A stretch of DNA of 64,000 nt, from the sequence record PV467748.1, one strand, 5' to 3'. The DNA is from a phage. Shown one piece after another: positions 1 to 64,000 of the stretch. How positions within the stretch are numbered: the first letter of the stretch is position 1; each line of letters begins with the position of its first letter. Below the pieces are notes generated by a model. It did no database searches. It had not been told where the DNA came from and worked only from the letters and a program-made list of their open reading frames with translations. A program made the translations under genes and the position numbers.

Positions 1-2
1 TT

Positions 3-347
3 CTAGAGTTGTACATCACTTCTGCAATATTCTAAAAATAATTTATCATTGTCTACTGTATCCCAACGACGCCAAGATGGGTTCCAGACCAAAGCGTTGT
101 CACCACAATCATTGAGCTTAAAATGGTCGTAGTACATAGCTATATGTCTGGTTTCGTCGCCAGAGAACCCTAGTATAGGCTCACCATGAGTATGATACAT
201 ATGATGGTGCATTGAGAGGTCGCATTTGTAAAACATCTCACGTTTACCACGAATGAACAAGAAAGCTTGACCATTCATATAGAATTCTTTATCTGTTTTC
301 AAAAGATATTTGAATACCGAATCTTTATGCATAAGTCCTCCTACCAC
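3..347 (-). CDS. hypothetical protein, His-rich (HHHMYHTH)
   Basis: ORF track; first codon in track is non-ATG, an in-frame ATG (MHKD...) lies 5 codons in; no homolog recognised. Confidence 0.4.
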   Translation of the reverse strand: MVGGLMHKDSVFKYLLKTDKEFYMNGQAFLFIRGKREMFYKCDLSMHHHMYHTHGEPILGFSGDETRHIAMYYDHFKLNDCGDNALVWNPSWRRWDTVDNDKLFLEYCRSDVQL

Positions 348-362
348 ATCCTTGTGGTTAAA

Positions 363-590
363 TTATTTTCCTAACGAAACACGAGTAGGTTTTTTACCAA
401 AATAGTCTTCATAAGACCCATCTAAACGACCTGCTTTAGACCGACAATATGAATCGTACTTTTTGTAATAAGACATCTCAGTATTATACCGCGGGTGTCT
501 ATCAGACATAATAATACTTAACGGCCAACCTTTGGCATAATCGCGAAGACCATTTATTTTACGAATGTATCTTTTCTTTAATTTTAGCAT
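363..590 (-). CDS. hypothetical protein
   Basis: ORF track, ATG start, tightly packed with neighbours on same strand. Confidence 0.4.
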   Translation of the reverse strand: MLKLKKRYIRKINGLRDYAKGWPLSIIMSDRHPRYNTEMSYYKKYDSYCRSKAGRLDGSYEDYFGKKPTRVSLGK

Positions 591-808
591 GAGCTCGGAT
601 ACCAGATTTTACCATCGGCCTGGGCAACGAAGGTACGACCAGCTTCTTCACCATAACAAGAGCTATTCAGCCAATCTTCGAGACGAACTTCGCCGTCATA
701 ATCGTCGAGCTCAACACCAAAACTTTGAGCAGAAGCCATATCTTTTACTTTCTTATACAGTGCAGCCAGTTCAAGTGCCGCTTTTTCTAATTCATTAATA
801 TCAGACAT
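584..808 (-). CDS. small paralog family member D (C-terminus ...KIWYPSSC)
   Basis: ORF track 584..958 trimmed to first ATG after the upstream stop (MSDINELEK...); shares N-terminal helix and terminal W.SS.C with the three upstream ORFs. Confidence 0.5.
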   Translation of the reverse strand: MSDINELEKAALELAALYKKVKDMASAQSFGVELDDYDGEVRLEDWLNSSCYGEEAGRTFVAQADGKIWYPSSC

Positions 809-818
809 TTTTATCGCC

Positions 819-1031
819 TTAGCAAGACATAGAGGATGTAAACCAGAAACCTTCACCATCCGGGATACCGTAATCATCACGGGCCCATTCATAATCATCA
901 TATTCCGGATTCTTTGGAGAAATGTATTGTCCACGACCAGAAACATGGAACTCTTCACCCGTTTCGTCAGCCACGGCCTGGCCTTTACGTACTAATTCGC
1001 GGATTTGTTTTTCAATTTCATCAATAGTCAT
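819..1031 (-). CDS. small paralog family member C (C-terminus ...FWFTSSMSC)
   Basis: ORF track; ATG start 9 nt after upstream stop with GGAAA RBS; family motifs. Confidence 0.55.
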   Translation of the reverse strand: MTIDEIEKQIRELVRKGQAVADETGEEFHVSGRGQYISPKNPEYDDYEWARDDYGIPDGEGFWFTSSMSC

Positions 1032-1040
1032 TTTATTTCC

Positions 1041-1322
1041 TTAACATTCAGAAGAAGAGGACACCCAACCGCCATTTTCTAGGCTGGTGGTGTAATCATG
1101 CTGGTTTACAATAGCGTACTGGGCTTCACCGTATTCTTCCCAGTGGGCAAGGTCGGCTTTCAAGGCGCCAGGAGAATAATAGTCACCGCCCATACCGCGA
1201 GCAGGGTATATATTAAAATGAGTCTCATATTTGTCAGCAATTTCCTCAGCACGACGAATAGCTTTGTGGATATCATTTACTGCGTCAGCCAGCTCTTTAT
1301 TTTTATGGTAATCATTCATCAT
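1041..1322 (-). CDS. small paralog family member B (C-terminus ...GGWVSSSSEC)
   Basis: ORF track; ADKYE..GDYY..W.SSS.C motifs shared with member A. Confidence 0.6.
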   Translation of the reverse strand: MMNDYHKNKELADAVNDIHKAIRRAEEIADKYETHFNIYPARGMGGDYYSPGALKADLAHWEEYGEAQYAIVNQHDYTTSLENGGWVSSSSEC

Positions 1323-1331
1323 AAAATTTCC

Positions 1332-1622
1332 TTAGCACATTGCCGAAGAGGAGATCCAAGCACCAACTGTAACGACGCCATTTTCAACTTCACCACCGTT
1401 GTTTTCAATTTCATCTTTAAACCACTGGGAGCATTCATAACCAACAGGGTAGTATGTACGTCCTGAGCCATAATCACCTGTTCCGAATTGAATACCGTAC
1501 TTATCGGCAATAGCTTCACATTTGGATTCGATGGTATCCACTTTATTCAGAAGAGCATAGATAGCCTTTTCTGCAGATTTCTCGTCGTTGTGTTCTGGGA
1601 TTTCGATTTCAATTTTATTCAT
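1332..1622 (-). CDS. small paralog family member A (C-terminus ...GAWISSSAMC)
   Basis: ORF track; ATGA overlap with upstream gene stop; ADKYG..GDYG..W.SSS.C motifs. Confidence 0.6.
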   Translation of the reverse strand: MNKIEIEIPEHNDEKSAEKAIYALLNKVDTIESKCEAIADKYGIQFGTGDYGSGRTYYPVGYECSQWFKDEIENNGGEVENGVVTVGAWISSSAMC

Positions 1623-1969
1623 GATTTACATTCCTTAATAAAGGTTTCAAGGTCATTACGTTTGGTTTGTTTTACATACTCATTATAATTAGCCATCTCT
1701 AAAGCATATCTCTTTTTACGCGGCTTGTTTATCCTATTGGTGTTGATAATATCCAAGACCAGAGGGATAAAGTATCCTATTAAAGCTGGAACCCAAATCC
1801 AGGCAAGGTTCAATTCAAATAGGTTTTGTGTCGTATCATTAACGACTCCACCAGCAATTAGTCCAACAAATCCGGCAATCGTACCAGTGACAAGTCCAGC
1901 GAATAAAGAAATAGCGATATCATAATCTGCTAATGCGTAACCAGGGTCGGTTTTACTAGGCTTATACAT
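1619..1969 (-). CDS. small membrane protein (two predicted TM helices)
   Basis: ORF track 1619..2005 trimmed to ATG (MYKPSK...) preceded by AGAGG RBS; hydrophobic stretches. Confidence 0.5.
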   Translation of the reverse strand: MYKPSKTDPGYALADYDIAISLFAGLVTGTIAGFVGLIAGGVVNDTTQNLFELNLAWIWVPALIGYFIPLVLDIINTNRINKPRKKRYALEMANYNEYVKQTKRNDLETFIKECKS

Positions 1970-2498
1970 TTTGAACCTCTTTAGCGTATTCACGGCATTC
2001 AGCAATAAAACGATTAAGCTTCCGTTGTTGTTTACGACTTTCTAATGTGTACTCAGTAGTTAAGATACCAAGCTCGGCTTTATCATAATTTTTAATATCA
2101 GTGTAAGATGGGCGACGGTCGACCATTCCAAATACATCACCATTTTCTAAAGCTACATAGCATACTAAATGGTAATCATCGTCTGCTATATTAAGAAGCA
2201 CACAATCAGCGCTCTCGTTTAAAGAATATACTGAATAACGTAGTCCGGCGAATTCCACTCGTTGAATAGCCAGATTTACGTCAATAATTTCCAAAGCATC
2301 TTCAAAAGAAAGGTCTTCAGCTAAAGCAAAAATAAAAGGTAATTTGGTAGTATCGCCACGGCTAGATGTTCTGCTTAAGAAATCGTTTGAATAGCCTAGG
2401 TCTTGGCGAATTCTATAAAGAACTGAATTGGTTTCATGGGAAAGACCGCTATTTTTAAACCAATCAATATTAGATATCAAATTATCATATAAGCTCAT
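1962..2498 (-). CDS. hypothetical protein
   Basis: ORF track; ATG preceded by GGAGGAGAGGAG RBS. Confidence 0.55.
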   Translation of the reverse strand: MSLYDNLISNIDWFKNSGLSHETNSVLYRIRQDLGYSNDFLSRTSSRGDTTKLPFIFALAEDLSFEDALEIIDVNLAIQRVEFAGLRYSVYSLNESADCVLLNIADDDYHLVCYVALENGDVFGMVDRRPSYTDIKNYDKAELGILTTEYTLESRKQQRKLNRFIAECREYAKEVQNV

Positions 2499-2546
2499 AA
2501 TATTCTCCTCTCCTCCAAATAGGGAGACCGAAGTCTCCCGGTAATA

Positions 2547-3140
2547 TTACTTAAGTGAATTAATGTAGTCTTCGATATCAGCAGAAGTCGTATCCATTCC
2601 AACTTGTGGGCCTTTAAACGTTTCTACACGAAGCAGGGTATCTTCAATATCAATCTTAGTCAGTGCAGCGATTTCAACAACATCATCGGCAGTAGCAATA
2701 CCAAGGGCAGCCATATTACGAGTTTCACGGATGTACTCGAGCTTAACGGCTAGTTCCTGACGGGAGTCATCAAGTTCCTTGACCTTCAGTTTAATTTCAT
2801 TACGCATTTCGATATAATCATCGGCTTTCTTACGAAGTTGAGTAGCCGTACGACGGTAAAGGAGGCCAAGTTTAGCATGCACCTGAACATCAGAGCCTTC
2901 TTTAATCAGTTTACGAATTTCGCGTTCTTTAGAACTAGCCAGTTGGTCTTTTTCGTTAGCAAGTTCACGAATACGTTTTTCTTCATTCACCGACTTAACA
3001 TGAGCAGTCTGGAGTTCAGTAATTTTATCAATCAGGGTAGAAGCAGCTTTAGTATACTGGTCTTCGATTGACAGGTTCTGAGTCATTGCGGTACCCAGTT
3101 TAGAACGGATGAACTCAACAATTTTCTTTAAAGTATTCAT
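2547..3140 (-). CDS. coiled-coil protein (PspA-like architecture, speculative)
   Basis: ORF track 2547..3215 trimmed to ATG (MNTLKK...) with GAAGGA RBS; long heptad-like helical sequence. Confidence 0.5.
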
Positions 3141-3218
3141 AGTATTTCCTTCAGTTGGTTGGTATTTTGTAATCCATGAGGACATTATACCCTGTCCTCT
3201 GAGGGGTGTAAACATTTT

Positions 3219-3617
3219 TTATTTCATTTTTGCTAGGCAGATTTCATTGGCTTCCCATTGAGCTTGCTTAATAATAGCTTTGGATACAGGAACCCTTTGG
3301 CCATAAGTTTTTGACGTTGAGAGAACAATGTATTTGTTTGCTTCATTATGCCAGCCCCGTGATTTTTCGCCATGGGTGCCTTTAACTACAGCTGACACCT
3401 CAACAGAGCAACCACCATCAGAAATCTTGGTTTCGACAATCCATTCATTTCTCTCAGCAGCTTCAAGTTCCAATCTAGTTTTTTCTTCATACATCGCGGC
3501 CCAATCAGTTTTTGCCAAGTTGAAAGTAAGAGCTTTCTCTAATTCTTTGGCATATTTTTGTTGTTCAGGTGTTAATGAATTATACAACTCTTGCATTTCT
3601 TTATCTTCGATATTCAT
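3219..3617 (-). CDS. hypothetical protein
   Basis: ORF track; ATG with GAGGAG RBS; early-type promoter just upstream. Confidence 0.6.
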   Translation of the reverse strand: MNIEDKEMQELYNSLTPEQQKYAKELEKALTFNLAKTDWAAMYEEKTRLELEAAERNEWIVETKISDGGCSVEVSAVVKGTHGEKSRGWHNEANKYIVLSTSKTYGQRVPVSKAIIKQAQWEANEICLAKMK

Positions 3618-3642
3618 TATGTTCTCCTCAAATTATGGGCTC

Positions 3643-3672
3643 ATAATATCTTAATCATGGGCCCATGTAAAC
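3643..3672 (-). promoter_or_regulatory. T4 early-type promoter (-35 GTTTAC, 18 nt, -10 TATTAT)
   Basis: Read on minus strand: GTTTACATGGGCCCATGATTAAGATATTAT upstream of the 3219..3617 gene; coordinates approximate. Confidence 0.5.
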
Positions 3673-3675
3673 GTT

Positions 3676-3942
3676 TTATTTCATATTATTGAAATAATCT
3701 TCCGCATCAAAATCATTATCATGATAAACTTTGGTAGACAATTTAACATAACCTTCGGCAGCGAACATATTAACCACAACCTTTACAGTATACCATTGTC
3801 CATCATCTTCATTACCCATTACTGCATAGGTTTCATACACCGGGTGTTCAGGACCGACAACCTTAATATCGTTAACTGTGGCACCAAATTCTTCCGGAAC
3901 ACATTTCATAAAGAAATTAAACACTTCACCATAATTATCCAT
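3676..3942 (-). CDS. hypothetical protein
   Basis: ORF track 3676..3957 begins with GTG inside the RBS; trimmed to ATG (MDNYGE...) preceded by GAAGGAG. Confidence 0.55.
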   Translation of the reverse strand: MDNYGEVFNFFMKCVPEEFGATVNDIKVVGPEHPVYETYAVMGNEDDGQWYTVKVVVNMFAAEGYVKLSTKVYHDNDFDAEDYFNNMK

Positions 3943-3961
3943 TTTACTCTCCTTCACTCTG

Positions 3962-4006
3962 TTGTTTTGATAGGTCTATAGTATCATGTTCTACGAAAGA
4001 GTAAAC
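3962..4006 (-). promoter_or_regulatory. conserved early promoter/leader element, copy 1 (GTTTAC-N17-TACTAT-AGACCTATCAAAACA)
   Basis: Near-identical block recurs at about 7192, 7536 and 42304, each directly upstream of a minus-strand gene start. Confidence 0.55.
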
Positions 4007-4028
4007 ATCTTTTTAAACCTTTTAGAAA

Positions 4029-4057
4029 CAAAAAAGGCCCAACCTTTCGGAAGGGCC
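4029..4057 (-). terminator. rho-independent terminator (hairpin GGCCCTTCCGAAAGGTTGGGCC + T-run on minus strand)
   Basis: Forward strand reads AAAAAAGGCCCAACCTTTCGGAAGGGCC; sits just downstream of the 4063..4617 gene. Confidence 0.6.
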
Positions 4058-4062
4058 TAGAA

Positions 4063-4617
4063 TCAGTTCTTGTAGAACCGGAATGGGTTTATGTGGAAGG
4101 CTAACATAGCCTTAGGGATTTTACGAGACAAAAGGCTCTTAAGCTTCCAACCACAGTACACGCGAAGGTAAAAGGTAATCCCACCAACCTTAAGATATGG
4201 AACTGAAGCAAATACACCCCAGGCGTCGTCATTCCACATCCATAACCACCCGTGATGAGCTTTATCAGGAGAACCGGATTCCACGTCGGGATTACCTCGA
4301 TAATGGAATTCCGAGCTACAATCACGACCGAGTTTATGGTAAGCAAAGTTATAAGCTTTATTTCGCCATAGCCAAGCTACTCTCTGAAGATAAACGCCGC
4401 CCGGCATTTTCCTGATGTTAGCCCAACGTTTAATATGACCTTTATCACCGTCAATTGGATTATCGTATGTCATCATCCAATCAAAGCCGTACGGTAATTT
4501 ACCTGTCTTTTTATTGTGGAAAGGAACCACAAATGGTGCAAGGATAACAGCCAGAACCATAGAGATAAAATCTAGTGGGACCAACAGAACCCAACTCAAA
4601 TATTTTAAAAGTTTCAT
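4063..4617 (-). CDS. membrane-anchored protein, Trp-rich (N-terminal TM helix)
   Basis: ORF track 4063..4722 overlaps the upstream gene; trimmed to first ATG after it (MKLLKYLSWVLLVPLDF...). Confidence 0.5.
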   Translation of the reverse strand: MKLLKYLSWVLLVPLDFISMVLAVILAPFVVPFHNKKTGKLPYGFDWMMTYDNPIDGDKGHIKRWANIRKMPGGVYLQRVAWLWRNKAYNFAYHKLGRDCSSEFHYRGNPDVESGSPDKAHHGWLWMWNDDAWGVFASVPYLKVGGITFYLRVYCGWKLKSLLSRKIPKAMLAFHINPFRFYKN

Positions 4618-4636
4618 ATATTTCTCTAAGTTAACC

Positions 4637-4660
4637 AAAAAGCCCCAGATGGGGCTTTCG
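4637..4660 (-). terminator. terminator-like hairpin (AGCCCCATCTGGGGCT + T-run on minus strand)
   Basis: Forward AAAAAGCCCCAGATGGGGCTTT immediately after the stop of the 4661..5125 gene. Confidence 0.45.
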
Positions 4661-5125
4661 TTATTTGATTTGTTTAGCAGACCAGATACGGTCTTTGATG
4701 ATTTTCTGAATATCTTCAACATACTCTAAGTCGTGAGCATGCGGATTATCTTTGAAGCTATGTGCTCGTGCCAGTTTCTGGCCTTCTGTTTTGATTACTA
4801 AAAGCTCTTTAAGAATTGCTTCATACTTAGAAATAATTCCTTTGGCGATATTTTTTTCTTGAGCGGCTTTAGGGTCCGCTTTTGTCGCAGGTGCTTTACC
4901 TGTAGCTTTCTGGAACAATTCACCTGATGCAGCTAGGCTTTTAAAAACTCGGCTAACAGTATTAGCATTAGTAAAACCTTCGGCTTTAAAATCTTTAATA
5001 AAACGGAAACGTTCTTCATCAGAGGCGTCTTTGTAAGAATATTTACCTGCTTGAATTGCTGCAATAGCAGCGGCTTTTACATCTGAACTAGATTGTTCGG
5101 TCAAAAATTCATTGTAAGTTTTCAT
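4661..5125 (-). CDS. internal head protein with capsid-targeting sequence (MKTYNEFLTE|Q), Lys/Ala-rich
   Basis: N-terminus matches the T4 IPI/IPII/IPIII capsid-targeting sequence MKTYQEFIAE with an L-x-E cleavage motif; basic composition like T4 IPIII. Confidence 0.7.
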   Translation of the reverse strand: MKTYNEFLTEQSSSDVKAAAIAAIQAGKYSYKDASDEERFRFIKDFKAEGFTNANTVSRVFKSLAASGELFQKATGKAPATKADPKAAQEKNIAKGIISKYEAILKELLVIKTEGQKLARAHSFKDNPHAHDLEYVEDIQKIIKDRIWSAKQIK

Positions 5126-5165
5126 TATTATTTCCTAAGTTAATTAACTTATCTATTTATTATGC

Positions 5166-5194
5166 CAAAAAGCCCCAACCTTTCGGAAGGGGCT
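5166..5194 (-). terminator. rho-independent terminator (variant of the GGCCC..GGGCC hairpin) downstream of the tRNA cluster
   Basis: Forward AAAAAGCCCCAACCTTTCGGAAGGGGCT; T-run on minus strand. Confidence 0.55.
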
Positions 5195-5244
5195 ATGCCT
5201 TGCGGCAACCTTGTCGGGGTTCCACCTGCTAAGGCAAGTGTTTG

Positions 5245-5576
5245 TACGAAACGCCGGGATTCGAACCCGGTTATTAAGTAGTTGACGCTACTCAATATTT
5301 TTAAAAGGCCATATCTCGACCATATCCGAACGTTCCGTCAAAAACGCTACTCGGCTTACGGCAAAGATATTTCCTCGAATCGATAATTCTGTGCGCCGTT
5401 TCTGCTGTGATGTAAGGGGACGTTAACAGATCGTAAAGATTTGTTAATGCCAGTCCTTACTCAGGGAACATCAGTCCGACGACTTACCGGTAGCGACCCG
5501 GTTTCTTGTTTGTTGCGCCGGTGAATGCTGGTAATCAGTCTTCATACGACGGCTTGACTATATAATAGTCTTCATT
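5245..5576 (-). ncRNA. untranslated region with tRNA-like 3' element; possible small stable RNAs (T4 species 1/2-like) or degenerate tRNA
   Basis: No ORF over about 330 nt; minus strand carries a perfect T-arm CCGGGTTCGAATCCCGG near 5251..5270 with pairable acceptor strands CGGAACG/CGTTTCG, but I could not fold a canonical D or anticodon arm. Confidence 0.3.
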
Positions 5577-5651
5577 TGGTATCCCGCCCTGGGATCGAAC
5601 CAGGACCGCAAACTTAGAAGGATCGTATGCTATCCATTACACCAGCGGGAC
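5577..5651 (-). tRNA. tRNA-Arg (anticodon TCT), CCA encoded
   Basis: Minus strand: acceptor GTCCCGC/GCGGGAT, T-arm CCTGG-TTCGATC-CCAGG, anticodon loop CTTCTAA, 3' ACCA; T4 encodes a tRNA-Arg(UCU); anticodon stem has one mismatch. Confidence 0.75.
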
Positions 5652-5656
5652 GTAGT

Positions 5657-5733
5657 TGGTGACCCAGACCAGATTTGAACTGGTAACCTTTCCCTTATGA
5701 GGGGACTGCTGCTAACCATTGAGCTACAGGGCC
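5657..5733 (-). tRNA. tRNA with CAT anticodon (Met or Ile-lysidine type), CCA encoded
   Basis: Minus strand: GGCCCTGTAGCTCAATGG...CCCCTCATAAGGG...GGTTCAAATCTGG...CACCA; anticodon loop CTCATAA. Confidence 0.75.
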
Positions 5734-5818
5734 TTAATTCTATTATGAAAGGCTCTTTGAGGGAAGAACCTTTGGTAATAGAGGGTATTAATGATAGAGT
5801 AATAATATCATATAATTC

Positions 5819-6295
5819 TTAAAGCATATCAAGTGCTTTCACATCAGGAATTTTAATTTCTTCTTCAATGATATACAGCTTGACATAAGAAATTACACGG
5901 ATAAAATCGCCATCATATTCACAAGCCATACCAAGGAGCTCAGTAAGGGCTTCATTCAAGTAGTATTCTTCCTCGTCGTCATTCAGCAAAGCTTCTAAGT
6001 CTTGGACCCAAAGGACTTTATCTAAAAATTCAGGAGTCAACTGGCCTGATTTTACACCAGATTCAATGTGAGCAATAACCAAGTGCTTAACTACGTCCCA
6101 TTCCGAATTACCACATTTATCCGGGTTGTTGCAATGCGAACCATGGAAAAGTTCTAGGATATATTTGTACTGTTGGATTTCATGTTCTTCTACGCCAAAT
6201 ACAGTCTGGGTTTTATAGTTATCGCCATCATTTTCCCAGGTTTCAATTTCAATCGCATAACCTTTAGGGATAGTTTGTCCGAATTTAATATTCAT
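5819..6295 (-). CDS. hypothetical protein
   Basis: ORF track 5819..6304 begins with GTG; trimmed to ATG overlapping upstream stop (ATGA). Confidence 0.55.
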   Translation of the reverse strand: MNIKFGQTIPKGYAIEIETWENDGDNYKTQTVFGVEEHEIQQYKYILELFHGSHCNNPDKCGNSEWDVVKHLVIAHIESGVKSGQLTPEFLDKVLWVQDLEALLNDDEEEYYLNEALTELLGMACEYDGDFIRVISYVKLYIIEEEIKIPDVKALDML

Positions 6296-6582
6296 TGCGG
6301 CCACATATTAATGTAATCAAGTTTAATAGAAGCAATCTTCAAAGGATTTTTAAAGATGTCGTATTCGACCAATCCGTTTTCAGTTGCGGTGTAGAAAGTA
6401 AAGTTAACAGAATTATAACGGCGACCATTAACTTTTAGTTTAACGTCGCTTGAACTACGACCAATATTAACCTGTTGGACATCAAGCACAGCATCTTTGC
6501 CAAAGTTGCGAATCAGTAGCTCTGCTGCAACCTGGTCTGAATTATATCCATTCTCTGGATTAGTAACCTTAACGTATAACAT
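6292..6582 (-). CDS. hypothetical protein
   Basis: ORF track; ATG adjacent to upstream stop. Confidence 0.55.
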   Translation of the reverse strand: MLYVKVTNPENGYNSDQVAAELLIRNFGKDAVLDVQQVNIGRSSSDVKLKVNGRRYNSVNFTFYTATENGLVEYDIFKNPLKIASIKLDYINMWPQ

Positions 6583-6984
6583 TTAACCCTCGTCTACAAT
6601 AGTATGGGTATTAGCATTAACAATCTGCCACCAGTCAAAACGATCGGAGCCGTAAAGAAACTTATTCTCGTTTTCTTTAACAATTTCACGTAGTTCATCT
6701 TCAGTGGCAGCTTTAGCGATTAAATCGGTATAGCCACCACGTGGATAGTAGTTATCACCCGCGAACAGAAGGAAATTTACTTTACCAGAAGGAACATATG
6801 CTTCCTTAGGATACTTGTTTCCTGCTTGGTCTACCACTTCAATATAACGGTAAGGAATATCAGTACTTTCAACCCATTGCCAAGCCGCAGCAGGGGATTC
6901 AAAAGCATCTACACCTAAACGGTTATCTTCATCTTTAGACGGATTATTTTCATAATCCGCATATACATAATATTCAACGTTCAT
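6583..6984 (-). CDS. hypothetical protein
   Basis: ORF track; TAATG coupling with upstream gene. Confidence 0.55.
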   Translation of the reverse strand: MNVEYYVYADYENNPSKDEDNRLGVDAFESPAAAWQWVESTDIPYRYIEVVDQAGNKYPKEAYVPSGKVNFLLFAGDNYYPRGGYTDLIAKAATEDELREIVKENENKFLYGSDRFDWWQIVNANTHTIVDEG

Positions 6985-7169
6985 TATTCACCTTTAGAGA
7001 TTTTATCCATAACGAAAGAAATTGAACCAATTAAGAATGCCACTACTAAAGAAATTATATTCTCGGAAGTTGAAAGCATATCGAGCATGAATCCTGTAAA
7101 CATACTAAAGCCAAAAGCGGTAACAGCGGCCAGTGCAGTAACATTTCTAATTAATTCACAACGTTTCAT
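6984..7169 (-). CDS. small membrane protein
   Basis: ORF track 6984..7181 begins with TTG; trimmed to ATG (MKRCEL...) after GGAG; two hydrophobic helices. Confidence 0.5.
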   Translation of the reverse strand: MKRCELIRNVTALAAVTAFGFSMFTGFMLDMLSTSENIISLVVAFLIGSISFVMDKISKGE

Positions 7170-7191
7170 TTTATTCTCCAATCACTCATTT

Positions 7192-7235
7192 GTTTTGATA
7201 GGACTATAGTACCATCACTAAAGCCCGTTGTAAAC
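7192..7235 (-). promoter_or_regulatory. conserved early promoter/leader element, copy 2
   Basis: GTTTAC-N18-TACTAT-AGTCCTATCAAAACA on minus strand, upstream of the 6984..7169 gene. Confidence 0.55.
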
Positions 7236-7237
7236 AA

Positions 7238-7510
7238 TTATTTTAAATAAATTGCATATTTTTTATAACCAGCTGTCTCGTGGCGCAGCCCTTTTTCATT
7301 AGCAAAACGTTCAATATTATTGATTTGATTCTGGTCAAGTTCTGACGTGTCAAATACAAAAAAGTTTCGCTTGTTGCCTAAAGTTACATGATTAGTCAAA
7401 TCGATGTTATAGAGATGATTTATATTATCAATCATGGTCTTAACAGATTTGTTAATTTTTGCTTCTTCATTAAGAATAGATTCAGCGATAAATTCTTGAT
7501 AAGTTTTCAT
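7238..7510 (-). CDS. internal head protein with capsid-targeting sequence (MKTYQEFIAE|S), IPI-like size
   Basis: ORF track 7238..7555 trimmed to MKTYQEFIAE, which is identical to the T4 internal-protein capsid-targeting sequence as I recall it. Confidence 0.7.
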   Translation of the reverse strand: MKTYQEFIAESILNEEAKINKSVKTMIDNINHLYNIDLTNHVTLGNKRNFFVFDTSELDQNQINNIERFANEKGLRHETAGYKKYAIYLK

Positions 7511-7535
7511 TTTGATTTCCGTGTGGTTGGTTTGT

Positions 7536-7576
7536 TTTGATAGGTCTATAGGCATGATACTATAGACCTTGTAAAC
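7536..7576 (-). promoter_or_regulatory. conserved early promoter/leader element, copy 3
   Basis: GTTTAC ... TATAGACCTATCAAAACA on minus strand, upstream of the internal-protein gene at 7238..7510. Confidence 0.5.
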
Positions 7577-7587
7577 ACCTTTTTAAA

Positions 7588-8486
<899 letters not shown>

Positions 8487-8494
<8 letters not shown>

Positions 8495-9248
8495 TTTTAT
8501 TTCCTAATAATTTATCAATAGTGGTGTATAGTTCAGAAAGAGTGCCGTTATTTTCAACAACAACGTCACCAGGTAAAATTGGTAGACCCGCTTCAGTGAT
8601 GTGCGAGTCTTGTACTTGACCGGTTTCAGCGCGAACTACATGAATAATCGTAGCACCCATCGCTCTGAGCGAATCAATTTCGTGTGTTTGACGAACATCA
8701 GGTACGACATAGTATTTCGCATCAGAGTATATTTTATCAAAATAGTCTAAAGCGAACAACTTAACCCAATACATCTTATCAAATTGGTTAACAATAATGT
8801 CGGTCCCAAGGGTCTGCATGAGACGACGTACTGACCAATTGTTATTTTTATTTATTACTTCAAATAGCTGGTCTTTTGTTTCTTCAGACAGATACTGGAC
8901 CGGGGTAAGACCATAATGATATGCGGTACGAATGTCCATTCCTGGAATAGGAAGGATATTATTCAGTTTGACAATAGCATGTTCAAAAATATCAACCACA
9001 TCATATGGTTTTAAAGGAAGGATTTCTTCACGGTCGTAACCGATACCTTCAAAACAGTTGAAATCCAGTTTAGGCATATAACTACGGTCGAATACAGGGT
9101 CATCAGAGATGTATTCATAGGCTTCAGCCAGATACTTTTTAATAGGACCCGCGAGCTGAAATTTTACCGAATCCATATTTTCGATTACATAGTTAGCAAC
9201 GGTATCCTTACCGCTACGTTTGATTCCTACAATTGATATTAGTTTCAT
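8487..9248 (-). CDS. 1: deoxynucleoside monophosphate kinase (gp1)
   Basis: N-terminal P-loop MKLISIVGIKRSGKDT; size and position as T4 gene 1. Confidence 0.85.
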
Positions 9249-9838
9249 TATTTTCTCATAGATGGATGCATAGACATACGAGCCACACGTTGTTCGGCAT
9301 ACGAATCAATTTGTGGACGACCTGTAACTATTGTACCATCTATTTCTACAGCAAACGATTTGAAGTTGAATGTTGCTGTAGCGATTATCGCAGGGTCAGA
9401 ATCTTCTTTATACGAGTACTGGATTTCCGAGAGGTCGGATGGCCATCCACCGTAGTAATGAATGCTCATTACGATTTTCTGTTTGTTGTTATCAAGGATG
9501 TGGAGGGTGATAGCTTCCGGCTGTCCTTTAGGATGCCAGGCTTCTGAATCATGGGTTACATAGTTGTTTAATGACAACATCCACTTATAAACGTCAAGCC
9601 ATGATTTCAATTCTTTGTCCACAAGAAAGTTCACGACCAATGGGTCGAATTCTACAGTAGAACCTGGCAGCTTAGCACGATGTATGCCCTGGGTCGATCC
9701 TGGGACGTCTGAGACCGGAATATGGATACCCGGTAGTGTTACATCTTGTACGTTCAATTTGAATGCCTGCGTCATTCCTGCGTCACTAACCTCTAAGATA
9801 AAGTTAGTAGTGTTAGTTTGGTTAAATAAACCGTTCAT
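9248..9838 (-). CDS. 3: tail completion / sheath stabiliser gp3
   Basis: Synteny 1-3-2-4; ORF track 9248..10003 trimmed to ATG with AGGAA RBS (alternative ATG at 9775 would give 175 aa, closer to T4 size). Confidence 0.6.
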   Translation of the reverse strand: MNGLFNQTNTTNFILEVSDAGMTQAFKLNVQDVTLPGIHIPVSDVPGSTQGIHRAKLPGSTVEFDPLVVNFLVDKELKSWLDVYKWMLSLNNYVTHDSEAWHPKGQPEAITLHILDNNKQKIVMSIHYYGGWPSDLSEIQYSYKEDSDPAIIATATFNFKSFAVEIDGTIVTGRPQIDSYAEQRVARMSMHPSMRK

Positions 9839-9923
9839 AGGGTTCCTATATTGCTTAAGTCCTAGCCAGTGTATAATGGTCCTAGGTCTGTTCCATTCAA
9901 TAACTGGCTGGGATAATAGATTA

Positions 9924-10760
9924 TTATGAGTTCTTCCATACTTTCTGAGCTGAGTAACGCTTACCTTTAGACATAAATTGCTGAAGTGGAAGCATGACCA
10001 CATTAGCCCAATCAGCAGGTTTTATCTCTACTAAAGGTCCCTTAATATTTCCAGGGATATAAGCCTTAATCATCACGTCTGCACCAGCGAATCCTTTTAC
10101 CTTACTCCAATCGATTTTTAATTTAGTCGAGTTAGTAATGGTAGGCGTACTCGCGTATTGCTTCAGCAATTCTTCCAGAAATTGTTGACGTGCTTTAGGT
10201 GGAATATAGTGTAAGTTCAGTCCGTACATTAAATTATGCTTACCTAACCCAAGATAAATGATTAAAGGATATTTGTCCCAGTATGGTAGGGTATCCTTGT
10301 GCTTGGCGTCATAGATATAAGCATAAAGCTTACCAGGAGATGGTTTAGATATCTGGTGTCCACGAATTCCTTTCTTTAATGTTTCTGTAAACCATTTAGC
10401 TGATTTATTGTTTACGGCAGCGCCTTCGTTAGCAATCTTATCACGAATACTCTTTCTAAAACTATTCACCAAAATTAATTGACGTTCGGCTTTGGTTAAT
10501 TTATTGCCAGGTTTCTTCTGAAGTTTTTCAACCTGTACAGCAGTTTTAATTCGACTCGAGTATCGAGACATCGCAGATGTAAAGCTAGAATACTTAATGC
10601 CTTTATCTTCAGCGAATTTCTTAGCCGAAACACCTTTAGCCTTAGCCTTGGCATATTCAACGCCTAAAGTTATCCATTGTTGTTCTGAACGGGTAGGCTT
10701 GGAACCTTTTGTAGTTTCAGTAGCCTCGTTTATGTAAGAAAATATACTCATCCTTTCCAT
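9924..10760 (-). CDS. 2: DNA end-protector protein gp2
   Basis: Synteny and size (278 aa vs 274 in T4); basic protein. Confidence 0.65.
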
Positions 10761-11197
10761 CCTAATTTTTTCAGTGAGTTTTCGGTAATCAATCTGAAAT
10801 TAATTCCCATTTTATCTGCTGTAGCTTTAGCAGCTTTCCATTTATCTTTATTTACACTCCATGTATAATGTTCGTTGATATATCTCTTTTTAGCAGCTGT
10901 AGTCATTTTAGCAGGCGCCGCTGGAGGATGGGTTTCTTTAAAAGGTTTGACTTCGAAAAAGAATTGTTGACCGTTGTCGAACTTCACCCAGAAGTCCATA
11001 AAATACCGACGTTTCTTTCCATCGGCGTTACTAAAATATGGAATCACAACCTCTTCCGAGTTCCACTGGACGACATTAGGATGGTTGTCAAGCCAACGCA
11101 TAAGCCATGCTTCCCAAGAGGAACGATATTGGATTTTCTTCCAATCACCTTTATATTTTTGTAAGTTTGTAGGTTTAAATTTCCCTGAGTAGGCCAT
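10748..11197 (-). CDS. 4: head completion protein gp4
   Basis: Synteny and size (149 aa vs 150 in T4); strong GGAGG RBS. Confidence 0.65.
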
Positions 11198-11209
11198 AGT
11201 GCCTCCTTA

Positions 11210-11217
11210 TAAATATT
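11210..11217 (+). promoter_or_regulatory. T4 late promoter TATAAATA for gene 53
   Basis: Exact TATAAATA about 26 nt upstream of the gene 53 ATG. Confidence 0.6.
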
Positions 11218-11222
11218 AATAT

Positions 11223-11230
11223 TATTTATA
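11223..11230 (-). promoter_or_regulatory. T4 late promoter TATAAATA (minus strand) for gene 4
   Basis: Forward TATTTATA about 26 nt upstream of the gene 4 ATG; divergent with the gene 53 promoter. Confidence 0.55.
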
Positions 11231-11242
11231 CTCGGAGGCACT

Positions 11243-11845
11243 ATGCTCTTCTCATTTTTCGACCCTATAAATTACGAATCAAAAACAGTCAAGGCAGATT
11301 CCGGCTCATTAACAAATGCCGATGTATTGAGCGTACCGATGACTGATATATTTAGAAATTATAAAGAATATTTTGATAGAGTGGCTAAAAATTATACACT
11401 AAAAACTTATTATATCAATGGAGCCCCGCGTCCGGAAGAATTAGCCCATCAACTTTATGGTAACGTGCAATTATATTGGGTTTTATTGATGTGTAATAAT
11501 ATATACGACCCTTATTACGGCTGGATTACAGGCCAAGAAGTTGCATATCAAGCAGCTATTCAACGTTATGCTACTGCAGGCGGAAACCAAGTTCTTTATC
11601 ATGTCAATGAAAAAGGTGAGAAATTCTGGAATCTTGTTAATACCCCAGAAAATCCTTATACTTGGTACGATAAAGGCGATACAGAAAAACGTTATCCTCA
11701 ATATGAAGGTCCTTTGGCCGCAGTAGATATTTACGAGGATGCCATTCGTAAAAATGAATATAAGCGCGAAATAAAGATTATAGACCCTAATGACATCGAG
11801 TCCTTTGTTTCCGCTTTAATTAGAGAAATGGAAAAAGCGCTATGA
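11243..11845 (+). CDS. 53: baseplate wedge protein gp53
   Basis: N-terminus MLFSFFDP and size match T4 gp53 as recalled; synteny. Confidence 0.8.
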   Translation: MLFSFFDPINYESKTVKADSGSLTNADVLSVPMTDIFRNYKEYFDRVAKNYTLKTYYINGAPRPEELAHQLYGNVQLYWVLLMCNNIYDPYYGWITGQEVAYQAAIQRYATAGGNQVLYHVNEKGEKFWNLVNTPENPYTWYDKGDTEKRYPQYEGPLAAVDIYEDAIRKNEYKREIKIIDPNDIESFVSALIREMEKAL

Positions 11846-13629
11846 TTAACATGTCTGATAATGTCAGTTGGTTCGTCGGTGTAGTTGAAGACCGAATGGA
11901 CCCACTCCAACAAGGCCGAGTACGCGTGCGAGTATGGGGTATGCATCCATATGAAAAAGTGCAAGGTCCAGTAAAAGGCCTTCGTACAGAAGATTTACCA
12001 TGGATGTCTGTATTAATGCCTACATCTTCCGCCTCTGTTTCAGGTATTCAAACCGCTATGACTGGTATGGTTCCTGGTACACAGGTTTATGGGCATTTTC
12101 TTGATAAGTGGAAATTAAACGGACTTGTCCTTGGTACATACGGTTCCGCTTCAAGACAGAAGGCTAATCCTAATGAAGGTTTTAGCGATCCAACAGGTCA
12201 ATATCCGCTTTATTTAGGTAACGATGCCGCTGCACTAAACCGAGGTGGTGAAGTTGGATATGATGCCACTTCCAACGTAATACAAGATGCAAACACCGAT
12301 GTAGGTATTAATCCTGATGGTTTAGATTTGAGCCAGGTTAAGCCTGATGATAATCCTAATTTCACAATAGAAAACATGCTTCACCGTGATGAAGGGCTTC
12401 GACTGAAGGTATATTGGGACACCGAAGGATACCCTACTATAGGTATAGGCCACCTTATCGCCCCACAACCTATTAGAGATATGAATCGAATAAACAAAAT
12501 ATTATCTAATCAGGTAGGACGAGAAGTTAAAGGTAACCCTGGTGCAATATCAATGGATGAGGCTTCTAAATTATTCCAAGAAGACCTTAAAAAAGTCCAA
12601 AACGATATAGGTCGGCATAGTGTTGTAGGTCCTGTTTACAATAAAGAAAACCGTTCAAGACAAATGGCTCTTGAAAACATGGCTTTCCAAATGGGATTAG
12701 GTGGATTGGCTAAATTCCGTGGAATGCTTAGTGCAATGCTAATAGGCGATTATAAAAAGGCATTTGAGGAAGCTCGTAATTCAGTATGGTTTAACCAAAC
12801 TAAAGGTCGCGCATCAAGGGTATCAATGATTATCCTTACAGGTAACATGGAATCATATGGTATTATGGCCCCTAAAGAAAGGTCATTTAATGGTCGTTCG
12901 TATAGAATGATTCAAACATTTGCTGCCCCTACAAATTCGGACCCTGCAGACCCGTGGACTCCAGAAGACACAAGGATTCTTTTTAAAGAACCTGATTCTA
13001 GTTATAAAGGCGAATATCCATATGTCCAAACCATGCAAACTGAAGGTGGGCATATCCAAGAATTCGATAATACCCCAGGGCAAGAACGTTATCGATTAAT
13101 CCATCCTACCGGTAGTTATGAAGAAGTTGCTCCTGATGGTCGTAAAACTTCTAAGACGGTAGCCGATGGTTATTATATGACCCAAGGCGATTCAAATACT
13201 TATGTTGGTGGTAATAATAAAGTCAACGTTGGCGGTGATGAAACCTATTATAATATGGCTAACGTTCGCCGTCAGACTGATGGGTCTGAAAGCATTCATA
13301 TTCGAGGTAATGAAACCAAAACTGTAGAAGGTAATGGAACTCTGCTTGTTAAAGGAAATGTTAAAATAGTTATTATGGGTACTGCTGATATAACTGTTGA
13401 ACAAGAAGCATATATTACGGTTGAAAAGGATACAACAGTTAATGTCAACCAGAATGCAGATATAAGCGTTAAACAAAAGGCCACAATCAATGCTCAAAAT
13501 ATGGATGTAAATGTCGAACAAGATTTAAATTTTGCAGCGACGAACATTAATTTAAACGCATCAAATACTGTGCATATGGATGGTGGTTCATTAGCTAAAG
13601 TATCTGGTGGCAACGTACAGGTCGGTTAA
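11842..13629 (+). CDS. 5: baseplate central spike / cell-puncturing device with lysozyme domain gp5
   Basis: OB-fold N-terminus (WFVGVVEDRMDPLQQGRVRVRV), T4-lysozyme-like YWDTEGYPTIGIGHLI, C-terminal beta-helix repeats (VNVNQNADISVKQKATINAQNMDVNVEQ). Confidence 0.9.
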   Translation: MINMSDNVSWFVGVVEDRMDPLQQGRVRVRVWGMHPYEKVQGPVKGLRTEDLPWMSVLMPTSSASVSGIQTAMTGMVPGTQVYGHFLDKWKLNGLVLGTYGSASRQKANPNEGFSDPTGQYPLYLGNDAAALNRGGEVGYDATSNVIQDANTDVGINPDGLDLSQVKPDDNPNFTIENMLHRDEGLRLKVYWDTEGYPTIGIGHLIAPQPIRDMNRINKILSNQVGREVKGNPGAISMDEASKLFQEDLKKVQNDIGRHSVVGPVYNKENRSRQMALENMAFQMGLGGLAKFRGMLSAMLIGDYKKAFEEARNSVWFNQTKGRASRVSMIILTGNMESYGIMAPKERSFNGRSYRMIQTFAAPTNSDPADPWTPEDTRILFKEPDSSYKGEYPYVQTMQTEGGHIQEFDNTPGQERYRLIHPTGSYEEVAPDGRKTSKTVADGYYMTQGDSNTYVGGNNKVNVGGDETYYNMANVRRQTDGSESIHIRGNETKTVEGNGTLLVKGNVKIVIMGTADITVEQEAYITVEKDTTVNVNQNADISVKQKATINAQNMDVNVEQDLNFAATNINLNASNTVHMDGGSLAKVSGGNVQVG

Positions 13630-13630
13630 T

Positions 13631-15694
13631 ATGAATTACTACGATAAAGTTGATGAAGTGGTAGGGACTGTAACAAGTCCCTGTGATGACGCAGTAGGAC
13701 CCGGTGAATATCGCCGGGTTAAATGGGAATTATATAACCCAACAGGTGCTTTTATTCAACCCGGGAATGGCGTTGAATGGGATACCGAGATTATTCCACT
13801 AGCTACACATTTATACACACAAAATCCATTTGGTAATAAGTCCGAAACTTTTCCTGCACCTCCCCCGCCGGAAGATGGAACAAGTCAAGGTATCTGGTGT
13901 GCTAAACTCGGAATATTCTTTATTACGCAATTGGATTTAGAAAATTATGTAGAATCGATTGGTGCAACTCTTTTGCCCGGTAATGATTGGTATGGCGCTG
14001 ATTTATCAAAATCTGTATTGTATAAAACATCTATTGAATATGATATGTATCGCATCGAAAACTGTGGCGGTGTATGGACGTCACAAGGCCCCAGAATGGA
14101 CCCCAGGACGATGATTGCAGTTACGGCTGATTATCATATGTATGTCAACTTTAACGGCCTTGGTGACTCCCGCAGGGCTTATTTGAAGTACTATGAGACA
14201 AAACCTTGTACTTATGTTGGACTGGTATTAAATCTAGATGTTGATATGAGTATCCCAGGAACTCCGATTCCAGGACCGGTATCCATCGGGTCTTTACCAC
14301 CAGAAATAACCGGGCGAGCCAGGGCAATAAGCTGTGTTCCTTTTACAGCGGAATTCCCTTACAACGGATTGACCAATGCGATTATGGCTTCATGGAATAC
14401 ATCTAGGAATTCATTCAAATTATATTGGGATATGCTCCCTGGATGGCCATCATCTGGTGGGACCGATTGGGAAAAATTCTTCGATTCTGGGTATAGTAAG
14501 CTATCGGTCGCAATGGAAGAGCTAGGCAACTCAGCTGTTGCTATGTGTCAATATGTTCAGCAAATGGCTTTTCTTGCATTTAAAGATGCCATATCACAGG
14601 TCTTGAATATTGTTGGTGGTGGGTGGGACTTACTTAAAAGCTTTTTACCCTCGATTACTATTATGGGCATGACTATTGACCTGGAAGACCTCTGCACTTC
14701 AGGTGATGGTGTACAGAAATTAAAAGAAGCATGGAAAAACTTTAATTTAGAAGAAACCATCCAATCGATTTATTCTGCCATTGGGTCGGCATACGATTAT
14801 TCGGTTGAACGCGTCAAGATGTATTCGCGTGACCTTATTGATGCAATTACAGACTTGTATGACTGGGCCTGGTCTCAATTGCTTATGGCTGGTGTTGCAT
14901 TATCAAAACTGTGTGTAGACCTCGCTCAAATATGGAGTATGCCTCCTATAGTTCCGAACCCAGTTTGGAGCGTTATTACTGCGGTCAAGGAAATGATGAA
15001 GCAAGTTAAACCACTGGACATGATAATGAGCGGTAACTTTCCAGGATTCACGGCATCAGATGTTTATCAAGTGGTTATGGAAAAGGTAGACCAGAAAATA
15101 GACGAAGCTTATGCAATGATTGAGGCTCTTAAAACCCAGGCACTCAATCTGTGGAATGAGATTAAGCTCAAAAAGCAAGAAGTACAAAAACAAGCTATTG
15201 AATTTAAACAATATCTTTCAGGAATGTACGAAAAAGTTACAGACGAGCTAACTGCTCAGAAGGAAGCCGCATTAGCACAAGCTGAAGCTGCACTTGAACT
15301 TTTAAAGAATAAATATAAACAGATTAAGAACTCTATTACCGAAAGTCAAACCTCCGTTTCTGATGTATTAGATATGGCTTTAGAAGAATTCAAAAAACTT
15401 CCTATTGTGGCTCAAATGGAAGAACTTCTCGGTATGCTCGGAGCTACTGTAGATGATATCATGGTTATATACGAGAACTCAGTAACTAAAGCAAAATCTT
15501 TATATCACGAATTTACTGATGGTTCCAGGTCAATGAAAGACTTGTGCAAATCAATGTATAACCAAATATCAACATTATCCTTAAGTAAGGTGGTACAATG
15601 GATTAATAAGATGCTGGGAATATTCGGTTTAACGATTGCATTTCCATCCCTTTCCATTTGCATACCTTGTTTAGAATCTCCTACTAGGAATTAA
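13631..15694 (+). CDS. large protein of unknown function between gene 5 and gene 6 (687 aa), C-terminal coiled coil
   Basis: ORF track 13607..15694 trimmed to ATG 1 nt after gp5 stop; ends 1 nt before gp6 ATG; no PAAR-like repeats seen. Confidence 0.7.
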   Translation: MNYYDKVDEVVGTVTSPCDDAVGPGEYRRVKWELYNPTGAFIQPGNGVEWDTEIIPLATHLYTQNPFGNKSETFPAPPPPEDGTSQGIWCAKLGIFFITQLDLENYVESIGATLLPGNDWYGADLSKSVLYKTSIEYDMYRIENCGGVWTSQGPRMDPRTMIAVTADYHMYVNFNGLGDSRRAYLKYYETKPCTYVGLVLNLDVDMSIPGTPIPGPVSIGSLPPEITGRARAISCVPFTAEFPYNGLTNAIMASWNTSRNSFKLYWDMLPGWPSSGGTDWEKFFDSGYSKLSVAMEELGNSAVAMCQYVQQMAFLAFKDAISQVLNIVGGGWDLLKSFLPSITIMGMTIDLEDLCTSGDGVQKLKEAWKNFNLEETIQSIYSAIGSAYDYSVERVKMYSRDLIDAITDLYDWAWSQLLMAGVALSKLCVDLAQIWSMPPIVPNPVWSVITAVKEMMKQVKPLDMIMSGNFPGFTASDVYQVVMEKVDQKIDEAYAMIEALKTQALNLWNEIKLKKQEVQKQAIEFKQYLSGMYEKVTDELTAQKEAALAQAEAALELLKNKYKQIKNSITESQTSVSDVLDMALEEFKKLPIVAQMEELLGMLGATVDDIMVIYENSVTKAKSLYHEFTDGSRSMKDLCKSMYNQISTLSLSKVVQWINKMLGIFGLTIAFPSLSICIPCLESPTRN

Positions 15695-15695
15695 A

Positions 15696-17654
15696 ATGGC
15701 TACTCCTACGAATTACCAATTAACAAGAACCGTTAACGCTATCCCAAAAGTATTTGTGGGAGCTACGTTTGAAGAGATTAAAAAGAATATTATCGATTGG
15801 CTTTCTAGCCAGGACGAATTTAAGGATTACGATTTCGTTGGTTCGCGAATGAATATCCTGATTGACATGTTAGCTTACAACACCCTGTATATGCAGCAGT
15901 TTGCTAATACCGCGGTATATGAATCTTTCATCGGTACTGCTAACTTGCGTTCCTCCGTCGTCCAGGCTGCACAGGATAACGGCTATTTGCCAAGTTCTAA
16001 ATCAGCAGCCAAAACAAGTATCATGTTGACATGTACTCAAGCCCTGAATGAAAAGAATATTCGTATCCCACGTGGTACTAAATTCCTGGCCTATGCCCGT
16101 GATACTTCAGCGGACCCATATGCTTTTGTTACCACGGAAAACGTTATTGCCGTACGTGATGTTAATAACCAATATCTTCCTATCGTATCTTTAGCACAGG
16201 GCCGTATTATTCGTACCGAACTTAAGTATGACCCTAAAACCCCTATTCTTATTCGTGACCCGGATATCGATAGACAAGAAGTTAAACTTTATGTTGATGG
16301 CGCAGAATGGGCTAACTGGACTAATAAATCCATGGTTCATGCTGGTAGTACATCAACAATTTACTATATGCGTGAAACCGTAGATGGTAATACTGAATTC
16401 TTCTTTGGTGAAGGTGTTGCTGAAAAATCAGTTGCAGGTGGGGTATTAGAAGCTAATTATATTGGTGGTTTAAAACCTGTTAAAGATGCCACCATTGTTA
16501 TAGAATACCTTCGTACAGACGGCGAAGTTGCTAATGGGGCAGTGGACTTTAGTTATGCGGATTCTTTGGCATATATTACGGTTGAAAAAATTACAGAAAA
16601 CTACGATGAAAATCCGGATTATGTAGGTGCTGATGGTGGTGGTGACCCTGAAGATATTGAACGTATTCGTGAATTGGCTGTAGTTAAACGTGAAGCCCAG
16701 ATGCGTGCTGTAACTGGTACAGATTATGATACATTCGTTTCAGAGCGATTTGGTTCTATTGTACAAGCAGTACAAACCTTTACAGACCCAAATAAACCGG
16801 GTTACGCCTTTGTTACCATTAAACCTAAATCAGGATTGTATTTGACGGCAGTACAACGTGAAGATATCCAAAATTATCTTTCAGAATTTAACTTGGCACC
16901 TATTACCCCTTCGGTTATTTCTCCTGACTACTTGTTCTTGAAGCATAAAATTAAGGTTTCATATGCACTGAACAAATTACAGGAATCCGAACAATGGCTA
17001 ACGGCCCAAATCCTTTCCCAAATAGACCGTTATTATATTAACGAAGTTGAAATATTCAACCATGGGTTTGCCAAGTCTAAAATGTTGACTTATATTGATA
17101 ATGCAGACCACAGTATCCTTGGCTCTTCGGCTACGGTAACAATGGTTCGCGAAGTATTAAACTTCTTCAAAACACCTGAAGCAGGTATTAAATACTATAA
17201 TCAATACACCAACCGTTCTGTAACTTCTAGTGAATTTGAGTTCGTCCCAACAAACGTATCGGATGTTGTTAAATCTTACAACGTACGTATTGTTGCCACA
17301 GATAAAGACGAACGAGGCGATGGTAAAATGGTTATAGGTCCTTTCCGACCTGGCGATGTAATTGAAAACCAATACATTCAACCTTATACCGGAGATGACT
17401 TTGATAAAATGGCAGCGCCTGCAGACCAATCAGTCTACTATATTATTGGCGAAATTGATTATTACTCAGATTTTATTTTCTGGGATATCGCCGCAATAGG
17501 CCTTACTTCCGACCGTTTTGAAGTCCAGTCTATTGAACTTTATGCAGGGCCAGACCAAGACAACATCTTTACCAAAGACGGTTCTTTAATCGTATTTGAA
17601 GATGACCTTCGTCCTCAGTACACAACTATAGAGTTGGAACCAATTACAATATAA
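15696..17654 (+). CDS. 6: baseplate wedge protein gp6
   Basis: N-terminus NYQLTRTVNAIPKVFVGATFEEIK matches T4 gp6 as recalled; size 652 vs 660 aa. Confidence 0.9.
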   Translation: MATPTNYQLTRTVNAIPKVFVGATFEEIKKNIIDWLSSQDEFKDYDFVGSRMNILIDMLAYNTLYMQQFANTAVYESFIGTANLRSSVVQAAQDNGYLPSSKSAAKTSIMLTCTQALNEKNIRIPRGTKFLAYARDTSADPYAFVTTENVIAVRDVNNQYLPIVSLAQGRIIRTELKYDPKTPILIRDPDIDRQEVKLYVDGAEWANWTNKSMVHAGSTSTIYYMRETVDGNTEFFFGEGVAEKSVAGGVLEANYIGGLKPVKDATIVIEYLRTDGEVANGAVDFSYADSLAYITVEKITENYDENPDYVGADGGGDPEDIERIRELAVVKREAQMRAVTGTDYDTFVSERFGSIVQAVQTFTDPNKPGYAFVTIKPKSGLYLTAVQREDIQNYLSEFNLAPITPSVISPDYLFLKHKIKVSYALNKLQESEQWLTAQILSQIDRYYINEVEIFNHGFAKSKMLTYIDNADHSILGSSATVTMVREVLNFFKTPEAGIKYYNQYTNRSVTSSEFEFVPTNVSDVVKSYNVRIVATDKDERGDGKMVIGPFRPGDVIENQYIQPYTGDDFDKMAAPADQSVYYIIGEIDYYSDFIFWDIAAIGLTSDRFEVQSIELYAGPDQDNIFTKDGSLIVFEDDLRPQYTTIELEPITI

Positions 17655-17681
17655 GCCTCTTCGGAGGTTTAAGGAGATTTA

Positions 17682-20600
17682 ATGTCTGTACAAGCGCCTT
17701 ATGTTACTAGTCTGAGAATTGATAAACTCTCGGCTAACCATGTGAGCATTCTTTGGGATGACGTAGGCGCCAACTTCTATTATTTCGTAGAACTGGCCCA
17801 AACGAAGGATGCGGGTGTAGAAATTCCCGACGATAGATTATTTTGGAGAAATTTAGGTTACACCCCTAATAACGAATGGTTTGAAGAGGCATTCATTTCT
17901 CCTAATTCATTTTATAAAATGCGAGTTGCGGTGGCCGCCCAGGGGTTTGAGCAGTCTGAATGGGTTTACACTGAAGAATTTGAAACTTTCTCTACCAACG
18001 CATATACGTTTGAGCATATGCGTGAATTCACTTTATCTAATAAATTTATTGAAGAAAAATTCACAAAAAATAATCAGAATTATGTGAACTTTAATACTGA
18101 TGCCATTATGGCTTCCTTAATGACGGAAGATTTTAACTTTACGCCGGCGTATTCGCATTTGTCATCTATATCAAATTATGTTTTAAAAGCAGACCGGTTC
18201 CATGAAATCCAAGGAAGCATTCAAGCAGTTTGTAAAGACCCTAAACGTTCTATTTTAATGGAACTTGGTGGTGTACTTTACCTTTTAGAAAGGTTCCAAA
18301 GTACTGCTAAGGTTTCTAATGATAAAGGGCAGAACTGGCATTATATCCGTTTGTTTAATGACCGAGTAGGTAACCCTGTTTCACGTACGGCACATTACCA
18401 AACTGAAACTACTACGTATGTTCTAGGTTATGACCAAATATTTTACGGACGTAAATCAAGTGATATTCGTTGGTCTGCTGATGATGTCCGTTTTAGCTCC
18501 CAAGATATAACATTTGCTAAAATAGGTAGTGATATCGACCTTCCATTTGAAATCGAGATATTTGGGTCATATGCAAAACTTCCTTTGCCTATTTCCACTA
18601 TTGCCGAAGCTATATGCGCTTCTGATGATTTCATTTATGTTGCAGGTAGAGACAGAGTTTATAAAGCAAAAACATCTGAGGCCCCTATAGACACCGACCC
18701 TAGTTCTCCGACTTATGGAGAGAAGATATTTGAAAGCGGATATTCGACTATCACAGGGAACCCTAAAGCTGTTTGTTATAAATTAGATTCTATCCAAGGC
18801 CATACATTTGCTTTAATTACAGGTGAAGTTAAAGAAGAAAAAATGGACCCTACGGTCGAATCCAATGTGGTTGATTCTGAATCCAAAGGTGTTTATTGGT
18901 TAGACACTTCAACTGATACATGGATCCGTGTATTTGGAAACACTGAAGAAGAACGTCGTCGTATAGAGCATGGATATACCAGCATGTCTACTGATGGAGA
19001 GGAATTATTTTTCAGTTCAAGCAACTTTAGATATGAAGTAGAGGTTGATTCTGAGCTTCCTTTGGAATACCCTGAAATTGTCACCTCCGCCGTTAAATAT
19101 GTTAAAGATGAACAATGGATTCACGATAAACATTATTTGATGATGAGTTTTAGGTCTAACTCTAAATCCGATTTCAAAGAATTTAAACCCGGGCGTATGG
19201 CTTATTATGCCGAACCATTCTTTAGTTGGTCTCGACGCGATGGAACCCGTTCATGGATTACCACTGGTGGCCATGCGATGGTTGTTTATAACGATGCTTT
19301 ATACCAGAAAATTATCGACCTGAACAGTGGTTCTTCACCTGAACGTATTGTTCATGAGATTTGGAATAAAGGTTTTTGTAAAGTCACATCTCCTAATATA
19401 GAGTTCAACGGCTTTAAGAAATATTCTTCTGGAATGATGATTCACAAATCTACAGGTGAATTGGTTGGATATTTTGAATTCGACTATCGTGTACGCGATG
19501 AAGTCCGTGTTATTTGGAAGCCTAAAGAAATTATGTTTACGGCTGAATTGCAAAACCAAGAACATGAAATCCCGTGGAAACCTAAAGAGGAAGTTGGTGA
19601 GCAAGACCCGGACCTCCAGCCTTTACTGGTTAAAATGATTCCAGATAGTTATTTGCTTCAAGATAGCAACTTTGAAAAATTCTGTGAATACTATCTCCAA
19701 TTTATTAGTGATGGCTCAGGTACACACTATAATAATTTGTTGAATCTTATTCGTAACCAATACCCACGTGAAGAAGATTCATGGGAATATTTGTGGTCGG
19801 AAATCTATAAGCGTAATATCTATTTGTCGAAAGAAAAACGCGACGAAGTAGTTCGTTTTTTCCAGGCACGCCAAACCGATTTTTGGTCTACAAAAGGTAC
19901 CGAAGCTTCTTATAAGTTCCTGTTTAAATTGCTTTATAACGAAGATGTCGAAATTGATATCGAGTCCAAGAACTCTATCGAATATGATATCATCGTAGAA
20001 TCCGACAATATCAGTGAAGATATCGTAGGCCAAACGATTTATACTCCTACAGGTCGTAGTAATGTTACTTATATAGAACGAAATTACAAAGATGGTAAAC
20101 TGCAATGGCGTTTAACCATTCATAATCTTTTAGGTCGTTTTATAGTCGGACAGGAAATTAAATCTGAACGTACTTCGTTCAAGGGTATGATTGTTCAGGG
20201 CGTACGTGGTAAAGAGCTTTTGAGTAACAATATCGACTATATCAACCGTAACCGTTCTTATTATGTGATGACCATTAAGTCTAATCTCCCTACCTCTCGT
20301 TATCGCAACGATGTTTTGAGATTTGTTCATCCAGTAGGTTTCGGCTTTGTAGGTATAACTTTGCTTTCTATGTTCGTTAACGTAGGTTTAACGCTAAAAC
20401 ATACAGAAACTATTATTAATATCCTTAAGAACTACAAATGGGACTCAGGTTTGCCATCTGAATGGTATGATAGAGTTGCTGTAATAGGTTTTGATGGTAA
20501 TATAGAACGAGACCCTAGAACAGGACTTCCGGTTTATAACGTTGGGCCTAAAGCAGGAGAACCGTTTGATATTCCTGTTGATTATGATGCAGAAAATGAT

Positions 20601-20777
20601 TTCTCTGTATTCCAAGGTCAATTACCACACGAACGTATTAAAAAGCATAGTCCATTGTTTGACCAAAGTGCTGTGACCTTTGCCAATTGGCGTGCACTGG
20701 TTGATAAGCGTCTTAAAGACGATATTGGAAATCCTAGAGACCCTAAAGTTCCAACTCAGGTAAAAATTAATGATTAA
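17682..20777 (+). CDS. 7: baseplate wedge protein gp7
   Basis: Size 1031 aa (T4 1032) and position. Confidence 0.85.
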   Translation: MSVQAPYVTSLRIDKLSANHVSILWDDVGANFYYFVELAQTKDAGVEIPDDRLFWRNLGYTPNNEWFEEAFISPNSFYKMRVAVAAQGFEQSEWVYTEEFETFSTNAYTFEHMREFTLSNKFIEEKFTKNNQNYVNFNTDAIMASLMTEDFNFTPAYSHLSSISNYVLKADRFHEIQGSIQAVCKDPKRSILMELGGVLYLLERFQSTAKVSNDKGQNWHYIRLFNDRVGNPVSRTAHYQTETTTYVLGYDQIFYGRKSSDIRWSADDVRFSSQDITFAKIGSDIDLPFEIEIFGSYAKLPLPISTIAEAICASDDFIYVAGRDRVYKAKTSEAPIDTDPSSPTYGEKIFESGYSTITGNPKAVCYKLDSIQGHTFALITGEVKEEKMDPTVESNVVDSESKGVYWLDTSTDTWIRVFGNTEEERRRIEHGYTSMSTDGEELFFSSSNFRYEVEVDSELPLEYPEIVTSAVKYVKDEQWIHDKHYLMMSFRSNSKSDFKEFKPGRMAYYAEPFFSWSRRDGTRSWITTGGHAMVVYNDALYQKIIDLNSGSSPERIVHEIWNKGFCKVTSPNIEFNGFKKYSSGMMIHKSTGELVGYFEFDYRVRDEVRVIWKPKEIMFTAELQNQEHEIPWKPKEEVGEQDPDLQPLLVKMIPDSYLLQDSNFEKFCEYYLQFISDGSGTHYNNLLNLIRNQYPREEDSWEYLWSEIYKRNIYLSKEKRDEVVRFFQARQTDFWSTKGTEASYKFLFKLLYNEDVEIDIESKNSIEYDIIVESDNISEDIVGQTIYTPTGRSNVTYIERNYKDGKLQWRLTIHNLLGRFIVGQEIKSERTSFKGMIVQGVRGKELLSNNIDYINRNRSYYVMTIKSNLPTSRYRNDVLRFVHPVGFGFVGITLLSMFVNVGLTLKHTETIINILKNYKWDSGLPSEWYDRVAVIGFDGNIERDPRTGLPVYNVGPKAGEPFDIPVDYDAENDFSVFQGQLPHERIKKHSPLFDQSAVTFANWRALVDKRLKDDIGNPRDPKVPTQVKIND

Positions 20778-21774
20778 TTCTACAGTAGTTTATCGTTCTA
20801 TTGTTACTTCAAAATTTAGAACGGAAAAAATGTACAACTTTTACAGAACAATAGGTGATGGCGAAGACCAGAACACTATGTATGTATCTTTCGGAAGGGC
20901 CCGACCATGGGCCGATAACGAAAATGACCCTGGTTTTGCTCCGCCTTATCCTGTAGATGATTCTGAGGGCGTAGAAGACGTCTGGACAAACATGATGGGT
21001 TGTGTTAAGGTTTATAAGAGTATGTTGGATTGTGTTGTTCCTCGCAAAGACTGGGGCGATACCTCTTATCCTAATCCGTTTACTTTCCAGATTGGTGAAA
21101 TTGTAGTGGCGAACAGCCAGCCGCAAAACCGTACTGATGTCGGTGCCGGGTGGATGGTTTATCGTTGTGTAGATATTCCGGAATCAGGTACATGTTCTAT
21201 TTTGTCCCTTGATAATAAAACTGAGTGTATTAAACTTGGTGGTAAATGGACTTCAAACGTACAATCGGTTAAAGCCCCTGCAGGACAAGGCGATACGGAA
21301 GGTATGGTTGATACAGGTGATGGTTATCTCTGGGAATATTTGTATGAGATTCCGCCTGATGTAAGTATCAACCGTTGCACTAATGAATATATTGTGGTTC
21401 CATGGCCGGAAGAAATTGCCGAAGACCCAGAACGTTGGGGATACGAGAATAACCTTACTTGGCAGCAAGACGATTATGGATTGATTTATCGTATTAAAGG
21501 CAATACCATTCGTTTTAAAGCATTCTTAGATTCAGTTTACTTCCCTGAATTTAGTCTTCCTGGTAACAAAGGATTTAGACAGCTTTCGATAATCTCTAAT
21601 CCATTAGAAGCTAAAGCTCACCCATCCGATCCGATCATTAAAGCCGAAAAAGAGTACTATGATGTTATAGACCTCTCCCGCCATTCAGGTGAAATGATTT
21701 ATATGGAAAACCGCCCTCCGGTTATTCGTTCCATGGACCAAACAGAAGAAATTAACATTATCTTCGAATTCTAA
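20770..21774 (+). CDS. 8: baseplate wedge protein gp8
   Basis: Closely matches T4 gp8 as recalled (VYRSIVTSKFRTEKM..., NEYIVVPWPEE...); 334 aa. Confidence 0.9.
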   Translation: MINSTVVYRSIVTSKFRTEKMYNFYRTIGDGEDQNTMYVSFGRARPWADNENDPGFAPPYPVDDSEGVEDVWTNMMGCVKVYKSMLDCVVPRKDWGDTSYPNPFTFQIGEIVVANSQPQNRTDVGAGWMVYRCVDIPESGTCSILSLDNKTECIKLGGKWTSNVQSVKAPAGQGDTEGMVDTGDGYLWEYLYEIPPDVSINRCTNEYIVVPWPEEIAEDPERWGYENNLTWQQDDYGLIYRIKGNTIRFKAFLDSVYFPEFSLPGNKGFRQLSIISNPLEAKAHPSDPIIKAEKEYYDVIDLSRHSGEMIYMENRPPVIRSMDQTEEINIIFEF

Positions 21775-21777
21775 TAA

Positions 21778-21800
21778 GGGCCGCAAGGCCCTTTCGGGTT
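21778..21800 (+). terminator. terminator-like hairpin GGGCCGCAAGGCCC + TTTCGGGTTT
   Basis: GC stem with GCAA loop directly after the gp8 stop. Confidence 0.45.
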
Positions 21801-21835
21801 TAATAAATACAGTATATCAATAATGAGGCATACCT

Positions 21836-22696
21836 ATGATTAAGCAAACTGGTAAAGAACTAATTGACGTCGGTGAAATTGGTAATGCCAGCACCGGCGA
21901 CATTCTTTATGATGGCGGTGTTAAACTGAACACTGACTTAAACAACATCTATAATACTTTCGGCGACCAACGTAAAACTGCTTTAACTGGCGAATTAACC
22001 GGTCAGAAATTACACGCTACAGGTTATTATCAAAAATTTGGTGATATGGACCAAGCAAGCTCAGTAGATTTAGGCTCTTTGGTGGATATCGATGCTTCTA
22101 CCGGTTCTATCGTGTTAACCACTGTAAAAGGTGCGGTCGGTGAAGGTATTGAAATAATTAACTCTAATGGAAGTATTTCAGCTACCAACTATCTTGAAAT
22201 CCGTATATTGGATACTTTCGCAAGCCATTCATCTTCGTCTTTGCGTATTGTGACACCTTATACACGAGTTCTTTTATGGTGTGTATCAGATACAAACGGC
22301 ATTGCAGTATGGGATTATTCAATTGAAAGTATGTTTGGTGATAAACGTGTTCCATTAAATAAGACATATAATATATCTTCTGTTGCTCGTGATATTCCGG
22401 TGGTTTATTCTGGCCAGTATTCATTGGTCAAACTTTTAGTTACAGCAGTGAATGCCAACGAAACCATTTACAAAGCTTCAGAATACCTTGTGTTTATCGA
22501 CAACCAAGCTAGAAAGATTTATTCCACCGAATACGCCGTTATTAAACGTGGACAAACTTCAGATGATGACGAAATTTATTCCCTAGATTTTAAATTCGAT
22601 ACATCAAACTATATTATCGCGACCGCTTCTTCTGTCAATCCTATGAGGCTTGCAATTAAGGTCGTAGAAACCCAAACTATTGGAGTTCCAGTATAA
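21836..22696 (+). CDS. 9: baseplate wedge / long-tail-fibre socket protein gp9
   Basis: N-terminus ...LIDVGEIGNASTGDILYDGG... matches T4 gp9 as recalled. Confidence 0.85.
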   Translation: MIKQTGKELIDVGEIGNASTGDILYDGGVKLNTDLNNIYNTFGDQRKTALTGELTGQKLHATGYYQKFGDMDQASSVDLGSLVDIDASTGSIVLTTVKGAVGEGIEIINSNGSISATNYLEIRILDTFASHSSSSLRIVTPYTRVLLWCVSDTNGIAVWDYSIESMFGDKRVPLNKTYNISSVARDIPVVYSGQYSLVKLLVTAVNANETIYKASEYLVFIDNQARKIYSTEYAVIKRGQTSDDDEIYSLDFKFDTSNYIIATASSVNPMRLAIKVVETQTIGVPV

Positions 22697-24507
22697 TGAA
22701 ACAAGACTTAAAAGTAGGTTCCGCTGTTGATGACGGGTCCGGTGATTACCTGCGTGCAGGTGGTCTTAAAATTAATAACAACTTCAATGAGCTTTATTAC
22801 CAATTAGGTGATGGCAACAACCCGCATGCAGCAGGCGCTTGGAAACAGCATTCTACTGCAGATGGTGCTTTGTTGAACGCTGTAATGGGTCATAGCTATA
22901 CACTTAATACTCAAGGTGGGCGTATTAACGTTCAGCTTCCTAAAGGCTCCCCTGAAGAATATAACTTTGTTATCCGTGTACGTGACGTGTATTCTTCATG
23001 GCAAGCTAACCCAGTAACCCTAATCCCTGCCACAGGTGATACCATTAAGGGTTCAGCTACTCAAGTAGAAATTGCTCGCAACTTCTCTGACCTTGAATTA
23101 GTTTATTGTGCGCCAGGACGTTGGGAATATGTTGAAAATAAGCAAGTAAACCGTATTCCAAATAACGACCTCGCTACTGTAGCAACTAAGCAGTTTATTG
23201 CCACTGAAGGCCAAACGGATTTTCTAGACATTTTCCCAGGGCTTTCTTATAACGTGGCGAGTTTAAGCGTTTCACAACGTGGTAACAATTTGTTCTACGG
23301 TGTTGATGATATTTTTGATGCTGCTACCGCAGAGTTCGGTTCTCCAGGTGCTCAACCAGGTGAATTGGTAGCTTTGAATGGTAAGGACATCCGTTTAAAA
23401 TATCCTTGTGAAGCCGGTGATACTGTTATTATCAAATCATATAATGACGGACTTGCCCAATGGCGTAGCTCTTATAACCGCCGTGATATAACAATCCAAA
23501 GTTCAGAATTGACTAAAAACGTTTCTGTTCCTGGTTCTTCTTTCGTCGGAGATTTGAATACTTCGCATGTTATATCGGCCGCTGATTTGAATATTTCTGT
23601 TAACAGCCCTATCAACCCAAATGCTTGTCAAGTCATGCTTAATAGCACATTACTTCATCAAGCTGGTACAGCTGGACTTCCTTCGTTTTATTGTGAAGGT
23701 GCTGATGGCCGTACTGCTACCGAGTGTTTTAATGCTGGTGGCCAATGGACCCAATCTAAATCAGACTATATTTTTAATTTGACTCCTGAAGATAAGATTG
23801 AATCCATCGAATTTGGACGTAACTTTGAACACGGTGATATTCTTACAGTAATTTGGTACAATAATGATATCGGTACCACCATGGAAATTGATGAGATTTT
23901 GGATTATACCAACAACATCTATATTTCTAAAGGGCCTTCTATCGATATAACAGGTCAAGTTCGTATCACTGATGTAGACAATCCTTTTGCACCTAACGTT
24001 GAACCGGTCGCCGCATCCAATATTACAATAGACACAGCAGCAACGTTTTTTGATTTGATTTATCCAATAGGAACCATCTATGAGAACACAGTGAACCCTA
24101 ATAACCCTAAAACTTATATGGGCTTTGGTTCATGGAAGCGTTTATCTGATGTGTTCTTAGTAGGTTGGTCTCCTGACGCTAGTTCTTTGTTTAATGCAAA
24201 TAACAACGATCTGGATTCTGCTGGTATTCCACAGTCAACTGCCGGTGGTACTGGTGGCGCTCATGTGGCTAATTTGAAATATGAGAATATCCCTGAACTT
24301 AATACCGATGATAAAGTCCTTATTGCTGATAACGATGGCCCTATTTTTGTAGGTGGATGTTTAGTTGACCCTGATTCACAAGGACCAGCTTATACAAAAT
24401 ATCGTGAAGATAAAGCCAGTATTAATAAGGCTCAAGGAACCACTCCTATCCCGGTTAATACTCTACCACCATACTTAACTGTTCATCGCTGGATGAGGAT
24501 TGCATAA
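22696..24507 (+). CDS. 10: baseplate wedge protein gp10
   Basis: Size 603 aa (T4 602) and synteny. Confidence 0.8.
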   Translation: MKQDLKVGSAVDDGSGDYLRAGGLKINNNFNELYYQLGDGNNPHAAGAWKQHSTADGALLNAVMGHSYTLNTQGGRINVQLPKGSPEEYNFVIRVRDVYSSWQANPVTLIPATGDTIKGSATQVEIARNFSDLELVYCAPGRWEYVENKQVNRIPNNDLATVATKQFIATEGQTDFLDIFPGLSYNVASLSVSQRGNNLFYGVDDIFDAATAEFGSPGAQPGELVALNGKDIRLKYPCEAGDTVIIKSYNDGLAQWRSSYNRRDITIQSSELTKNVSVPGSSFVGDLNTSHVISAADLNISVNSPINPNACQVMLNSTLLHQAGTAGLPSFYCEGADGRTATECFNAGGQWTQSKSDYIFNLTPEDKIESIEFGRNFEHGDILTVIWYNNDIGTTMEIDEILDYTNNIYISKGPSIDITGQVRITDVDNPFAPNVEPVAASNITIDTAATFFDLIYPIGTIYENTVNPNNPKTYMGFGSWKRLSDVFLVGWSPDASSLFNANNNDLDSAGIPQSTAGGTGGAHVANLKYENIPELNTDDKVLIADNDGPIFVGGCLVDPDSQGPAYTKYREDKASINKAQGTTPIPVNTLPPYLTVHRWMRIA

Positions 24508-25172
24508 TGACTTTAACTGAAATGAAAAGCGGGTTAAAATCCCGCTTAGCCGATTATTTGGAATTATCTTACACTAGTGACAAGCCTACTGCTGTCGCTG
24601 ACCAACGTCCTATCGGTGGGCCTTCTGCAAACCAAACCCAGAAGGGTGTTTATTTTCCTACAGTCCAAAGTGCAATAGATGATATTGCATTTAGAACAGA
24701 GCTTCCTGTGAACTCTGTTATTATTACCACAGAAAACAGAGCACCTGGATTTATTCAGCAATCTGATAAAATTACATTTACCGGTTCTATTTCTTCAGGT
24801 GGTGAACTTGGCGACCCGGTTATTATTAAAGTGTTCGGACTTCCTGTAGAGGTCTTAGTTGGCGATTCATCTGTATTGGTTGCATCTAAAGTAAATGATG
24901 TGTTTTTAGACGCTATTGCTAATAGCTATATTTTAGCCGAAACTGCTATTGATGCCTTAGACCAATCTACCTTGAATATTAAATACAATGACTATCAGAA
25001 TCATATTTTTTCACCATATAAACAATCGGGTTGTACAATTTCCCATACTATAGTCCAACAGCCAAGGGCTGGATACGGTAAGTGGGAATACTTAGGTAAC
25101 TCTACCCAATCGTTAGCAGGTGGTACAGTTAACGGCACGATTCCTTTATATTACTATAAGAGATTATATTAA
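24507..25172 (+). CDS. 11: baseplate wedge protein gp11
   Basis: Size 221 aa (T4 219) and synteny. Confidence 0.8.
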   Translation: MTLTEMKSGLKSRLADYLELSYTSDKPTAVADQRPIGGPSANQTQKGVYFPTVQSAIDDIAFRTELPVNSVIITTENRAPGFIQQSDKITFTGSISSGGELGDPVIIKVFGLPVEVLVGDSSVLVASKVNDVFLDAIANSYILAETAIDALDQSTLNIKYNDYQNHIFSPYKQSGCTISHTIVQQPRAGYGKWEYLGNSTQSLAGGTVNGTIPLYYYKRLY

Positions 25173-26698
25173 TGTCAACAAACACACTAAAACACATTAG
25201 TGATAAATCGGAATTCAAATCATTCGACCCTACTGGGTCGAATTTCCCGCCTGATATTACTAATGTTCAAGAAGCATTGGCAACTATTTCATTAATCGGC
25301 GTCACAGGTAATGTTCCTTCAGCTACAGAAACGTCCCAAGGCATTATTCGTCTTGCCACAACACAAGAAGTAATGGATGGTCTGGATGCTTATAGTGCAG
25401 TGACACCAGCAACTTTAAAAGCTCGTTTAGATATTCCTACTCAGGCAACAGAAACTTATGTAGGTATCACCCGTTATGCTACTAATGCTGAAGCTATAGC
25501 AGGCACAGAGCCCCAGGCTGCAATCGTAGCAACCTCTTTGAAAGCGGTAATGGATTATACATTTGAGAACCGTTTATCAACAGAGAACGCCACAGGCGTT
25601 ATCAAGATTTCAACTACACCTGCCGCATTAGCTGGTACCGACGATACCACAGCAATGACCCCACTTAAAGTATCGCAAGCAATTGGCGCGGCCACAGCGG
25701 CGTTACCGGTTTATTCTACAGCAACGACCACAAATGAAGGTTTGGTTCGTTTAGCTACTAATGCTGAAGTTGGCAATGGAAGTCTTTCGGTAGGTATTGC
25801 TATTTCTCCAGCCGGATTAGCCACATTAACTTCCACCGAAGCTCGAAGCGGTATTATTAAACTCGCTGGTTGGGATATGGTATCTAATGGTACCGACCAC
25901 ACTGCCGCTGTTACACCGGCTTCTTTGTTAGCTCGTACAGGTAATACCGGACGTATTGGGTTGGTTCGTTTATCTACTACCGTAGGTCAAGGTGATGGTA
26001 ATACAGCACTGGCTTATAATGCTAACGTTATTTCTACTTCAGGTGGTGAAATATGGGGTACTTTAAACGTTAATGGCGCGTTACGTCGTAACGGTGTTGA
26101 TGTTGTTACACATGACCAATTATCAGATAGCGTTCCGGTAGGTACTATTTGTATGTGGGGTGGCAATGAAGGTAATATACCTGGTAAATGGCGAGCTTGT
26201 GTAGGTGGGACTTATACTGGCGGTGCATATTTAAATGCTGTTGGTGGGCGTTGGGGATGGTGGGGTGCTATTCCAGATTTCCGTGGATTATATCCTCGTG
26301 GCGCTAACATGGTTGGTGGATATTCTGAAGGCGAAGTTAACCCACATATTGCTGGTAACCGAGGACAAGACGGTAAAGGTAAAGCCCGTTTAGGTAACGG
26401 TGTCGGTTCGTTCCCACAATCTTCCGTTCAAGCCCAAGCATTACGTTATCATAAACATGCCGGTGGTTTTGGTGAACATGATAACTATGGCGCTTTTGGT
26501 AACACCGCTAACTCCGGGTATGTTGGTACTCGTAAAGGCCTTGACTGGGATAACCGTAGTTATTATACCAACGAAGGTTTTGAGACCACCGATCCTTGGA
26601 ACCGTGATGGACATACCACATTGAATAGTGAAGGTCTTATTGCCAACGAAACACGTCCATGGACAATGTCCGTTCTTTTTATTATTAAAGTAGAATAA
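25172..26698 (+). CDS. 12: short tail fibre gp12
   Basis: Size 508 aa, Ala/Thr/Gly-rich repeats, synteny after gp11. Confidence 0.8.
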   Translation: MSTNTLKHISDKSEFKSFDPTGSNFPPDITNVQEALATISLIGVTGNVPSATETSQGIIRLATTQEVMDGLDAYSAVTPATLKARLDIPTQATETYVGITRYATNAEAIAGTEPQAAIVATSLKAVMDYTFENRLSTENATGVIKISTTPAALAGTDDTTAMTPLKVSQAIGAATAALPVYSTATTTNEGLVRLATNAEVGNGSLSVGIAISPAGLATLTSTEARSGIIKLAGWDMVSNGTDHTAAVTPASLLARTGNTGRIGLVRLSTTVGQGDGNTALAYNANVISTSGGEIWGTLNVNGALRRNGVDVVTHDQLSDSVPVGTICMWGGNEGNIPGKWRACVGGTYTGGAYLNAVGGRWGWWGAIPDFRGLYPRGANMVGGYSEGEVNPHIAGNRGQDGKGKARLGNGVGSFPQSSVQAQALRYHKHAGGFGEHDNYGAFGNTANSGYVGTRKGLDWDNRSYYTNEGFETTDPWNRDGHTTLNSEGLIANETRPWTMSVLFIIKVE

Positions 26699-26707
26699 GG
26701 GTAAAAA

Positions 26708-28297
26708 ATGATTAACAAATTGGAACTTAGTGAGTTACCATTTGTTGACGGCGTACCTGATGCTCCTCAAAAGCGTATCCAATGGATACGCGAGGGTGAT
26801 TGTATGTCTGCAGCAAAAACAAAATACGGCAATGAAGGTAATTTGAACGCTGCTGCTTTAGGAGTTCAGAAAAACGTTGAAGCTCTTGATGCGAATGATT
26901 TGAAAACCGCAGATAAAGTTAACGAACTGGTAGAAAACGTTAATAATATCAATGATGCCTTAGAAATGGCTACGGATATTTCCGTCATCCAACAAATTGA
27001 GAAAAACCGTGTTGATATCGTAGAGCTTAAGAGAGTAGAAGGCGAAACCACTACTGGGCTAAACAATTTAACCATAAATTTCGACCACCTAAAAGAAGAC
27101 GTTGGTTACCATGACCCTTTACAAGATGGCCCATATTTAACTGTACGTGAAAATATTGTTCTTCTTAAAACCGAAATAGGTCATTATGAAAACCAGGATA
27201 TAAATGGTAATCCGTTGCCTCCTGGTGAAACCAGTGAAGCCACCGGTATGAAACGTCGCATCATTGATAATACCACTCAATTGGTCGACCATCGTCTTCG
27301 CATTGATACCCTTGAAAGGAATTATGAAGATTCTGACGTCGGGCAACTAGGTATTAAATTAAATGAAATTCGTGCTGAACTTGGCCCTCATTCTGATACT
27401 GTAGGTAAACAACAGGCTTATACCCGAATTTCTGTATTAGAAACGGCTGCAATTAATTTCAATACATCTATCGACGAAATTAAGACTAATATTGATTTCT
27501 CCGGTATGCCTATAAAGGACCGAGTAACTACTTTAGAAAACAAAACTCTTACCCTAGAAAATTCAGTCAACGTTGATTTAAAACCTCGTGTAACATCAAT
27601 TGAAACCCAAATAGGTTCTGAATCAACTCCTACTTCTATTAATGGACGTTTAAGCGGTCTTCGTACTGATGTAAATGACCTTAAAACCATAGTGGGTGTT
27701 AGTTCAAGTGATGGCTTACGTTTCCAAGTTACTGATATCAACCGCCGTTTAGGTAGTGAAGTATCTCCGGCAGCTGGGACCGTTAATAAGCGTTTAAATG
27801 ACGTTATTATCCAAGCAAACCAATCTACTTCATCTATCCAGGATATTCAAGTAGAAATTGGAAATAACCAATCCGGTATTAAGGGTACTTTACTTAAACT
27901 CACCAATAAGGTTGACGGGACAAACCCTAACGGTACTACTGTAGAAGAACGTGGTCTTATTAATGCGGTTACTTCTTTAGAAACCCAGATGTTAGGTAAG
28001 TTGAATGATGCCCCTTCCGATGGTAAGCTTTATGCTCGTCGTAATGCTACGTGGACCGAAGTTCCTAACGTTTCTACTGAAATAGGGACCGTTAAAGCTG
28101 ATTTAGTTGTTACCGATGGTAATGTGGCAGCTTTAACTTCTAGAGTTACTACGGCAGAAGATAAAATCACTGCATTAGAAACTGAACTTGCTAAACGTCC
28201 GCCAGTGGCTCCTGTTGCTGATGGACTTCCGTATGTTCTGGTTGATAATGCGTGGGTGCTATTGTCAGATTTTGTGACTTTAAACCCATCACCATAA
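26708..28297 (+). CDS. wac: fibritin (whisker) Wac
   Basis: Long segmented coiled coil, synteny between 12 and 13. Confidence 0.8.
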   Translation: MINKLELSELPFVDGVPDAPQKRIQWIREGDCMSAAKTKYGNEGNLNAAALGVQKNVEALDANDLKTADKVNELVENVNNINDALEMATDISVIQQIEKNRVDIVELKRVEGETTTGLNNLTINFDHLKEDVGYHDPLQDGPYLTVRENIVLLKTEIGHYENQDINGNPLPPGETSEATGMKRRIIDNTTQLVDHRLRIDTLERNYEDSDVGQLGIKLNEIRAELGPHSDTVGKQQAYTRISVLETAAINFNTSIDEIKTNIDFSGMPIKDRVTTLENKTLTLENSVNVDLKPRVTSIETQIGSESTPTSINGRLSGLRTDVNDLKTIVGVSSSDGLRFQVTDINRRLGSEVSPAAGTVNKRLNDVIIQANQSTSSIQDIQVEIGNNQSGIKGTLLKLTNKVDGTNPNGTTVEERGLINAVTSLETQMLGKLNDAPSDGKLYARRNATWTEVPNVSTEIGTVKADLVVTDGNVAALTSRVTTAEDKITALETELAKRPPVAPVADGLPYVLVDNAWVLLSDFVTLNPSP

Positions 28298-28300
28298 TAA

Positions 28301-28319
28301 AGGGCTTCGGCCCTTTTTT
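28301..28319 (+). terminator. rho-independent terminator GGGCTTCGGCCC + TTTTTT
   Basis: Stem with TTCG tetraloop and T-run directly after the wac stop. Confidence 0.7.
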
Positions 28320-28321
28320 GC

Positions 28322-28329
28322 TATAAATA
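28322..28329 (+). promoter_or_regulatory. T4 late promoter TATAAATA for gene 13
   Basis: Exact TATAAATA about 22 nt upstream of the gene 13 ATG. Confidence 0.6.
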
Positions 28330-28350
28330 CGGTTATTAGAGGAATAAACC

Positions 28351-29286
28351 ATGGCAAGTGAATCATATAACCCTAAGCAACTCAAGGACGCAATCCTGCG
28401 CCGCCTGGGTGCACCGATTACGAATATTGAAGTAACTACAGACCAAGTATACGATTGCATCCAGCGCGCCCTGGAGCTCTACGGTGAGTATCATTATAAC
28501 GGCTATAACAAAGGTTATCAGGCTTTTTATATAGGTCATGATGATGAAGAAAAATTCCGTAACGGCGTATTTGACCTTAAAGGTCGTAATATATTTGCAG
28601 TGACACAAATTTTAAGAACCAATGTGGGTTCTTTAACATCTATGGACGGTCAAGCGACTTATCCATGGTTTACTGATTTTGTATTGGGCCTAGCTGGTAT
28701 TAATGGTGGTCTTGGAACTTCTTGTAATAGCTTTGGACCTAATGCCTTCGGTGCTGACCTCGGTTATTTTACCCAACTGATGCAATATCGTTCTATGATG
28801 CAGGACCTTTTGGTTCCATTGCCTGATTATTGGTATAACGATGCCACCGAACAATTGAAGGTAATGGGCAACTTTGTTAAAGGCGACTTTATTGTAATTG
28901 AAGTTTATACCCGTTCATTTAATGGCGTTGATTCCATGGTTGGGAATACAGCAGGATATGGATATGCTTCTGGTGGCTGTGACGAAAATGAATGGAGCCC
29001 TGGGGCTATTTGGGATAACCCGGCTCGTCGTATTTCAGGTATGAGGGCAGGTGAAGACCTTGGTTTGCAAGATGGTTCATATAATAACCGTTGGGTCAAA
29101 GATTATGCCACGGCATTGGTTAAAGAAGTCAATGGTAATATTTTGGCCAAACACCAAGGCATGCAACTTGCGGGTGGAACCACTGTAGATGGTATTCGAT
29201 TGATTGAAGAAGCCCGTTTAGAAAAAGAACGTCTTCGCGAAGAATTAGATTTACTCGACCCACCAACACCTATTTTAATTGGATAA
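28351..29286 (+). CDS. 13: neck protein gp13
   Basis: Size 311 aa (T4 309) and synteny. Confidence 0.85.
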
Positions 29287-29288
29287 TT

Positions 29289-29933
29289 ATGAACTATAAT
29301 AAGATTTACAAATCTTTAATAAATAAGGGCCTCGAAAGAGGTCTAAATAAAAAGAAGGTAGGGTTTTATACAGAGAAGCATCATATTGTCCCTAAATCCA
29401 TGGGTGGTAGTGAAGACAAATCCAATTTTGTCCTTTTAACCGCTAGAGAACATTTTGTAGCTCATCAATTATTGTATAAAATACACAAAAACCGTTCTAT
29501 GGCCCATGCTATGATTAATATGTGTGCTGATAGCACAGGTAATAGGGTTAATTCTAAGTTATTAGATTGGCACCGTAAAGCTAAGGCTAAGGCCCAAAGT
29601 GAGATGGTTTCAGGTGAAAACCATCCTATGTATAACAAGAAACATAAAAAAGAAACATTAGAAAAAATGAGATTGGCCAAATTAGGCGTCCCATGGACTG
29701 AAGAAGTTAAGGAATCTAGAAGAGAAGAATTACTTAAAACCTCTGAACACGCTAGGACTTTCATCGACTATAAATCTGGCGGAGAAAATTCAGCCGCAAA
29801 GAAAATATGTATAGAAGGTATAGTATTTGATTATATGGAAGAAGCGGTTCCTTGGTGTAATATATCAAGAAGAACTCTTTTAAATAGAATCAAATCTTCA
29901 GACCCTAAATGGAGGGATTGGAATTATGTCTAA
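29289..29933 (+). CDS. HNH-family homing endonuclease
   Basis: HNH core [31 protein letters not shown]; basic C-terminal region; absent from this position in T4. Confidence 0.8.
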
Positions 29934-30702
29934 CACTTTTGATTCAAGCTTATTTGCTAGGCTTGAGGATGGTTCAGGTTACGTTAATACAAATAAAAGC
30001 GAAATTCTCAATCCGTTCGTCAACTTTTATCGCCATGAGAATACTCAAACATTGGCCGATGCTTTAGTTGCAGAATCTATCCAAATGAGGGGAATTCCTT
30101 TATATTATATCCCTAGACAGTATGTTAAGCCTGACCAATTGTTCGGCGAAGACCTCCAAAACAAGTTTACAGTGGCCTGGAAATTTGCAGGGTATTTGGA
30201 TTCCTTTGAAGGTTATTCCGGTGACAATACTTATTTCAGTAAGTTCGGTATGATGGTTAATGATGAAGTAACAATCACAATTAACCCTAACCTTTTTAAA
30301 CATCAATGCAATGGCACTGAACCTGTTTCAGGCGATTTGATTTATTTCCCAATGGACAACAGCCTATTCGAAATTAACTGGGTACAACCTTACGACCCAT
30401 TCTATCAAGTAGGAGCTAACGTCCAGCGTCGCATCACTGCTACCAAGTTCATTTACAATGGTGAAGAACTTCGTCCTGAATTACAGAGAAATGAAGGTAT
30501 TAATATTCCTGAGTTTAGTGAGCTTGATTTAATGCCCGTTAAGAATATCGACGGATTGGCTGATATCTCCGACATTCAATACGAAGAGGTCAATGAGATT
30601 AATGCTGAAGCGGCTGAATTCGTACATCCTTATGTTGTAATTAATGGACGAGGAGAGGATGCTCCTCCTACAGCATTTGATGATGCTTTTTTAGATGATT
30701 AA
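29926..30702 (+). CDS. 14: neck protein gp14
   Basis: Size 258 aa (T4 256) and synteny. Confidence 0.8.
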
Positions 30703-30711
30703 ATAATACAT

Positions 30712-30731
30712 GGCGCATGGTGCGCCATTTT
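30712..30731 (+). terminator. terminator-like hairpin GGCGCA..TGCGCC + ATTTT
   Basis: Palindrome after the gp14 stop. Confidence 0.45.
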
Positions 30732-30741
30732 AGGAGGTTTG

Positions 30742-31604
30742 ATGTTTGGACATTGGTATAATAGTTCGCTACGTCGCTATATTGTTTTGATGGGTGATTT
30801 ATTTTCCCATGTTCAAGTAGCACGTCAAAGAGAAGATACAGGACTTAAATTTATTAAGGTTCCTATTACATATGCTTCTAAAGAAAGATTTATGGCTAAC
30901 TTAGGTAAATGGACGGCAGTACAGAATATTCCAAATCCTAATATGACAGCTAAAGAACGGGCCGAACAAAAAGCTAAAGTGGAAACAGTTCTTCCGCGTA
31001 TGAACCTCCAAATGGTTGATATGCTTTACAACTCACAATATAAAACGGCCCTTCAAAACAGAACACAAATTCAATTTGAGAATGGCGACCCACGTAAGCG
31101 TGTCAGCCAATATTCTCCTACTCCGGTTAAAATGATTTTCGAACTGGGTATTTACACTAGAACCCAAGATGATATGTTCCAAATTGTAGAACAGATTATG
31201 CCTTATTTCCAACCTCACTTCAATACAACTATCACTGAACTCTATACAAACGAAATTAAATTTGACCGTGATATCCGTATTGTGTTCCAATCTATAGCAA
31301 TGGATGAACAATTAGAAGGTGATACCACTTCTAGACGTCGCTTAGAGTGGTCTATGATGTTTGAGGTTAATGGTTGGTTATATCCTCCTGTGAAGGAAAT
31401 GGAAGGCGAAATTAAAACCATTTATCTTGATTTCTTTGCCAACTCAAAGGAACTCGCTCCTGAAGGTAATTTCGAATCGGTTGATAGCGAAGTGGTTCCT
31501 AGAGGTGTAGAAGAAAAAGAATGGGACGGTAGGTCCATTCAAACATATTCACAAGATATTCCAGTGCCTGTCGAGCCAGCGCCTCCAGCACCAAGGAGAA
31601 ACCC

Positions 31605-31608
<4 letters not shown>
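30742..31608 (+). CDS. 15: tail sheath stabiliser / tail completion protein gp15
   Basis: ORF track starts with TTG at 30739; ATG at 30742 gives [13 protein letters not shown]..., matching T4 gp15 as recalled. Confidence 0.9.
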
Positions 31609-33918
<2,310 letters not shown>

Positions 33919-33947
33919 ACAATAAAGCATAACCAAGAGGATTCAAA

Positions 33948-35930
33948 ATGTCTTTATTATCACCGGGCATTGAGCTCAAAGAAACGTCCGTACAGAGTAC
34001 TGTCGTTCGTAACGCAACGGGTCGTGCAGCGCTGGTTGGTAAATTCCAGTGGGGCCCTGCTTTCCAGGTAACTCAAATTACTAACGAAGTTGAACTGGTG
34101 GATTTGTTTGGAGGTCCTAACAACGAAGTGGCAGATTATTTTATGTCTGGTATGAACTTCCTCCAATATGGTAACGACCTTCGTACTGTTCGTGTTGTTA
34201 ACCGTGAATTCGCTAAAAACGCATCTCCTGTTGCAGGCAATATCGAAACCACTATTACTACGGCTGGTTCTAACTATGCAGTAGGCGATAAAATTAATAT
34301 CAAGCACAACCAAACTGTTGTTGAATCTGAAGGTCGTGTGACTTCTGTAGATACGGATGGTAAAATTCTTTCCGTGTTTATCCCATCAGCAAAAATTATT
34401 GCTTATGCACGTTCTTTAAACCAGTATCCTACCCTGGGCCCGGCTTGGACGGCTGAAGTTACTTCCGCTTCTTCTGGTGTTTCCGGTACTATTACCGTAG
34501 GTAAAATTGTTACGGATTCAGGTATTCTTTTAACTGAAGCAGAGAACAGTGAAGAAGCTATTACTTCCCTGGAATTCCAAGCATCTCTTAAGAAATTTGC
34601 TATGCCAGGCGTAGTTGCTCTTTATCCAGGCGAAATTGGTTCCACCTTAGAAGTAGAAATCGTTTCCAAAGCCGCTTATGATGTTGGTTCTTCTAAAATG
34701 CTGGATATTTATCCGGGCGGTGGTTCTCGTGCTTCTATTGCCAAGGCGGTATTTAATTACGGGCCACAAACAGATGACCAATACGCGATTATTGTTCGTC
34801 GTGATGGCGCTATCGTAGAATCTGTCGTACTTTCTACCAAAGAAGGTGAAAAAGACGTTTACGGTAATAACATTTATCTTGACGACTATTTCGCTAAAGG
34901 TACTTCTAACTATATTTTTGCTACCTCTTTGAACTGGCCTAAAGGCTTCAGCGGTATCATTAATCTGATGGGTGGTGTATCTGCTAACGATCAGGTTACT
35001 GCGAGTGATTTGATGCAGGGTTGGGATTTGTTCGCCGACCGTGAAGCCCTCCATATTAACCTTTTGATTGCCGGGGCCGTTGCCGGTGAAGGTGATGAAG
35101 TTGCTTCTACCGTCCAGAAACACGTTGTTAGTATTGCTGATGAACGTCAGGATTGCTTGGCATTTATTTCTCCTCCTAAAGGACTGTTGGTTAACGTTCC
35201 ATTGACTCGTGCAGTAGATAATCTTATCGACTGGCGTACCGGTGCAGGTACTTTCGATACCAACAACATGAACATTAGCACCACTTATGCTGCTATTGAC
35301 GGTAACTATAAATATCAGTATGACAAATATAATGACGTAAACCGTTGGGTGCCTCTGGCAGCTGATATGGCTGGTTTGTGTGCGCGTACAGATGATGTTT
35401 CTCAGCCTTGGATGTCTCCGGCCGGTTATAACCGTGGTCAGATTCTTAACGTTTTGAAATTGGCAATTGAACCCCGTCAAGCTCAACGCGACCGCATGTA
35501 CCAAGAAGCTATTAACCCGGTTGTTGGTTTTGCTGGTGGCGATGGTTTCGTATTGTTTGGTGATAAGACTGCAACTAAAGTTCCATCTCCGATGGACCAT
35601 ATTAACGTTCGCCGTCTGTTCAATATGCTTAAGAAAAATATCGGTGATGCCTCTAAATATAAACTGTTTGAATTGAACGATAACTTCACTCGTTCAAGCT
35701 TCCGTATGGAAGTTTCTCAGTACTTAGATGGTATTAAGGCACTTGGTGGGATTTATGAAGGACGTGTGGTTTGTGATACTACAGTGAACACCCCTGCGGT
35801 TATAGACCGTAATGAGTTTATTGCTAATATCTACGTTAAACCTTCTCGTTCCATTAACTACATCACGTTGAACTTCGTTGCAACGAGCACTGGTGCTGAT
35901 TTTGATGAATTGATTGGACCTTTAGTATAA
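33948..35930 (+). CDS. 18: tail sheath protein gp18
   Basis: Size 660 aa (T4 659) and synteny. Confidence 0.9.
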   Translation: MSLLSPGIELKETSVQSTVVRNATGRAALVGKFQWGPAFQVTQITNEVELVDLFGGPNNEVADYFMSGMNFLQYGNDLRTVRVVNREFAKNASPVAGNIETTITTAGSNYAVGDKINIKHNQTVVESEGRVTSVDTDGKILSVFIPSAKIIAYARSLNQYPTLGPAWTAEVTSASSGVSGTITVGKIVTDSGILLTEAENSEEAITSLEFQASLKKFAMPGVVALYPGEIGSTLEVEIVSKAAYDVGSSKMLDIYPGGGSRASIAKAVFNYGPQTDDQYAIIVRRDGAIVESVVLSTKEGEKDVYGNNIYLDDYFAKGTSNYIFATSLNWPKGFSGIINLMGGVSANDQVTASDLMQGWDLFADREALHINLLIAGAVAGEGDEVASTVQKHVVSIADERQDCLAFISPPKGLLVNVPLTRAVDNLIDWRTGAGTFDTNNMNISTTYAAIDGNYKYQYDKYNDVNRWVPLAADMAGLCARTDDVSQPWMSPAGYNRGQILNVLKLAIEPRQAQRDRMYQEAINPVVGFAGGDGFVLFGDKTATKVPSPMDHINVRRLFNMLKKNIGDASKYKLFELNDNFTRSSFRMEVSQYLDGIKALGGIYEGRVVCDTTVNTPAVIDRNEFIANIYVKPSRSINYITLNFVATSTGADFDELIGPLV

Positions 35931-36055
35931 TCTATTATCCCAGGCTGTAATATAAAGAACCTAAAACCATTATACCATGAGTTTGGTTACAGCGTACATC
36001 ACGTAGAATTGCGCCTGGGATTGATTAACTATCAGGAATATGATTTATCAACTGT

Positions 36056-36063
36056 TATAAATA
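36056..36063 (+). promoter_or_regulatory. T4 late promoter TATAAATA for gene 19
   Basis: Exact TATAAATA upstream of gene 19. Confidence 0.55.
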
Positions 36064-36115
36064 AATTAATCAGAATGTTCCTGGTGGGTCCAGGAACTGA
36101 CTTATGAGGCATCCC

Positions 36116-36607
36116 ATGGAACTTACCGATATCACTAGGGCTTTTGAATCAGGTGACTTTGCACGCCCTAACCTTTTCGAAGTGGAAATTCCATTTCTTG
36201 GTAAAAACTTTAGCTTTAAATGTAAAGCAGCACCTATGCCGGCAGGCATTGTAGAAAAAGTACCGGTTGGCTACATGAACCGTAAAATTAACGTAGCTGG
36301 TGACCGTACGTTTGATGATTGGACAATTACCATTTATAACGATGATGCACATGACACTCGTCAAGCCATTGTTGATTGGCAGAATCTCTGTCATGGTATG
36401 ACCAATGAAATTACCGGTGCAGCACCTGCAGAATATAAGAAACAAGCAGTAGTTCGCCAGTTCCATCGTGACGGCAAGACTGTGACCAAAGAAGTTACAA
36501 TTTACGGCTTATGGCCTACTAACGTTGGTGAAGTCCAGATGGATTGGGATTCGAACAACGAAGTTGAAACGTTTGAAAGTACGTTCGCTATCGATTGGTG
36601 GGAATGA
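36116..36607 (+). CDS. 19: tail tube protein gp19
   Basis: ORF track 36104 trimmed to ATG giving MELTDITRAFESGDFARPNLFEVEIP..., matching T4 gp19 as recalled. Confidence 0.9.
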   Translation: MELTDITRAFESGDFARPNLFEVEIPFLGKNFSFKCKAAPMPAGIVEKVPVGYMNRKINVAGDRTFDDWTITIYNDDAHDTRQAIVDWQNLCHGMTNEITGAAPAEYKKQAVVRQFHRDGKTVTKEVTIYGLWPTNVGEVQMDWDSNNEVETFESTFAIDWWE

Positions 36608-36608
36608 G

Positions 36609-36616
36609 TATAAATA
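36609..36616 (+). promoter_or_regulatory. T4 late promoter TATAAATA for gene 20
   Basis: Exact TATAAATA about 48 nt upstream of the gene 20 ATG. Confidence 0.55.
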
Positions 36617-36664
36617 GAATTATCAAGGAGCTTCGGCTCCTTATCCCATTCATCGGAGACTCTA

Positions 36665-38239
36665 ATGGCAAACTTTAATACAATATTAAGTTTTCTTAAG
36701 CCATGGGCTAATGAAGACGAAAAAGAATATAAACAACAAATTAATAACAATTTAGAGTCTGTCACCGCACCTAAGCTTGATGATGGCGCTCGCGAAATTG
36801 AGACACAAGAGCAAAATATTCCTTATAATGCTCTTATGCAACAGATGTTTGGTAGTAATGAGCCTGAAGTTAAAAATACCAGGGAACTTATTGATACCTA
36901 CCGTAATTTAATGAACAACTATGAAGTCGACAACGCCGTACAGGAAATTGTGTCTGACGCTATTGTCTATGAGGATGATAAAGAAGTAGTTGCATTGAAT
37001 TTAGACGGGACAGAATTTAGTCAAGCAATTAAAGATAAAATCTTGGCCGAATTCAGTGAAGTTTTAAACCTTTTAAATTTCCAACGTAAAGGCACTGACC
37101 ATTTCCAACGCTGGTATGTAGACTCAAGAATTTTCTTTCATAAAATTATAAACCCTAAAAAAATGAAAGATGGCGTACAAGAGCTTCGTCGCTTAGACCC
37201 ACGCCAAGTCCAATATATTCGAGAAATCGTTACACGTATGGAAGATGGTGTTAAAGTTGTAGACGGATATCGCGAGTTTTTCGTTTATGATACAGGCCAT
37301 GAAAGTTATTGCGCTGATGGACGCATTTATTCGGCCGGGACTAAAGTTAAAATTCCTCGTGCTGCAGTGGTTTATGCACATTCTGGATTATTAGATTGTT
37401 GTGGTAAAAACATCATTGGCTATTTGCAACGTGCTATTAAGCCTGCAAACCAGCTTAAATTGATGGAAGACGCAATGGTCATTTACCGTATTACCCGTGC
37501 TCCCGACCGTCGTGTGTTTTATATCGATACTGGTAATATGCCTTCACGTAAGGCGGCAGCACAAATGCAACATATCATGAACACGATGAAAAACCGTGTT
37601 GTGTATGATGCTTCGACAGGTAAAATTAAAAACCAACAACACAATATGTCCATGACTGAAGACTATTGGTTGCAACGTCGTGATGGTAAAGCGGTAACAG
37701 AAGTTGATACAATGCCAGGTGCTACTGGTATGAGTGATATGGATGACGTTCTTTATTTCCGCACAGCACTTTACCGTGCGTTGCGTGTTCCTGAATCACG
37801 TATCCCTAGCGAGTCTAATTCTGGCGTTATGTTTGATGCTGGTACAGCAATCACTCGTGACGAATTAAAATTCTCTAAATGGATTCGTCAACTACAAAAC
37901 AAATTTGAAGAAATTTTCCTAGACCCGTTAAAAACAAACCTCATTCTTAAAAAGATTATTACAGAAGATGAGTGGGAAAAGGAAATAAATAATATTAAAG
38001 TTACGTTTAACCGTGATAGCTATTTCAGTGAAATGAAAGATGCTGAAATCATGGAACGCAGAATCAATATGCTAACGATGGCTGAACCATTTATTGGTAA
38101 GTATATTTCACATCAAACGGCTATGAAAGATTTCCTCCAAATGACCGACGAAGAAATTAATCAAGAAGCTAAGCAAATTGAAGAAGAGTCTAAAGAGGCT
38201 CGTTTCCAAAACCCAGATGAAGAAGAAGAGGATTTCTAA
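36665..38239 (+). CDS. 20: portal vertex protein gp20
   Basis: 524 aa; long near-identical stretches to T4 gp20 as recalled. Confidence 0.95.
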
Positions 38240-38484
38240 TGGAAGATTTAATCGAAGCTATTAAATCAAACGACCTCGTAGCAGTTCGTAAAGCAGCAGC
38301 CCCGCTTATCGAATCTCGAGTAACCGCTTTGATTGAAGCCCGTAAAGCAGAAATTGCTCGCTCCGTTATGATTGAAGGCGAAGAAGCTGACGAAGATGAC
38401 GAAGACGACGAAAAATCCGATAAAGCAGATAAGAAAGACAAAAAAGAATCTGACGATGCGGATGACGACGAGGACGACGAATAA
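38239..38484 (+). CDS. 67: prohead core protein gp67
   Basis: 81 aa, highly acidic C-terminus; synteny between 20 and 68. Confidence 0.75.
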
Positions 38485-38912
38485 TGTTCCTTATCCCTGA
38501 TGATTACGAATTAACTCTAGAAAGTGTAGAGGCCAAAATTCCAGAAGCACAGGGACGTTTTGCTGCTCTTTCTGAAGCGCTCGAGAAAAGCGATATAAAT
38601 AATCTTGTAGAGAACATGATTGCTGAAGGCGATATCGAATGTGCTATCGCTCTTGGTTCTTTAAATGAATCAATGCCTCTTAACGAATTTATCGTTAAAC
38701 ACGTTTCCTCTAAAGGTGAGCTTACTCGTACTAAAGATATTAAAACCCGTCAACGTAACGCATTCCAAACGACCGGTTTATCTAAAGCAAAGCGCCGTCA
38801 GATTGCTCGCAAAGCATCTAAAACCAAACGTGCTAATCCATCTACTCAAGTGCGTGCTGAACGTAAGCGTAAGAAAGCCCGTTCTAAACGTAAAGCTTTT
38901 GGACTTAACTAA
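38484..38912 (+). CDS. 68: prohead core protein gp68
   Basis: 142 aa, basic C-terminus; synteny. Confidence 0.75.
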
Positions 38913-39547
38913 TGAAACCTGAATTGCTCATCGAACATTGGGGACAACCAGGTGAAATTATCGATGGGGTTCCTATGTTGGAATCTCATGATGGAAAAAA
39001 TTCTGGGCTTGCTCCCGGCCTTTATATAGAAGGCATTTTCATGCAAGCAGAGGTAGTTAACCGTAATAAACGCCTTTACCCAAAACCTATTTTGGAAAAA
39101 GCCGTTGCCGATTATATGGCTGAACAGGTTGCTACTAAACAAGCTTTAGGAGAATTAAACCATCCACCTCGTGCTAACGTTGACCCTATGCAAGCTGCTA
39201 TCATTATTGAAGATATGTGGTGGAAAGGTAATGATGTTTATGGACGTGCACGTATCATCGAAGGTGACCATGGCCCGGGTGATAAACTAGCCGCAAATAT
39301 TCGAGCGGGTTGGGTTCCTGGTGTTAGTTCTCGTGGTCTTGGTTCTTTAACCGAAACCAATAAAGGATATAAGCGTGTAAACGAAGGTTATAAATTAACC
39401 GTCGGCGTTGATGCAGTATGGGGACCATCTGCTCCTGATGCTTATGTAACTCCGAAGCAAATTACAGAATCACAAACGGTAGAAACCGATACCAGTGCCG
39501 ATGACGCCTTTATGGCTCTCGCAGAGGCCATGAAAAAAGCGTTATAA
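38912..39547 (+). CDS. 21: prohead core protease gp21
   Basis: Size 211 aa (T4 212) and synteny. Confidence 0.85.
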   Translation: MKPELLIEHWGQPGEIIDGVPMLESHDGKNSGLAPGLYIEGIFMQAEVVNRNKRLYPKPILEKAVADYMAEQVATKQALGELNHPPRANVDPMQAAIIIEDMWWKGNDVYGRARIIEGDHGPGDKLAANIRAGWVPGVSSRGLGSLTETNKGYKRVNEGYKLTVGVDAVWGPSAPDAYVTPKQITESQTVETDTSADDAFMALAEAMKKAL

Positions 39548-39550
39548 ATA
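39543..39550 (+). promoter_or_regulatory. T4 late promoter TATAAATA for gene 22
   Basis: Exact TATAAATA about 28 nt upstream of the gene 22 ATG. Confidence 0.6.
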
Positions 39551-39577
39551 TTATTATCTAAACAACAGGACTACAAA

Positions 39578-40393
39578 ATGCTTAAAGAACAACTAATCGC
39601 CGAAGCACAGAATATTGATGCTTCCGTTGCTCTTGACAGTATTTTCGAATCAGTTAATATTTCTCCGGAAGCAAAAGAAACTTTCGGCACTGTATTCGAA
39701 GCTACCGTCAAGCAACACGCCGTGAAACTGGCTGAATCTCACATCGCTGAAATCGCTGAAAAAGCGGAAGAAGAAGTCGAGAAAAATAAAGAAGAAGCTG
39801 AAGAAAAAGCCGATAAGAAAATCCAAGAAGCTGCCGGTCGTTTCCTTGACCACGTTGCTAAAGAATGGATGGCTGAAAACCAGCTGGCTGTTGATAAAGG
39901 TATTAAAGCCGAACTGTTCGAATCCATGTTGATGGGTATGAAAGAACTGTTTGTTGAACACAATGTGGTTGTTCCAGAAGAAGCAGTAGATGTTGTTGCT
40001 GAAATGGAAGAAGAGCTCCAAGAGCAGAAAGATGAAACCGCTCGTCTGTTCGAAGAAGTTGGTAAGCGCGATGCGTATATTAATTACGTACAGCGTGAAG
40101 TTGCTGTTACGGAAGCAACTAAAGACCTGACTGAATCTCAAAAAGAAAAAGTTAGTTCTCTGGTAGAAGGCATGGATTATTCCGATGCATTCGGTAAAAA
40201 AATTGGCGCTATTGTTGAAATGGTTAAAGGTCAGTCTGACGTTGAAAACCCAATCACTGAAGCCGCTATAAATAAAAATGTAGACGATGCTGCGGCACTG
40301 AATTACATTTCAGAAGCAGTTGAAGAAAAAGGCTCTAAGCCTACCCTGTCCTTCGCGGACCTGTCTGCAATCGCAGCATCACGAATTTCTTAA
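39578..40393 (+). CDS. 22: major prohead scaffold core protein gp22
   Basis: Acidic helical 271 aa protein (T4 269); synteny. Confidence 0.85.
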   Translation: MLKEQLIAEAQNIDASVALDSIFESVNISPEAKETFGTVFEATVKQHAVKLAESHIAEIAEKAEEEVEKNKEEAEEKADKKIQEAAGRFLDHVAKEWMAENQLAVDKGIKAELFESMLMGMKELFVEHNVVVPEEAVDVVAEMEEELQEQKDETARLFEEVGKRDAYINYVQREVAVTEATKDLTESQKEKVSSLVEGMDYSDAFGKKIGAIVEMVKGQSDVENPITEAAINKNVDDAAALNYISEAVEEKGSKPTLSFADLSAIAASRIS

Positions 40394-40414
40394 TTTAATA
40401 AGGTTATACAACAC

Positions 40415-41974
40415 ATGAAAAAGAATGCATTAGTTCAAAAATGGTCCGCTCTGCTGGAAAACGAAGCCCTTCCTGAAATCGTGGGTGCTTCTAAACAAGC
40501 TATCATCGCTAAAATTTTCGAAAACCAGGAACAAGACATCCTGACTGCTCCGGAATACCGTGATGAAAAAATCTCTGAAGCATTTGGTTCTTTCCTGACC
40601 GAAGCTGAAATTGGTGGTGACCACGGTTATGATGCTACCAATATCGCAGCTGGCCAGACTTCTGGTGCTGTAACTCAGATTGGGCCGGCAGTAATGGGTA
40701 TGGTTCGTCGTGCTATTCCTCATCTGATTGCTTTTGATATTTGTGGTGTTCAGCCTCTGAATAACCCTACCGGCCAGGTATTTGCCCTTCGTGCAGTTTA
40801 TGGTAAAGACCCTATCGCTGCTGGCGCTAAAGAAGCTTTCCATCCGATGTATTCTCCGGACGCTATGTTCTCTGGTCAGGGCGCTGCTCAGACTTTTGAA
40901 GCACTGGCTGCAAGCAAAGTTCTGGAAGTTGGTAAAATTTATTCTCACTTCTTCGAAGCTACCGGTGCTGCACACTTCCAGGCTGTTGAAGCTGTAACCG
41001 TTGATGCTGCTGCTACCGATGCCGCTAAACTGGATGCTGCTGTTACCGCTTTGATTGAAGCTGGTAAGTTGGCTGAATTGGCTGAAGGTATGGCTACTTC
41101 TATCGCTGAACTTCAGGAAGGCTTTAACGGTTCTACTGATAACCCGTGGAACGAAATGGGCTTCCGTATCGATAAACAAGTTATCGAAGCTAAATCTCGT
41201 CAGCTGAAAGCAAGCTACTCTATCGAACTGGCACAGGACCTTCGTGCAGTACACGGTATGGATGCAGATGCTGAACTGTCCGGTATCCTTGCTACCGAAA
41301 TTATGCTCGAAATCAACCGTGAAGTTATCGATTGGATTAACTACTCTGCACAGGTTGGTAAATCTGGTATGACCAACACCGTTGGCGCTAAAGCTGGTGT
41401 GTTTGACTTCCAGGACCCGATTGATATCCGTGGTGCTCGTTGGGCCGGTGAGAGCTTTAAAGCCCTTCTGTTCCAGATTGATAAAGAAGCAGCCGAAATC
41501 GCTCGTCAGACCGGTCGTGGTGCTGGTAACTTCATCATCGCTTCCCGTAACGTAGTTAACGTACTGGCTGCAGTTGATACTTCTGTAAGTTATGCAGCTC
41601 AAGGTCTGGGTCAGGGTTTCAACGTTGACACAACCAAAGCAGTATTTGCCGGTGTTCTTGGTGGTAAATATCGTGTTTACATCGACCAGTATGCTCGTTC
41701 CGATTACTTCACCATCGGTTATAAAGGTTCCAACGAAATGGACGCAGGTATCTACTATGCTCCGTACGTTGCACTGACTCCGCTGCGTGGTTCCGATCCG
41801 AAGAACTTCCAACCGGTAATGGGCTTCAAAACTCGTTACGGTATCGGTATTAACCCGTTCGCTGACCCAGCTGCTCAGGCGCCTACCAAACGTATTCAGA
41901 ATGGTATGCCTGACATCGTTAACAGCCTCGGTCTGAATGGTTACTTCCGTCGCGTATATGTTAAAGGTATCTAA
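40415..41974 (+). CDS. 23: major capsid protein gp23
   Basis: Long near-identical stretches to T4 gp23 as recalled (QAIIAKIFENQE..., GDHGY.ATNIAAGQTSGAVTQIGPAVMGMVRRAIP). Confidence 0.97.
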   Translation: MKKNALVQKWSALLENEALPEIVGASKQAIIAKIFENQEQDILTAPEYRDEKISEAFGSFLTEAEIGGDHGYDATNIAAGQTSGAVTQIGPAVMGMVRRAIPHLIAFDICGVQPLNNPTGQVFALRAVYGKDPIAAGAKEAFHPMYSPDAMFSGQGAAQTFEALAASKVLEVGKIYSHFFEATGAAHFQAVEAVTVDAAATDAAKLDAAVTALIEAGKLAELAEGMATSIAELQEGFNGSTDNPWNEMGFRIDKQVIEAKSRQLKASYSIELAQDLRAVHGMDADAELSGILATEIMLEINREVIDWINYSAQVGKSGMTNTVGAKAGVFDFQDPIDIRGARWAGESFKALLFQIDKEAAEIARQTGRGAGNFIIASRNVVNVLAAVDTSVSYAAQGLGQGFNVDTTKAVFAGVLGGKYRVYIDQYARSDYFTIGYKGSNEMDAGIYYAPYVALTPLRGSDPKNFQPVMGFKTRYGIGINPFADPAAQAPTKRIQNGMPDIVNSLGLNGYFRRVYVKGI

Positions 41975-41989
41975 TATAAACCTTATTAT

Positions 41990-42018
41990 GGGAGACTTCG
42001 GTCTCCCATTCTTGTTTC
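41990..42018 (+). terminator. rho-independent terminator GGGAGACTTCGGTCTCCC after gene 23
   Basis: Perfect 7-bp stem with TTCG loop, then ATTCTTGTTT. Confidence 0.65.
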
Positions 42019-42022
42019 TATA

Positions 42023-42289
42023 CTATGCAATCTTAACACGATGGTTGATGATATCACGGAAGTCAATACGATTTTCTTGGATTTTCAGCCAGTTACCAGA
42101 TTTGTCTTTGGTATGGGTAGAGTATTCACCGTTCCACCAGAAGTCGGTAGCATAAGCCATGGCTTCGTATTTCTTAACTAGTGCATTCACTGCATTACCG
42201 TTAGGATTGGAACCATATTTTTCTACCAGGGCTTTGATGTCTTTATCAAGAGCGGAAAGAGTAGTACGAATAAAGTTTAACTTGTTCAT
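42023..42289 (-). CDS. hypothetical protein (antisense gene inside capsid cluster)
   Basis: ORF track 42023..42304 trimmed to ATG (MNKLNF...) 8 nt after GAGGAG; own early promoter upstream. Confidence 0.6.
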   Translation of the reverse strand: MNKLNFIRTTLSALDKDIKALVEKYGSNPNGNAVNALVKKYEAMAYATDFWWNGEYSTHTKDKSGNWLKIQENRIDFRDIINHRVKIA

Positions 42290-42303
42290 TTTTAATCTCC
42301 TCA

Positions 42304-42348
42304 TGTTTTGATAGGTCTATAGTAACATGTGATAACCTTGCTGTAAAC
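42304..42348 (-). promoter_or_regulatory. conserved early promoter/leader element, copy 4
   Basis: GTTTAC-N18-TACTAT-AGACCTATCAAAACA on minus strand, upstream of the 42023..42289 gene. Confidence 0.55.
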
Positions 42349-42354
42349 AACTTT

Positions 42355-42362
42355 TATAAATA
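42355..42362 (+). promoter_or_regulatory. T4 late promoter TATAAATA for gene 24
   Basis: Exact TATAAATA about 29 nt upstream of the gene 24 ATG. Confidence 0.6.
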
Positions 42363-42390
42363 AACATATACCCTCAATAAGGAAAGCGCA

Positions 42391-43674
42391 ATGGCAAAGA
42401 TTAACGAATTACTGCGCGAGTCAACAACTACTTCTAGCAACTCATTGGGTCGCCCTAATCTTGTTGCTTTGACCCGTGCTACAACCAAATTGATTTACCG
42501 TGATATTATTGCTGAACAACGTACTAGCCAGCCTATTGCTGCATTGTATGGTGTCAAATATCTTACTCCTGATAATGAATTTAGCTTCCAAACTGGTGCC
42601 GTTTATGGTGGTGAAGTTGGTTCTAAAGACCGTGAAACTATCCCGGAACTCACAGATAAGGCCCAGGCTATTGCCAAGGGTGAATATTTCAAGTATCAGA
42701 ACATAGTTTATAAGGCTCTTCAAGCAAGCCCACTCGCATCCACTAGCGCTACAGGATTGGCTGATGCTCTTCAAGAAGGTTTAGTGTCATTAACATGTCG
42801 TCTGGTTCCGGACGCTGCTCATACCACTAAATTCGAAGCGAGTGATGTAGAAATCTCTGATGCTGTATTCCAGGTAAATAAATGGAATGCTCCTGTTAAG
42901 ACTCGTAAATTGAAGACTGCTTTGACAGTAGAATTGGCACAGGATATGGAATCAAATGGATTCGACGCCCCTGCATTCTTAGAAGACCTCCTGGCTACAG
43001 TAATGGCAGATGAAATTAATAAAGACGTTCTGCAATCCTTGATTACGGTATCTAAACGTTATAAAGTTACCGGTGTATCTGATAACGGCATCATAGATTT
43101 GACTTATGATAGTGCTCCGGAATCTGCACGTAAACTTTATGAAATTGTTTGTGAGATGAATTCTGAAATCCAGAAAACTACTTCTTATTCTGGTACGTTT
43201 GTTGTGGCTTCAAGTCGTGTGGCTGCAATGCTTGCAGGTTCTGGCTGGTTAAAACATAAACCTGAAGATAATAATTGGCTCCCAGAAACCGCCTATGGGT
43301 ATTTGTTGAATGGATTACCTCTGTTCTGTGACGTTAACAGCCCGTTGGATTATGTTATCGTCGGTGTTAAAGAGAACTATGGTGGTAATGAAGTTGTCGG
43401 TTCTATTTTCTATGCCCCGTATACAGAAGGCCTGGATTTAGACGACCAAGAACACGTTGGCGCTTATAAGGTTATTGTCGACCCGGATTCATTACAGCCT
43501 TCTATTTCTCTGATGGTTCGTTATGCACTGTCCGCTAATCCATACACCGTAGCTAAAGACGATAAAGAAGCTCGTGTTATAGATGCAACTAATATGGATT
43601 TAATGGCGGGCCAGAGTAATATGTCTTATCTGCTTGGTGTTAAACTTCCAGCAATTATTTACGAGGCTGATTAA
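42391..43674 (+). CDS. 24: capsid vertex protein gp24
   Basis: 427 aa as in T4; position after gene 23. Confidence 0.85.
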   Translation: MAKINELLRESTTTSSNSLGRPNLVALTRATTKLIYRDIIAEQRTSQPIAALYGVKYLTPDNEFSFQTGAVYGGEVGSKDRETIPELTDKAQAIAKGEYFKYQNIVYKALQASPLASTSATGLADALQEGLVSLTCRLVPDAAHTTKFEASDVEISDAVFQVNKWNAPVKTRKLKTALTVELAQDMESNGFDAPAFLEDLLATVMADEINKDVLQSLITVSKRYKVTGVSDNGIIDLTYDSAPESARKLYEIVCEMNSEIQKTTSYSGTFVVASSRVAAMLAGSGWLKHKPEDNNWLPETAYGYLLNGLPLFCDVNSPLDYVIVGVKENYGGNEVVGSIFYAPYTEGLDLDDQEHVGAYKVIVDPDSLQPSISLMVRYALSANPYTVAKDDKEARVIDATNMDLMAGQSNMSYLLGVKLPAIIYEAD

Positions 43675-44954
43675 TGTCTAAGATTGTAGACCTAATTAAA
43701 GAATCCACATTGACGGCTGCCAACTCGGTTGGCCGTCCTGCTCTTCTTTCATACACCCAAGCAACTAATAAACGAATCTTTAAAGCCTTAGTTGCTGAAC
43801 AAAAAACAAGTCAACCTGTTGCCGCTCTGTACGGGGTTCGTGTACTTAATCCTGATGACAAAATGACTTATCTTGGTGGCGCTACATTTGCAGGCCAGAT
43901 TGGTATGTCGGAACGTGAAAATATTCCTGAATTTACCGATTCGTCTACAGCTTATGCAGCCGGCGATATGTTCCAGTTTGAAAGTGTAGTGTTTAAAGTT
44001 CTGGAAGCATCTCCTTTCGCCGGAACCACAGAAACTGACCTCGGTGAAGTTATTTCTGAAGCAGTGGCTGCTGGGCATATTCGTATGGTATCAGATGCGG
44101 CTATTACTTCTAAATTCGAACAGGGCCATCCTGAAATTGCTGAAGCAGGCTTCCGTATTGATAAGTGGCAGACTGAAGTTAAATCACGTAAACTGAAAAC
44201 TTCATTGACCGTCGAATTAGCCCAAGATCTAGAATCAAACGGGTTTAATGCTCCTAATTTCGTTGAAAACCTGCTAGGCATTCAAATGGCAGAAGAAATT
44301 AATAAGGACGTATTACAGTCATTAATTACGGTGAGTTCTCGTTTTAAAGTCCAGGGTGTTTCCGAAAAGGGTGTATTGGACCTTACCAACCCACGTTACG
44401 ATAATGCTCAGGACCGTGCTCGTACATTGTATTATTACATGTGTGAGATGAACTCTGCCGTACAACGCCAGACTTCTTTCGCTGGGACTTATGCAGTAGC
44501 TAGTTCTCGTTGTGCCGCTATTCTTGCCGCATCTGGTTGGGTTGAGAAAAAGGAAGACCAAGACGAACTGGCTTACGGTATATTAAAAAATGGCCTGCCT
44601 CTTTATGCCGATATGAATAGTCCGTGTGATTATGTTATTGTTGGTGTAAATGCTCAGATGGGTGAAGGACAGACGGTCGCATCTTTATATTATGCGCCTT
44701 ATACGGAAGGTTTGAATGAGGTTGATGAGGAAGGGGATACTTCAGTAGGTGAATTTAAGGTTATTGTTGACCCGGAAAGCTTACAACCTACAGTAGCATT
44801 GCTTGCTCGTTATGCATTGACTGCAAACCCTTATACCGTCGCTAAGGACGATAAAGAAGCCCGCATTATTGATGGTTCTGATATGGACAAAATGGCTAAT
44901 CAAAGTCAATTGAGTTCTTATCTCGGTGTAAAATTACCACCTTTAGAAAAATAA
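43674..44954 (+). CDS. second gp24-like capsid vertex protein (diverged tandem paralog)
   Basis: 426 aa, alignable along its length to the preceding ORF (shared LAQD.ESNGF.AP.F.E.LL, ALSANPYTVAKDDKEAR.ID). Confidence 0.85.
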   Translation: MSKIVDLIKESTLTAANSVGRPALLSYTQATNKRIFKALVAEQKTSQPVAALYGVRVLNPDDKMTYLGGATFAGQIGMSERENIPEFTDSSTAYAAGDMFQFESVVFKVLEASPFAGTTETDLGEVISEAVAAGHIRMVSDAAITSKFEQGHPEIAEAGFRIDKWQTEVKSRKLKTSLTVELAQDLESNGFNAPNFVENLLGIQMAEEINKDVLQSLITVSSRFKVQGVSEKGVLDLTNPRYDNAQDRARTLYYYMCEMNSAVQRQTSFAGTYAVASSRCAAILAASGWVEKKEDQDELAYGILKNGLPLYADMNSPCDYVIVGVNAQMGEGQTVASLYYAPYTEGLNEVDEEGDTSVGEFKVIVDPESLQPTVALLARYALTANPYTVAKDDKEARIIDGSDMDKMANQSQLSSYLGVKLPPLEK

Positions 44955-44978
44955 AAGGGACCGTGAGGTCCCTTTTTC
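44953..44978. terminator. bidirectional terminator AAAAGGGACCGTGAGGTCCCTTTTT
   Basis: GC stem flanked by A-run and T-run between convergent genes. Confidence 0.7.
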
Positions 44979-44980
44979 AT

Positions 44981-45988
44981 TTATTTGGATACTAGGTCAA
45001 TCCATACTGCTCGTAGGGTATCTTTTACACACTCAACGAGCTGCTTTTTAACTTCAACAGGATTTTCAGCATCAGTTAATTCTAATTCTTCACGGGCAGC
45101 TTCTTCTAAGATATCTTGGACTGTCAAGCCCATTACCTTTCCAAAATCCTTCGGCGATACTTCACCAATCTTACTGATGACGTTGTTAATGCGGTTAACA
45201 GTCACATAATCAGTGAATTGCCACATCAAGTCCATATCGTCTTGGGATAAAACCACTGCAACTTTAATAGGCTTATCAGACTTTTTCTTCTCGCTGAATT
45301 TAGAGTTCTTACATTTAATCGCTACACGATTTCCGTTTGGAAGCCAGATAGGAACATCAGGTTTCAGTACAAAGCCTTCGGCGGTGAATACTTTACCTTC
45401 TACCTTAGGAATAAAATCTGTTGAGTTCGCAATAGTTAGGCCAGCATTATCCACTGCAAAATTATAATCAGGAACAACAGAATCAAAATCATTAGGAAGT
45501 TTAATAAGGTCTTCAAAGCTACCAGTGGCCAGACATGGCGCAACCTTAAACTTATGGATAATACAGAAGGCTTCCATCAATGTATCGGATAGAACAGATT
45601 CTGAGCCATCTTCCTTAGTAACTCGGATATCGAACACATAAAAGTCTTTATCACCGTAATCCACATTCTTCTGGATACCCGGCCCAGCGAATTCGCCGTA
45701 AATTTGATATGACTGATAATTAATCGATTCAATTAGATGTTGAACGGATTTAATAGAATCAGCATAATTCTTTAAAACAATTTCATAACCAAAGAAATCT
45801 TCAGCAGGGAGGATAGGGCCAGTGCGCTTGGCGCATGTGACTGCGTCACGTTCTATGATTAAACTAAAGTTGGTCCCATGAATCTTCTCACGTGCCACCC
45901 ATTCACCACCAGTCAAACCGTTAGTACGGAGTTTTTCGATAAACTTACTGTTGTAGTGGTTTTCGAGACTGCTATATTTCTTGAACAT
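44981..45988 (-). CDS. rnlB: RNA ligase 2 (Rnl2)
   Basis: N-terminus [20 protein letters not shown]...[22 protein letters not shown] matches T4 Rnl2 as recalled, including the KxHGxN nucleotidyltransferase motif. Confidence 0.93.
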
Positions 45989-46102
45989 AAATCACCATAA
46001 TAAATATAATTAAATAGAAGAGCTAGTAGTCTTCTGTCACCAAGCCAAATGGTTTAACGGAAGGACCTAGACCCATTATATCACACCTAAATTTAAAGCA
46101 TA

Positions 46103-46312
46103 TTACTTTGAACCAGAACGCGCTTTGCGCCGAACCTTGTTGTTCAATCTTTTACGATAAACAACCTTTTCTTTCGCTTTAAATTTGGCCTTGGCTTGTT
46201 CTACATCAACCCATGCTTTGGCCATGTCCTTAGCGGTCCCGCCCATTTTTTTAGCAATTTCTATAAAATTCAACCCAGATTCGTGTAAAAAATGTACTTT
46301 AACCTTGTCCAT
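46103..46312 (-). CDS. small basic hypothetical protein
   Basis: ORF track; ATG start; Lys/Arg-rich C-terminus. Confidence 0.5.
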   Translation of the reverse strand: MDKVKVHFLHESGLNFIEIAKKMGGTAKDMAKAWVDVEQAKAKFKAKEKVVYRKRLNNKVRRKARSGSK

Positions 46313-46392
46313 AACAATTCTCTCGTTGAGCCGGTAAAACTCATCTTAACATAGAATTTTTAACTTGTAAACAGGAATTTTGTACTTTAATG

Positions 46393-46412
46393 CAAAATGG
46401 GCCTTGCGGCCC
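46393..46412 (-). terminator. terminator GGGCCGCAAGGCCC + ATTTTG (minus strand) after hoc
   Basis: GC hairpin directly downstream of the hoc stop. Confidence 0.55.
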
Positions 46413-46416
46413 ATAA

Positions 46417-47265
46417 TTAATAAACGTAATCGTATATAATACCAGCTTCTAAAGTGGTGCGATGAATAATTCGACCATTACGAGATTCTTGTACATCAAC
46501 CTCTGGATAGTCGGTAATCATTTTTTGAAGTGTATACCGGTGCAAATAATACGGGCTATCCGGGTCATCTGTTTTCCAGTCTTTGCCTTCAAGAGTCATT
46601 TTCTGGATTTCATCCATAACCCACCAACCGCACCAAATATAAGCTGAATTACGTACTGGCAATGGATGAACGTAAGGTAATTCGCCATCCGGAACCGGTG
46701 CGACTTTAGCCGTGACCGTTACATTACCGGTTTTTGTGACAGTCGCCTGGTTATAATCAGCCGCCGAAACCACAACAGAAACTTCAATAACCTGTGAACC
46801 TTCGGTGCTTGTGTCGATTGTTAGAGTATCCGTGGTGCCAACTACAGGAGAACCGTCTTTCTTCCAAGAATAGGCAAAAGTAGCGCCAGCAGGCGCGCCG
46901 ACTACATCCGCTTTAAAAGAAGCTGGAGTGCCTTCCGGAACATTAATTGATTCTGGGGTTAATGTCACAGAAACACCAGACATAGTTTTATTCTGGATAG
47001 TTAAAGTCGTCTCAGCTTCAGCAGTTTCCGGTTCGCCGTCCGCTGGTGTAGTTGTTGCAACAACTTTAATAGTCTTGCTGCCTGCTGGACCAACAGCAAC
47101 ATAATCCATTGCAGCAGTCACAGAAGATTGAGGAACGCCATCAACGGTCCAGACAAATGATTCAGTACCTTCAGCTGCAGCACCGGAACCGGTCGCAGTG
47201 AAATTGGTTGTTGCTCCAATAACGGCCGTAGCCGCCAAAGGAGAAATATCTACGGTATAAGCCAT
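46417..47265 (-). CDS. hoc: highly immunogenic outer capsid protein Hoc (shortened)
   Basis: N-terminal Ig-like repeats and C-terminal capsid-binding region (GELPYVHPLP...IWCGWWVMDEIQKMT...YYLHRYTLQKM) match T4 Hoc as recalled; 282 vs 376 aa. Confidence 0.85.
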   Translation of the reverse strand: MAYTVDISPLAATAVIGATTNFTATGSGAAAEGTESFVWTVDGVPQSSVTAAMDYVAVGPAGSKTIKVVATTTPADGEPETAEAETTLTIQNKTMSGVSVTLTPESINVPEGTPASFKADVVGAPAGATFAYSWKKDGSPVVGTTDTLTIDTSTEGSQVIEVSVVVSAADYNQATVTKTGNVTVTAKVAPVPDGELPYVHPLPVRNSAYIWCGWWVMDEIQKMTLEGKDWKTDDPDSPYYLHRYTLQKMITDYPEVDVQESRNGRIIHRTTLEAGIIYDYVY

Positions 47266-47274
47266 AATAAACCC

Positions 47275-47946
47275 TTATTTTAAAGTGACAAAAGATGAGT
47301 TACGAGTTTCTCGTACTAGAACAGACCCATTACGATTGATGTAATAAATCAAGCTGAATAGTGTTTGGTGTGCGGTAGGATGTTGGAAAGCAGTTGGACG
47401 TTCTTTCCAATCCGGAGTCTCAGAAATCCATTGGTAAATCCACCAAGGAACAGTGCAATAACCTGGGTTCTTACCGATAAGCAAAAGATTAGGACTGAAG
47501 TTTTCAGGTAAAGAGAATACAGGTTTTTCAGATTCAACAACCTTGGCTACAGCCTTTTTGAATTTCTCTTCGTCAAATGGAACATCCTCTTCGATAATCT
47601 CTACCTTAGGAAGTTCGGCTACCTCTATTACTTCAACAACTGCCTCAGGAGCATCGAACAACAGGGTTGCTTCTTCTTTAGCTGGTTCTACACCTTCGAT
47701 AAAATCATTATCACCAGTGAGTTCGTCAGCAGCATCAATCAAATCAGAAATAGACAACCCGTCTGTTTCCGGAAGTGGTTCGTCAGCCAAGGCTTTAAGG
47801 CCTTCAGAGATATCGATAATCAAATTATCAAACGAACGGGTTTTCTTAAGTTTTAAACCGAACTGTTCGCCGTATTCGATTAACTTAGCTTTAGCTTCTT
47901 TTTTGTCTTTGAGTGCACGAAGCTCTTCAATATATTGAGTATCCAT
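47275..47946 (-). CDS. inh: Inh-like protein (inhibitor of prohead protease), by synteny
   Basis: Size 223 aa (T4 225) and position between hoc and uvsW; identity not verified. Confidence 0.55.
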   Translation of the reverse strand: MDTQYIEELRALKDKKEAKAKLIEYGEQFGLKLKKTRSFDNLIIDISEGLKALADEPLPETDGLSISDLIDAADELTGDNDFIEGVEPAKEEATLLFDAPEAVVEVIEVAELPKVEIIEEDVPFDEEKFKKAVAKVVESEKPVFSLPENFSPNLLLIGKNPGYCTVPWWIYQWISETPDWKERPTAFQHPTAHQTLFSLIYYINRNGSVLVRETRNSSFVTLK

Positions 47947-47965
47947 AATTAGTCTCTTGTTGGTG

Positions 47966-47987
47966 TATAAATATAACTATATTTATA
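47966..47987. promoter_or_regulatory. divergent late promoters: TATAAATA (+) for uvsW and TATAAATA (-) for inh
   Basis: Forward TATAAATA near 47966 and forward TATTTATA near 47980. Confidence 0.5.
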
Positions 47988-48001
47988 ACTGAGAATTACT
48001 T

Positions 48002-49498
48002 ATGCAAATTCAAGTACATTTTGATAATTTTAGTCATGTCCGTATCGAGTGTGATGAATCCACATTCTACGAACTCAGAGACTATTTTAGCTTTGAAGCT
48101 GATGGGTATAAATTCAACCCTAAATTTCGTTATGGGCAATGGGATGGACGTATTCGTCTTCTGGATTATAACCGTAAACTTCCTTATGGATTGGTTCCGC
48201 AAATTAAAAAGTTCGCCGAACAATTTGAATATTCTCTGTGGATTGACCCACGTATTCTTGAACAGGAAGATATTTCTCGTGAAGATTTTGACTCATGGGT
48301 AGCTTCTCAAGAAATTTATTCAGGGTCTACCAAGATTGAGCCTCATTGGTATCAGAATGAAGCTGTATACAACGGCCTGACAAAACGTCGCGCAATTCTG
48401 AATTTACCTACATCCGCAGGTAAATCATTGATTCAGGCGCTCCTGAGTCGATATTACGTTGAGAACTATGAAGGTAAAATTCTTATATTAGTTCCTACTA
48501 CTGCACTTGTCGACCAGATGATTAATGACTTCATCGATTATAGATTGTTCCCTAAAGCAGAAATGCTTGGTATTCGTTCAGGTACTGCTCGTGATTCTGA
48601 TGCAATGATTTACGTTTCAACTTATCAAACTGCTATCAAGCAACCTAAAGAATGGTTTGCTCAGTTTGGTATGTTTATGAACGATGAATGCCACTTGGCT
48701 ACAGGTAAATCTATTTCTACTATCATCGAAGGCCTAACCAACTGTATGTTTAAATTCGGTTTGTCTGGTTCTTTAAAAGATGGTAAAGCTAATTTAATGC
48801 AATATATGGGTTTGTTTGGTGATGTGTTTAAGCCAGTATCCACCTCCCAGTTAATGGAAGAAGGACAGGTTACCGACCTTAAAATCAACAGTATTTTCCT
48901 TCGATACCCAGACGAATTCACTGTTAAGATGAAAGGTAAAGATTACCAATCAGAAATCAAGGTCATTACTAAGGCTACTCGTCGTAATAAATGGGTTGCT
49001 AATTTAGCTGTTAAACTCGCTAAGAAAGAAGAGAACGTATTCCTGATGTTTAAAAACATCGAACACGGTAAAACTCTTTTTGAAATGGTTAAAGAGCAAC
49101 ATAAAGAAGTTTATTACGTATCAGGTGAAGTTAATACCGAAACGCGTAATGCTCTGAAAGTAATGGCGGAAAATGGTAAGGGTATTATTGTTGTTGCAAG
49201 TTATGGTGTGTTCTCTACTGGTATTTCCGTTAAGAACCTTCATCACGTTGTATTTGCCCACCCAGTAAAATCCAAAATCATTGTACTCCAGACAATTGGT
49301 CGTGTACTCCGTAAACATGCCTCTAAATCAACAGCACAGGTATGGGATATCATCGACGACATGGGTGTTAAGCCTAAATCAGCTACGGCTAAAAAGAAAT
49401 ATGTTCATTTGAACTACGCCCTCAAACACGCTTTAGAACGTATTCAACGTTATGCTGATGAGAAATTTAATTACGTAATGAAACAGGTGGATTTATGA
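48002..49498 (+). CDS. uvsW: UvsW DNA/RNA helicase
   Basis: Long near-identical stretches to T4 UvsW as recalled (HFDNFSHVRIECDESTF.ELRD.FSFEADGY.FNP.FRYG.WDGRIRLLDYNR...). Confidence 0.95.
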   Translation: MQIQVHFDNFSHVRIECDESTFYELRDYFSFEADGYKFNPKFRYGQWDGRIRLLDYNRKLPYGLVPQIKKFAEQFEYSLWIDPRILEQEDISREDFDSWVASQEIYSGSTKIEPHWYQNEAVYNGLTKRRAILNLPTSAGKSLIQALLSRYYVENYEGKILILVPTTALVDQMINDFIDYRLFPKAEMLGIRSGTARDSDAMIYVSTYQTAIKQPKEWFAQFGMFMNDECHLATGKSISTIIEGLTNCMFKFGLSGSLKDGKANLMQYMGLFGDVFKPVSTSQLMEEGQVTDLKINSIFLRYPDEFTVKMKGKDYQSEIKVITKATRRNKWVANLAVKLAKKEENVFLMFKNIEHGKTLFEMVKEQHKEVYYVSGEVNTETRNALKVMAENGKGIIVVASYGVFSTGISVKNLHHVVFAHPVKSKIIVLQTIGRVLRKHASKSTAQVWDIIDDMGVKPKSATAKKKYVHLNYALKHALERIQRYADEKFNYVMKQVDL

Positions 49499-49722
49499 AA
49501 ACCTTTAAAGAAGTTATTCAAGAAGCATCTATTGAAAGCTTCATGGCTAAAATTGGTTCTTGTCAGACTATGGATGGTCTGAAGGAATTAGAAAAGTATT
49601 ACAAAACTCGTAGTAAGGAAGCTGAACTTCGTGATTCGGACGATATTAGCGTGCGTGATGCATTGGCTGGTAAGAGAGCTGAATTGGAGTCGATGGACGA
49701 CGAGGAAGAGGAAGATTTCTAA
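49495..49722 (+). CDS. uvsW.1: UvsW.1-like small acidic protein
   Basis: 75 aa, overlaps the uvsW stop, as in T4. Confidence 0.7.
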   Translation: MKTFKEVIQEASIESFMAKIGSCQTMDGLKELEKYYKTRSKEAELRDSDDISVRDALAGKRAELESMDDEEEEDF

Positions 49723-49724
49723 AC

Positions 49725-49752
49725 AAAAAAGGCCCAACCTTTCGGAAGGGCC
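49725..49752 (-). terminator. rho-independent terminator (GGCCC..GGGCC hairpin + T-run on minus strand)
   Basis: Forward AAAAAAGGCCCAACCTTTCGGAAGGGCC; same hairpin as near 4036. Confidence 0.6.
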
Positions 49753-49781
49753 AATAACCATAAATGGCTATACACACTAGA

Positions 49782-49949
49782 CTAAAGTAGTAATTGGGTT
49801 TCGTTCAGCTGTTCTTCAGTGTTTTCCGTAACAGGCATGCTTTGAACGTAATTATAACATGAGCCCGGATGAACCGGACCTTTTTCTGTTTCAACAACCA
49901 ATGCAGCATCGATTGGAGTTTTACAGACAACGCAAATCTTATCTGACAT
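49782..49949 (-). CDS. small Cys-containing protein (CxxC...C), 55 aa
   Basis: Not in ORF track (under 60 aa); hand translation MSDKICVVCKTPIDAALVVETEKGPVHPGSCYNYVQ...; ATG start, terminator downstream. Confidence 0.45.
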   Translation of the reverse strand: MSDKICVVCKTPIDAALVVETEKGPVHPGSCYNYVQSMPVTENTEEQLNETQLLL

Positions 49950-49977
49950 GATTGTCTCCTTAGTTTAACTTACATAT

Positions 49978-50076
49978 CTATTTATTACTTGATAAAGCAG
50001 TATTAATGAATTCTTGAAGAAGTTTCATTTTATCGGCATCTACTTTAATGGGTTTGGTATTTTTAGTACGTCTCAT
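49978..50076 (-). CDS. possible 32-aa basic peptide coupled to uvsY stop
   Basis: ATG directly abuts the uvsY stop (TAAATG); hand translation MRRTKNTKPIKVDADKMKLLQEFINTALSSNK. Confidence 0.3.
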   Translation of the reverse strand: MRRTKNTKPIKVDADKMKLLQEFINTALSSNK

Positions 50077-50511
50077 TTATTTACCTGCCTCAAATTGTCT
50101 CATCTCATGCATGGTCTTAAGGTTAAAACCACGCGCCTTAATAGCATCAAGTGCTGAACTACAAAAGTCCTGTAATAAAGCCCAATACTGAATTGATGTG
50201 TCGATTTTAATTACACTAGAATCCGCAGCCATAACGGTCTTTAATTCAGACTTCTCATACTGGTCCATACAAACCTCATCACCAGGCTCTCCACGTCCCG
50301 TGTAGAAATCTAATCGCTTCTTAAGTGAGGTCTTTTTCTGGATTTCTAATCTCATTATTTCTTTCTTACAATTCGTATACAGCCTTAGCCATTTGCTGTG
50401 CAGCAAAACGTTGTTCTGTACTTCATATTGTAAACGAGTTCCATCAATCTTTAAATCCTCGTCTAATGCGTCCTGAAATGATTCTAATTTATATTCAATC
50501 TCTTTACTCAT
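50077..50511 (-). CDS. uvsY: UvsY recombination mediator
   Basis: ORF track 50077..50544 trimmed to ATG (MSKEIEYKLESF...); matches T4 UvsY as recalled (YEKSE.KTV..AD..V.K.DTS.QYW..L.DFCS.ALDAIK.RGF). Confidence 0.9.
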   Translation of the reverse strand: MSKEIEYKLESFQDALDEDLKIDGTRLQYEVQNNVLLHSKWLRLYTNCKKEIMRLEIQKKTSLKKRLDFYTGRGEPGDEVCMDQYEKSELKTVMAADSSVIKIDTSIQYWALLQDFCSSALDAIKARGFNLKTMHEMRQFEAGK

Positions 50512-50569
50512 CGCATGTTTCCTGTGTAATAACCATAGGACCATTATACACTATTCATTTGAACAGCAA

Positions 50570-50959
50570 TTAACCACTCTGTGAGAGCTGGATTCTAATT
50601 TGCTCTAATGTATCCGGGTCATCAACTATACTAAACTGAACCGTCACTATAATCGAGTTATCATCATACACAGGTGTCACACCTACAGCCAGGGTAGAAA
50701 TTCTGGGTTCGAAGTTCCGCACAGCGGAAACTATATTACGCTTAATGGTATCCGTGATTAGTGGAGTAATATTCTCAAACAATTGGTTACTGATGTCACA
50801 ACCAAATTCAGGCATAAAAGGGCGTGAACCTTTGCGAGTAGTAATAATGCCTAACAAACTATTTTTTACTGCACGAGCGCCTGTGGCTTTAGCGACGTCT
50901 CTATTCCAAGACGTCCTCATTTCAGGGTCTAAATCTGAATACATTTTATTGATATTCAT
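50570..50959 (-). CDS. 25: baseplate wedge protein gp25 (lysozyme-like fold)
   Basis: 129 aa (T4 132); synteny. Confidence 0.85.
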   Translation of the reverse strand: MNINKMYSDLDPEMRTSWNRDVAKATGARAVKNSLLGIITTRKGSRPFMPEFGCDISNQLFENITPLITDTIKRNIVSAVRNFEPRISTLAVGVTPVYDDNSIIVTVQFSIVDDPDTLEQIRIQLSQSG

Positions 50960-51582
50960 TACATCACCTTAAAGAACTCTTTAAGTCCCTCAATAACGTG
51001 GACGGTATGTTCACCACATTCACAAGAAATAGGTATAGCCAAAATAGGCTTAGGGGCGACTAGTGCATCATAAACTTCTTTTATGTCTTTTTCTGTTATC
51101 GCAGAATAAAGGTCATCAAGTTCCGCATCACTTAAATCGGAAAGAAAAAGCTTTTCGCCTGCAGAAGTTAAAATATAATCGATACACCCTGCGACCATCA
51201 TAGCCCTATTTTTATCTTCAAAGAGTTTAGGATATCTGAAAACAATTTTAAAGTTGCCAAAGTCTTTAATAACATCCGGCTCTTTACCTAATGTTGCGCG
51301 AGTTAGTGTCATAGGGACAACCTGTGAGCGACCGCAACTACAAACCCACTCACGTTCTATATTCACTTCAGCTAATGAATGGGCCCACAGGTTTATCACC
51401 AGGAGCTCAGATTCTTGCTTGTTTAAATCACGAGCATCTGTGCAATTCGAAATGAGTTCATTGATAAAGGACTCTATTCTGCCTTCTAATTTAGCTTGGA
51501 GCAAGTCCTTATACTCTCTGAGGGTAAATGCTCTGCATTTTATGGTTTTGTTTTTAATTTTTACGTCAAAAGTATAATTCAT
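50959..51582 (-). CDS. 26: baseplate hub protein gp26, by synteny
   Basis: 207 aa (T4 208), position between 25 and 51. Confidence 0.7.
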   Translation of the reverse strand: MNYTFDVKIKNKTIKCRAFTLREYKDLLQAKLEGRIESFINELISNCTDARDLNKQESELLVINLWAHSLAEVNIEREWVCSCGRSQVVPMTLTRATLGKEPDVIKDFGNFKIVFRYPKLFEDKNRAMMVAGCIDYILTSAGEKLFLSDLSDAELDDLYSAITEKDIKEVYDALVAPKPILAIPISCECGEHTVHVIEGLKEFFKVM

Positions 51583-51600
51583 TGTCTTCTCCTTTAAGCT

Positions 51601-51612
51601 TATTTATAAATA
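51601..51612. promoter_or_regulatory. overlapping divergent late promoters (TATTTATAAATA) for gene 26 (-) and gene 51 (+)
   Basis: Forward TATTTATAAATA contains TATAAATA on both strands. Confidence 0.55.
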
Positions 51613-51632
51613 CATCAATAAGAGGACACCCT

Positions 51633-52385
51633 ATGGCTAATATAGTACGTTGTGAAATGCCTGATGGAGTCCACCGATTTAAACCTTTTACAGTAGCTGA
51701 TTATCGTGATTTTATTTTGATTCGAAATGACATGAATAATAAATCACCTGAAGAGCAAAAACAAATTTTAGATGAGTTACTGGAAGAATACTTCGGTGAA
51801 TATCCTATGTCATGGCGCCCGTATATGTTCATTGAACTTTACACATCATCACTCGGCAAGACCAAAATTCCTATCCGATACACTTGTAGTAAGTGTGAAA
51901 AGGATAGACAAGTTTTATTCAATTTGAAACAGACCAAGTTAGATAATCCCACAATTGAAGTGGCCGGCTTGAAGCTAGCATTCAAATTTCCGGAAATAGA
52001 ATATCAAGACAAATCCGAATTGATTCTGAACACCCTCCAAACCGTGGAAGATGAAAACGGGAAATATAATTGGACTGACCTTTCTGAAGAAGACCAATTA
52101 GCCGTAATAGATGCTATAGACTTATCCACTTTAGAGGATATAGTCAAACAAACTAGCCCTATTAATTTTGAACTAAAATATGGATGCTGTAATCGTAGAA
52201 CAATTACGTATACCGATATTTTAGAGGTGTTTAAGCTTATAGTCAATCCGGATGAGATATTTTTATTTTACCAAATAAACCATTTATTGGTAAAGAACAA
52301 TTATTCATTAGAAAGCATTATGCAGATGATTCCAATCGAACGCGGTATTGCTTTGTCTTTGGTTGAAAAGGACCTTAAGAAATGA
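51633..52385 (+). CDS. 51: baseplate hub assembly catalyst gp51, by synteny
   Basis: ORF track 51582 trimmed to ATG after AGAGGA RBS; 250 aa (T4 249). Confidence 0.7.
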
Positions 52386-53551
52386 GTTCAAAAACTATGC
52401 AACGTGAAGGCTTTCCTAATATTAGTATACGCCTTTACGAAGATTATGACGCCTGGTTAGAGCATCGTTTTGTTGAACTAGGCGCGACATTTACTACTCT
52501 AACAATGCGAGATGGACTTTACGGTAGTAATGAAGGATTGCTCCAGTTTTATGATGCAAAGAACCTTCATACTAAAATGGACGGTGAGCAGATTATTCAA
52601 ATTTCTGTTAAGAATGCTAACTCTGAGCGTACCCAATCAAGAATTTATGGAAGTAAGCACTTTGCTGTAGGAGTGGATTCTAAGGGCGACAATATCATAA
52701 CAATACAACTCGCCCCAATCCACTTTTTAGAAAATCTTAAATTCGGACGTATGTTCTTCCCTAGTGTTCAAGAAACATTAACTGAAATGATTGGTGTTAT
52801 TTATCAAGACCGTCCACTTCTTGCACCTCCATTGAACGGGATAAACGTTTACGTTCCTAATGTTCCTTGGTGCGATTCAATGGACCGTTATATGGAATTT
52901 GTACGAGAAGTAGGTATGGCTGTTGAATCTGATAAATTTGTATTTGTCTGGGAAGATATAGATGGTATTTCTATTATGGACTACGAATTTATGGTTAATC
53001 AAGAGCCAATTAATTTTGTGGTAGGTGAGCCGCGTTTAATAGGCCAATACGTTCAAGATATGGATACTCCTATCGCATTTGATTTTGAATGGTTAACTAA
53101 AGCCAACCAGCATTCCAGAAAGCCATATGAAAACGCTACTATATACGCCCACTCTTTCTTAGACAAAAACGCCACACGAATTACTTTTGGCGATGGGCAA
53201 AACAGTATATTGGTTTCTCGCTCTGGCGGATATTCCGATTATACCTATCGAAATGGATATGAAGAAGCTGATAGATTAGTTACAATGGCCCAATACGACG
53301 GCTACGCGCATTGTAAGGTATACGGTAACTTTGAACTAACTCCAGGCGATAAGATTAATTTCTATGACCCTAAAAACCAATTCCAATACGATTTTTATGT
53401 AGACGAAGTTATTCATGAAGTGAGTAACAATACATCAATTACAAACCTTTATATGTTTACTAATGGTAAGCCTATTAAGATTGAAGAACCACCGAAGGTT
53501 AAAAATGAACTTAAAACTGATACTCCCTATCAAGAAAATAACGCTGGGTGA
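52382..53551 (+). CDS. 27: baseplate hub protein gp27
   Basis: 389 aa (T4 391); synteny upstream of 28-29. Confidence 0.8.
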
Positions 53552-54032
53552 TAAAGAGATTTCTATTCCTAAATTGGGTCTTAAACACCAGAAATTGGTT
53601 AAAGATGAAAAAGACCCTTACAAGGCTCTTCACATATTAATGAATTCCATTTATAAAGATTTATCCGCGGCAGAGACTGATTTTGCCGCTCTTCACCTTT
53701 TAGAATTCAATGGAAGATTAAAAAGTAAAGTAACCAAAGACGGGTTTACTTATAACTTAAATGACCTTTATATTTGCCAACGACTTGAATTCCAATTCCA
53801 AGGTAAAACATTTAAATTTAAATCACATGAACCATTTCAAACATTTGGGCCTGTTGATAGTGTATTACAGTCCCTTTACCTTGGTGATGATGTACCAGAT
53901 TTTCTGGATATGCCTGCCTTTGTTGCTACATGGGCCGACGATATAACTTCTACTATAGCTATCCCTGGTCCTAATGGTCCTATCAAAGGATTGCTTAAAA
54001 TCATGGATATCTTAAATGAAGAACGAATCTAA
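53505..54032 (+). CDS. 28: baseplate hub distal subunit gp28, by synteny
   Basis: ORF track 53463 trimmed to internal ATG with GAAGG RBS giving 175 aa (T4 177); start uncertain. Confidence 0.6.
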
Positions 54033-55752
54033 TCAGAATAGTTTTCGTCGCAATAAACTGATTGAAGAAATGGCTCCTCAGCGTCGTGCTGAGGCGCTAG
54101 CCCAAACTCAGAACGACGAATTAGGAAATATATCAGATGTTTTATCCGATTCCCAGGCGGCGTCTGAATTGCTCTCTGAAGTGGTTGAGACAAAGTCCAA
54201 TCAGATTATTAGTTCTGTAGACCGAGTAGATAAAAGCGTCCAAGATGTTGTTGCTGGGACAGAATTAACGGCTGAAGCTATATCAGAACAAACTCAACAA
54301 TCTAAAGCTCTTTCGGATGCACTAAACGAAAAGATTAATAAGCTTTCTAATATGTTAGAGGCTAAATTTTCTGGTATTTCTATTCCACCGGAAGGGAGTT
54401 CATTAAAGGTTATTGAAGACTCTATTCCGGAAGAACCTAAGGCCGAAACTCCTAAAGTTCCTGCTGTTGTTGAAGATATTCTTCCGCCTGAAGATAATAA
54501 ACCTGACGCTGAATTTATGCCCGAGCCTCCTAAAAATTCAGATGAAGGTAAAGAAGGTGATAAGACTTCTCTTTCTGATAAAATTGAAGCCCTTACTAAA
54601 ATAACTGAAAAGGGATTTAAAGCTTCTATAGGCGTCGCTGATAGAATTTCAGGCATGCTTTTTAAGTATACCATTACCGCTGCCGCTGAAGCTGCTAAAC
54701 TCGCAGCAGGTTTAGTCCTTTTAATATTTGGTATAGATGCCATTCGCGTATACTTCCAATATTTCATGGACCAATTTGAGTCAGGGTGGAAAGAATTTAA
54801 CGATAAGTTTAAAGAGTGGGGACCATTACTTGAAGGGCTAATGACATGGGCCAAGAATGCTGAAGCCATGTTTAGTGAAGGAAACTGGTTAGGTCTGGCT
54901 GAAGCTATTATTCGTGGTATGGTTAATCTTACCAAAAATATGGCACAACTTTTAATGCTTGGTATTTCTAAGTTGATTTCTGCTATTTTAAGTAAAATAC
55001 CTGGTATGGGTGATTTAGCTGAAAACGTAGAGGCTTCTGCTTTAATGTCATATCAGCAAAATACCGGAGCCACTTTGGACGATGAAGACCAAACTAAAGT
55101 GGCCAAGTACCATGATAGACGTTCAGCCGAGGCTTTAGAAACAGCCGAGAAAATGAATAAGAAGTATAAGGATAAACCTGAGCTTATAAACCAGGCAGAG
55201 AAATACGGTAATCTTACTAAAGAACAAGCCGACCAATTACGCGCAGGTGGAATTGACACAAGCTTCCGTGACCTCCCTGAAGAAGAACGTTTAGAGTATT
55301 TCAAGAAACGTGATAAAGCTCAGGCTGATATTATTCGTTTGACACAAACCGCTGATAATATAATGAAGCCAGATTCTAAAGATATCGAAAATGCTAAAGC
55401 ATTTAAAGCTGATATCGAGAAACAATTGGCCGACCCTATTATGGCTAAAGGTGGGGCACCGAAAGACCTTAATATCCAGCAATTACTCGATAAGATGAAT
55501 AAATCTTTAGAGAAATTTAATGAAGCTGAAAAGCCTAAACCTGCTTCTGTAGCGGAATCTCCTGAAAATACCCAGGTTAAAAAGGTTGATGAGCAAATGA
55601 GAGCAAAGGAAAATGCTAAATATAGTCAGCAAGCTCCAACTCAAATAAATCAGCAAACGAATATCAAGAAAACGAGTAAGACAAGCTATAATATGCCTCC
55701 ACAGTCCTCTACTCCTGCTCCTGGTATGCGTCAAGCTACTAAAGTTAATTAG
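54016..55752 (+). CDS. 29: tail length tape-measure / baseplate hub protein gp29
   Basis: 578 aa (T4 590), helical low-complexity sequence; synteny. Confidence 0.8.
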   Translation: MKNESNQNSFRRNKLIEEMAPQRRAEALAQTQNDELGNISDVLSDSQAASELLSEVVETKSNQIISSVDRVDKSVQDVVAGTELTAEAISEQTQQSKALSDALNEKINKLSNMLEAKFSGISIPPEGSSLKVIEDSIPEEPKAETPKVPAVVEDILPPEDNKPDAEFMPEPPKNSDEGKEGDKTSLSDKIEALTKITEKGFKASIGVADRISGMLFKYTITAAAEAAKLAAGLVLLIFGIDAIRVYFQYFMDQFESGWKEFNDKFKEWGPLLEGLMTWAKNAEAMFSEGNWLGLAEAIIRGMVNLTKNMAQLLMLGISKLISAILSKIPGMGDLAENVEASALMSYQQNTGATLDDEDQTKVAKYHDRRSAEALETAEKMNKKYKDKPELINQAEKYGNLTKEQADQLRAGGIDTSFRDLPEEERLEYFKKRDKAQADIIRLTQTADNIMKPDSKDIENAKAFKADIEKQLADPIMAKGGAPKDLNIQQLLDKMNKSLEKFNEAEKPKPASVAESPENTQVKKVDEQMRAKENAKYSQQAPTQINQQTNIKKTSKTSYNMPPQSSTPAPGMRQATKVN

Positions 55753-55760
55753 GATTAATA

Positions 55761-56849
55761 ATGAAAGTAAAAGAACTTGACTTTGATGTAGCCTCCTTGT
55801 TTAAAGGAGGTTCAAAGACCTCCGCAGGTCAATCTAAAACACCTCCAATAAAAACCACGGTAACCGCTCAGTATCCAGCTGAGCGGGCTTCAGGTAATGA
55901 TACCTCAACCGATATGGTATTAAACGACCTCTATAAAAATGGATTGCTTTTTACTGCATATAATTTTAGTTCTCGTGTATCTCCGGATTTGCGTAACGAC
56001 CGTTCGAGTCAAATGACTAAAAAGTTCTCAAGTGCAGCCAGCAAATTAACAGGTAATAGTGGAACATATAGTGCTGTTAAAAACTTGTTTAGTAATAACT
56101 CTAAGGGCGTTAAATTTGATAGCCAAGCCTTAGCCAATATTCTTTTACCTCGTTCTAAATCTGATGTGGATTCCGTGTCACATAAATTTAACGATGTAGG
56201 CGAATCATTGATTACTAAAGGTGGTGGTACTGCTACAGGTATTTTAAGTAACGTTGCAAGTACTGCGGTATTTGGTGCGTTGGAATCTGTGACTAATGGC
56301 GTAATGGCTGATTCAGGTGAACAGATATACACCACTGCCCGTAGTATGTACGCCGGCCCGGATAACCGTACTAAGGTATTTACTTGGGAAATGACTCCAC
56401 GAAACGCCCAAGACCTTATCCAGATTATTAAAATATATGAAATCTTTAATTACTATTCTTATGGTGAAACCGGCAACTCAGCCTTCGCAGGCGAATTAAA
56501 AGATAAGATTGATACTTGGTACCGTTCTACATTTAAAAAAGAAGCTATTGACAAGTTTGATGGTAAGCTATTAGGGGAAAGTATTACAAGCTTCCTTTCT
56601 AATGTTATTGTGGTAAGTAACCCTACCATTTGGTATATCCGAAACTTTGGCGATAGCAGTTCATATGATGGTCGTGAAGATATTTTCGGCCCGTGTCAAA
56701 TCCAAAGTATCCGTTTCGATAAAACTCCGGACGGGCATTTTAACGGATTGGCTATTGCTCCTAACTTACCATCTACATTTAGTTTAGAAGTTACTTTCCG
56801 TGAAATCATTACTTTGAACCGTGGCTCACTTTATACGGAAGGATTCTAA
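55761..56849 (+). CDS. 48: baseplate tail-tube junction protein gp48
   Basis: 362 aa (T4 364); synteny. Confidence 0.8.
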   Translation: MKVKELDFDVASLFKGGSKTSAGQSKTPPIKTTVTAQYPAERASGNDTSTDMVLNDLYKNGLLFTAYNFSSRVSPDLRNDRSSQMTKKFSSAASKLTGNSGTYSAVKNLFSNNSKGVKFDSQALANILLPRSKSDVDSVSHKFNDVGESLITKGGGTATGILSNVASTAVFGALESVTNGVMADSGEQIYTTARSMYAGPDNRTKVFTWEMTPRNAQDLIQIIKIYEIFNYYSYGETGNSAFAGELKDKIDTWYRSTFKKEAIDKFDGKLLGESITSFLSNVIVVSNPTIWYIRNFGDSSSYDGREDIFGPCQIQSIRFDKTPDGHFNGLAIAPNLPSTFSLEVTFREIITLNRGSLYTEGF

Positions 56850-57778
56850 TGTATACTTTACAAGAATTTCAGAACCAGGCAATTAATATTGACCTACAGA
56901 GGAATAACCTGTTTAGTGTAGTATTTGCTACAGTTCCTTCTTCTAAATCCCAAGCGCTCCTCGACCAGTTCGGTGGAGCTTTATTTAACAATATCCCATT
57001 GAATAGCGATTTGTTTGGTATTACACAAGGAGAGTTGACCCAAGGTGTTACGACATTAGTGACAGCGGGCACTCAGAAGTTGATTCGTAAGTCAGGCATA
57101 AGTAAATATCTGATTGGAGCTATGTCATCCAGGGTTGTGCAGAGCTTACTAGGAGAGTTTGAAGTAGGTACATATCTGATGGATTTTTTCAATATGGCCT
57201 ATCCTACGGCAGGTCTTTTAGTCCACGCCGTTAAAATCCCAGATAATACTTTGAGCTATGAAATGGATTTGAACCACAACTCGCCTAACATCAAAATTAC
57301 CGGAAGAGAATATTCTCCATTGGTATTAAGCTTCCGTATGGATTCTGAAGCTGCTAACTACCGTGCTTTTAATGATTGGGTCAATAGTGTTCAAGACCCT
57401 ATTACACAATTAAGAGCATTGCCTGAGGATGTTGAAGCCGACATTCAAGTCAACCTTCATTCTCGTAATGGATTGCCACATACGGTAGTAATGCTTAATG
57501 GTTGTGTTCCAATGAGCGTATCTTCCCCGGAATTATCTTACGACGGTGATAACCAAATTGCTTCGTTTGATGTTACATTTGCTTATAGAAGTGTACAGAC
57601 AGGCGCAGTCGGTAAACAGGCTGCTTACGAATGGCTGGAAGATAAGATTATTAAAGGCGTCGCTGGGCTAAGTGAGAATAATTCACTGAGTTCTTCAGTA
57701 GCTAAATTAAGTCGACTTTCAGGAGCGGCTAGTGGATTAACAGGATTGGTTAATAGTAGAATATCGAGGTTGCTATAG
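56849..57778 (+). CDS. 54: baseplate tail-tube initiator gp54
   Basis: 309 aa (T4 320); synteny. Confidence 0.8.
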   Translation: MYTLQEFQNQAINIDLQRNNLFSVVFATVPSSKSQALLDQFGGALFNNIPLNSDLFGITQGELTQGVTTLVTAGTQKLIRKSGISKYLIGAMSSRVVQSLLGEFEVGTYLMDFFNMAYPTAGLLVHAVKIPDNTLSYEMDLNHNSPNIKITGREYSPLVLSFRMDSEAANYRAFNDWVNSVQDPITQLRALPEDVEADIQVNLHSRNGLPHTVVMLNGCVPMSVSSPELSYDGDNQIASFDVTFAYRSVQTGAVGKQAAYEWLEDKIIKGVAGLSENNSLSSSVAKLSRLSGAASGLTGLVNSRISRLL

Positions 57779-57785
57779 CAAAAAA

Positions 57786-57810
57786 GGAGAGCGTACGCTC
57801 TCCTTTAGGG
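57786..57810. terminator. terminator palindrome GGAGAGCGTACGCTCTCC (A-run upstream, TTT downstream)
   Basis: Perfect 18-nt palindrome between convergent gene 54 and the 57813..58103 gene; stronger for the minus strand. Confidence 0.65.
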
Positions 57811-57812
57811 GG

Positions 57813-58103
57813 TTATTTACGGAACGAAATGAAACCTGCTGCAGTCATTAGTGGTTGCTTTTTATCAAACACCGTAACTGAAATAGGAGCTTCAGATTCG
57901 AGTTGTCCTGTCACTACACCGTTAAAAATGTTTTCGGTTTGTTCTGGATGAGAAAAATTCTCAACAGGCCGGATATCAAACTGTTTGTCTTCACCGAAAA
58001 CTCGACGTAATTCATTACCCACTGCACTGTCAAACTCTTCAGAAGCAGGGATAACGTTTTCAACCACCAGTTCTTGACCATTAAAACGGAATGCAGATTT
58101 CAT
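57813..58103 (-). CDS. hypothetical protein downstream of alt
   Basis: ORF track; ATG start; own early-type promoter upstream. Confidence 0.55.
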   Translation of the reverse strand: MKSAFRFNGQELVVENVIPASEEFDSAVGNELRRVFGEDKQFDIRPVENFSHPEQTENIFNGVVTGQLESEAPISVTVFDKKQPLMTAAGFISFRK

Positions 58104-58130
58104 AATGTTCTCCTCATGTTTGTGTAAGGT

Positions 58131-58160
58131 AATAGTACCACATCCTTGTGGTGTTGTAAA
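58131..58160 (-). promoter_or_regulatory. T4 early-type promoter (GTTTAC-N18-TACTAT)
   Basis: Minus strand GTTTACAACACCACAAGGATGTGGTACTAT between the altA stop and the 57813..58103 gene. Confidence 0.5.
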
Positions 58161-60284
58161 CTACATTTTGAATTTATTTGATAAAGAAGAGATATCCAAA
58201 GACGCTGCAAGGATTTCCATAGCTTCGTTGCTTTCAGAAACGGATTCATTAACCAAGAATTGACTAAATCCATCCATCAGGCGAACTTCACCAGTTTCCA
58301 TCAAATGGTCACCATCGTAAACAGATTCGCTGAGCTCTGAAGGAGGTGTTACGGTAGCTTCCATAAGGTATTTGTGAGATACTCTATCATTCATGGCAAA
58401 AGCCGCTACTTTATCAACCTTCAACAATAATCCGCGCGGAAGGATAATTTCTGCTTCTTCGGCATATTCTGTAAGGTCACCAGGAGCGATAACTTTAACT
58501 GCTTCAGCACCTCGAATAACCATACCAATTTCAGCAATTCTATCTGCAGGACCTTCAGGTGCAATTGGATTACCAAACTCGTCTTCTTCCCATTCTACCT
58601 CTTCGTCATCGACTTCACCCACATCAGATGAACTACCACTAGCCAATTTAAACAACTCATCAGCTGAGGACAAAGAACCTTCACCACCAACAAAAACGGC
58701 TTGGTTGTCGAGGGCCATATAATTTTTACCGAATTCACCAAAGATGTTAGGCTTTAATGAGGCTGACACAAAGTTCTTAAAGTAAAATGTTTTGTTATCG
58801 ATATTATGGCGCAGAATTTTGTATGGCAAATCCTGACCACGATACAAAATAGTACCCTTAGGAAGTTTAATACCCTTAGTAAATGCTGAGTCTAAATCCT
58901 TAATCAATTTAATAGCCGTTGTATTGTTTTCGGATTCAGGTTTACCTAAAAGGAATAAGTTCATAGGAGCATATTCAGCCGCGCAATATTCAATAATAGC
59001 ATTGCTTTCGTCTTTGGTTAGGTCCTTAGGTTTAATGAGCTCGCCTGAATAAGCATATGCATCACTAATAGAATCGTTAACCAGTTTATAAACTGCTTCC
59101 ATAGCGAAAGCAATTCGAGAGGCCTTTTCTGAAGGGGAACCCTTAAAACGGGTACTCAGGTTATTAACAATTTTCTTAATAATATCCAGACTATTGGTTG
59201 TATTGATTTGCGAAAGACCACTTAAAAGTCTATCGACTTCTGTATTAAAAAATGCCATATTATTAGAGTAAATTTCAAACCCTTGTTTATCTCTATTAGC
59301 ATAATTTAGTTTAAATTTACTATCAGTCATTAAAGCGTGTGTGAGAGCAATAGTGTATCTAAAGTTGGCAAGGTCCTCGCTCTTAGATTTAAACTGAGAA
59401 GCCTGGCGCATTTTAGTAATAGCACCTTTTTTAAAGTTCTGGCTAATCTGTTCAATACCTTCATTCTCAGGGCCTTCAGCCGTGTGAACAGGTACAGAAG
59501 CTTCAAACTCATTATAAACCTGCAATTCTTTAGGGGACAAAGTTTCAGGTTCGGCAGTAGAATACTGCGCCGCTGCTGCCATACGACGGGAAATCTTAGT
59601 ACGGGTAATGACAGCCTTATCGGTACGTTTCTCTTCAACTTGTGCAATAGATGCCGCTACTGCTTCAACCTTACTTACGGCCTGGCCGGTTTTCTTAGAA
59701 ACATACACTTCGCCAACTTTAGACTCAACTTTAGTATAAAGATCGGCATTAATTTCAGGCATACCCTTGATATCTTCAATATTAGCACCACGACGTACTA
59801 AAAGAACGTAGGTATGTTTTCCGCTGAATTGGAACATGTCGTCAACAACTTTAAACTTACCACCGGTACGAGCCATAGCCAAACGAGCTAATACGCGCTG
59901 AACGGTAGGGCCCTTACCTTTCATTTTCTTAGTAGGGAAACGGAACAGAACTGCGTCCATTTTAAGTTTGTTTATTTGTTCGTATATGGTATCGAAAATG
60001 GTGTTCAGTGTACCAAGTGGATCGGTACCCAACCCGCCCTTGAGTTCTGCCGGAGCGCCTTTAGCTGACAAACTCATCAAAATAACATGAACATATTTGT
60101 CGCCCGGCTTAACCATTTTAATAGCGTCTCCTTGAGACGCATAAGATACCATACGAGCAACCAGATTATCATTACCTGGTGCTTGGATAGAGAAAATCTG
60201 TGGAATACCGGAACCCGGTTTAAGATTTGTTACTGGATAGTTTTTAGCGGAATCACTATCAAAAACCTCATTTAAATTTTCCAT
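58161..60284 (-). CDS. alt: Alt-like mono-ADP-ribosyltransferase, paralog A (packaged and injected in T4)
   Basis: 707 aa (T4 Alt 682); conserved N-terminal about 230 aa; C-terminal R-S-E motifs (YRGQ, SASL, EAE). Confidence 0.85.
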   Translation of the reverse strand: MENLNEVFDSDSAKNYPVTNLKPGSGIPQIFSIQAPGNDNLVARMVSYASQGDAIKMVKPGDKYVHVILMSLSAKGAPAELKGGLGTDPLGTLNTIFDTIYEQINKLKMDAVLFRFPTKKMKGKGPTVQRVLARLAMARTGGKFKVVDDMFQFSGKHTYVLLVRRGANIEDIKGMPEINADLYTKVESKVGEVYVSKKTGQAVSKVEAVAASIAQVEEKRTDKAVITRTKISRRMAAAAQYSTAEPETLSPKELQVYNEFEASVPVHTAEGPENEGIEQISQNFKKGAITKMRQASQFKSKSEDLANFRYTIALTHALMTDSKFKLNYANRDKQGFEIYSNNMAFFNTEVDRLLSGLSQINTTNSLDIIKKIVNNLSTRFKGSPSEKASRIAFAMEAVYKLVNDSISDAYAYSGELIKPKDLTKDESNAIIEYCAAEYAPMNLFLLGKPESENNTTAIKLIKDLDSAFTKGIKLPKGTILYRGQDLPYKILRHNIDNKTFYFKNFVSASLKPNIFGEFGKNYMALDNQAVFVGGEGSLSSADELFKLASGSSSDVGEVDDEEVEWEEDEFGNPIAPEGPADRIAEIGMVIRGAEAVKVIAPGDLTEYAEEAEIILPRGLLLKVDKVAAFAMNDRVSHKYLMEATVTPPSELSESVYDGDHLMETGEVRLMDGFSQFLVNESVSESNEAMEILAASLDISSLSNKFKM

Positions 60285-60287
60285 TAT

Positions 60288-62372
60288 TTACCCTTGGATG
60301 AATTTTTCTGGGATGTCATAGAGGTCTATGCATGAAGCCAAAAGAGGCAGTACATCAAACCGGGTAGATTTAACAAATGAATCAAAAGATACAGGGCTTT
60401 CGGAAGTATCGAAGTCATCTTGGTATACAACCAATTCACCAGTTTCCATTAGTACGTCACCATCATACACTACAGATTCTTGAAGCTCATCTGTTGTCAT
60501 AACTTCAGCTTGAATGAGTTTTGTATTATTAGATGTTGTTCCATCATTATTAGAAGCATCTGTTATTTTATTAACTTTGACCATTAATCCACGTGGTAGA
60601 ATAACTTCAGCTTCAGTTGCTATTCCGAGATTTCCTGGATATACAACATTAACTTTATGAGCACCGTCAATTGCCCATCCTATTTGAGCTTTAACGTAAT
60701 CAGGATTTTCCTTATACGCCCTTATTTCATTAGGGTTAATAGTTATTCCTTCTTCATTTTTATCGACTGTCAATTCATTGCGAACTTCCGGTTCTAAAAG
60801 ACCGATACCAGCGTGTGTAACACCAAATCGTCCAAAAATGATAGGGGTTAAAGAAGTAGATACAAAATTTCTGAAATAGAACACTTTATTTTTAACTAGT
60901 GCTTCGTATATAGGAGCAGTCATACTCTGGGCACGATAAACTGTGATGCCTTCTGGTATACGGTCGCCGTTTTCAAAAGCTGAATCTAAATTATTTATCG
61001 CAGATTCAATTTCTTTTTCACTCATTACCTCATATCGTTCTGGATTGTAGCGACCTAAAAGAAGATTATTGATGTCAGTATATCCTGAACCACAATATTC
61101 TCTGATACCACGCTTTTGTGATGGAGTATATTTAGAACCCTCACGAGCAATAGTAATATCAACCATAATACCGCCACCTACACCAGCAAAACTATAAACA
61201 CATTTTTTAATGAACTTGGTCTTAGTGGCTTTCCACTTGGACTCGGTTAATTCATTCCAGACGTCGTCAGGTTGACCTTTACGAGTTTTGTTATGCTTGG
61301 CCAACCATTTGGCTTTGTATTCTTCGAAAATGGTATTAATAGCAGAGGCATATTTTTCTAGAGCTTTAACAGATGTCAAAGGTTCGTTTTTGATGGCCGC
61401 AAGAATTTTATCTTTAATTTTCTCTTGGATTTCACCTATACCGTGAAGAGGAAACATTTTGTAATCGTAATGCAATTCTTCAGCAGTGCCTTCAGCTATT
61501 ATATTAGCAACCTTATTTTTAGCCGCAGGAGAATTGTTATTAGTAACCATTTCCTGGGCCTCAGGGATTAATGGAGCTGTTGCTGGTTTATTAAAATCCA
61601 CTGCAGTAGCTTCATATTTCTTAAACAGTTCACTTTCATTACGATAAGATTCTAACGATTGACTTGCTGCAATAGCACGACGCGAAATCTTAGTCTTGGT
61701 TATAACCATTTTATCAGTGCGACGTTCTTCAACTTTAGCAATACTGCCGGCAATAGCAGTTTCTTTAGTAACCTGCACACCTTCTTTTTTAGAAATATAA
61801 ACTTCACCGACATCAGAATCTACCTTAGTGTATAATTCGGAATTAATTCCAGGCATACCTTTGATATCTTCGATATCAGCTTGTTTACGAACTACTAGAA
61901 TATAAGTATGTTTACCAGTAAATTGGTACATAGCCGGAACTACTTTGAAGCGTCCACCTGTTTTTTGAGTTGCCAAACGTTGGATAATCCGTTGGACGAT
62001 AGGTCCTTGCCCTTTCATTTTCTTGGTTGGAAAACGGAACATCACAGCATCCATACGAAGCTTTTTAACTTGTTCGAATACTACGTCGAAAATGGTATTA
62101 ATAGCATCAATAGGAGTAGGGCCTAAGCCGCCTTTAAGTTCGGCTGGAGAACCTTTAGCTGAAAGGCTCATAAGGATAATGTGGGCGTATTTATCACCTA
62201 ATTTAACCTGTTTAATAGCATCGCCTTCAGAGGCATAAGATACCATACGAGCAACCAATTGGGATTCAGCATCGCCAATCTTCCAAATCTGGGGTACTTT
62301 AAGTTTTGGGTTTAAGTTTACAGTAGGCAGGGTGCCTTCGGACTCAAACACCTCATTCAATTGTTCGGTCAT
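60288..62372 (-). CDS. Alt-like mono-ADP-ribosyltransferase, paralog B
   Basis: 694 aa; N-terminal region highly similar to paralog A, divergent middle; R-S-E motifs (YRAQ, STSL, EAE). Confidence 0.85.
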   Translation of the reverse strand: MTEQLNEVFESEGTLPTVNLNPKLKVPQIWKIGDAESQLVARMVSYASEGDAIKQVKLGDKYAHIILMSLSAKGSPAELKGGLGPTPIDAINTIFDVVFEQVKKLRMDAVMFRFPTKKMKGQGPIVQRIIQRLATQKTGGRFKVVPAMYQFTGKHTYILVVRKQADIEDIKGMPGINSELYTKVDSDVGEVYISKKEGVQVTKETAIAGSIAKVEERRTDKMVITKTKISRRAIAASQSLESYRNESELFKKYEATAVDFNKPATAPLIPEAQEMVTNNNSPAAKNKVANIIAEGTAEELHYDYKMFPLHGIGEIQEKIKDKILAAIKNEPLTSVKALEKYASAINTIFEEYKAKWLAKHNKTRKGQPDDVWNELTESKWKATKTKFIKKCVYSFAGVGGGIMVDITIAREGSKYTPSQKRGIREYCGSGYTDINNLLLGRYNPERYEVMSEKEIESAINNLDSAFENGDRIPEGITVYRAQSMTAPIYEALVKNKVFYFRNFVSTSLTPIIFGRFGVTHAGIGLLEPEVRNELTVDKNEEGITINPNEIRAYKENPDYVKAQIGWAIDGAHKVNVVYPGNLGIATEAEVILPRGLMVKVNKITDASNNDGTTSNNTKLIQAEVMTTDELQESVVYDGDVLMETGELVVYQDDFDTSESPVSFDSFVKSTRFDVLPLLASCIDLYDIPEKFIQG

Positions 62373-62380
62373 AATAATTC

Positions 62381-64000
62381 CTATTTAAATAAATTTGATA
62401 ATTTTTCCATAGAATCTTCGTAAAGGATTTTATCATAACTTTCAAATGAAAGTACTGTGCTATACGAATTTTCTTCTGTGATTTGTTCAGAACCAATAAC
62501 TTCGCACTCCACCAATACGTACTTACCTATAGAACCCATAAGACCTTTAGAAGCACCATACACTTTATTAATTTTAAGCATTACGCCTCTAGGAAGAATA
62601 ACCTCAGTTTCTGTAGACCAATTTGCCAAATTACCTGGTACGATAACTTTAATTTTGTCCGCGCCTTTAATAATTAATCCAAGCTTAATTGTCTCTCTAG
62701 CACTTCCGGTTGCACTTTTAATTGTGTCTTCTAGATTATTATCTATATCGCTAGAAAGAGCTTCGGGATCTAAATTTGATTGAGCGTGTCCCATTTCGCC
62801 AAAAATATTAGGAGCTAATGAGGTAGATGCGAAAATAGGAAGATACATTACTTTATGTTTTATTGAATTCAAAGCCATTTCGGTGGGCATTATTTGAGAT
62901 CGATACACTATAGTTCCTTTAGGGAGCTTTGTACCGTTTTCAAAAGCAGAATCCATATCACCAATCATTTTTATCATTTCATCAGTAGTATCTGTTTTAC
63001 CTAATAAAAAGTTGTTAATGTGATTATATCCACCGCGAGTGTACTTTTTGATAGCCTCTTCTTGAGGTTTAGTTAAATTGGGATTGTCATCTATTTTAAA
63101 CAAAGGTTGTATAGATTTGGTATAGACTGCTACTAATGATTTTATTACTTCTTTTATTTTAGATTCTCTAGCCCATGTACCTTTAACTGAACCATCTAAA
63201 AGAGATGCGGCAACTAATCTAAGGACGTCCACATGTGTTTTACCTGATTTTAAAGCATTTATAACACCATTAGATTTATCTAAAGAATCTGATGATTCTA
63301 AAGCAAACTTTATATCTTTAATTAATTTAAGCCTATGCTCATCTATTTCAAACGACGGATTAACACCATTAAAAATATAATCTAAATATTCTGCCATTTC
63401 TTTAGAAGTATCTTTTAATACTTTAATACCGGCTGACGCTATTTGGCTTTCTTTAGAACCTTCAGAAGAATGCACTGAACTAGTAATAGATAAATCGGAG
63501 TAAACTTTTTTATGTTCTTCTGAAAATTTATTCAATCCTGACGGTTCTGATGTTGAGTATAGTGCATTTATTGCGGCTCGTTTAGAAACCTTTGTTTTGG
63601 TTATAACCATTTTATCTGAACGAGATTTTTCTATTTCATCTATAGATTTAGCTATGGCTTCTAGTTTAGTAACATCTTCACCTGTTTTCTTTGAAACATA
63701 TACATCACCAACTTCAGATTCAACTTTAGTATATAACTCAGCATTAATATTTGGGATGCCTTTTATAGATTCTATATTTTTATTTTTACGGTAGATAAAA
63801 ACATATGAATGTTTACCACTGAATTGGTACAAGGCGTCAAGGACCTTGAATTGTCCACCCGCTCTAGAAGCTATCAATTTGGCTAGGACTCTCTGTACGG
63901 TTTTTTCCTGCCCTTTCATTTTCTTGGTTGGAAAACGGAACATCACAGCATCCATACGAAGAGCTTTAATTTGTTCATAGACTATATCAAATATGGAACG
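62381..64000 (-). CDS. Alt-like mono-ADP-ribosyltransferase, paralog C (N-terminus beyond window)
   Basis: Reading frame stays open to the window edge (RSIFDIVYEQIKALRMDAVMFRFPTKK... aligns with about residue 95 of paralogs A and B); R-S-E motifs (YRSQ, STSL, ETE). Confidence 0.8.
   Translation of the reverse strand, partial: RSIFDIVYEQIKALRMDAVMFRFPTKKMKGQEKTVQRVLAKLIASRAGGQFKVLDALYQFSGKHSYVFIYRKNKNIESIKGIPNINAELYTKVESEVGDVYVSKKTGEDVTKLEAIAKSIDEIEKSRSDKMVITKTKVSKRAAINALYSTSEPSGLNKFSEEHKKVYSDLSITSSVHSSEGSKESQIASAGIKVLKDTSKEMAEYLDYIFNGVNPSFEIDEHRLKLIKDIKFALESSDSLDKSNGVINALKSGKTHVDVLRLVAASLLDGSVKGTWARESKIKEVIKSLVAVYTKSIQPLFKIDDNPNLTKPQEEAIKKYTRGGYNHINNFLLGKTDTTDEMIKMIGDMDSAFENGTKLPKGTIVYRSQIMPTEMALNSIKHKVMYLPIFASTSLAPNIFGEMGHAQSNLDPEALSSDIDNNLEDTIKSATGSARETIKLGLIIKGADKIKVIVPGNLANWSTETEVILPRGVMLKINKVYGASKGLMGSIGKYVLVECEVIGSEQITEENSYSTVLSFESYDKILYEDSMEKLSNLFK

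Follow-up and report, generated by a model that had tools for sequence, protein, structure and literature searches.

An old and conserved tandem pair of gp24-type vertex protein genes in a T4-like Dhakavirus

Introduction

T4 is the reference system for a single vertex protein closing a prolate shell. In T4, gp24 is encoded by a single gene and the 11 vertices are homopentamers of this one protein, whereas the phage DNA analysed here (sequence record PV467748.1; a stretch of 64,000 nucleotides, hereafter the window) carries two gp24-like genes in tandem. The window belongs to a JS98/JS10-type Dhakavirus, a T4-like coliphage. What is the second gene, how old is the pair, and what would two vertex proteins do in one head? 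An initial annotation had suggested that two different proteins could mean mixed or alternative pentamers at the capsid vertices. The explanation that we consider best, with a probability of roughly 0.7, is that the two genes form a conserved pair, shared by JS98-type and related T4-like enterobacterial phages and derived from an old duplication or capture, and that both products would be processed vertex shell subunits.

Results and Discussion

Organization of the locus

Both genes occupy a late-gene position in the head-morphogenesis cluster, directly downstream of gene 23, as does the T4 late gene 24. The gene order is 20, 67, 68, 21, 22, 23, 24a, 24b, followed by the convergent rnlB, hoc and inh, and 24b is the second member of a tight tandem flanked by gene 23, which ends at 41974, and by rnlB (minus strand), which ends at 44981. 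A small minus-strand ORF lies between 23 and 24a, and the gene for gp21 (prohead protease) is present at 38912-39547. In the T4 record rnlB directly follows gene 24, in agreement with the initial statement that T4 has a single copy. The features of the locus are the following:

41988..42009, plus strand: terminator-like hairpin after gene 23 (9-bp stem, five G-C pairs, T-rich tail; consensus match only)
42355..42362, plus strand: T4-type late promoter box TATAAATA, an exact match 28 nt upstream of the 24a start (consensus match)
42378..42386, plus strand: Shine-Dalgarno region of 24a, TAAGGAAAG (read from the sequence; consensus match)
42391..43674, plus strand: gene 24a, 427 aa, conservative orthologue of T4 gp24 (capsid vertex protein)
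43663..43666, plus strand: weak Shine-Dalgarno GAGG of 24b, within the last 24a codons (Tyr-Glu-Ala; consensus match)
43674..44954, plus strand: gene 24b, 426 aa, old, derived gp24 paralogue, "vertex protein II"
44953..44976, both strands: terminator-like hairpin between 24b and the convergent rnlB (10-bp stem, five G-C pairs, T-runs on both strands; consensus match only)

The two ORFs of 427 and 426 aa with a 1-nt overlap that were originally reported were recovered exactly, at 42391-43674 and 43674-44954; the final A of the 24a stop codon TAA (43672-43674) is also the first base of the 24b ATG (43674-43676), giving TAATG.

The box TATAAATA is established as a late promoter in T4. No further copy of it occurs between 42363 and 44954, leaving 24b without a consensus late promoter of its own, and sigma-70-like matches at the locus were at background level only. 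The motif (A/G)AGGAAA.. is conserved ahead of the first copy and also precedes T4 gene 24. The same GAGG precedes 24b in Dhakavirus and in S16, with weaker matches in Marfavirus and in metagenome loci. The hairpin at 41988..42009 would mark the upstream boundary of the 24a-24b unit, and the one at 44953..44976 begins at the 24b stop codon. We infer the function of these sequence features: 24a and 24b would form one late, translationally coupled unit, bounded by a single late promoter 5' of 24a and a terminator-like hairpin 3' of 24b.

Both products belong with gp24

Aligned by BLASTP, the two products share 240 of 428 positions (56% identity, 77% similarity, E = 1e-179) over residues 1-422/424, with three small gaps, a similarity far beyond chance that bears out the initial view of two ORFs alignable end to end yet diverged. 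Of the two shared blocks cited at the time, LAQD.ESNGF.AP.F.E.LL is indeed present in both, whereas the second differs by one residue (ALSANPY... in 24a, ALTANPY... in 24b). Both proteins match Pfam family PF07068 (Gp23 family; 329 and 327 bits), and both match T4 gp24, with identities of 71% for 24a and 57% for 24b; the initial reading of two tandem, diverged gp24-like genes holds. In searches against the PDB, 24b matched T4 gp24 (1yue) at E = 1.4e-151 over residues 1-423 without a large indel, and gp23 chains at ∼1e-11; 24b is far nearer to gp24 than to gp23.

The structural comparison points the same way. The best Foldseek match of an AF2 model of 24b (pLDDT 67.5, moderate) was the T4 gp24* chain 5vf3_a (E = 1.9e-49; TM 0.76/0.78), with gp23 chains scoring below it (TM ∼0.6). 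The model predicts for 24b an HK97-type fold with the T4-specific E-loop insertion domain, and 24a probably has the gp24 fold as well, given its 71% identity to the T4 protein. T4 gp24 (PDB 1YUE; capsids 5VF3, 7VS5, 7VRT and 8GMO) has likewise ∼427 aa and an HK97-type fold.

In T4, a 10-residue propeptide is removed from gp24 after Glu10, so that exactly 10 residues are lost (PMC9958956), and the mature T4 chain 5vf3_a aligns with 24b from residue 11. Glu10 and Ser11 were invariant across 42 aligned sequences comprising both paralogue types. Both copies keep the two residues at which the prohead protease cuts T4 gp24. Taken as a whole, 24a and 24b are most likely both processed shell subunits.

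The pair occurs in related phages and is already annotated

A 24b-type gene was found in 117 phage records, and approximately 127 of the 1453 gp24-bearing records have two gp24 copies. The 24b-carrying phages come from many hosts and sources. The tandem pair was confirmed in phages representing six genera. The order was invariably 23-24a-24b, which was established for S16, PWKp16, CIP9, Cronus and VR7 as well as for two metagenome contigs. At all 19 loci examined the junction measured ≤2 nt (as stop/start overlap or as gap) and the gene order was the same. Loss of either copy was not seen in any two-copy lineage examined.

The closest relatives are the JS98-type Dhakavirus phages (JS98, JS10, IME08, Bp7, QL01 and NC-G), which have the same locus, gene order and protein sizes as the window, with DNA identities of 87-96% over 3 kb; in their records genes 24a and 24b are labelled "gp24 head vertex protein". 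Relative to JS98 and JS10 the window is a mosaic, ∼100% JS98-like up to ∼42720 (inside 24a) and JS10-like beyond. Its junction is of the JS10 type (TAATG overlap, 427 + 426 aa); in the JS98 subgroup the stop codon directly adjoins the start codon (426 + 427 aa). Further afield, pairs like that of the window, recorded as vertex protein I/II or 24(1)/24(2), occur in Gaprivervirus (VR7, VR5, VR20 and VR25), Gelderlandvirus (S16, Melville and CGG4-1), Marfavirus (F48 and PWKp16), Kanagawavirus (CIP9) and Roskildevirus (Cronus and FBB1). These five genera share the tandem order and tight junction of the window, and their second copies fall in one clade with its 24b (100% bootstrap); identity to the window's 24b is 91% in VR7, 84% in S16, 79% in Marfavirus and 66% in Cronus. 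Some related lineages have extra genes between 24b and rnlB.

Whether related phages also carry the duplication, a check proposed with the initial annotation, can be answered in the affirmative. They carry the pair, and it is annotated in their records (GenBank names include 24a/24b, 24(1)/24(2) and vertex protein I/II), so the duplication is no peculiarity of this genome. The tandem pair is already known from database annotations and is therefore no discovery in itself. In a limited literature search, no paper was found to discuss the second gp24 copy or to say whether it is present in virions, and where.

An old duplication or an old capture

The relationships among gp24 proteins were taken from a bootstrapped tree built by neighbour-joining only, from Kimura-corrected distances. 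The 24b clade, which includes the window's 24b, is monophyletic in 100 of 100 bootstraps and has a long stem. The 24a protein groups with the first copies of the other two-copy phages (100% bootstrap), as sister to the T4/RB69/CC31 gp24 clade. In each of the 12 genomes tested the two paralogues were 53-57% identical to one another, and the distance matrices of 24a and 24b were strongly correlated (Mantel r 0.94; none of 2000 permutations was as high). The duplication is old, and 24a and 24b have been co-inherited. A recent duplication or an assembly artefact was rejected on the basis of the 56% identity, the saturation of synonymous sites (pS 0.73) and the occurrence of the pair in independent genomes of six genera. 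No compositional signal of a recent foreign acquisition of 24b was seen, GC (0.417 vs 0.425) and GC3 (0.32 vs 0.31) being alike in both copies.

How the second copy came to lie beside the first is less clear. The 24b clade falls outside the clade of 24a and T4 gp24 (95%), but its own placement has a bootstrap of only 25-30%. Such a tree would fit equally an in-situ duplication in the ancestor of 24a and T4 gp24, an older duplication, or capture from another T4-like lineage. Horizontal capture of 24b from a different T4-like lineage, with insertion beside gene 24 rather than tandem duplication in place, appears somewhat unlikely. It draws on the 95%-supported exclusion of 24b just described and on the top identity of 24b (60-65%), found with the one gp24 that Klebsiella phages of the RCIP0032 group carry. 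However, RCIP0032 gp24 is the most similar out-of-group single-copy gp24 for nearly every gp24 compared, which speaks for a short branch and not for a specific relationship. The deep nodes are weak, and base composition is identical in the two copies. A tandem duplication would lead one to expect the shared orientation, the immediate adjacency and the congruent histories of the two genes. We envisage that an ancestral gene 24 either underwent tandem duplication or gained a captured second copy beside it, and that this preceded the separation of the Dhaka-, Gapriver-, Gelderland-, Marfa-, Kanagawa- and Roskildevirus lineages; both copies would have been inherited jointly since, without gene conversion.

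Constraint on both copies and remodelling of 24b

Estimates of dN/dS were 0.03-0.06 in both 24a and 24b, and both copies are under strong purifying selection. Disabling changes in the second copy, named at the outset as something that would count against two different vertex proteins, were not found: in addition to this low dN/dS, 24b is full length in 117/117 records, and the fold and cleavage residues are kept. On the same dN/dS and length data, the idea of 24b as a pseudogene or decaying copy was rejected.

The two copies differ in how far they depart from other gp24 proteins. Departures from the consensus at conserved gp24 columns numbered 3 of 154 in 24a and 19 of 154 in 24b, and 11 of the latter lie within residues 8-72. 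Between the two clades 39 differences are fixed. Replacements in 24b at positions otherwise conserved in gp24s include T32N, L34R, Y36F, K56R, Y57V, T204I and E335Q, and the consensus of the 24b clade has a four-residue gap in the 295-298 region. Aligned with 24a, the window's 24b bears N32, R34, F36, R56 and V57; Q335 and the remainder of the 24b signature are fixed in the clade consensus. On these comparisons 24a is the conservative gp24 orthologue and 24b the derived copy. 24b has evolved no more rapidly than 24a at deep divergences. In our reconstruction 24a would have stayed the canonical vertex protein, while 24b would have passed through an early burst of change, mainly in residues 8-72, before coming under constraint equal to that on 24a. 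Based on the secondary structure of the model, residues 8-72 are provisionally and approximately assigned to the N-arm/E-loop, parts that would touch neighbouring subunits.

Possible roles in the capsid

On the favoured reading, both products would enter the prohead, be trimmed of 10 N-terminal residues by the gp21 protease in the manner of T4 gp24, and end up as shell subunits of the five-fold vertices. The 11 vertices might be shared either as separate homopentamers at different vertices or as mixed pentamers. The mixed or alternative pentamers originally suggested would agree with all of the findings, and the sequence does not discriminate between these arrangements.

One way of sharing would be a division by vertex class: each protein would build homopentamers of its own, placed at vertices that differ in their geometry on the prolate head, for instance the single apical vertex opposite the portal as against the ten shoulder vertices at which the lattices of cap and midsection join. 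In T4 the head combines Tend = 13 caps with a Tmid = 20 midsection (PMC9958956); the surroundings of the 11 gp24 vertices would thus not all be equivalent, a geometry that speaks for such a division. The 24b-specific replacements cluster in residues 8-72, the provisional neighbour-contact segments, with the core conserved; both genes have been kept for very long without gene conversion; and the weaker, coupled ribosome site of 24b would suit unequal amounts of the two proteins. On the other hand, one gp24 is enough for T4 and for many related phages whose heads have the same geometry, and ribosome-site strength predicts protein ratio poorly. We regard a division by vertex class as improbable, and the same low odds apply to one prolate capsid having chemically different vertices, for example one apical pentamer opposite the portal and ten shoulder pentamers.

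Alternatively, either paralogue alone might build all vertices, in homopentamers or random mixed pentamers, with the pair kept since a mixture or a choice aids capsid robustness (temperature, pH, gut). Every gp24 hallmark tested is present in both copies, the pair is found in phages of many hosts and sources, and capsid composition, gp24 included, has been reported to affect the resistance of T4 to environmental stress (PMC10580926), all of which would suit interchangeable or condition-dependent use. Simple redundancy, though, is unlikely to have lasted so long at dN/dS ∼0.05 in both copies with 39 clade-fixed differences, and neither copy was lost in any two-copy lineage examined; we consider this explanation doubtful.

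Least probable, and in our view very unlikely, is that 24b is not a vertex subunit of the mature shell at all, acting instead as a prohead-only assembly, size-determination or protease-triggering factor or at a non-vertex site (e.g. by the portal). Binding of gp24 at the prohead vertices of T4 is thought to trigger activation of the gp21 protease (PMC9958956), a step to which a paralogue might have become dedicated, and the N-terminal region is the most remodelled part of 24b. Yet 24b retains the fold in full, insertion-domain region and C-terminal strands included, with constraint along the entire protein, which is more than one would expect a transient factor to require.

Significance of a second vertex gene

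The 24a-24b pair has a precedent in the older duplication that gave rise to gp24 from gp23, which followed the same principle: a shell gene was duplicated next to itself and one copy became specialised for another lattice position (PMC9958956). However, gp23 and gp24 have ∼20% identity and demonstrated distinct positions (hexamers vs pentamers), whereas 24a and 24b have 56% identity and a difference in position between them is a hypothesis.

Two vertex genes are kept in a sizeable group of close T4 relatives, among them therapeutic-candidate coliphages and phages of Salmonella and Klebsiella. Both have been retained under strong selection from a time that predates the split of at least six genera, which implies that the second protein does something beyond what one gp24 does. 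The position and ratio of 24a and 24b would bear on how elongated capsids accommodate local curvature and lattice environment, and would also be relevant where T4-like heads are engineered as display or delivery vehicles. Should the two proteins occupy different vertices, these phages would have a shell with two dedicated penton proteins besides the hexamer protein, and the pair would represent a second specialisation step following the gp23-to-gp24 duplication.

The gp24-like gene pair and its genomic setting

The initial annotation described two tandem, end-to-end alignable yet substantially diverged gp24-like genes with a 1-nt overlap, and the ORF list for the window agreed exactly with the coordinates of both (24a, the first; 24b, the second). 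The junction reads ...GAT TAA TG..., such that the 24b ATG begins on the final A of the 24a stop codon (TAATG). The two products align collinearly by BLASTP from residue 1 to residue 422/424 with three short gaps (56% identity, 77% similarity, E 1e-179). The gp24 identification of both genes was upheld: each matches Pfam PF07068 over its full length, both were assigned to one PHROG family, and 24b matches the T4 gp24 structure sequence. One of the two shared sequence blocks quoted earlier is identical in both copies; the other was off by one residue, reading ALSANPY in 24a and ALTANPY in 24b. The surroundings are those of the T4 head-gene cluster:

36665, portal protein gp20, upstream of the pair
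between gp20 and gp21, gp67 and gp68
38912, protease gp21
between gp21 and gp23, scaffold gp22
40415-41974, major capsid protein gp23
41988-42009, terminator-like hairpin after gene 23 (consensus match)
42023-42304, minus strand, 93-aa ORF between gene 23 and 24a (phrog_6003, E 1.9e-49; no Pfam match)
42355-42362, T4 late-promoter box TATAAATA, 28 nt upstream of 24a (consensus match)
42391-43674, plus strand, 24a, 427 aa
43674-44954, plus strand, 24b, 426 aa
44953-44976, terminator-like hairpin directly after 24b, facing rnlB (consensus match, both strands scored)
downstream of 24b, rnlB, a DUF2774 gene, hoc and inh, convergent, with uvsW next

In T4, the slot of the 93-aa ORF is instead occupied by the homing endonuclease gene segD. 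Phages IME08 and IME341 hold both a 93-aa-type ORF and an adjoining segD-type endonuclease, and the slot is therefore variable. The Hoc-like ORF (46417-47265, minus strand) encodes 282 aa, compared to 376 codons for the Hoc gene in the T4 record (L001), and its Pfam matches to Ig domains are weak, which suggests that the capsid fibre of this phage may have fewer Ig-like domains than T4 Hoc.

Distribution of the gene pair

The gene pair is already known, and more than 100 sequenced phages carry it. The GenBank records of JS98, JS10 and IME08 name the genes "24a" and "24b, gp24 head vertex protein", VR7 has "24(1)" and "24(2)", VR5, VR20, VR25 and CJ20 have "capsid vertex protein I/II", and CGG4-1 has "head vertex protein I/II"; the duplication is thus an annotated feature. 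A tblastn search with 24b found gp24 homologues at 1580 places in 1453 phage records, so that about 127 records hold two copies. The initial annotation had proposed looking for the duplication in related phages, and 24b-type genes (E 1e-175 or better, at least 66% identity) were indeed present in 117 records, with a full-length match in 117/117, from phages of Escherichia, Klebsiella, Salmonella, Enterobacter, Erwinia, Kosakonia and Proteus.

Representatives of six genera were inspected (Dhakavirus, Gaprivervirus VR7, Gelderlandvirus S16, Marfavirus PWKp16, Kanagawavirus CIP9 and Roskildevirus Cronus), along with two metagenome contigs bearing divergent members. The gene order 23, 24a-type, 24b-type was found throughout, the last two genes either overlapping or lying no more than 2 nt apart. 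A single gp24 was found in a Mosigvirus, Klebsiella phage RCIP0032, a Krischvirus, a Slopekvirus, a Biquartavirus and T4, whose record holds one gene 24, as had been claimed. Insertions are tolerated downstream of 24b: Erwinia phage Cronus and a related metagenome contig (L018 5326-6841 and L020 3027-4542) have two additional plus-strand genes before the convergent block, of about 337 aa ("tail fiber protein") and 166 aa ("Hoc-like head decoration"), and Marfavirus PWKp16 has one additional plus-strand ORF.

Evolutionary history

Neighbor-joining trees were built from 142 gp24 homologues, with a bootstrap version of 53 taxa. All second copies fell in one clade (100/100 bootstrap), whose stem is long (0.18). 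First copies from Marfavirus, Gelderlandvirus and Dhakavirus formed a 100% clade, whose sister group (83%) holds the single-copy gp24s of phages such as T4, RB69, CC31 and Merlin; a 95% clade united these first copies, the T4-type single gp24s and the Roskildevirus first copy, with 24b outside. Across the 12 genomes with both genes, 24a/24b identity within a genome was constant at 53–57%, and the two pairwise-distance matrices were strongly congruent (Mantel r 0.94, reached by 0 of 2000 permutations). At deep divergence, 24b did not change faster than 24a (window versus Marfavirus, 27% for 24a and 20% for 24b).

Our reading is of a single old event, no later than the last ancestor shared by the two-copy genera, for which tandem duplication would be the simplest form. 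24b would then have undergone a rapid initial divergence, after which both genes would have been co-inherited without gene conversion, the second copy being absent or lost in the T4/RB69/CC31 branch. Alternatively, 24b may have been captured from another T4-like lineage. Its branch point in the gp24 tree had bootstrap support of only 25–30%, and its highest identity to any single-copy gp24 was 60–65%, to the RCIP0032 group. This identity is nonspecific, since for nearly every gp24 compared RCIP0032 is the nearest single-copy gp24 beyond that sequence's own group, indicating a short branch; base composition is equal in 24a and 24b.

Megablast of 42000-45000 matched 140 phage records, the top being Dhakavirus members (NC-G 95.7%, JS10 94.9%, QL01 and Bp7 ∼93.5%, JS98 87%). 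Comparison over 41700-45260 demonstrated that the window is recombinant, with a breakpoint near 42720 inside 24a, at about codon 110: identity to JS98 is 99–100% from the end of gene 23 to a point ∼330 nt into 24a and falls to 73–87% past the breakpoint, where identity to JS10 is about 93–99% over the rest of 24a and 24b (89% in the last ∼130 nt). Synonymous divergence from JS98 (0.53 for 24a versus 1.15 for 24b) agrees with this. Homologous exchange among Dhakavirus lineages involves the vertex genes.

Constraint and divergence of the two copies

24b shows no disabling changes of the kind that would argue against two functional vertex proteins, as judged by low dN/dS, by the sequence and fold match to gp24 and by retention of Glu10 and Ser11. 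Within Dhakavirus, Nei-Gojobori dN/dS was 0.03–0.06 for 24a and 0.03–0.06 for 24b, indicating strong purifying selection on both; synonymous sites between 24a and 24b were saturated (pS 0.73). The match of 24b to the T4 gp24 crystal-structure sequence spanned residues 1–423 (E 1.4e-151; gp23, about 1e-11). When 24b was modelled with AlphaFold2 (moderate quality, pLDDT 67.5), the best structural match was the mature form of T4 gp24 as it occurs in the capsid (5vf3_a, E 1.9e-49, TM 0.76), with gp23 chains scoring lower. The first 10 residues of T4 gp24 are removed by the gp21 prohead protease (PMC9958956); the 5vf3_a alignment begins at residue 11, and in 42 aligned sequences covering both paralogue types neither Glu10 nor Ser11 varies.

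At 154 columns at least 90% conserved among other gp24 sequences, a set which probably includes first copies of some two-copy phages with no effect on the direction, the 24a-clade consensus carries 3 replacements and that of the 24b clade carries 19. Of these 19, eleven fall within residues 8–72 (L8I, L27Y, R29Q, T32N, L34R, Y36F, D38A, K56R, Y57V, F66Y and Y72F). By these counts, 24a is the conservative T4 gp24 orthologue and 24b a derived paralogue with changes concentrated in its N-terminal 72 residues. The clades are fixed differently at 39 positions, between-clade identity is lowest at 21–40, 61–80, 121–140, 281–300 and 321–340, and the 24b consensus has a 4-residue gap within 281–300. 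On the secondary structure of the model, residues 8–72 provisionally span the N-terminal arm together with the strand of the E-loop that enters the insertion domain, an assignment limited by pLDDT below 50 for residues 1–44. In T4, the N-arm and E-loop form contacts both within and between capsomers, and upon expansion the N-arm shifts to the outer surface (PMC9958956).

Expression signals

No further TATAAATA was found between the copy upstream of 24a and the end of 24b. The 24a ribosome site, TAAGGAAAG, is conserved in T4 gene 24, and 24b has only GAGG, within the 24a-terminal Tyr-Glu-Ala codons, plus the stop/start overlap (consensus matches). From these signals we infer one late bicistronic transcript with translationally coupled synthesis, possibly yielding less 24b than 24a. 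The conserved Tyr-Glu-Ala codons encode the GAGG of 24b, placing a dual constraint on the 24a C-terminus.

Window-wide, TATAAATA occurs 16 times versus 7.7 expected (0 of 100 shuffles reached 16), with 13 on the plus strand and most just upstream of plus-strand head and tail genes at 28–42 kb, as expected for T4-type late promoters. Dhakavirus has two junction types (window 43660-43676, compared with loci L002, L003, L009–L012 and L017–L021 of other phages and contigs): the TAATG overlap with 24a ending ...IIYEAD (window, JS10, Bp7, QL01, NC-G), and TAA followed directly by ATG with 24a ending ...IIYEA (JS98, MN04, IME08, IME341).

Proposed roles at the capsid vertices

We infer that both products enter proheads, are trimmed by gp21 and then serve as vertex subunits. 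Simple redundancy of the two is unlikely because the pair is old and both of its members are constrained, and a purely transient assembly role for 24b is likewise improbable, its entire fold being conserved. The subunits might form separate homopentamers at different vertices, combine in mixed pentamers, or be used alternatively according to conditions. In the prolate T4 head the caps are Tend = 13 and the midsection is Tmid = 20 (PMC9958956), and the surroundings of its one apical vertex thus differ from those of its ten shoulder vertices; an attractive reading would be a division of labour between 24a and 24b at these two sites. In the literature examined, no experimental statement was found on what the second vertex protein does or where it sits. 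Two kinds of vertex subunit, as first proposed, would be a reasonable reading.

Follow-up and report, generated by a model that had tools for sequence, protein, structure and literature searches.

Three Alt-like genes standing in tandem in one phage genome raise the question of whether they are copies of a single enzyme or, as an earlier note on this DNA proposed, an injected enzyme set with distinct host targets. We analysed a window of 64,000 nucleotides (PV467748.1) from a coliphage, a Dhakavirus-like T4 relative whose DNA is 92% identical to that of phage WG01. The ORF listing placed three consecutive, co-oriented minus-strand alt genes, here A, B and C, at 58161–64000. Paralog A (58161..60284) encodes 707 aa and paralog B (60288..62372) encodes 694 aa. 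Paralog C (62381..64000) is cut at its 5′ end by the window and encodes at least 539 aa, its open frame running from the edge at 64000 to the stop at 62381–62383 (539 codons plus the stop); judged by the 631-aa WG01 ortholog, about 92 N-terminal residues lie beyond position 64000.

All three proteins scored above the Pfam gathering cut-off of 23.4 bits for PF03496 (ADPrib_exo_Tox), with 63.3 bits for A, 125.5 bits for B and 57.7 bits for C, and each matched PHROG 802, "Alt-like RNA polymerase ADP-ribosyltransferase", over its whole length and far beyond chance (A: E = 2.5e-250, residues 1–707; B: E = 3.4e-264, residues 1–693; C: E = 2.3e-155, residues 2–512). PF26846 (Tevenvirinae_ADPRT) was precomputed on 120 of 120 homologs, including near-identical cluster representatives of the paralogs, an assignment that comes from homolog annotation. 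The R-S-E signature described in the earlier note was recovered in all three proteins, its motifs aligning column for column with no catalytic residue lost: YRGQ/YRAQ/YRSQ for the arginine (R482 in A, R480 in B, R367 in C), SASL/STSL/STSL for the serine (S507, S505, S392) and EAE/EAE/ETE before ILPRG for the glutamates (E610/E612, E587/E589, E464/E466; C in truncated-frame numbering). In the family alignment (n = 79), the serine and both glutamates were invariant and the arginine was at least 90% conserved. By phmmer, the arginine of B fell on R295 of iota toxin Ia and its E-x-E on E378/E380. The E-x-E form is that of the arginine-modifying members among the ART toxins.

Structure prediction was performed for A (pLDDT 75.6), and a Foldseek search of the PDB with this model returned Vis, Certhrax, C3bot, CDTa and VIP2 (E = 4e-7 to 1e-4, probability 1.0). 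TM-scores to the target were 0.54–0.69 for single-domain targets but about 0.3 for Certhrax, CDTa and VIP2, whose entries are larger and multi-domain, and the model showed the NAD-binding core and C3-like fold of the R-S-E clade. C3 exoenzyme, VIP2, iota Ia, CDTa, Vis and Certhrax share their catalytic fold and motifs with the Alt paralogs (TM about 0.6) at a sequence identity of 12–18%. The Alt proteins differ from them in the phage-specific N-domain, the helical region and the propeptides putatively removed by protease, and would be delivered by phage DNA ejection instead of a toxin translocon. T4 Alt is inactive once a glutamate assigned here to the E-x-E motif is mutated (PMC11404850). These results establish A, B and C as diverged, paralogous R-S-E mono-ADP-ribosyltransferases of the Alt family; their arginine specificity, as E-x-E type enzymes, is part of an overall explanation that we consider likely as a whole.

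Identity between the paralogs varied along their length. The N-terminal ~235 aa were 62–67% identical among A, B and C and 42–46% identical to T4 Alt, the next ~185 aa were essentially unalignable (12–24%), the ART domains shared 36–41% and the C-terminal tails 17–36%. The proposed shared N-terminus with a divergent remainder therefore held, but the "different catalytic modules" proved to be homologous ART domains of one family, and the most divergent part was the helical region preceding the ART domain, not the catalytic module. Synonymous sites were saturated between paralogs (dS 1.5–2.9), which, together with ART domains only 36–41% identical, excludes a simple recent duplication with near-identical catalytic regions. 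The coding regions of the N-domains are direct DNA repeats, 71–83% identical and spaced 2094 and 1901 nt.

Comparison with WG01 revealed strong purifying selection on all three genes and an uneven divergence, least in A (99.4% aa identity to gp199, omega 0.027, dS 0.14), intermediate in B (95.8%, omega 0.057, dS 0.36) and greatest in C (90%, omega 0.064, dS 0.81). For the ART domains alone, omega was 0 in A, 0.046 in B and 0.026 in C, the last even at a dS of 1.10 (dN 0.028). The catalytic half of A was 100% conserved among the window, WG01 and QL01 although the underlying DNA carried silent changes, and its middle region was 100% conserved against WG01 at dS 0.14. By these measures, A and C represent ancient lineages, each conserved in its own right. 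If enzymatic function resided in B alone, A and C would be duplicates undergoing decay or merely structural internal head proteins, as the decay of the second T4 copy to alt.-1/alt.-2 and the absence of C from JS10-type phages might suggest; intact frames, R/S/E-x-E residues conserved in all three, ART-domain omega values of 0–0.05 and the unchanged catalytic half of A make this highly improbable.

The three paralogs appear to follow one five-part plan, comprising an N-terminal propeptide of 6–7 residues (L-N-E), a basic alpha/beta domain of ~230 aa (PF26846), a helical region of ~185 aa, a C3/VIP2-like ART domain and a C-terminal propeptide after L/I-x-E; all coordinates below are on the minus strand. 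In A, the putative N-terminal propeptide M-E-N-L-N-E (60267..60284) ends in an L-x-E gp21 motif and aligns with MELITE of T4 Alt. The basic alpha/beta domain (aa 7–235, 59580..60266, pI 9.7), delimited by paralog identity, the model and PF26846 on homologs, was well folded in the model (pLDDT about 75–89) and ends at the KISRR hinge. It is followed by the variable all-helical middle region (aa 236–421, 59022..59579; AlphaFold helices 233–470) and the ART domain (aa 422–653, 58326..59021; Pfam, motif alignment and Foldseek), which carries R482, S507 (S-A-S) and E610-A-E612 and ends at the second gp21 motif, L-S-E653. The putative C-terminal propeptide (aa 654–707, 58164..58325) aligns with the 63 residues cut from T4 Alt after LTE-619. 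Alignments, pLDDT and composition further defined an acidic, predicted-disordered insertion in A (aa 518–578, 58551..58733; 16 D/E versus 2 K/R) that follows the STS/PN-loop region and comes before the strand preceding the ARTT loop, with pLDDT below 50 over most of its length (518–539, 548–565 and 573–578). This insertion is missing in B and C.

Paralog B comprises the putative propeptide MTEQLNE (62352–62372), the conserved basic N-terminal domain (aa 8–233, 61674..62351), an ART domain (aa 415–632, 60477..61130; Pfam, phmmer and motif alignment) with R480, S505-T-S, E587-A-E589 and the gp21 motif L-Q-E632, and a putative C-terminal propeptide (60291–60476). In C, motif alignment located the ART domain at 62474..63076 (R367, S392-T-S, E464-T-E466 and the gp21 motif I-T-E509, truncated-frame numbering), followed by a short putative C-terminal propeptide (62384–62473). 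T4 Alt is cleaved at ITE-6 and LTE-619 (PMC5694885), and its residues 7–619 compute to 68.2 kDa, the value given in that study. The motifs of A, B and C (L-N-E, then L-S-E, L-Q-E and I-T-E, respectively) share alignment columns with these two sites, and by orthology with T4 Alt we infer that the prohead protease gp21 removes propeptides at both ends of each paralog.

Paralog B was 63–64% identical to T4 Alt in the ART domain and 35% in the central region, compared to 36–37% and 12–17% against A and C, which identifies it by sequence as the ortholog of T4 Alt. T4 Alt (NP_049811), a head-packaged, injected NAD+:arginine ADP-ribosyltransferase, is also like B in length class, R/S-T-S/E-x-E residues and both gp21 motifs, and occupies the same locus position, which follows gene 54 and alt.-3 (seen in the window) and precedes the gene for DNA ligase (seen in WG01). 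T4 differs in retaining only a decayed remnant where the window phage has two further full-length paralogs. The earlier statement that T4 has a single Alt is accordingly incomplete: the T4 record traces alt.-1/alt.-2, at the position equivalent to A, to an old duplication that covered the beginning of alt, and two genes of full length occur in other Tequatroviruses, for instance G4507.

The second gene of G4507 (vB_EcoM_G4507 gp214, 685 aa) lies directly downstream of alt and upstream of alt.-3, as A does. It is 46% identical to A in the central region, 58% in the ART domain and 67% in the C-terminal tail, compared to 12–18% (central) and 36–39% (ART) between A and B or T4 Alt, so that A can be assigned as a "downstream-type" Alt, orthologous to the second Alt gene of many Tequatroviruses. 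The G4507 protein differs from A in its shorter acidic insertion and in S-T-S instead of S-A-S. Among 1206 Alt-bearing records, only 8 phage records had the catalytic half of C at 88–89% identity, and 6 SP18-like ones had it at 58%, which points to a rare third lineage common only to WG01-like and SP18-like phages. Among the phage records and family proteins retrieved, the C allele in the window diverges furthest within its type, with a best match of 88–90%.

The two halves of these proteins gave discordant trees. N-domains grouped by genus (Dhakavirus A/B/C 62–67%, Tequatrovirus 68%, Thanatos 82%, Aeromonas 57%), whereas ART domains grouped by paralog type (A with the downstream G4507 gene, 58%; B with T4 Alt, 63%). 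The N-domains of A and the second G4507 Alt were only 46% identical, each resembling the companion Alt copy encoded in the same genome. A 684-aa Bp7 protein combines an N-domain 92% identical to that of A with a remainder 68% identical to T4 Alt; the DNA of the middle gene of QL01 is 100% identical to WG01 A for 360 nt, ~80% to nt 720 and random thereafter; and 23 protein pairs had N-domains at least 80% identical yet ART domains below 45%. By these alignments they are clear chimeras joined at a fixed hinge, KISRR. As part of the same likely explanation, the alt locus would behave as a cassette in which a lineage-matched N-domain is kept and catalytic halves are swapped by recombination at KISRR. 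Since the N-domains of A, B and C are dS-saturated, their clustering by lineage reflects older exchanges or constraint and not ongoing homogenisation of these copies. Tandem Alt paralogs are a widespread phenomenon, with 1748 matches to the N-domain in 1202 phage records. All swapped partners with a Pfam match belonged to the ART family, and four proteins of atypical length matched no Pfam family. On inspection, two of these four showed degenerate ART motifs.

We assume that the basic N-terminal domain is probably the head-incorporation module, although in T4 capsid targeting has been ascribed to short N-terminal peptides (PMC5694885). The domain might instead be a second host-acting one (enzymatic, or DNA- or protein-binding, for instance a diverged GNAT-like acyltransferase), conserved for that activity. 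Neither a GNAT fold nor acyl-CoA motif A was recognised in it by sequence profile or strong structural match, and we regard this possibility as very improbable. The head-incorporation reading resembles the logic of polymorphic toxins and of polyvalent or MuF-fused head-packaged effectors (PMC5512222, PMC9503650), in which a constant vehicle-tied N-terminal part is joined to exchanged C-terminal enzymes. Membership in these systems was rejected and the resemblance is one of logic only: all partners with a Pfam match were ART domains, there was no MuF hit and no immunity gene, and gaps of only 3 and 8 nt leave no room for one in the array. Iyer et al. explicitly place Alt-family ARTs outside genuine polyvalent proteins.

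The three-gene array is real and under-studied; it is not new, since WG01 and several other records carry the same genes, which several of these records annotate as Alt-like or ADP-ribosyltransferases. WG01 (NC_031928 gp199–201) has the same A-B-C order (707/693/631 aa), listed in RefSeq as three "Alt-like RNA polymerase ADP-ribosyltransferase" genes, and the array recurs in PSD2002, E33, PSD9, LQ5 and ABTNLS3; the colinear DNA of WG01 and these relatives is 91.6–92.2% identical to that of the present array across the whole 5.8 kb. Alt duplications have been reported since 2006, with multiplications in 44RR (ORF187c/188c) and RB49 (ORF183c) (PMC1524935), three Alt-like genes in Acinetobacter phage ZZ1 and further cases in Ac42, JS98 and Bp7 (PMC4177764). 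The ZZ1 genes differ in being inverted, with one of the copies split (PMC4177764). QL01 has tandem paralogs at the same locus in the order A, another type, B, and QL01 and Bp7 carry a different third type on an A-type N-domain. Added here are the orthology of A and B, the rarity of C, the discordance between N-domain and catalytic half, the KISRR chimeras and a type-specific loop residue.

This residue lies in the substrate-recognition (ARTT) loop, three positions before E-x-E, where A has Y/F, B has I/P, C has W and the QL01-middle type has S. It is conserved within each type and matches the tyrosine position preceding E378 in the iota-toxin Ia alignment, offering a hint of specificity. The most probable explanation is that the region represents the alt locus of a T4-like phage of the Dhakavirus type and encodes three paralogous arginine-specific ADP-ribosyltransferases that would be packaged and injected and likely have distinct or partly overlapping targets. 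Conserved gp21 motifs at both ends, the type-specific ARTT-loop residues and the exchange of catalytic halves on a constant N-domain are indirect indications of such delivery and of separate targets. By orthology with T4 Alt, A, B and C would enter the prohead core via their N-terminal part, be carried in the head, be injected with the DNA and, with NAD+ as donor, ADP-ribosylate arginines in host proteins. Virions of Morganella phage MP1 contained a single detected Alt; no virion proteome of a multi-Alt phage, and no report of A or C in the virion, cleaved or injected, was found in the literature searched.

From its orthology, paralog B would be expected to modify RNA polymerase alpha along with other proteins, as T4 Alt does, and the differing helical regions and ARTT loops suggest that the targets of A and C most likely differ from those of B or overlap only partly. 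T4 Alt is described as promiscuous, modifying many proteins, and divergence in sequence thus does not in itself imply separate targets. The three paralogs could accordingly share host substrates (RNA polymerase alpha and the usual Alt substrates) and be kept for dose or as back-ups against a host block or reversal, a reading also in line with the identical arginine-specific E-x-E chemistry and with the varying copy number (two in JS10, three in WG01 and QL01), by which no single extra copy is indispensable. However, the ART domains are only 36–41% identical with type-specific ARTT- and PN-loop sequences, the 61-aa acidic insertion occurs in A only, and strong purifying selection keeps each type in different genera, as would be expected if their functions were distinct. 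We consider such redundancy unlikely and favour targets that differ at least in part.

The surroundings of the array agree with an alt locus. Homologs of gp29, gp48, gp54 and alt.-3 directly precede A in the window, and the genes are flanked by gene 54/alt.-3 on one side and gene 30 (DNA ligase) on the other, running on the opposite strand to the baseplate genes; the ligase side, beyond 64000, was found in the colinear loci of WG01, QL01, JS10 and T4. The alt.-3 homolog (96 aa, 57813..58103, minus strand; ORF listing) is a conserved small gene closing the cluster, annotated at the syntenic position in JS10 and T4, and is followed by a terminator-like hairpin (57806–57783). Only 3 nt separate the B stop from the A ATG and 8 nt the C stop from the B ATG, and TATAAATA was absent from the minus strand within 58–64 kb. 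In WG01, CATAAATA occurs ~25 nt upstream of the C ATG, after a hairpin; this candidate late promoter falls outside the window and in WG01 is only a 7/8 match. The short spacers, the lack of TATAAATA inside the array, the upstream CATAAATA in WG01 and the hairpin after alt.-3 indicate operon-like packing, and by orthology with T4 Alt the three alt genes would be read as one late transcript. A promoter-like site, TTTACA-17-TACTAT, was also observed upstream of the alt.-3 homolog.

The three Alt-like ADP-ribosyltransferase (ART) paralogs, designated A, B and C, are encoded on the minus strand in a tightly packed array. A (58161-60284) and B (60288-62372) have reading frames of 707 aa and 694 aa, respectively, and C extends from 62381 to the window edge (539 codons). 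The A-B spacer is 3 nt (TAA-ata-ATG) and the B-C spacer is 8 nt (TAG-gaattatt-ATG). In an HMM search against ART families, all three exceeded the threshold of the Pfam ADP-ribosyltransferase exoenzyme domain, in agreement with the family assignment of the earlier note, and each matched PHROG 802 ("Alt-like RNA polymerase ADP-ribosyltransferase") along its full length (E-values 1e-155 to 1e-264). Homologs of T4 gp29, gp48 and gp54 lie upstream on the opposite strand, and a 96-aa homolog of T4 alt.-3 (57813-58103, minus strand) lies between gp54 and A; judged by gene content, the locus is the T4 alt locus. The 5.8-kb segment was colinear with, and 91.6-92.2% identical to, seven records from six distinct phages (WG01 in its GenBank and RefSeq versions, PSD2002, E33, PSD9, LQ5 and ABTNLS3). 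In WG01 (genus Dhakavirus, Tevenvirinae), RefSeq lists gp199-201 (707, 693 and 631 aa) as three Alt-like ADP-ribosyltransferases, and an alt.1-like ORF and then the DNA ligase gene come next. Since the WG01 ortholog of C has 631 aa, about 92 N-terminal codons of C lie beyond position 64000. An Rfam search of 57-64 kb returned no match. The three-gene array is already annotated in public genomes and consists of typical representatives of a known family in a known arrangement. Tandem Alt copies are common (1748 N-domain matches in 1202 records); paralogous alt duplications have been described in 44RR, RB49 and T4 (PMC1524935) and in Ac42, JS98 and Bp7, and ZZ1 carries three Alt-like genes (PMC4177764).

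Pairwise comparison bore out the earlier claim of a conserved N-terminal region followed by divergent downstream parts. The first ~235 residues (the N-domain, ending at a KISRR hinge) were 62-67% identical between paralogs, compared with 12-24% (unalignable) for the next ~185 residues, 36-41% for the ART domain and 17-36% for the C-terminal tail. The R-S-E motifs quoted in the same claim were all found in A, B and C and aligned with one another, so that the catalytic residues are retained in every copy while the catalytic regions are far from near-identical. A recent tandem duplication is excluded by this ART identity and by inter-paralog dS values of 1.5-2.9. Across 79 members of the family, the Ser and the two Glu residues of the motifs were invariant and the Arg was at least 90% conserved; when phmmer aligned B to iota toxin Ia, the Arg and E-x-E fell on R295 and E378/E380. 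The activity of T4 Alt is abolished by a mutation reported as E577A (PMC11404850). Inspection of alt residues 573-582 in the T4 RefSeq translation located the E-x-E glutamates at E574 and E576, with Val at residue 577; the published numbering therefore seems offset, and E577A appears to denote the second Glu of E-x-E.

A was modelled with AlphaFold using a 79-sequence alignment (pLDDT 75.6, pTM 0.70). The model placed an alpha/beta N-domain at residues ~15-230, followed by an all-helical region at 233-470, a beta-rich ART core at 480-645 and a low-confidence C-terminal tail. Inside the ART domain of A sits an acidic insertion (58551-58733, aa 518-578) of 61 residues with 16 D/E versus 2 K/R and a pI of 4.05, mostly predicted to be disordered (pLDDT <50). 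It is present only in A among the three paralogs, and a shorter version occurs in Tequatrovirus A-type proteins; the insertion contains the run DDEEVEWEEDEF. A Foldseek search of the model against the PDB returned only ART toxins of the R-S-E clade (Vis, Certhrax, C3, CDTa and VIP2; probability 1.0), and a PDB sequence search found no solved Alt structure.

To place the paralogs, the loci of T4, Tequatrovirus G4507 (which has two full-length Alt genes), JS10, QL01, Shewanella phage Thanatos-2 and Aeromonas phage 31.2 were compared, and the N- and ART domains gave conflicting trees. By ART domain, B grouped with T4 Alt (63-64%) and A with the downstream one of the two G4507 Alt genes (58%; central region 46%, tail 67%), and C stood alone. 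The catalytic half of C was found at 88-89% identity in 8 of 1206 Alt-bearing phage records and at 58% in 6 others, which are SP18-like. By N-domain, the proteins grouped by phage, with 62-67% identity among Dhakavirus A, B and C, 68% within the G4507 pair, 82% within the Thanatos pair and 57% within the Aeromonas pair; identity between Dhakavirus and Tequatrovirus was only 42-46%. In the T4 record, alt.-1/alt.-2 are put down to an old duplication that covered the beginning of alt, and their position is exactly that of A. We therefore read T4 as having lost its A-type copy; the remnant covers the N-terminal part only, and its position is what points to an A-type origin.

Comparisons across the family show an exchange of catalytic halves between N-domains. 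The 684-aa protein of Bp7 (P0006) has an N-domain 92% identical to that of A, and outside this domain it shares 68% identity with T4 Alt, 49% with Dhakavirus B and 28% with A; its ARTT loop differs from that of T4 Alt by 1 substitution in the 14 residues before an identical E-M-E. On these identities, it is a clean chimera. In QL01 the gene order is A, another type, B, and the 681-aa middle paralog (4628-6673 of the QL01 locus L004) was compared with WG01 A (5001-7124 of the WG01 locus L001). At the DNA level the two were 100% identical over the first 360 nt and ~80% identical to nt 720, and showed no relation past the KISRR hinge. The pattern was reversed between WG01 A and QL01 A, the latter being 70-96% identical over the first 360 nt of WG01 A. 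The first 180 nt of A in the window are identical to both WG01 A and the QL01 middle gene. The shared stretch of WG01 A and the QL01 middle gene is the product of recent recombination between non-allelic alt copies of different phages. Among the 79 family proteins, 23 pairs had N-domains at least 80% identical and ART domains below 45%. The three N-domain coding regions of the window form direct repeats (71-83% identity, spacing 2094 and 1901 nt), which would offer substrates for unequal and non-allelic recombination.

In a comparison of 54000-64000 with WG01, divergence increased along the array from A to B to C. The flanking baseplate genes were mostly 92-100% identical to WG01 (gp29 region 98-100%; 56000-56600 ~92%), with one 200-nt bin at the gp54/alt.-3 boundary at 87%. 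Identity was 90.5-100% in A (mostly 95-100%, about 97%; dS 0.14), 85-95% in B (about 92%; dS 0.36) and 80-89% in C (about 85%; dS 0.81). This gradient is another sign of mosaic ancestry, and it looks as if the C allele was acquired from a more distant relative. Omega values versus WG01 were low for A (0.027), B (0.057) and C (0.064), and we therefore conclude that all three genes are maintained by purifying selection. In the ART domain alone, omega was 0 for A, 0.046 for B and 0.026 for C, with a synonymous divergence of 1.1 in C. On these low values and the catalytic residues conserved across the 79 homologs, pseudogenes or inactive copies were rejected. Recent gene conversion among the three N-domains of this genome is likewise excluded: their synonymous sites are saturated, so the domains are not being homogenised now and their protein similarity is kept by constraint.

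In T4, the prohead protease trims Alt at ITE-6 and LTE-619 (PMC5694885), and residues 7-619 of the T4 translation amount to 68.2 kDa, which agrees with the value in that study. L-N-E was found at residues 4-7 in A, B and C (the missing N-terminus of C being taken from WG01 C), and the alignment column of LTE-619 holds L-S-E, L-Q-E or I-T-E. These putative processing motifs are the best available indication that all three proteins pass through the prohead.

The N-domain corresponds to Pfam PF26846 ("Tevenvirinae_ADPRT"), and no other family for it was present in Pfam or NCBIfam. A profile search of 1.84 billion representatives detected it in only 72 proteins, always starting within the first 22 residues, and the proteins bearing it were almost always ART proteins of 600-712 aa. 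All but a few of the 72 matches being ART proteins, the N-domain was rejected as a sequence-detectable adaptor on non-ART cargo. Four metagenomic proteins (P0169, P0170, P0172 and P0173) carry only the first ~150-170 N-domain residues joined to atypical C-terminal parts; P0169, P0170 and P0173 have what look like degenerate ART motifs, and in P0172 (541 aa) the ART motif is not recognisable. One of those with degenerate-looking ART motifs reaches 1142 aa. In a Foldseek search against predicted viral structures (BFVD; predicted structure m9c47bd7fd66f), Alt homologs were the first N-domain matches. The fold matches that followed (E = 1e-5 to 1e-3, TM ~0.45) were to large, uncharacterised proteins from unrelated myoviruses of the Ackermannviridae-like, Vibrio and Agrobacterium groups, among them Dickeya RC-2014, Erwinia phiEa2809, the Vibrio phages VP-1 and Kuja, and Agrobacterium Atu_ph07. 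Some of the matched proteins, from Atu_ph07 and uncultured Caudovirales phages, bear names that refer to zeta-toxin, deaminase or ParB/Srx domains. Because of the matches with such names, the same adaptor might carry non-ART cargo as well. A sharp charge split was observed in A, B, WG01 C and T4 Alt (N-domain pI 9.3-9.7, remainder pI 4.7-5.6), a pattern that suggests contacts of the N-domain with DNA or with acidic core proteins within the head.

Substrate recognition by C3-like and binary toxins depends in part on the ARTT loop that precedes the catalytic Glu, and in the iota Ia alignment a Tyr lies three residues ahead of the first Glu. At this position A-type proteins have Y/F, B-type I/P, C-type W and QL01-middle-type proteins S, and the residue is conserved across genera within each type. 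Type-specific sequence was also seen in the loop following S-T-S and in the helical region ahead of the ART domain. This pattern fits different or partly different substrates for the types; T4 Alt has been described as promiscuous.

Alt is a textbook case of a head-carried enzyme fired into the cell with the phage DNA and, to our knowledge, has been studied only as the single T4 protein. The alt locus might be a cassette system for injected effectors, in which the basic 230-aa N-domain (PF26846) would serve as a portable adaptor for head incorporation and ejection and would have to suit the head of its own phage. Recombination at the KISRR hinge would join to it catalytic halves from several old lineages (the A, B, C and QL01/Bp7 types at least), and the combination of ADP-ribosyltransferases injected would then be particular to each phage and aimed at different host targets, among which there might be defence proteins. 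Taken whole, this reading is tentative, and we lean somewhat against it. Our literature searches found no study comparing Alt paralogs functionally, no description of domain-wise incongruence with hinge chimeras, and nothing on "Alt-like" characterisation or PF26846. If each paralog in two- and three-copy phages does modify different host proteins, a customised set of injected enzymes would be at work in the opening seconds of infection, and the copy-number and type differences among JS10, WG01, QL01 and Bp7 could affect host range or defence evasion, which is relevant because Dhakaviruses are candidates for E. coli phage therapy. To load T4-type heads with foreign proteins, the hinge-bounded N-domain would make a natural tag. 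The remaining interest of the locus lies in the idea of a shuffled injected-effector set, which is a proposal.

The T4 late-promoter octamer TATAAATA was absent from the minus strand within 58-64 kb, and a late promoter inside the array, serving A or B, was rejected on this basis. The sequence TTTAAATA just before B was rejected as a promoter, being too near the ATG to leave space for a ribosome-binding site. WG01 has a hairpin and then CATAAATA ~25 nt ahead of the C start codon; T4 relatives show poor conservation of the late motif's first T (Nolan et al., PMC1524935). A strong terminator-like hairpin (10 bp stem and T run; 57806-57783, minus strand) follows alt.-3. From the 3- and 8-nt spacers, the lack of an internal promoter and this hairpin, we infer that one late transcript spans C, B and A, with its promoter beyond the window. 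Just upstream of alt.-3 lies a promoter-like site (58160-58132, minus strand; GTTTACA...17 nt...TACTAT with TG), which is similar to T4 early promoters. With a promoter-like site and a hairpin of its own, the alt.-3 homolog may be a transcription unit distinct from the alt genes. Across the window, TATAAATA occurs 16 times versus 7.7 expected; 11 of the 16 copies lie on the plus strand between 28322 and 47973, and this cluster at 28-48 kb fits a block of late structural genes.

Follow-up and report, generated by a model that had tools for sequence, protein, structure and literature searches.

Two neighbouring genes of a phage genome, altB and altC, show an overall identity of about 51% in a codon alignment and share one stretch of 53 nt without a mismatch, which raises the question of how this identity arose. 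The locus lies at one end of the window, that is, the whole 64,000-nt stretch analysed (one strand of sequence record PV467748.1). An earlier note had offered gene conversion or recombination within the array as an answer.

The alt array and its products

The window belongs to a Dhakavirus of the JS98/WG01 group and carries three tandem Alt-like ADP-ribosyltransferase genes, all on the minus strand and transcribed in the order altC, altB, altA (Table 1). In the window, gp29-gp48-gp54 are followed by alt.-3 and then by the alt genes, and these surroundings correspond to the T4-type context of alt genes (gene 30/alt.1 on one side, alt.-3/gene 54 on the other); a ligase gene lies upstream of the array in WG01, JS10 and QL01. 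Full-length AltC has 631 aa in WG01 and PSD2002. The nearest altC in the databases showed 85% nucleotide identity to that of the window, and no genome closer than ~85% in altC was found in the phage, IMG/VR, metagenome and protein collections searched. Beyond the WG01/PSD2002 cluster, a large protein search for altC recovered just one gene, from SP18, with 62% identity, and neither additional altC alleles nor the exact block were found in IMG/VR or the JGI metagenomes.

The C-terminal ART domain (PF03496) was detected with Pfam in AltA (2.6e-17) and AltB (2.2e-36), as well as in the WG01 orthologue of AltC (7.6e-14) and in paralog X of QL01 (6.9e-21). Motifs of the R-S-E clade (R / S-x-S / E-x-E) were present in the three translations: LYRGQ, FVSASL and EEAEIILPRG in AltA; VYRAQ, FVSTSL and TEAEVILPRG in AltB; and VYRSQ, FASTSL and TETEVILPRG in AltC. 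The N-terminal domain PF26846 (Tevenvirinae_ADPRT) was precomputed in all of the 120 homologues listed, including a 90%-identical relative of AltC; a Pfam search of AltB residues 1-240 gave no match. Sequence searches of the PDB returned weak matches to iota-toxin and CDT, confined to the ART domain, and no match for the Alt N-terminal domain. The paralogs are thus classified, from their sequences, as Alt-like ADP-ribosyltransferases of the T4 Alt/VIP2 family, predicted to be packaged in the head and injected. [quoted passage not shown]

Table 1. Coordinates in the window of the alt genes and of the features associated with the shared block.
Feature	Position	Strand	Description
alt.-3-like small ORF	57813..58103	-	downstream end of the array, adjoins gp54
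altA	58161..60284	-	Alt-like ADP-ribosyltransferase, 707 aa
altB	60288..62372	-	Alt-like ADP-ribosyltransferase, 694 aa; ART domain at ~aa 379-627
altC	62381..64000	-	539 codons present; truncated 5' at the end of the window
Block homologue in altA	59914..59966	-	unconverted; 12/53 mismatches; synonymous sites at background identity
Block copy 1	62008..62060	-	in altB, codons 105-122, encodes LRMDAVMFRFPTKKMKGQ; probable donor haplotype
14-nt core AAGAAAATGAAAGG (KKMKG)	62011..62024	-	identical in altA (59917-59930), altB and altC (63912-63925)
Block copy 2	63909..63961	-	in altC; probable recipient

An exact repeat in altB and altC

The 51-nt string reported by eye as identical in paralogs B and C was recovered by exact search at 62010-62060 and 63911-63961, and none of 100 shuffles contained it. 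Its second copy had thus been placed correctly, while the first, given as 62029..62079, had been put ~19-21 nt too high. Where a block shorter than 20 nt or with several mismatches had been allowed for, the maximal repeat extended to 53 nt with 0 mismatches, in direct orientation and with its copies 1901 nt apart. The next longest run identical between altB and altC was 20 nt, and the longest obtained in 20000 permutations of codon columns was 30 nt. The flanks were diverged, as had been noted: a 103-nt repeat family (D3) that includes the block was 83% identical, which fell to ~65% outside the block.

Both copies are in the same codon phase, the block starting at codon 105 of altB and lying in frame in altC, so that the same peptide (FRFPTKKMKGQ in the earlier reading) is encoded twice. 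The description of this peptide as N-terminal did not hold, since it corresponds to residues 105-122 of AltB and to the equivalent position in AltC, whose ORF appears to begin at the block because the window ends at 64000. Among 128 Alt homologues, LRMDAVMFRFPTKKMKGQ was the most conserved 18-residue window, and its residues did not vary in any allele of altB or altC. The nucleotides were less uniform, with 5 sites of the block differing among altB alleles, and the altB haplotype of the window was identical to that of JS10, dhaeg, dhabil and EcWhh-1.

Probable gene conversion and competing explanations

The 53-nt identity is probably the footprint of a short non-allelic gene conversion in which a JS10-type altB haplotype would have been transferred to altC over a tract of 16 to 53 nt. 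The proposal of gene conversion or recombination within the array was accordingly the best-supported reading, on the strength of the degenerate codons of the block and of the altB-specific states found in altC.

Conservation without any exchange would be one alternative: an invariant peptide kept by purifying selection, its codons coinciding by chance and shared codon preference. The invariance of the 18 residues and their top rank in conservation within the family agree with it, as do the 78-83% nucleotide identity of even unconverted pairs in the block and the small number of substitutions, just three, that separate the altC block of the window from its nearest altC haplotype (PSD2002-type). 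However, where the amino acid was the same, 14 of the 15 degenerate codons in the block were identical against a background of 0.53 (only P ~1e-3 in a conservative conditional codon test, for a segment that was picked after the fact). Third-position identity between altB and altC of the window was 0.94-1.0 in the block and 0.3-0.6 outside it, while in the same block it stayed at background levels (0.44-0.56) for the B/C pair of PSD2002 and for the A/B and A/C pairs. In addition, all three substitutions were changes to altB states, with nothing else altered in 53 nt despite the 15% divergence of altC from its nearest relatives. Taken with these observations, conservation without exchange was considered improbable.

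The substitutions were examined against ten other altC alleles (WG01, ABTNLS3, LQ5, PSD2002, PSD9, E33 and four Logan contigs), which differed from altC of the window at 3-6 positions of the block. At 63929 the window has CCA (Pro) where all ten have CCT, at 63944 it has GTG (Val) where all ten have GTT, and at 63950 it has GAT (Asp) where PSD2002-type altC has GAC. The combination of GTG and CCA is that of JS10-type altB and, synonymous variation being otherwise free, its presence in altC fits a tract of 16 to 53 nt copied from altB. A further polymorphism, GCT/ACC/GGG versus GCC/ACT/GGT, is common to the altB and altC lineages. As only three sites differ from the nearest altC haplotype, the proposed tract is defined by few informative positions. 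Allele frequencies, the sole guide to direction, suggest transfer from B to C. No sister genome dates the event.

Perfect identity over 53 nt could also be expected if the block were a functional nucleotide element (for example a structured RNA, a regulatory site or internal start, or DNA bound by a protein), and the 14-nt core indeed showed no variation in any Dhakavirus alt paralog examined. That core is, however, largely fixed by the peptide KKMKG, because Met has one codon and each Lys two. Synonymous sites vary freely from one orthologous allele to another as well as between paralogs in other phages, and in the SP18 paralogs the motif is encoded by many different codons; judged from this variation, nucleotide-level constraint on the block appears to be absent. 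No Rfam match was obtained for 57000-64000 at a permissive threshold, and a scan for sigma-70 promoters and terminators gave nothing at the block, all of which leaves a functional element hardly credible. An assembly or polishing artefact, by which altB reads were called into the altC consensus, would require miscalls at only about three sites where the true copies differ, and both the reads of this phage and its exact genome were absent from the collections searched. Nevertheless, reads longer than ~80 nt would map unambiguously, since the flanks are ~65% identical, and B-like patches as well as a paralog junction occur in independently sequenced relatives, so that the exchange process is real in the group and an artefact is highly improbable here. 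The donor might instead have been the altB of a different, co-infecting Dhakavirus through exchange between genomes; alleles are heavily mosaic in the group and the block haplotype recurs in at least nine database records. Such a donor was regarded as unlikely, the resident altB being the simplest source because it carries an identical haplotype 1.9 kb away. Resident and co-infecting donors belong to the same mechanistic class, and sequence alone does not separate them.

If gene conversion took place as proposed, a stretch of altB of 16 to 53 nt would have overwritten the homologous stretch of altC, probably through the recombination-dependent replication and repair of the phage itself (UvsX-type strand invasion). 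An invading end could have copied a short tract from the wrong paralog before returning to its own template or, by another route, a short heteroduplex patch could have been repaired toward the donor sequence. For recombination of the T4 type, homologous patches shorter than 50 bp suffice (Singer et al. 1982, cited in PMC2839356). The event probably landed at the block because no other peptide of the family is as conserved as the one encoded here, which makes this stretch the best island of nucleotide homology between paralogs, with ~80-90% identity even without conversion.

Exchange at the block in related phages and comparison with known systems

Other exchanges were detected at the same place in relatives. 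In WG01-type altC, the codon just 5' of the block is the altB Lys codon AAG, where other altC alleles have Ala (GCC or GCT), and runs of 29 and 23 nt are identical to its own altB; this gene carries a second B-like patch, independent of the first. Paralog X of C6 carries a B/C-like patch in or beside the block. The altA of WG01 is a clean chimera of X, the paralog of QL01-type arrays, and altA: it is identical to X of QL01 over the first 371 nt of the gene (a mismatch-free stretch of 695 nt when 324 nt upstream are included), and past the switch it shows ~98-99% identity with altA of QL01. The crossover falls inside the block, within 17 nt (TTACCTTTCATTTTCTT) in which the 14-nt core lies, and the X::A junction was unique to WG01. 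Loss of 2049 bp between the X and A blocks from a three-gene B-X-A array like that of QL01 would yield exactly this chimera, so the island has served as a paralog junction at least once.

Alt copy number, whose comparison across related phages had been suggested, was 2 or 3 genes in the combinations B-A, C-B-A and B-X-A, and one crossover could be tied to a difference in number. The idea that the repeat could itself change copy number is plausible given the WG01 precedent, yet no deletion or duplication junction between B and C was found: searches of the phage collection for the predicted junctions returned as best matches ordinary altB or altC, at no more than 93%. A C::B hybrid in two-copy relatives (JS10, IME281, NC-G and others) was ruled out, as their second gene has an altB-type N-terminus, and a ~240-nt tandem duplication inside altA of the sparsely annotated phage 04086 was set aside as a possible assembly problem. 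The 53-bp direct repeat may now raise the rate of an in-frame 1901-bp deletion, which would yield an AltC(1-122)::AltB(123-694) chimera.

Altogether, the same ~55 nt contain or adjoin an endpoint of at least three or four independent exchanges: the B-to-C patch of the window, the patches in WG01-type altC, the crossover of the X::A gene in WG01 and the C6 X patch. It is conceivable, but quite unlikely, that recombination prefers and perhaps actively targets the block, with the KKMKG core serving, for instance, as a hotspot for breaks or for a nuclease; such a junction would shuffle variable C-terminal ART modules behind a constant N-terminal packaging module while the array expands and contracts as a means of effector diversification. 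The pattern of exchanges at the block fits simple homology-limited recombination equally.

The window thus offers a clean footprint that micro gene conversion has left in the genome of a lytic T4-type phage, and a single conserved motif is where non-allelic exchange drives the evolution of the alt effector array in Dhakavirus. Stocks with the 53-bp perfect direct repeat may yield variants that have lost 1.9 kb and encode a chimeric Alt, alt gene trees will mislead around the motif, and neither the number of alt genes nor their combination should be taken as a stable taxonomic character. The kind of event is already known and belongs to ordinary recombination biology, its footprint being unusually clear here; the general understanding of recombination is unchanged.

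The window genes resemble T4 Alt (gpAlt, an NAD+:arginine ADP-ribosyltransferase that is packaged in the head and enters the host along with the DNA) in genomic position and in the C-terminal PF03496 domain with R / S-T-S / E-x-E motifs; the N-terminal PF26846 domain is present in close homologues. T4 has a single alt gene, whereas the window has three diverged tandem paralogs, and the block motif MDAVMFRFPTKKMKGQ of the window becomes IDACMLRILKSKTAGQ in T4-type sequences of the homologue set. Gene conversion between paralogs is also known from concerted evolution, of which tufA/tufB is an example. In concerted evolution by short-tract conversion between paralogs that are in tandem or dispersed, as in bacterial rRNA operons (PMC8022953), non-allelic exchange likewise homogenises a tract in separate copies and recipients bear donor-specific synonymous states; here, however, the tract is tiny (<=53 nt) and differences elsewhere between the paralogs have reached saturation, which amounts to local patching at one motif rather than whole-gene homogenisation. 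The direct repeats in one codon phase, the match of the WG01 chimera to an X/A deletion and the variable gene number of relatives recall unequal crossing-over, although no recombinant junction was observed for the B/C pair of the window. Reportedly, Tétart, Desplats and Krisch found in 1998 that recombination at short conserved motifs swaps domains in the tail-fibre adhesin genes of T-even phages, and the WG01 X::A gene similarly joins the 5' part of one paralog to the 3' part of another at a motif. Modular shuffling mediated by PeSL cassettes in T4-type phages is described in PMC2839356. Those systems and the alt block have in common short conserved islands as crossover points in T4-type genomes, aided by recombination that works with <50 bp of homology, but the alt island codes for a motif within the constant N-terminal domain of a predicted injected effector, which sets it apart from tail-fibre motifs and from intergenic promoter/stem-loop cassettes.

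The alt array and its exact repeat

Three tandem paralogs encoding Alt-like ADP-ribosyltransferases (altA, altB and altC) lie at the end of the window, followed downstream by an alt.-3-like ORF and by three convergent genes of the baseplate (gp29, gp48 and gp54). In the gap between the convergent gp54 and alt.-3, a strong GC-rich hairpin (57783-57806) flanked on either side by T/A runs is likely a bidirectional terminator. The nearest genomes were those of the Dhakaviruses JS98, JS10, WG01 and QL01, with identities to the closest ones of approximately 96% for structural genes and 92% across the alt region; altA plus altB shared 95% identity with IME281. In QL01-type phages the third gene is a different one, X, placed between altB and altA. 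In phage 04086 (L022, 2964-5527), the altA region exceeded that of relatives by ~440 nt and showed a ~240-nt tandem duplication and an annotation break, reflecting either a genuine internal duplication or an assembly problem.

Coordinates of the alt genes, the shared block and the WG01 chimera
Feature	Coordinates	Strand	Description
altA	58161-60284	minus	ORF, 707 aa
altB	60288-62372	minus	ORF, 694 aa
altC	62381 to beyond 64000	minus	ORF, cut by window end
Block copy 1 (altB)	62008-62060		exact direct repeat, 53 nt maximal
Block copy 2 (altC)	63909-63961		exact direct repeat, 53 nt maximal
WG01 altA chimera	L001 (WG01) 6115-6809 vs. L003 (QL01) 8164-8858		homologous to window 59914-60284

A PF03496 ADP-ribosyltransferase domain was found at the C-terminal end of all three proteins, whose translations had readable R, S-x-S and E-x-E motifs, and an N-terminal PF26846 domain was present in their homologues. 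The apparent start of the altC ORF at the block arises because the window end cuts the gene (AltC orthologues have 631 aa).

The 51-nt string described by eye in the earlier note gave two exact matches in the window (62010-62060 and 63911-63961) and none in shuffled sequence, and could be extended by two bases to a 53-nt run with zero mismatches, the copies being spaced 1901 nt apart. The identical recurrence was therefore real; the second position had been read correctly, while the first had been placed ~20 nt too high. The flanks were diverged, as proposed: in a 103-nt repeat family enclosing the block, identity was 83% with the block and ~65% outside it. The encoded peptide, LRMDAVMFRFPTKKMKGQ, had been called N-terminal; it lies inside the N-terminal domain, but at residues 105-122 of AltB rather than at the N-terminus. 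In a confident structure model of AltB residues 1-240 (pLDDT 88), the block spans a helix end, a central strand (DAVMFRF) and a turn (PTKKMKG), running into the next helix. A local family search detected no sequence family for this region, and structural searches gave a weak, sub-threshold resemblance to GNAT acetyltransferases, no more than a lead. T4 Alt is an enzyme packaged in the head and then injected (PMC9503650), and a putative packaging role of the N-terminal domain is plausible.

Origin of the identity between altB and altC

When every alt gene of the window and of 14 relatives was aligned by codon, altB and altC showed ~51% nucleotide identity, and the longest identical runs were 53 and 20 nt; the maximum run in 20000 codon-column permutations was 30. 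Since the block peptide ranked first in conservation among all 18-residue windows of the protein (128 homologues), a fair null has to condition on identical amino acids. On that basis, altB and altC encoded the same degenerate amino acid by the same codon in 14 of 15 cases inside the block, compared with 53% outside (P about 1e-3), while synonymous identity in the same block was at background for the A/B, A/C and PSD2002 B/C pairs. Chance codon identity under protein constraint is a possible but less likely reading, which fits poorly with these controls and with the donor-specific states found in altC. The ten other altC alleles compared (six phage genomes and four Logan contigs) formed two haplotypes, 3 or 6 sites away from the window's altC, and without exception they encode this Val by GTT and this Pro by CCT. 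At these two codons the window's altC matches the JS10-type altB haplotype exactly (GTG and CCA); the window's own altB has that haplotype, as do nine or more database records. The conversion tract would have a minimum of 16 nt (63929-63944), or 22 nt with respect to the nearest altC haplotype, and a maximum of 53 nt, because B/C differences adjoin both ends.

The rival reading of the block as a nucleotide-level element is contradicted by its synonymous sites, which were polymorphic among alleles (JS10-type and WG01-type altB haplotypes are 5 sites apart, with intermediates). Such a function is unlikely given that the SP18 paralogs spell the motif with many different codons and that no RNA family, promoter or terminator signal was found at the block. 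A consensus artefact in the window's altC block is a possible but unlikely alternative, and a patch imported from the altB of a co-infecting phage would belong to the same mechanistic class as exchange within the array. The altB-type GTG and CCA and the 14 of 15 identical codons support gene conversion or recombination within the array, as the earlier note had suggested.

Repeated exchange at the block and possible exchange elsewhere

GCC, ACT and GGT were common to WG01-type altC and WG01-type altB, and the GCT/ACC/GGG and GCC/ACT/GGT combinations each occurred in both paralog lineages. Two stretches of WG01-type altC, 29 and 23 nt long, were identical to its own altB, and directly 5' of the block this altC carried the altB Lys codon AAG, where other altC alleles had Ala (GCC or GCT). 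The first 371 nt of WG01 altA were identical to QL01 X, within a mismatch-free stretch of 695 nt including 324 nt upstream of the gene; from the next base onward, identity to QL01 altA was ~98-99%. The switch fell within 17 nt, TTACCTTTCATTTTCTT (KKMKGK codons), inside the block, and the X::A junction was found in WG01 only among 41 related records. WG01 altA equals the product expected if the X and A blocks of a B-X-A array crossed over non-allelically, with a 2049-bp deletion, and could equally derive from an out-of-register crossover in which one genome had three alt genes and the other two.

Several further observations concern the alt genes. Directly 5' of the block, the X gene of C6 (alignment columns 104-108, ~window 63959-63973) reads AAA GCT CTT CGT (KALR), which is B/C-type (A/X-type is AAC AAA CTT AAA) and is probably another patch between paralogs. 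A 21-nt exact direct repeat within altB, TGCTATTAATACCATTTTCGA on the coding strand (61324-61344 and 62086-62106), specifies AINTIF[E/D] near residues 90 and 344. The window, WG01 and E33 have both copies in identical form, and JS10, NC-G and CLB_P2 deviate at the second site; the repeat may be another ectopic micro-conversion. Locally raised third-position identity at exact runs of 25 nt between altA and altB (60139-60163/62233-62257, LVARMVSYA) and 20 nt between altB and altC (61696-61715/63597-63616, DKMVITK) suggests that the N-terminal domain holds additional small patches of exchange. The altA 5' 370 nt (alignment columns 0-124, window 59914-60284) occurred as two ~80% identical haplotypes that have reassorted between phages, switching near codon 70 and at the block; beyond the block, all altA alleles were nearly identical. 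JS98/MN04 and JS10 altB shared the N-terminal domain (93-100% nucleotide identity) and the last ~60 codons, with only 35-60% identity in the middle and ART region; JS98-type altB keeps a constant N-terminal domain with a replaced module behind it.

Mechanism and copy-number potential

The best explanation is non-allelic recombination, driven by homology and carried out by the machinery that the phage itself has for recombination-dependent replication and repair; small homology patches suffice for T4-type recombination (Singer et al. 1982, as cited in PMC2839356). Protein constraint holds the block at 80-90% nucleotide identity between paralogs otherwise saturated with differences, so that strand invasion between them can begin or finish there. 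On this reading, the outcome was a short conversion patch without crossover in the window and a crossover in WG01. We infer the direction of transfer, altB to altC, and the pathway, either copying of a short tract before the strand goes back to its own template or heteroduplex repair.

As a perfect direct repeat of 53 bp, the block now makes a better substrate than the 17 nt used in WG01, and a B/C crossover would excise 1901 bp, yielding an in-frame AltC(1-122)::AltB(123-694) gene. Neither this junction nor its reciprocal was found in the phage collection, and two-copy relatives carry plain altB. The copy-number change that the earlier note raised as a possibility has a precedent in the X/A crossover of WG01 at the block, but not in a B/C junction. 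The repeat is confirmed and its interpretation as gene conversion supported, which is of use for annotation and for judging the stability of phage stocks, and would be no surprise to a specialist. The process is a known one, in which short-tract gene conversion and unequal crossing-over act on a tandem gene family, and the Dhakavirus alt effector array offers a new, well-documented example.
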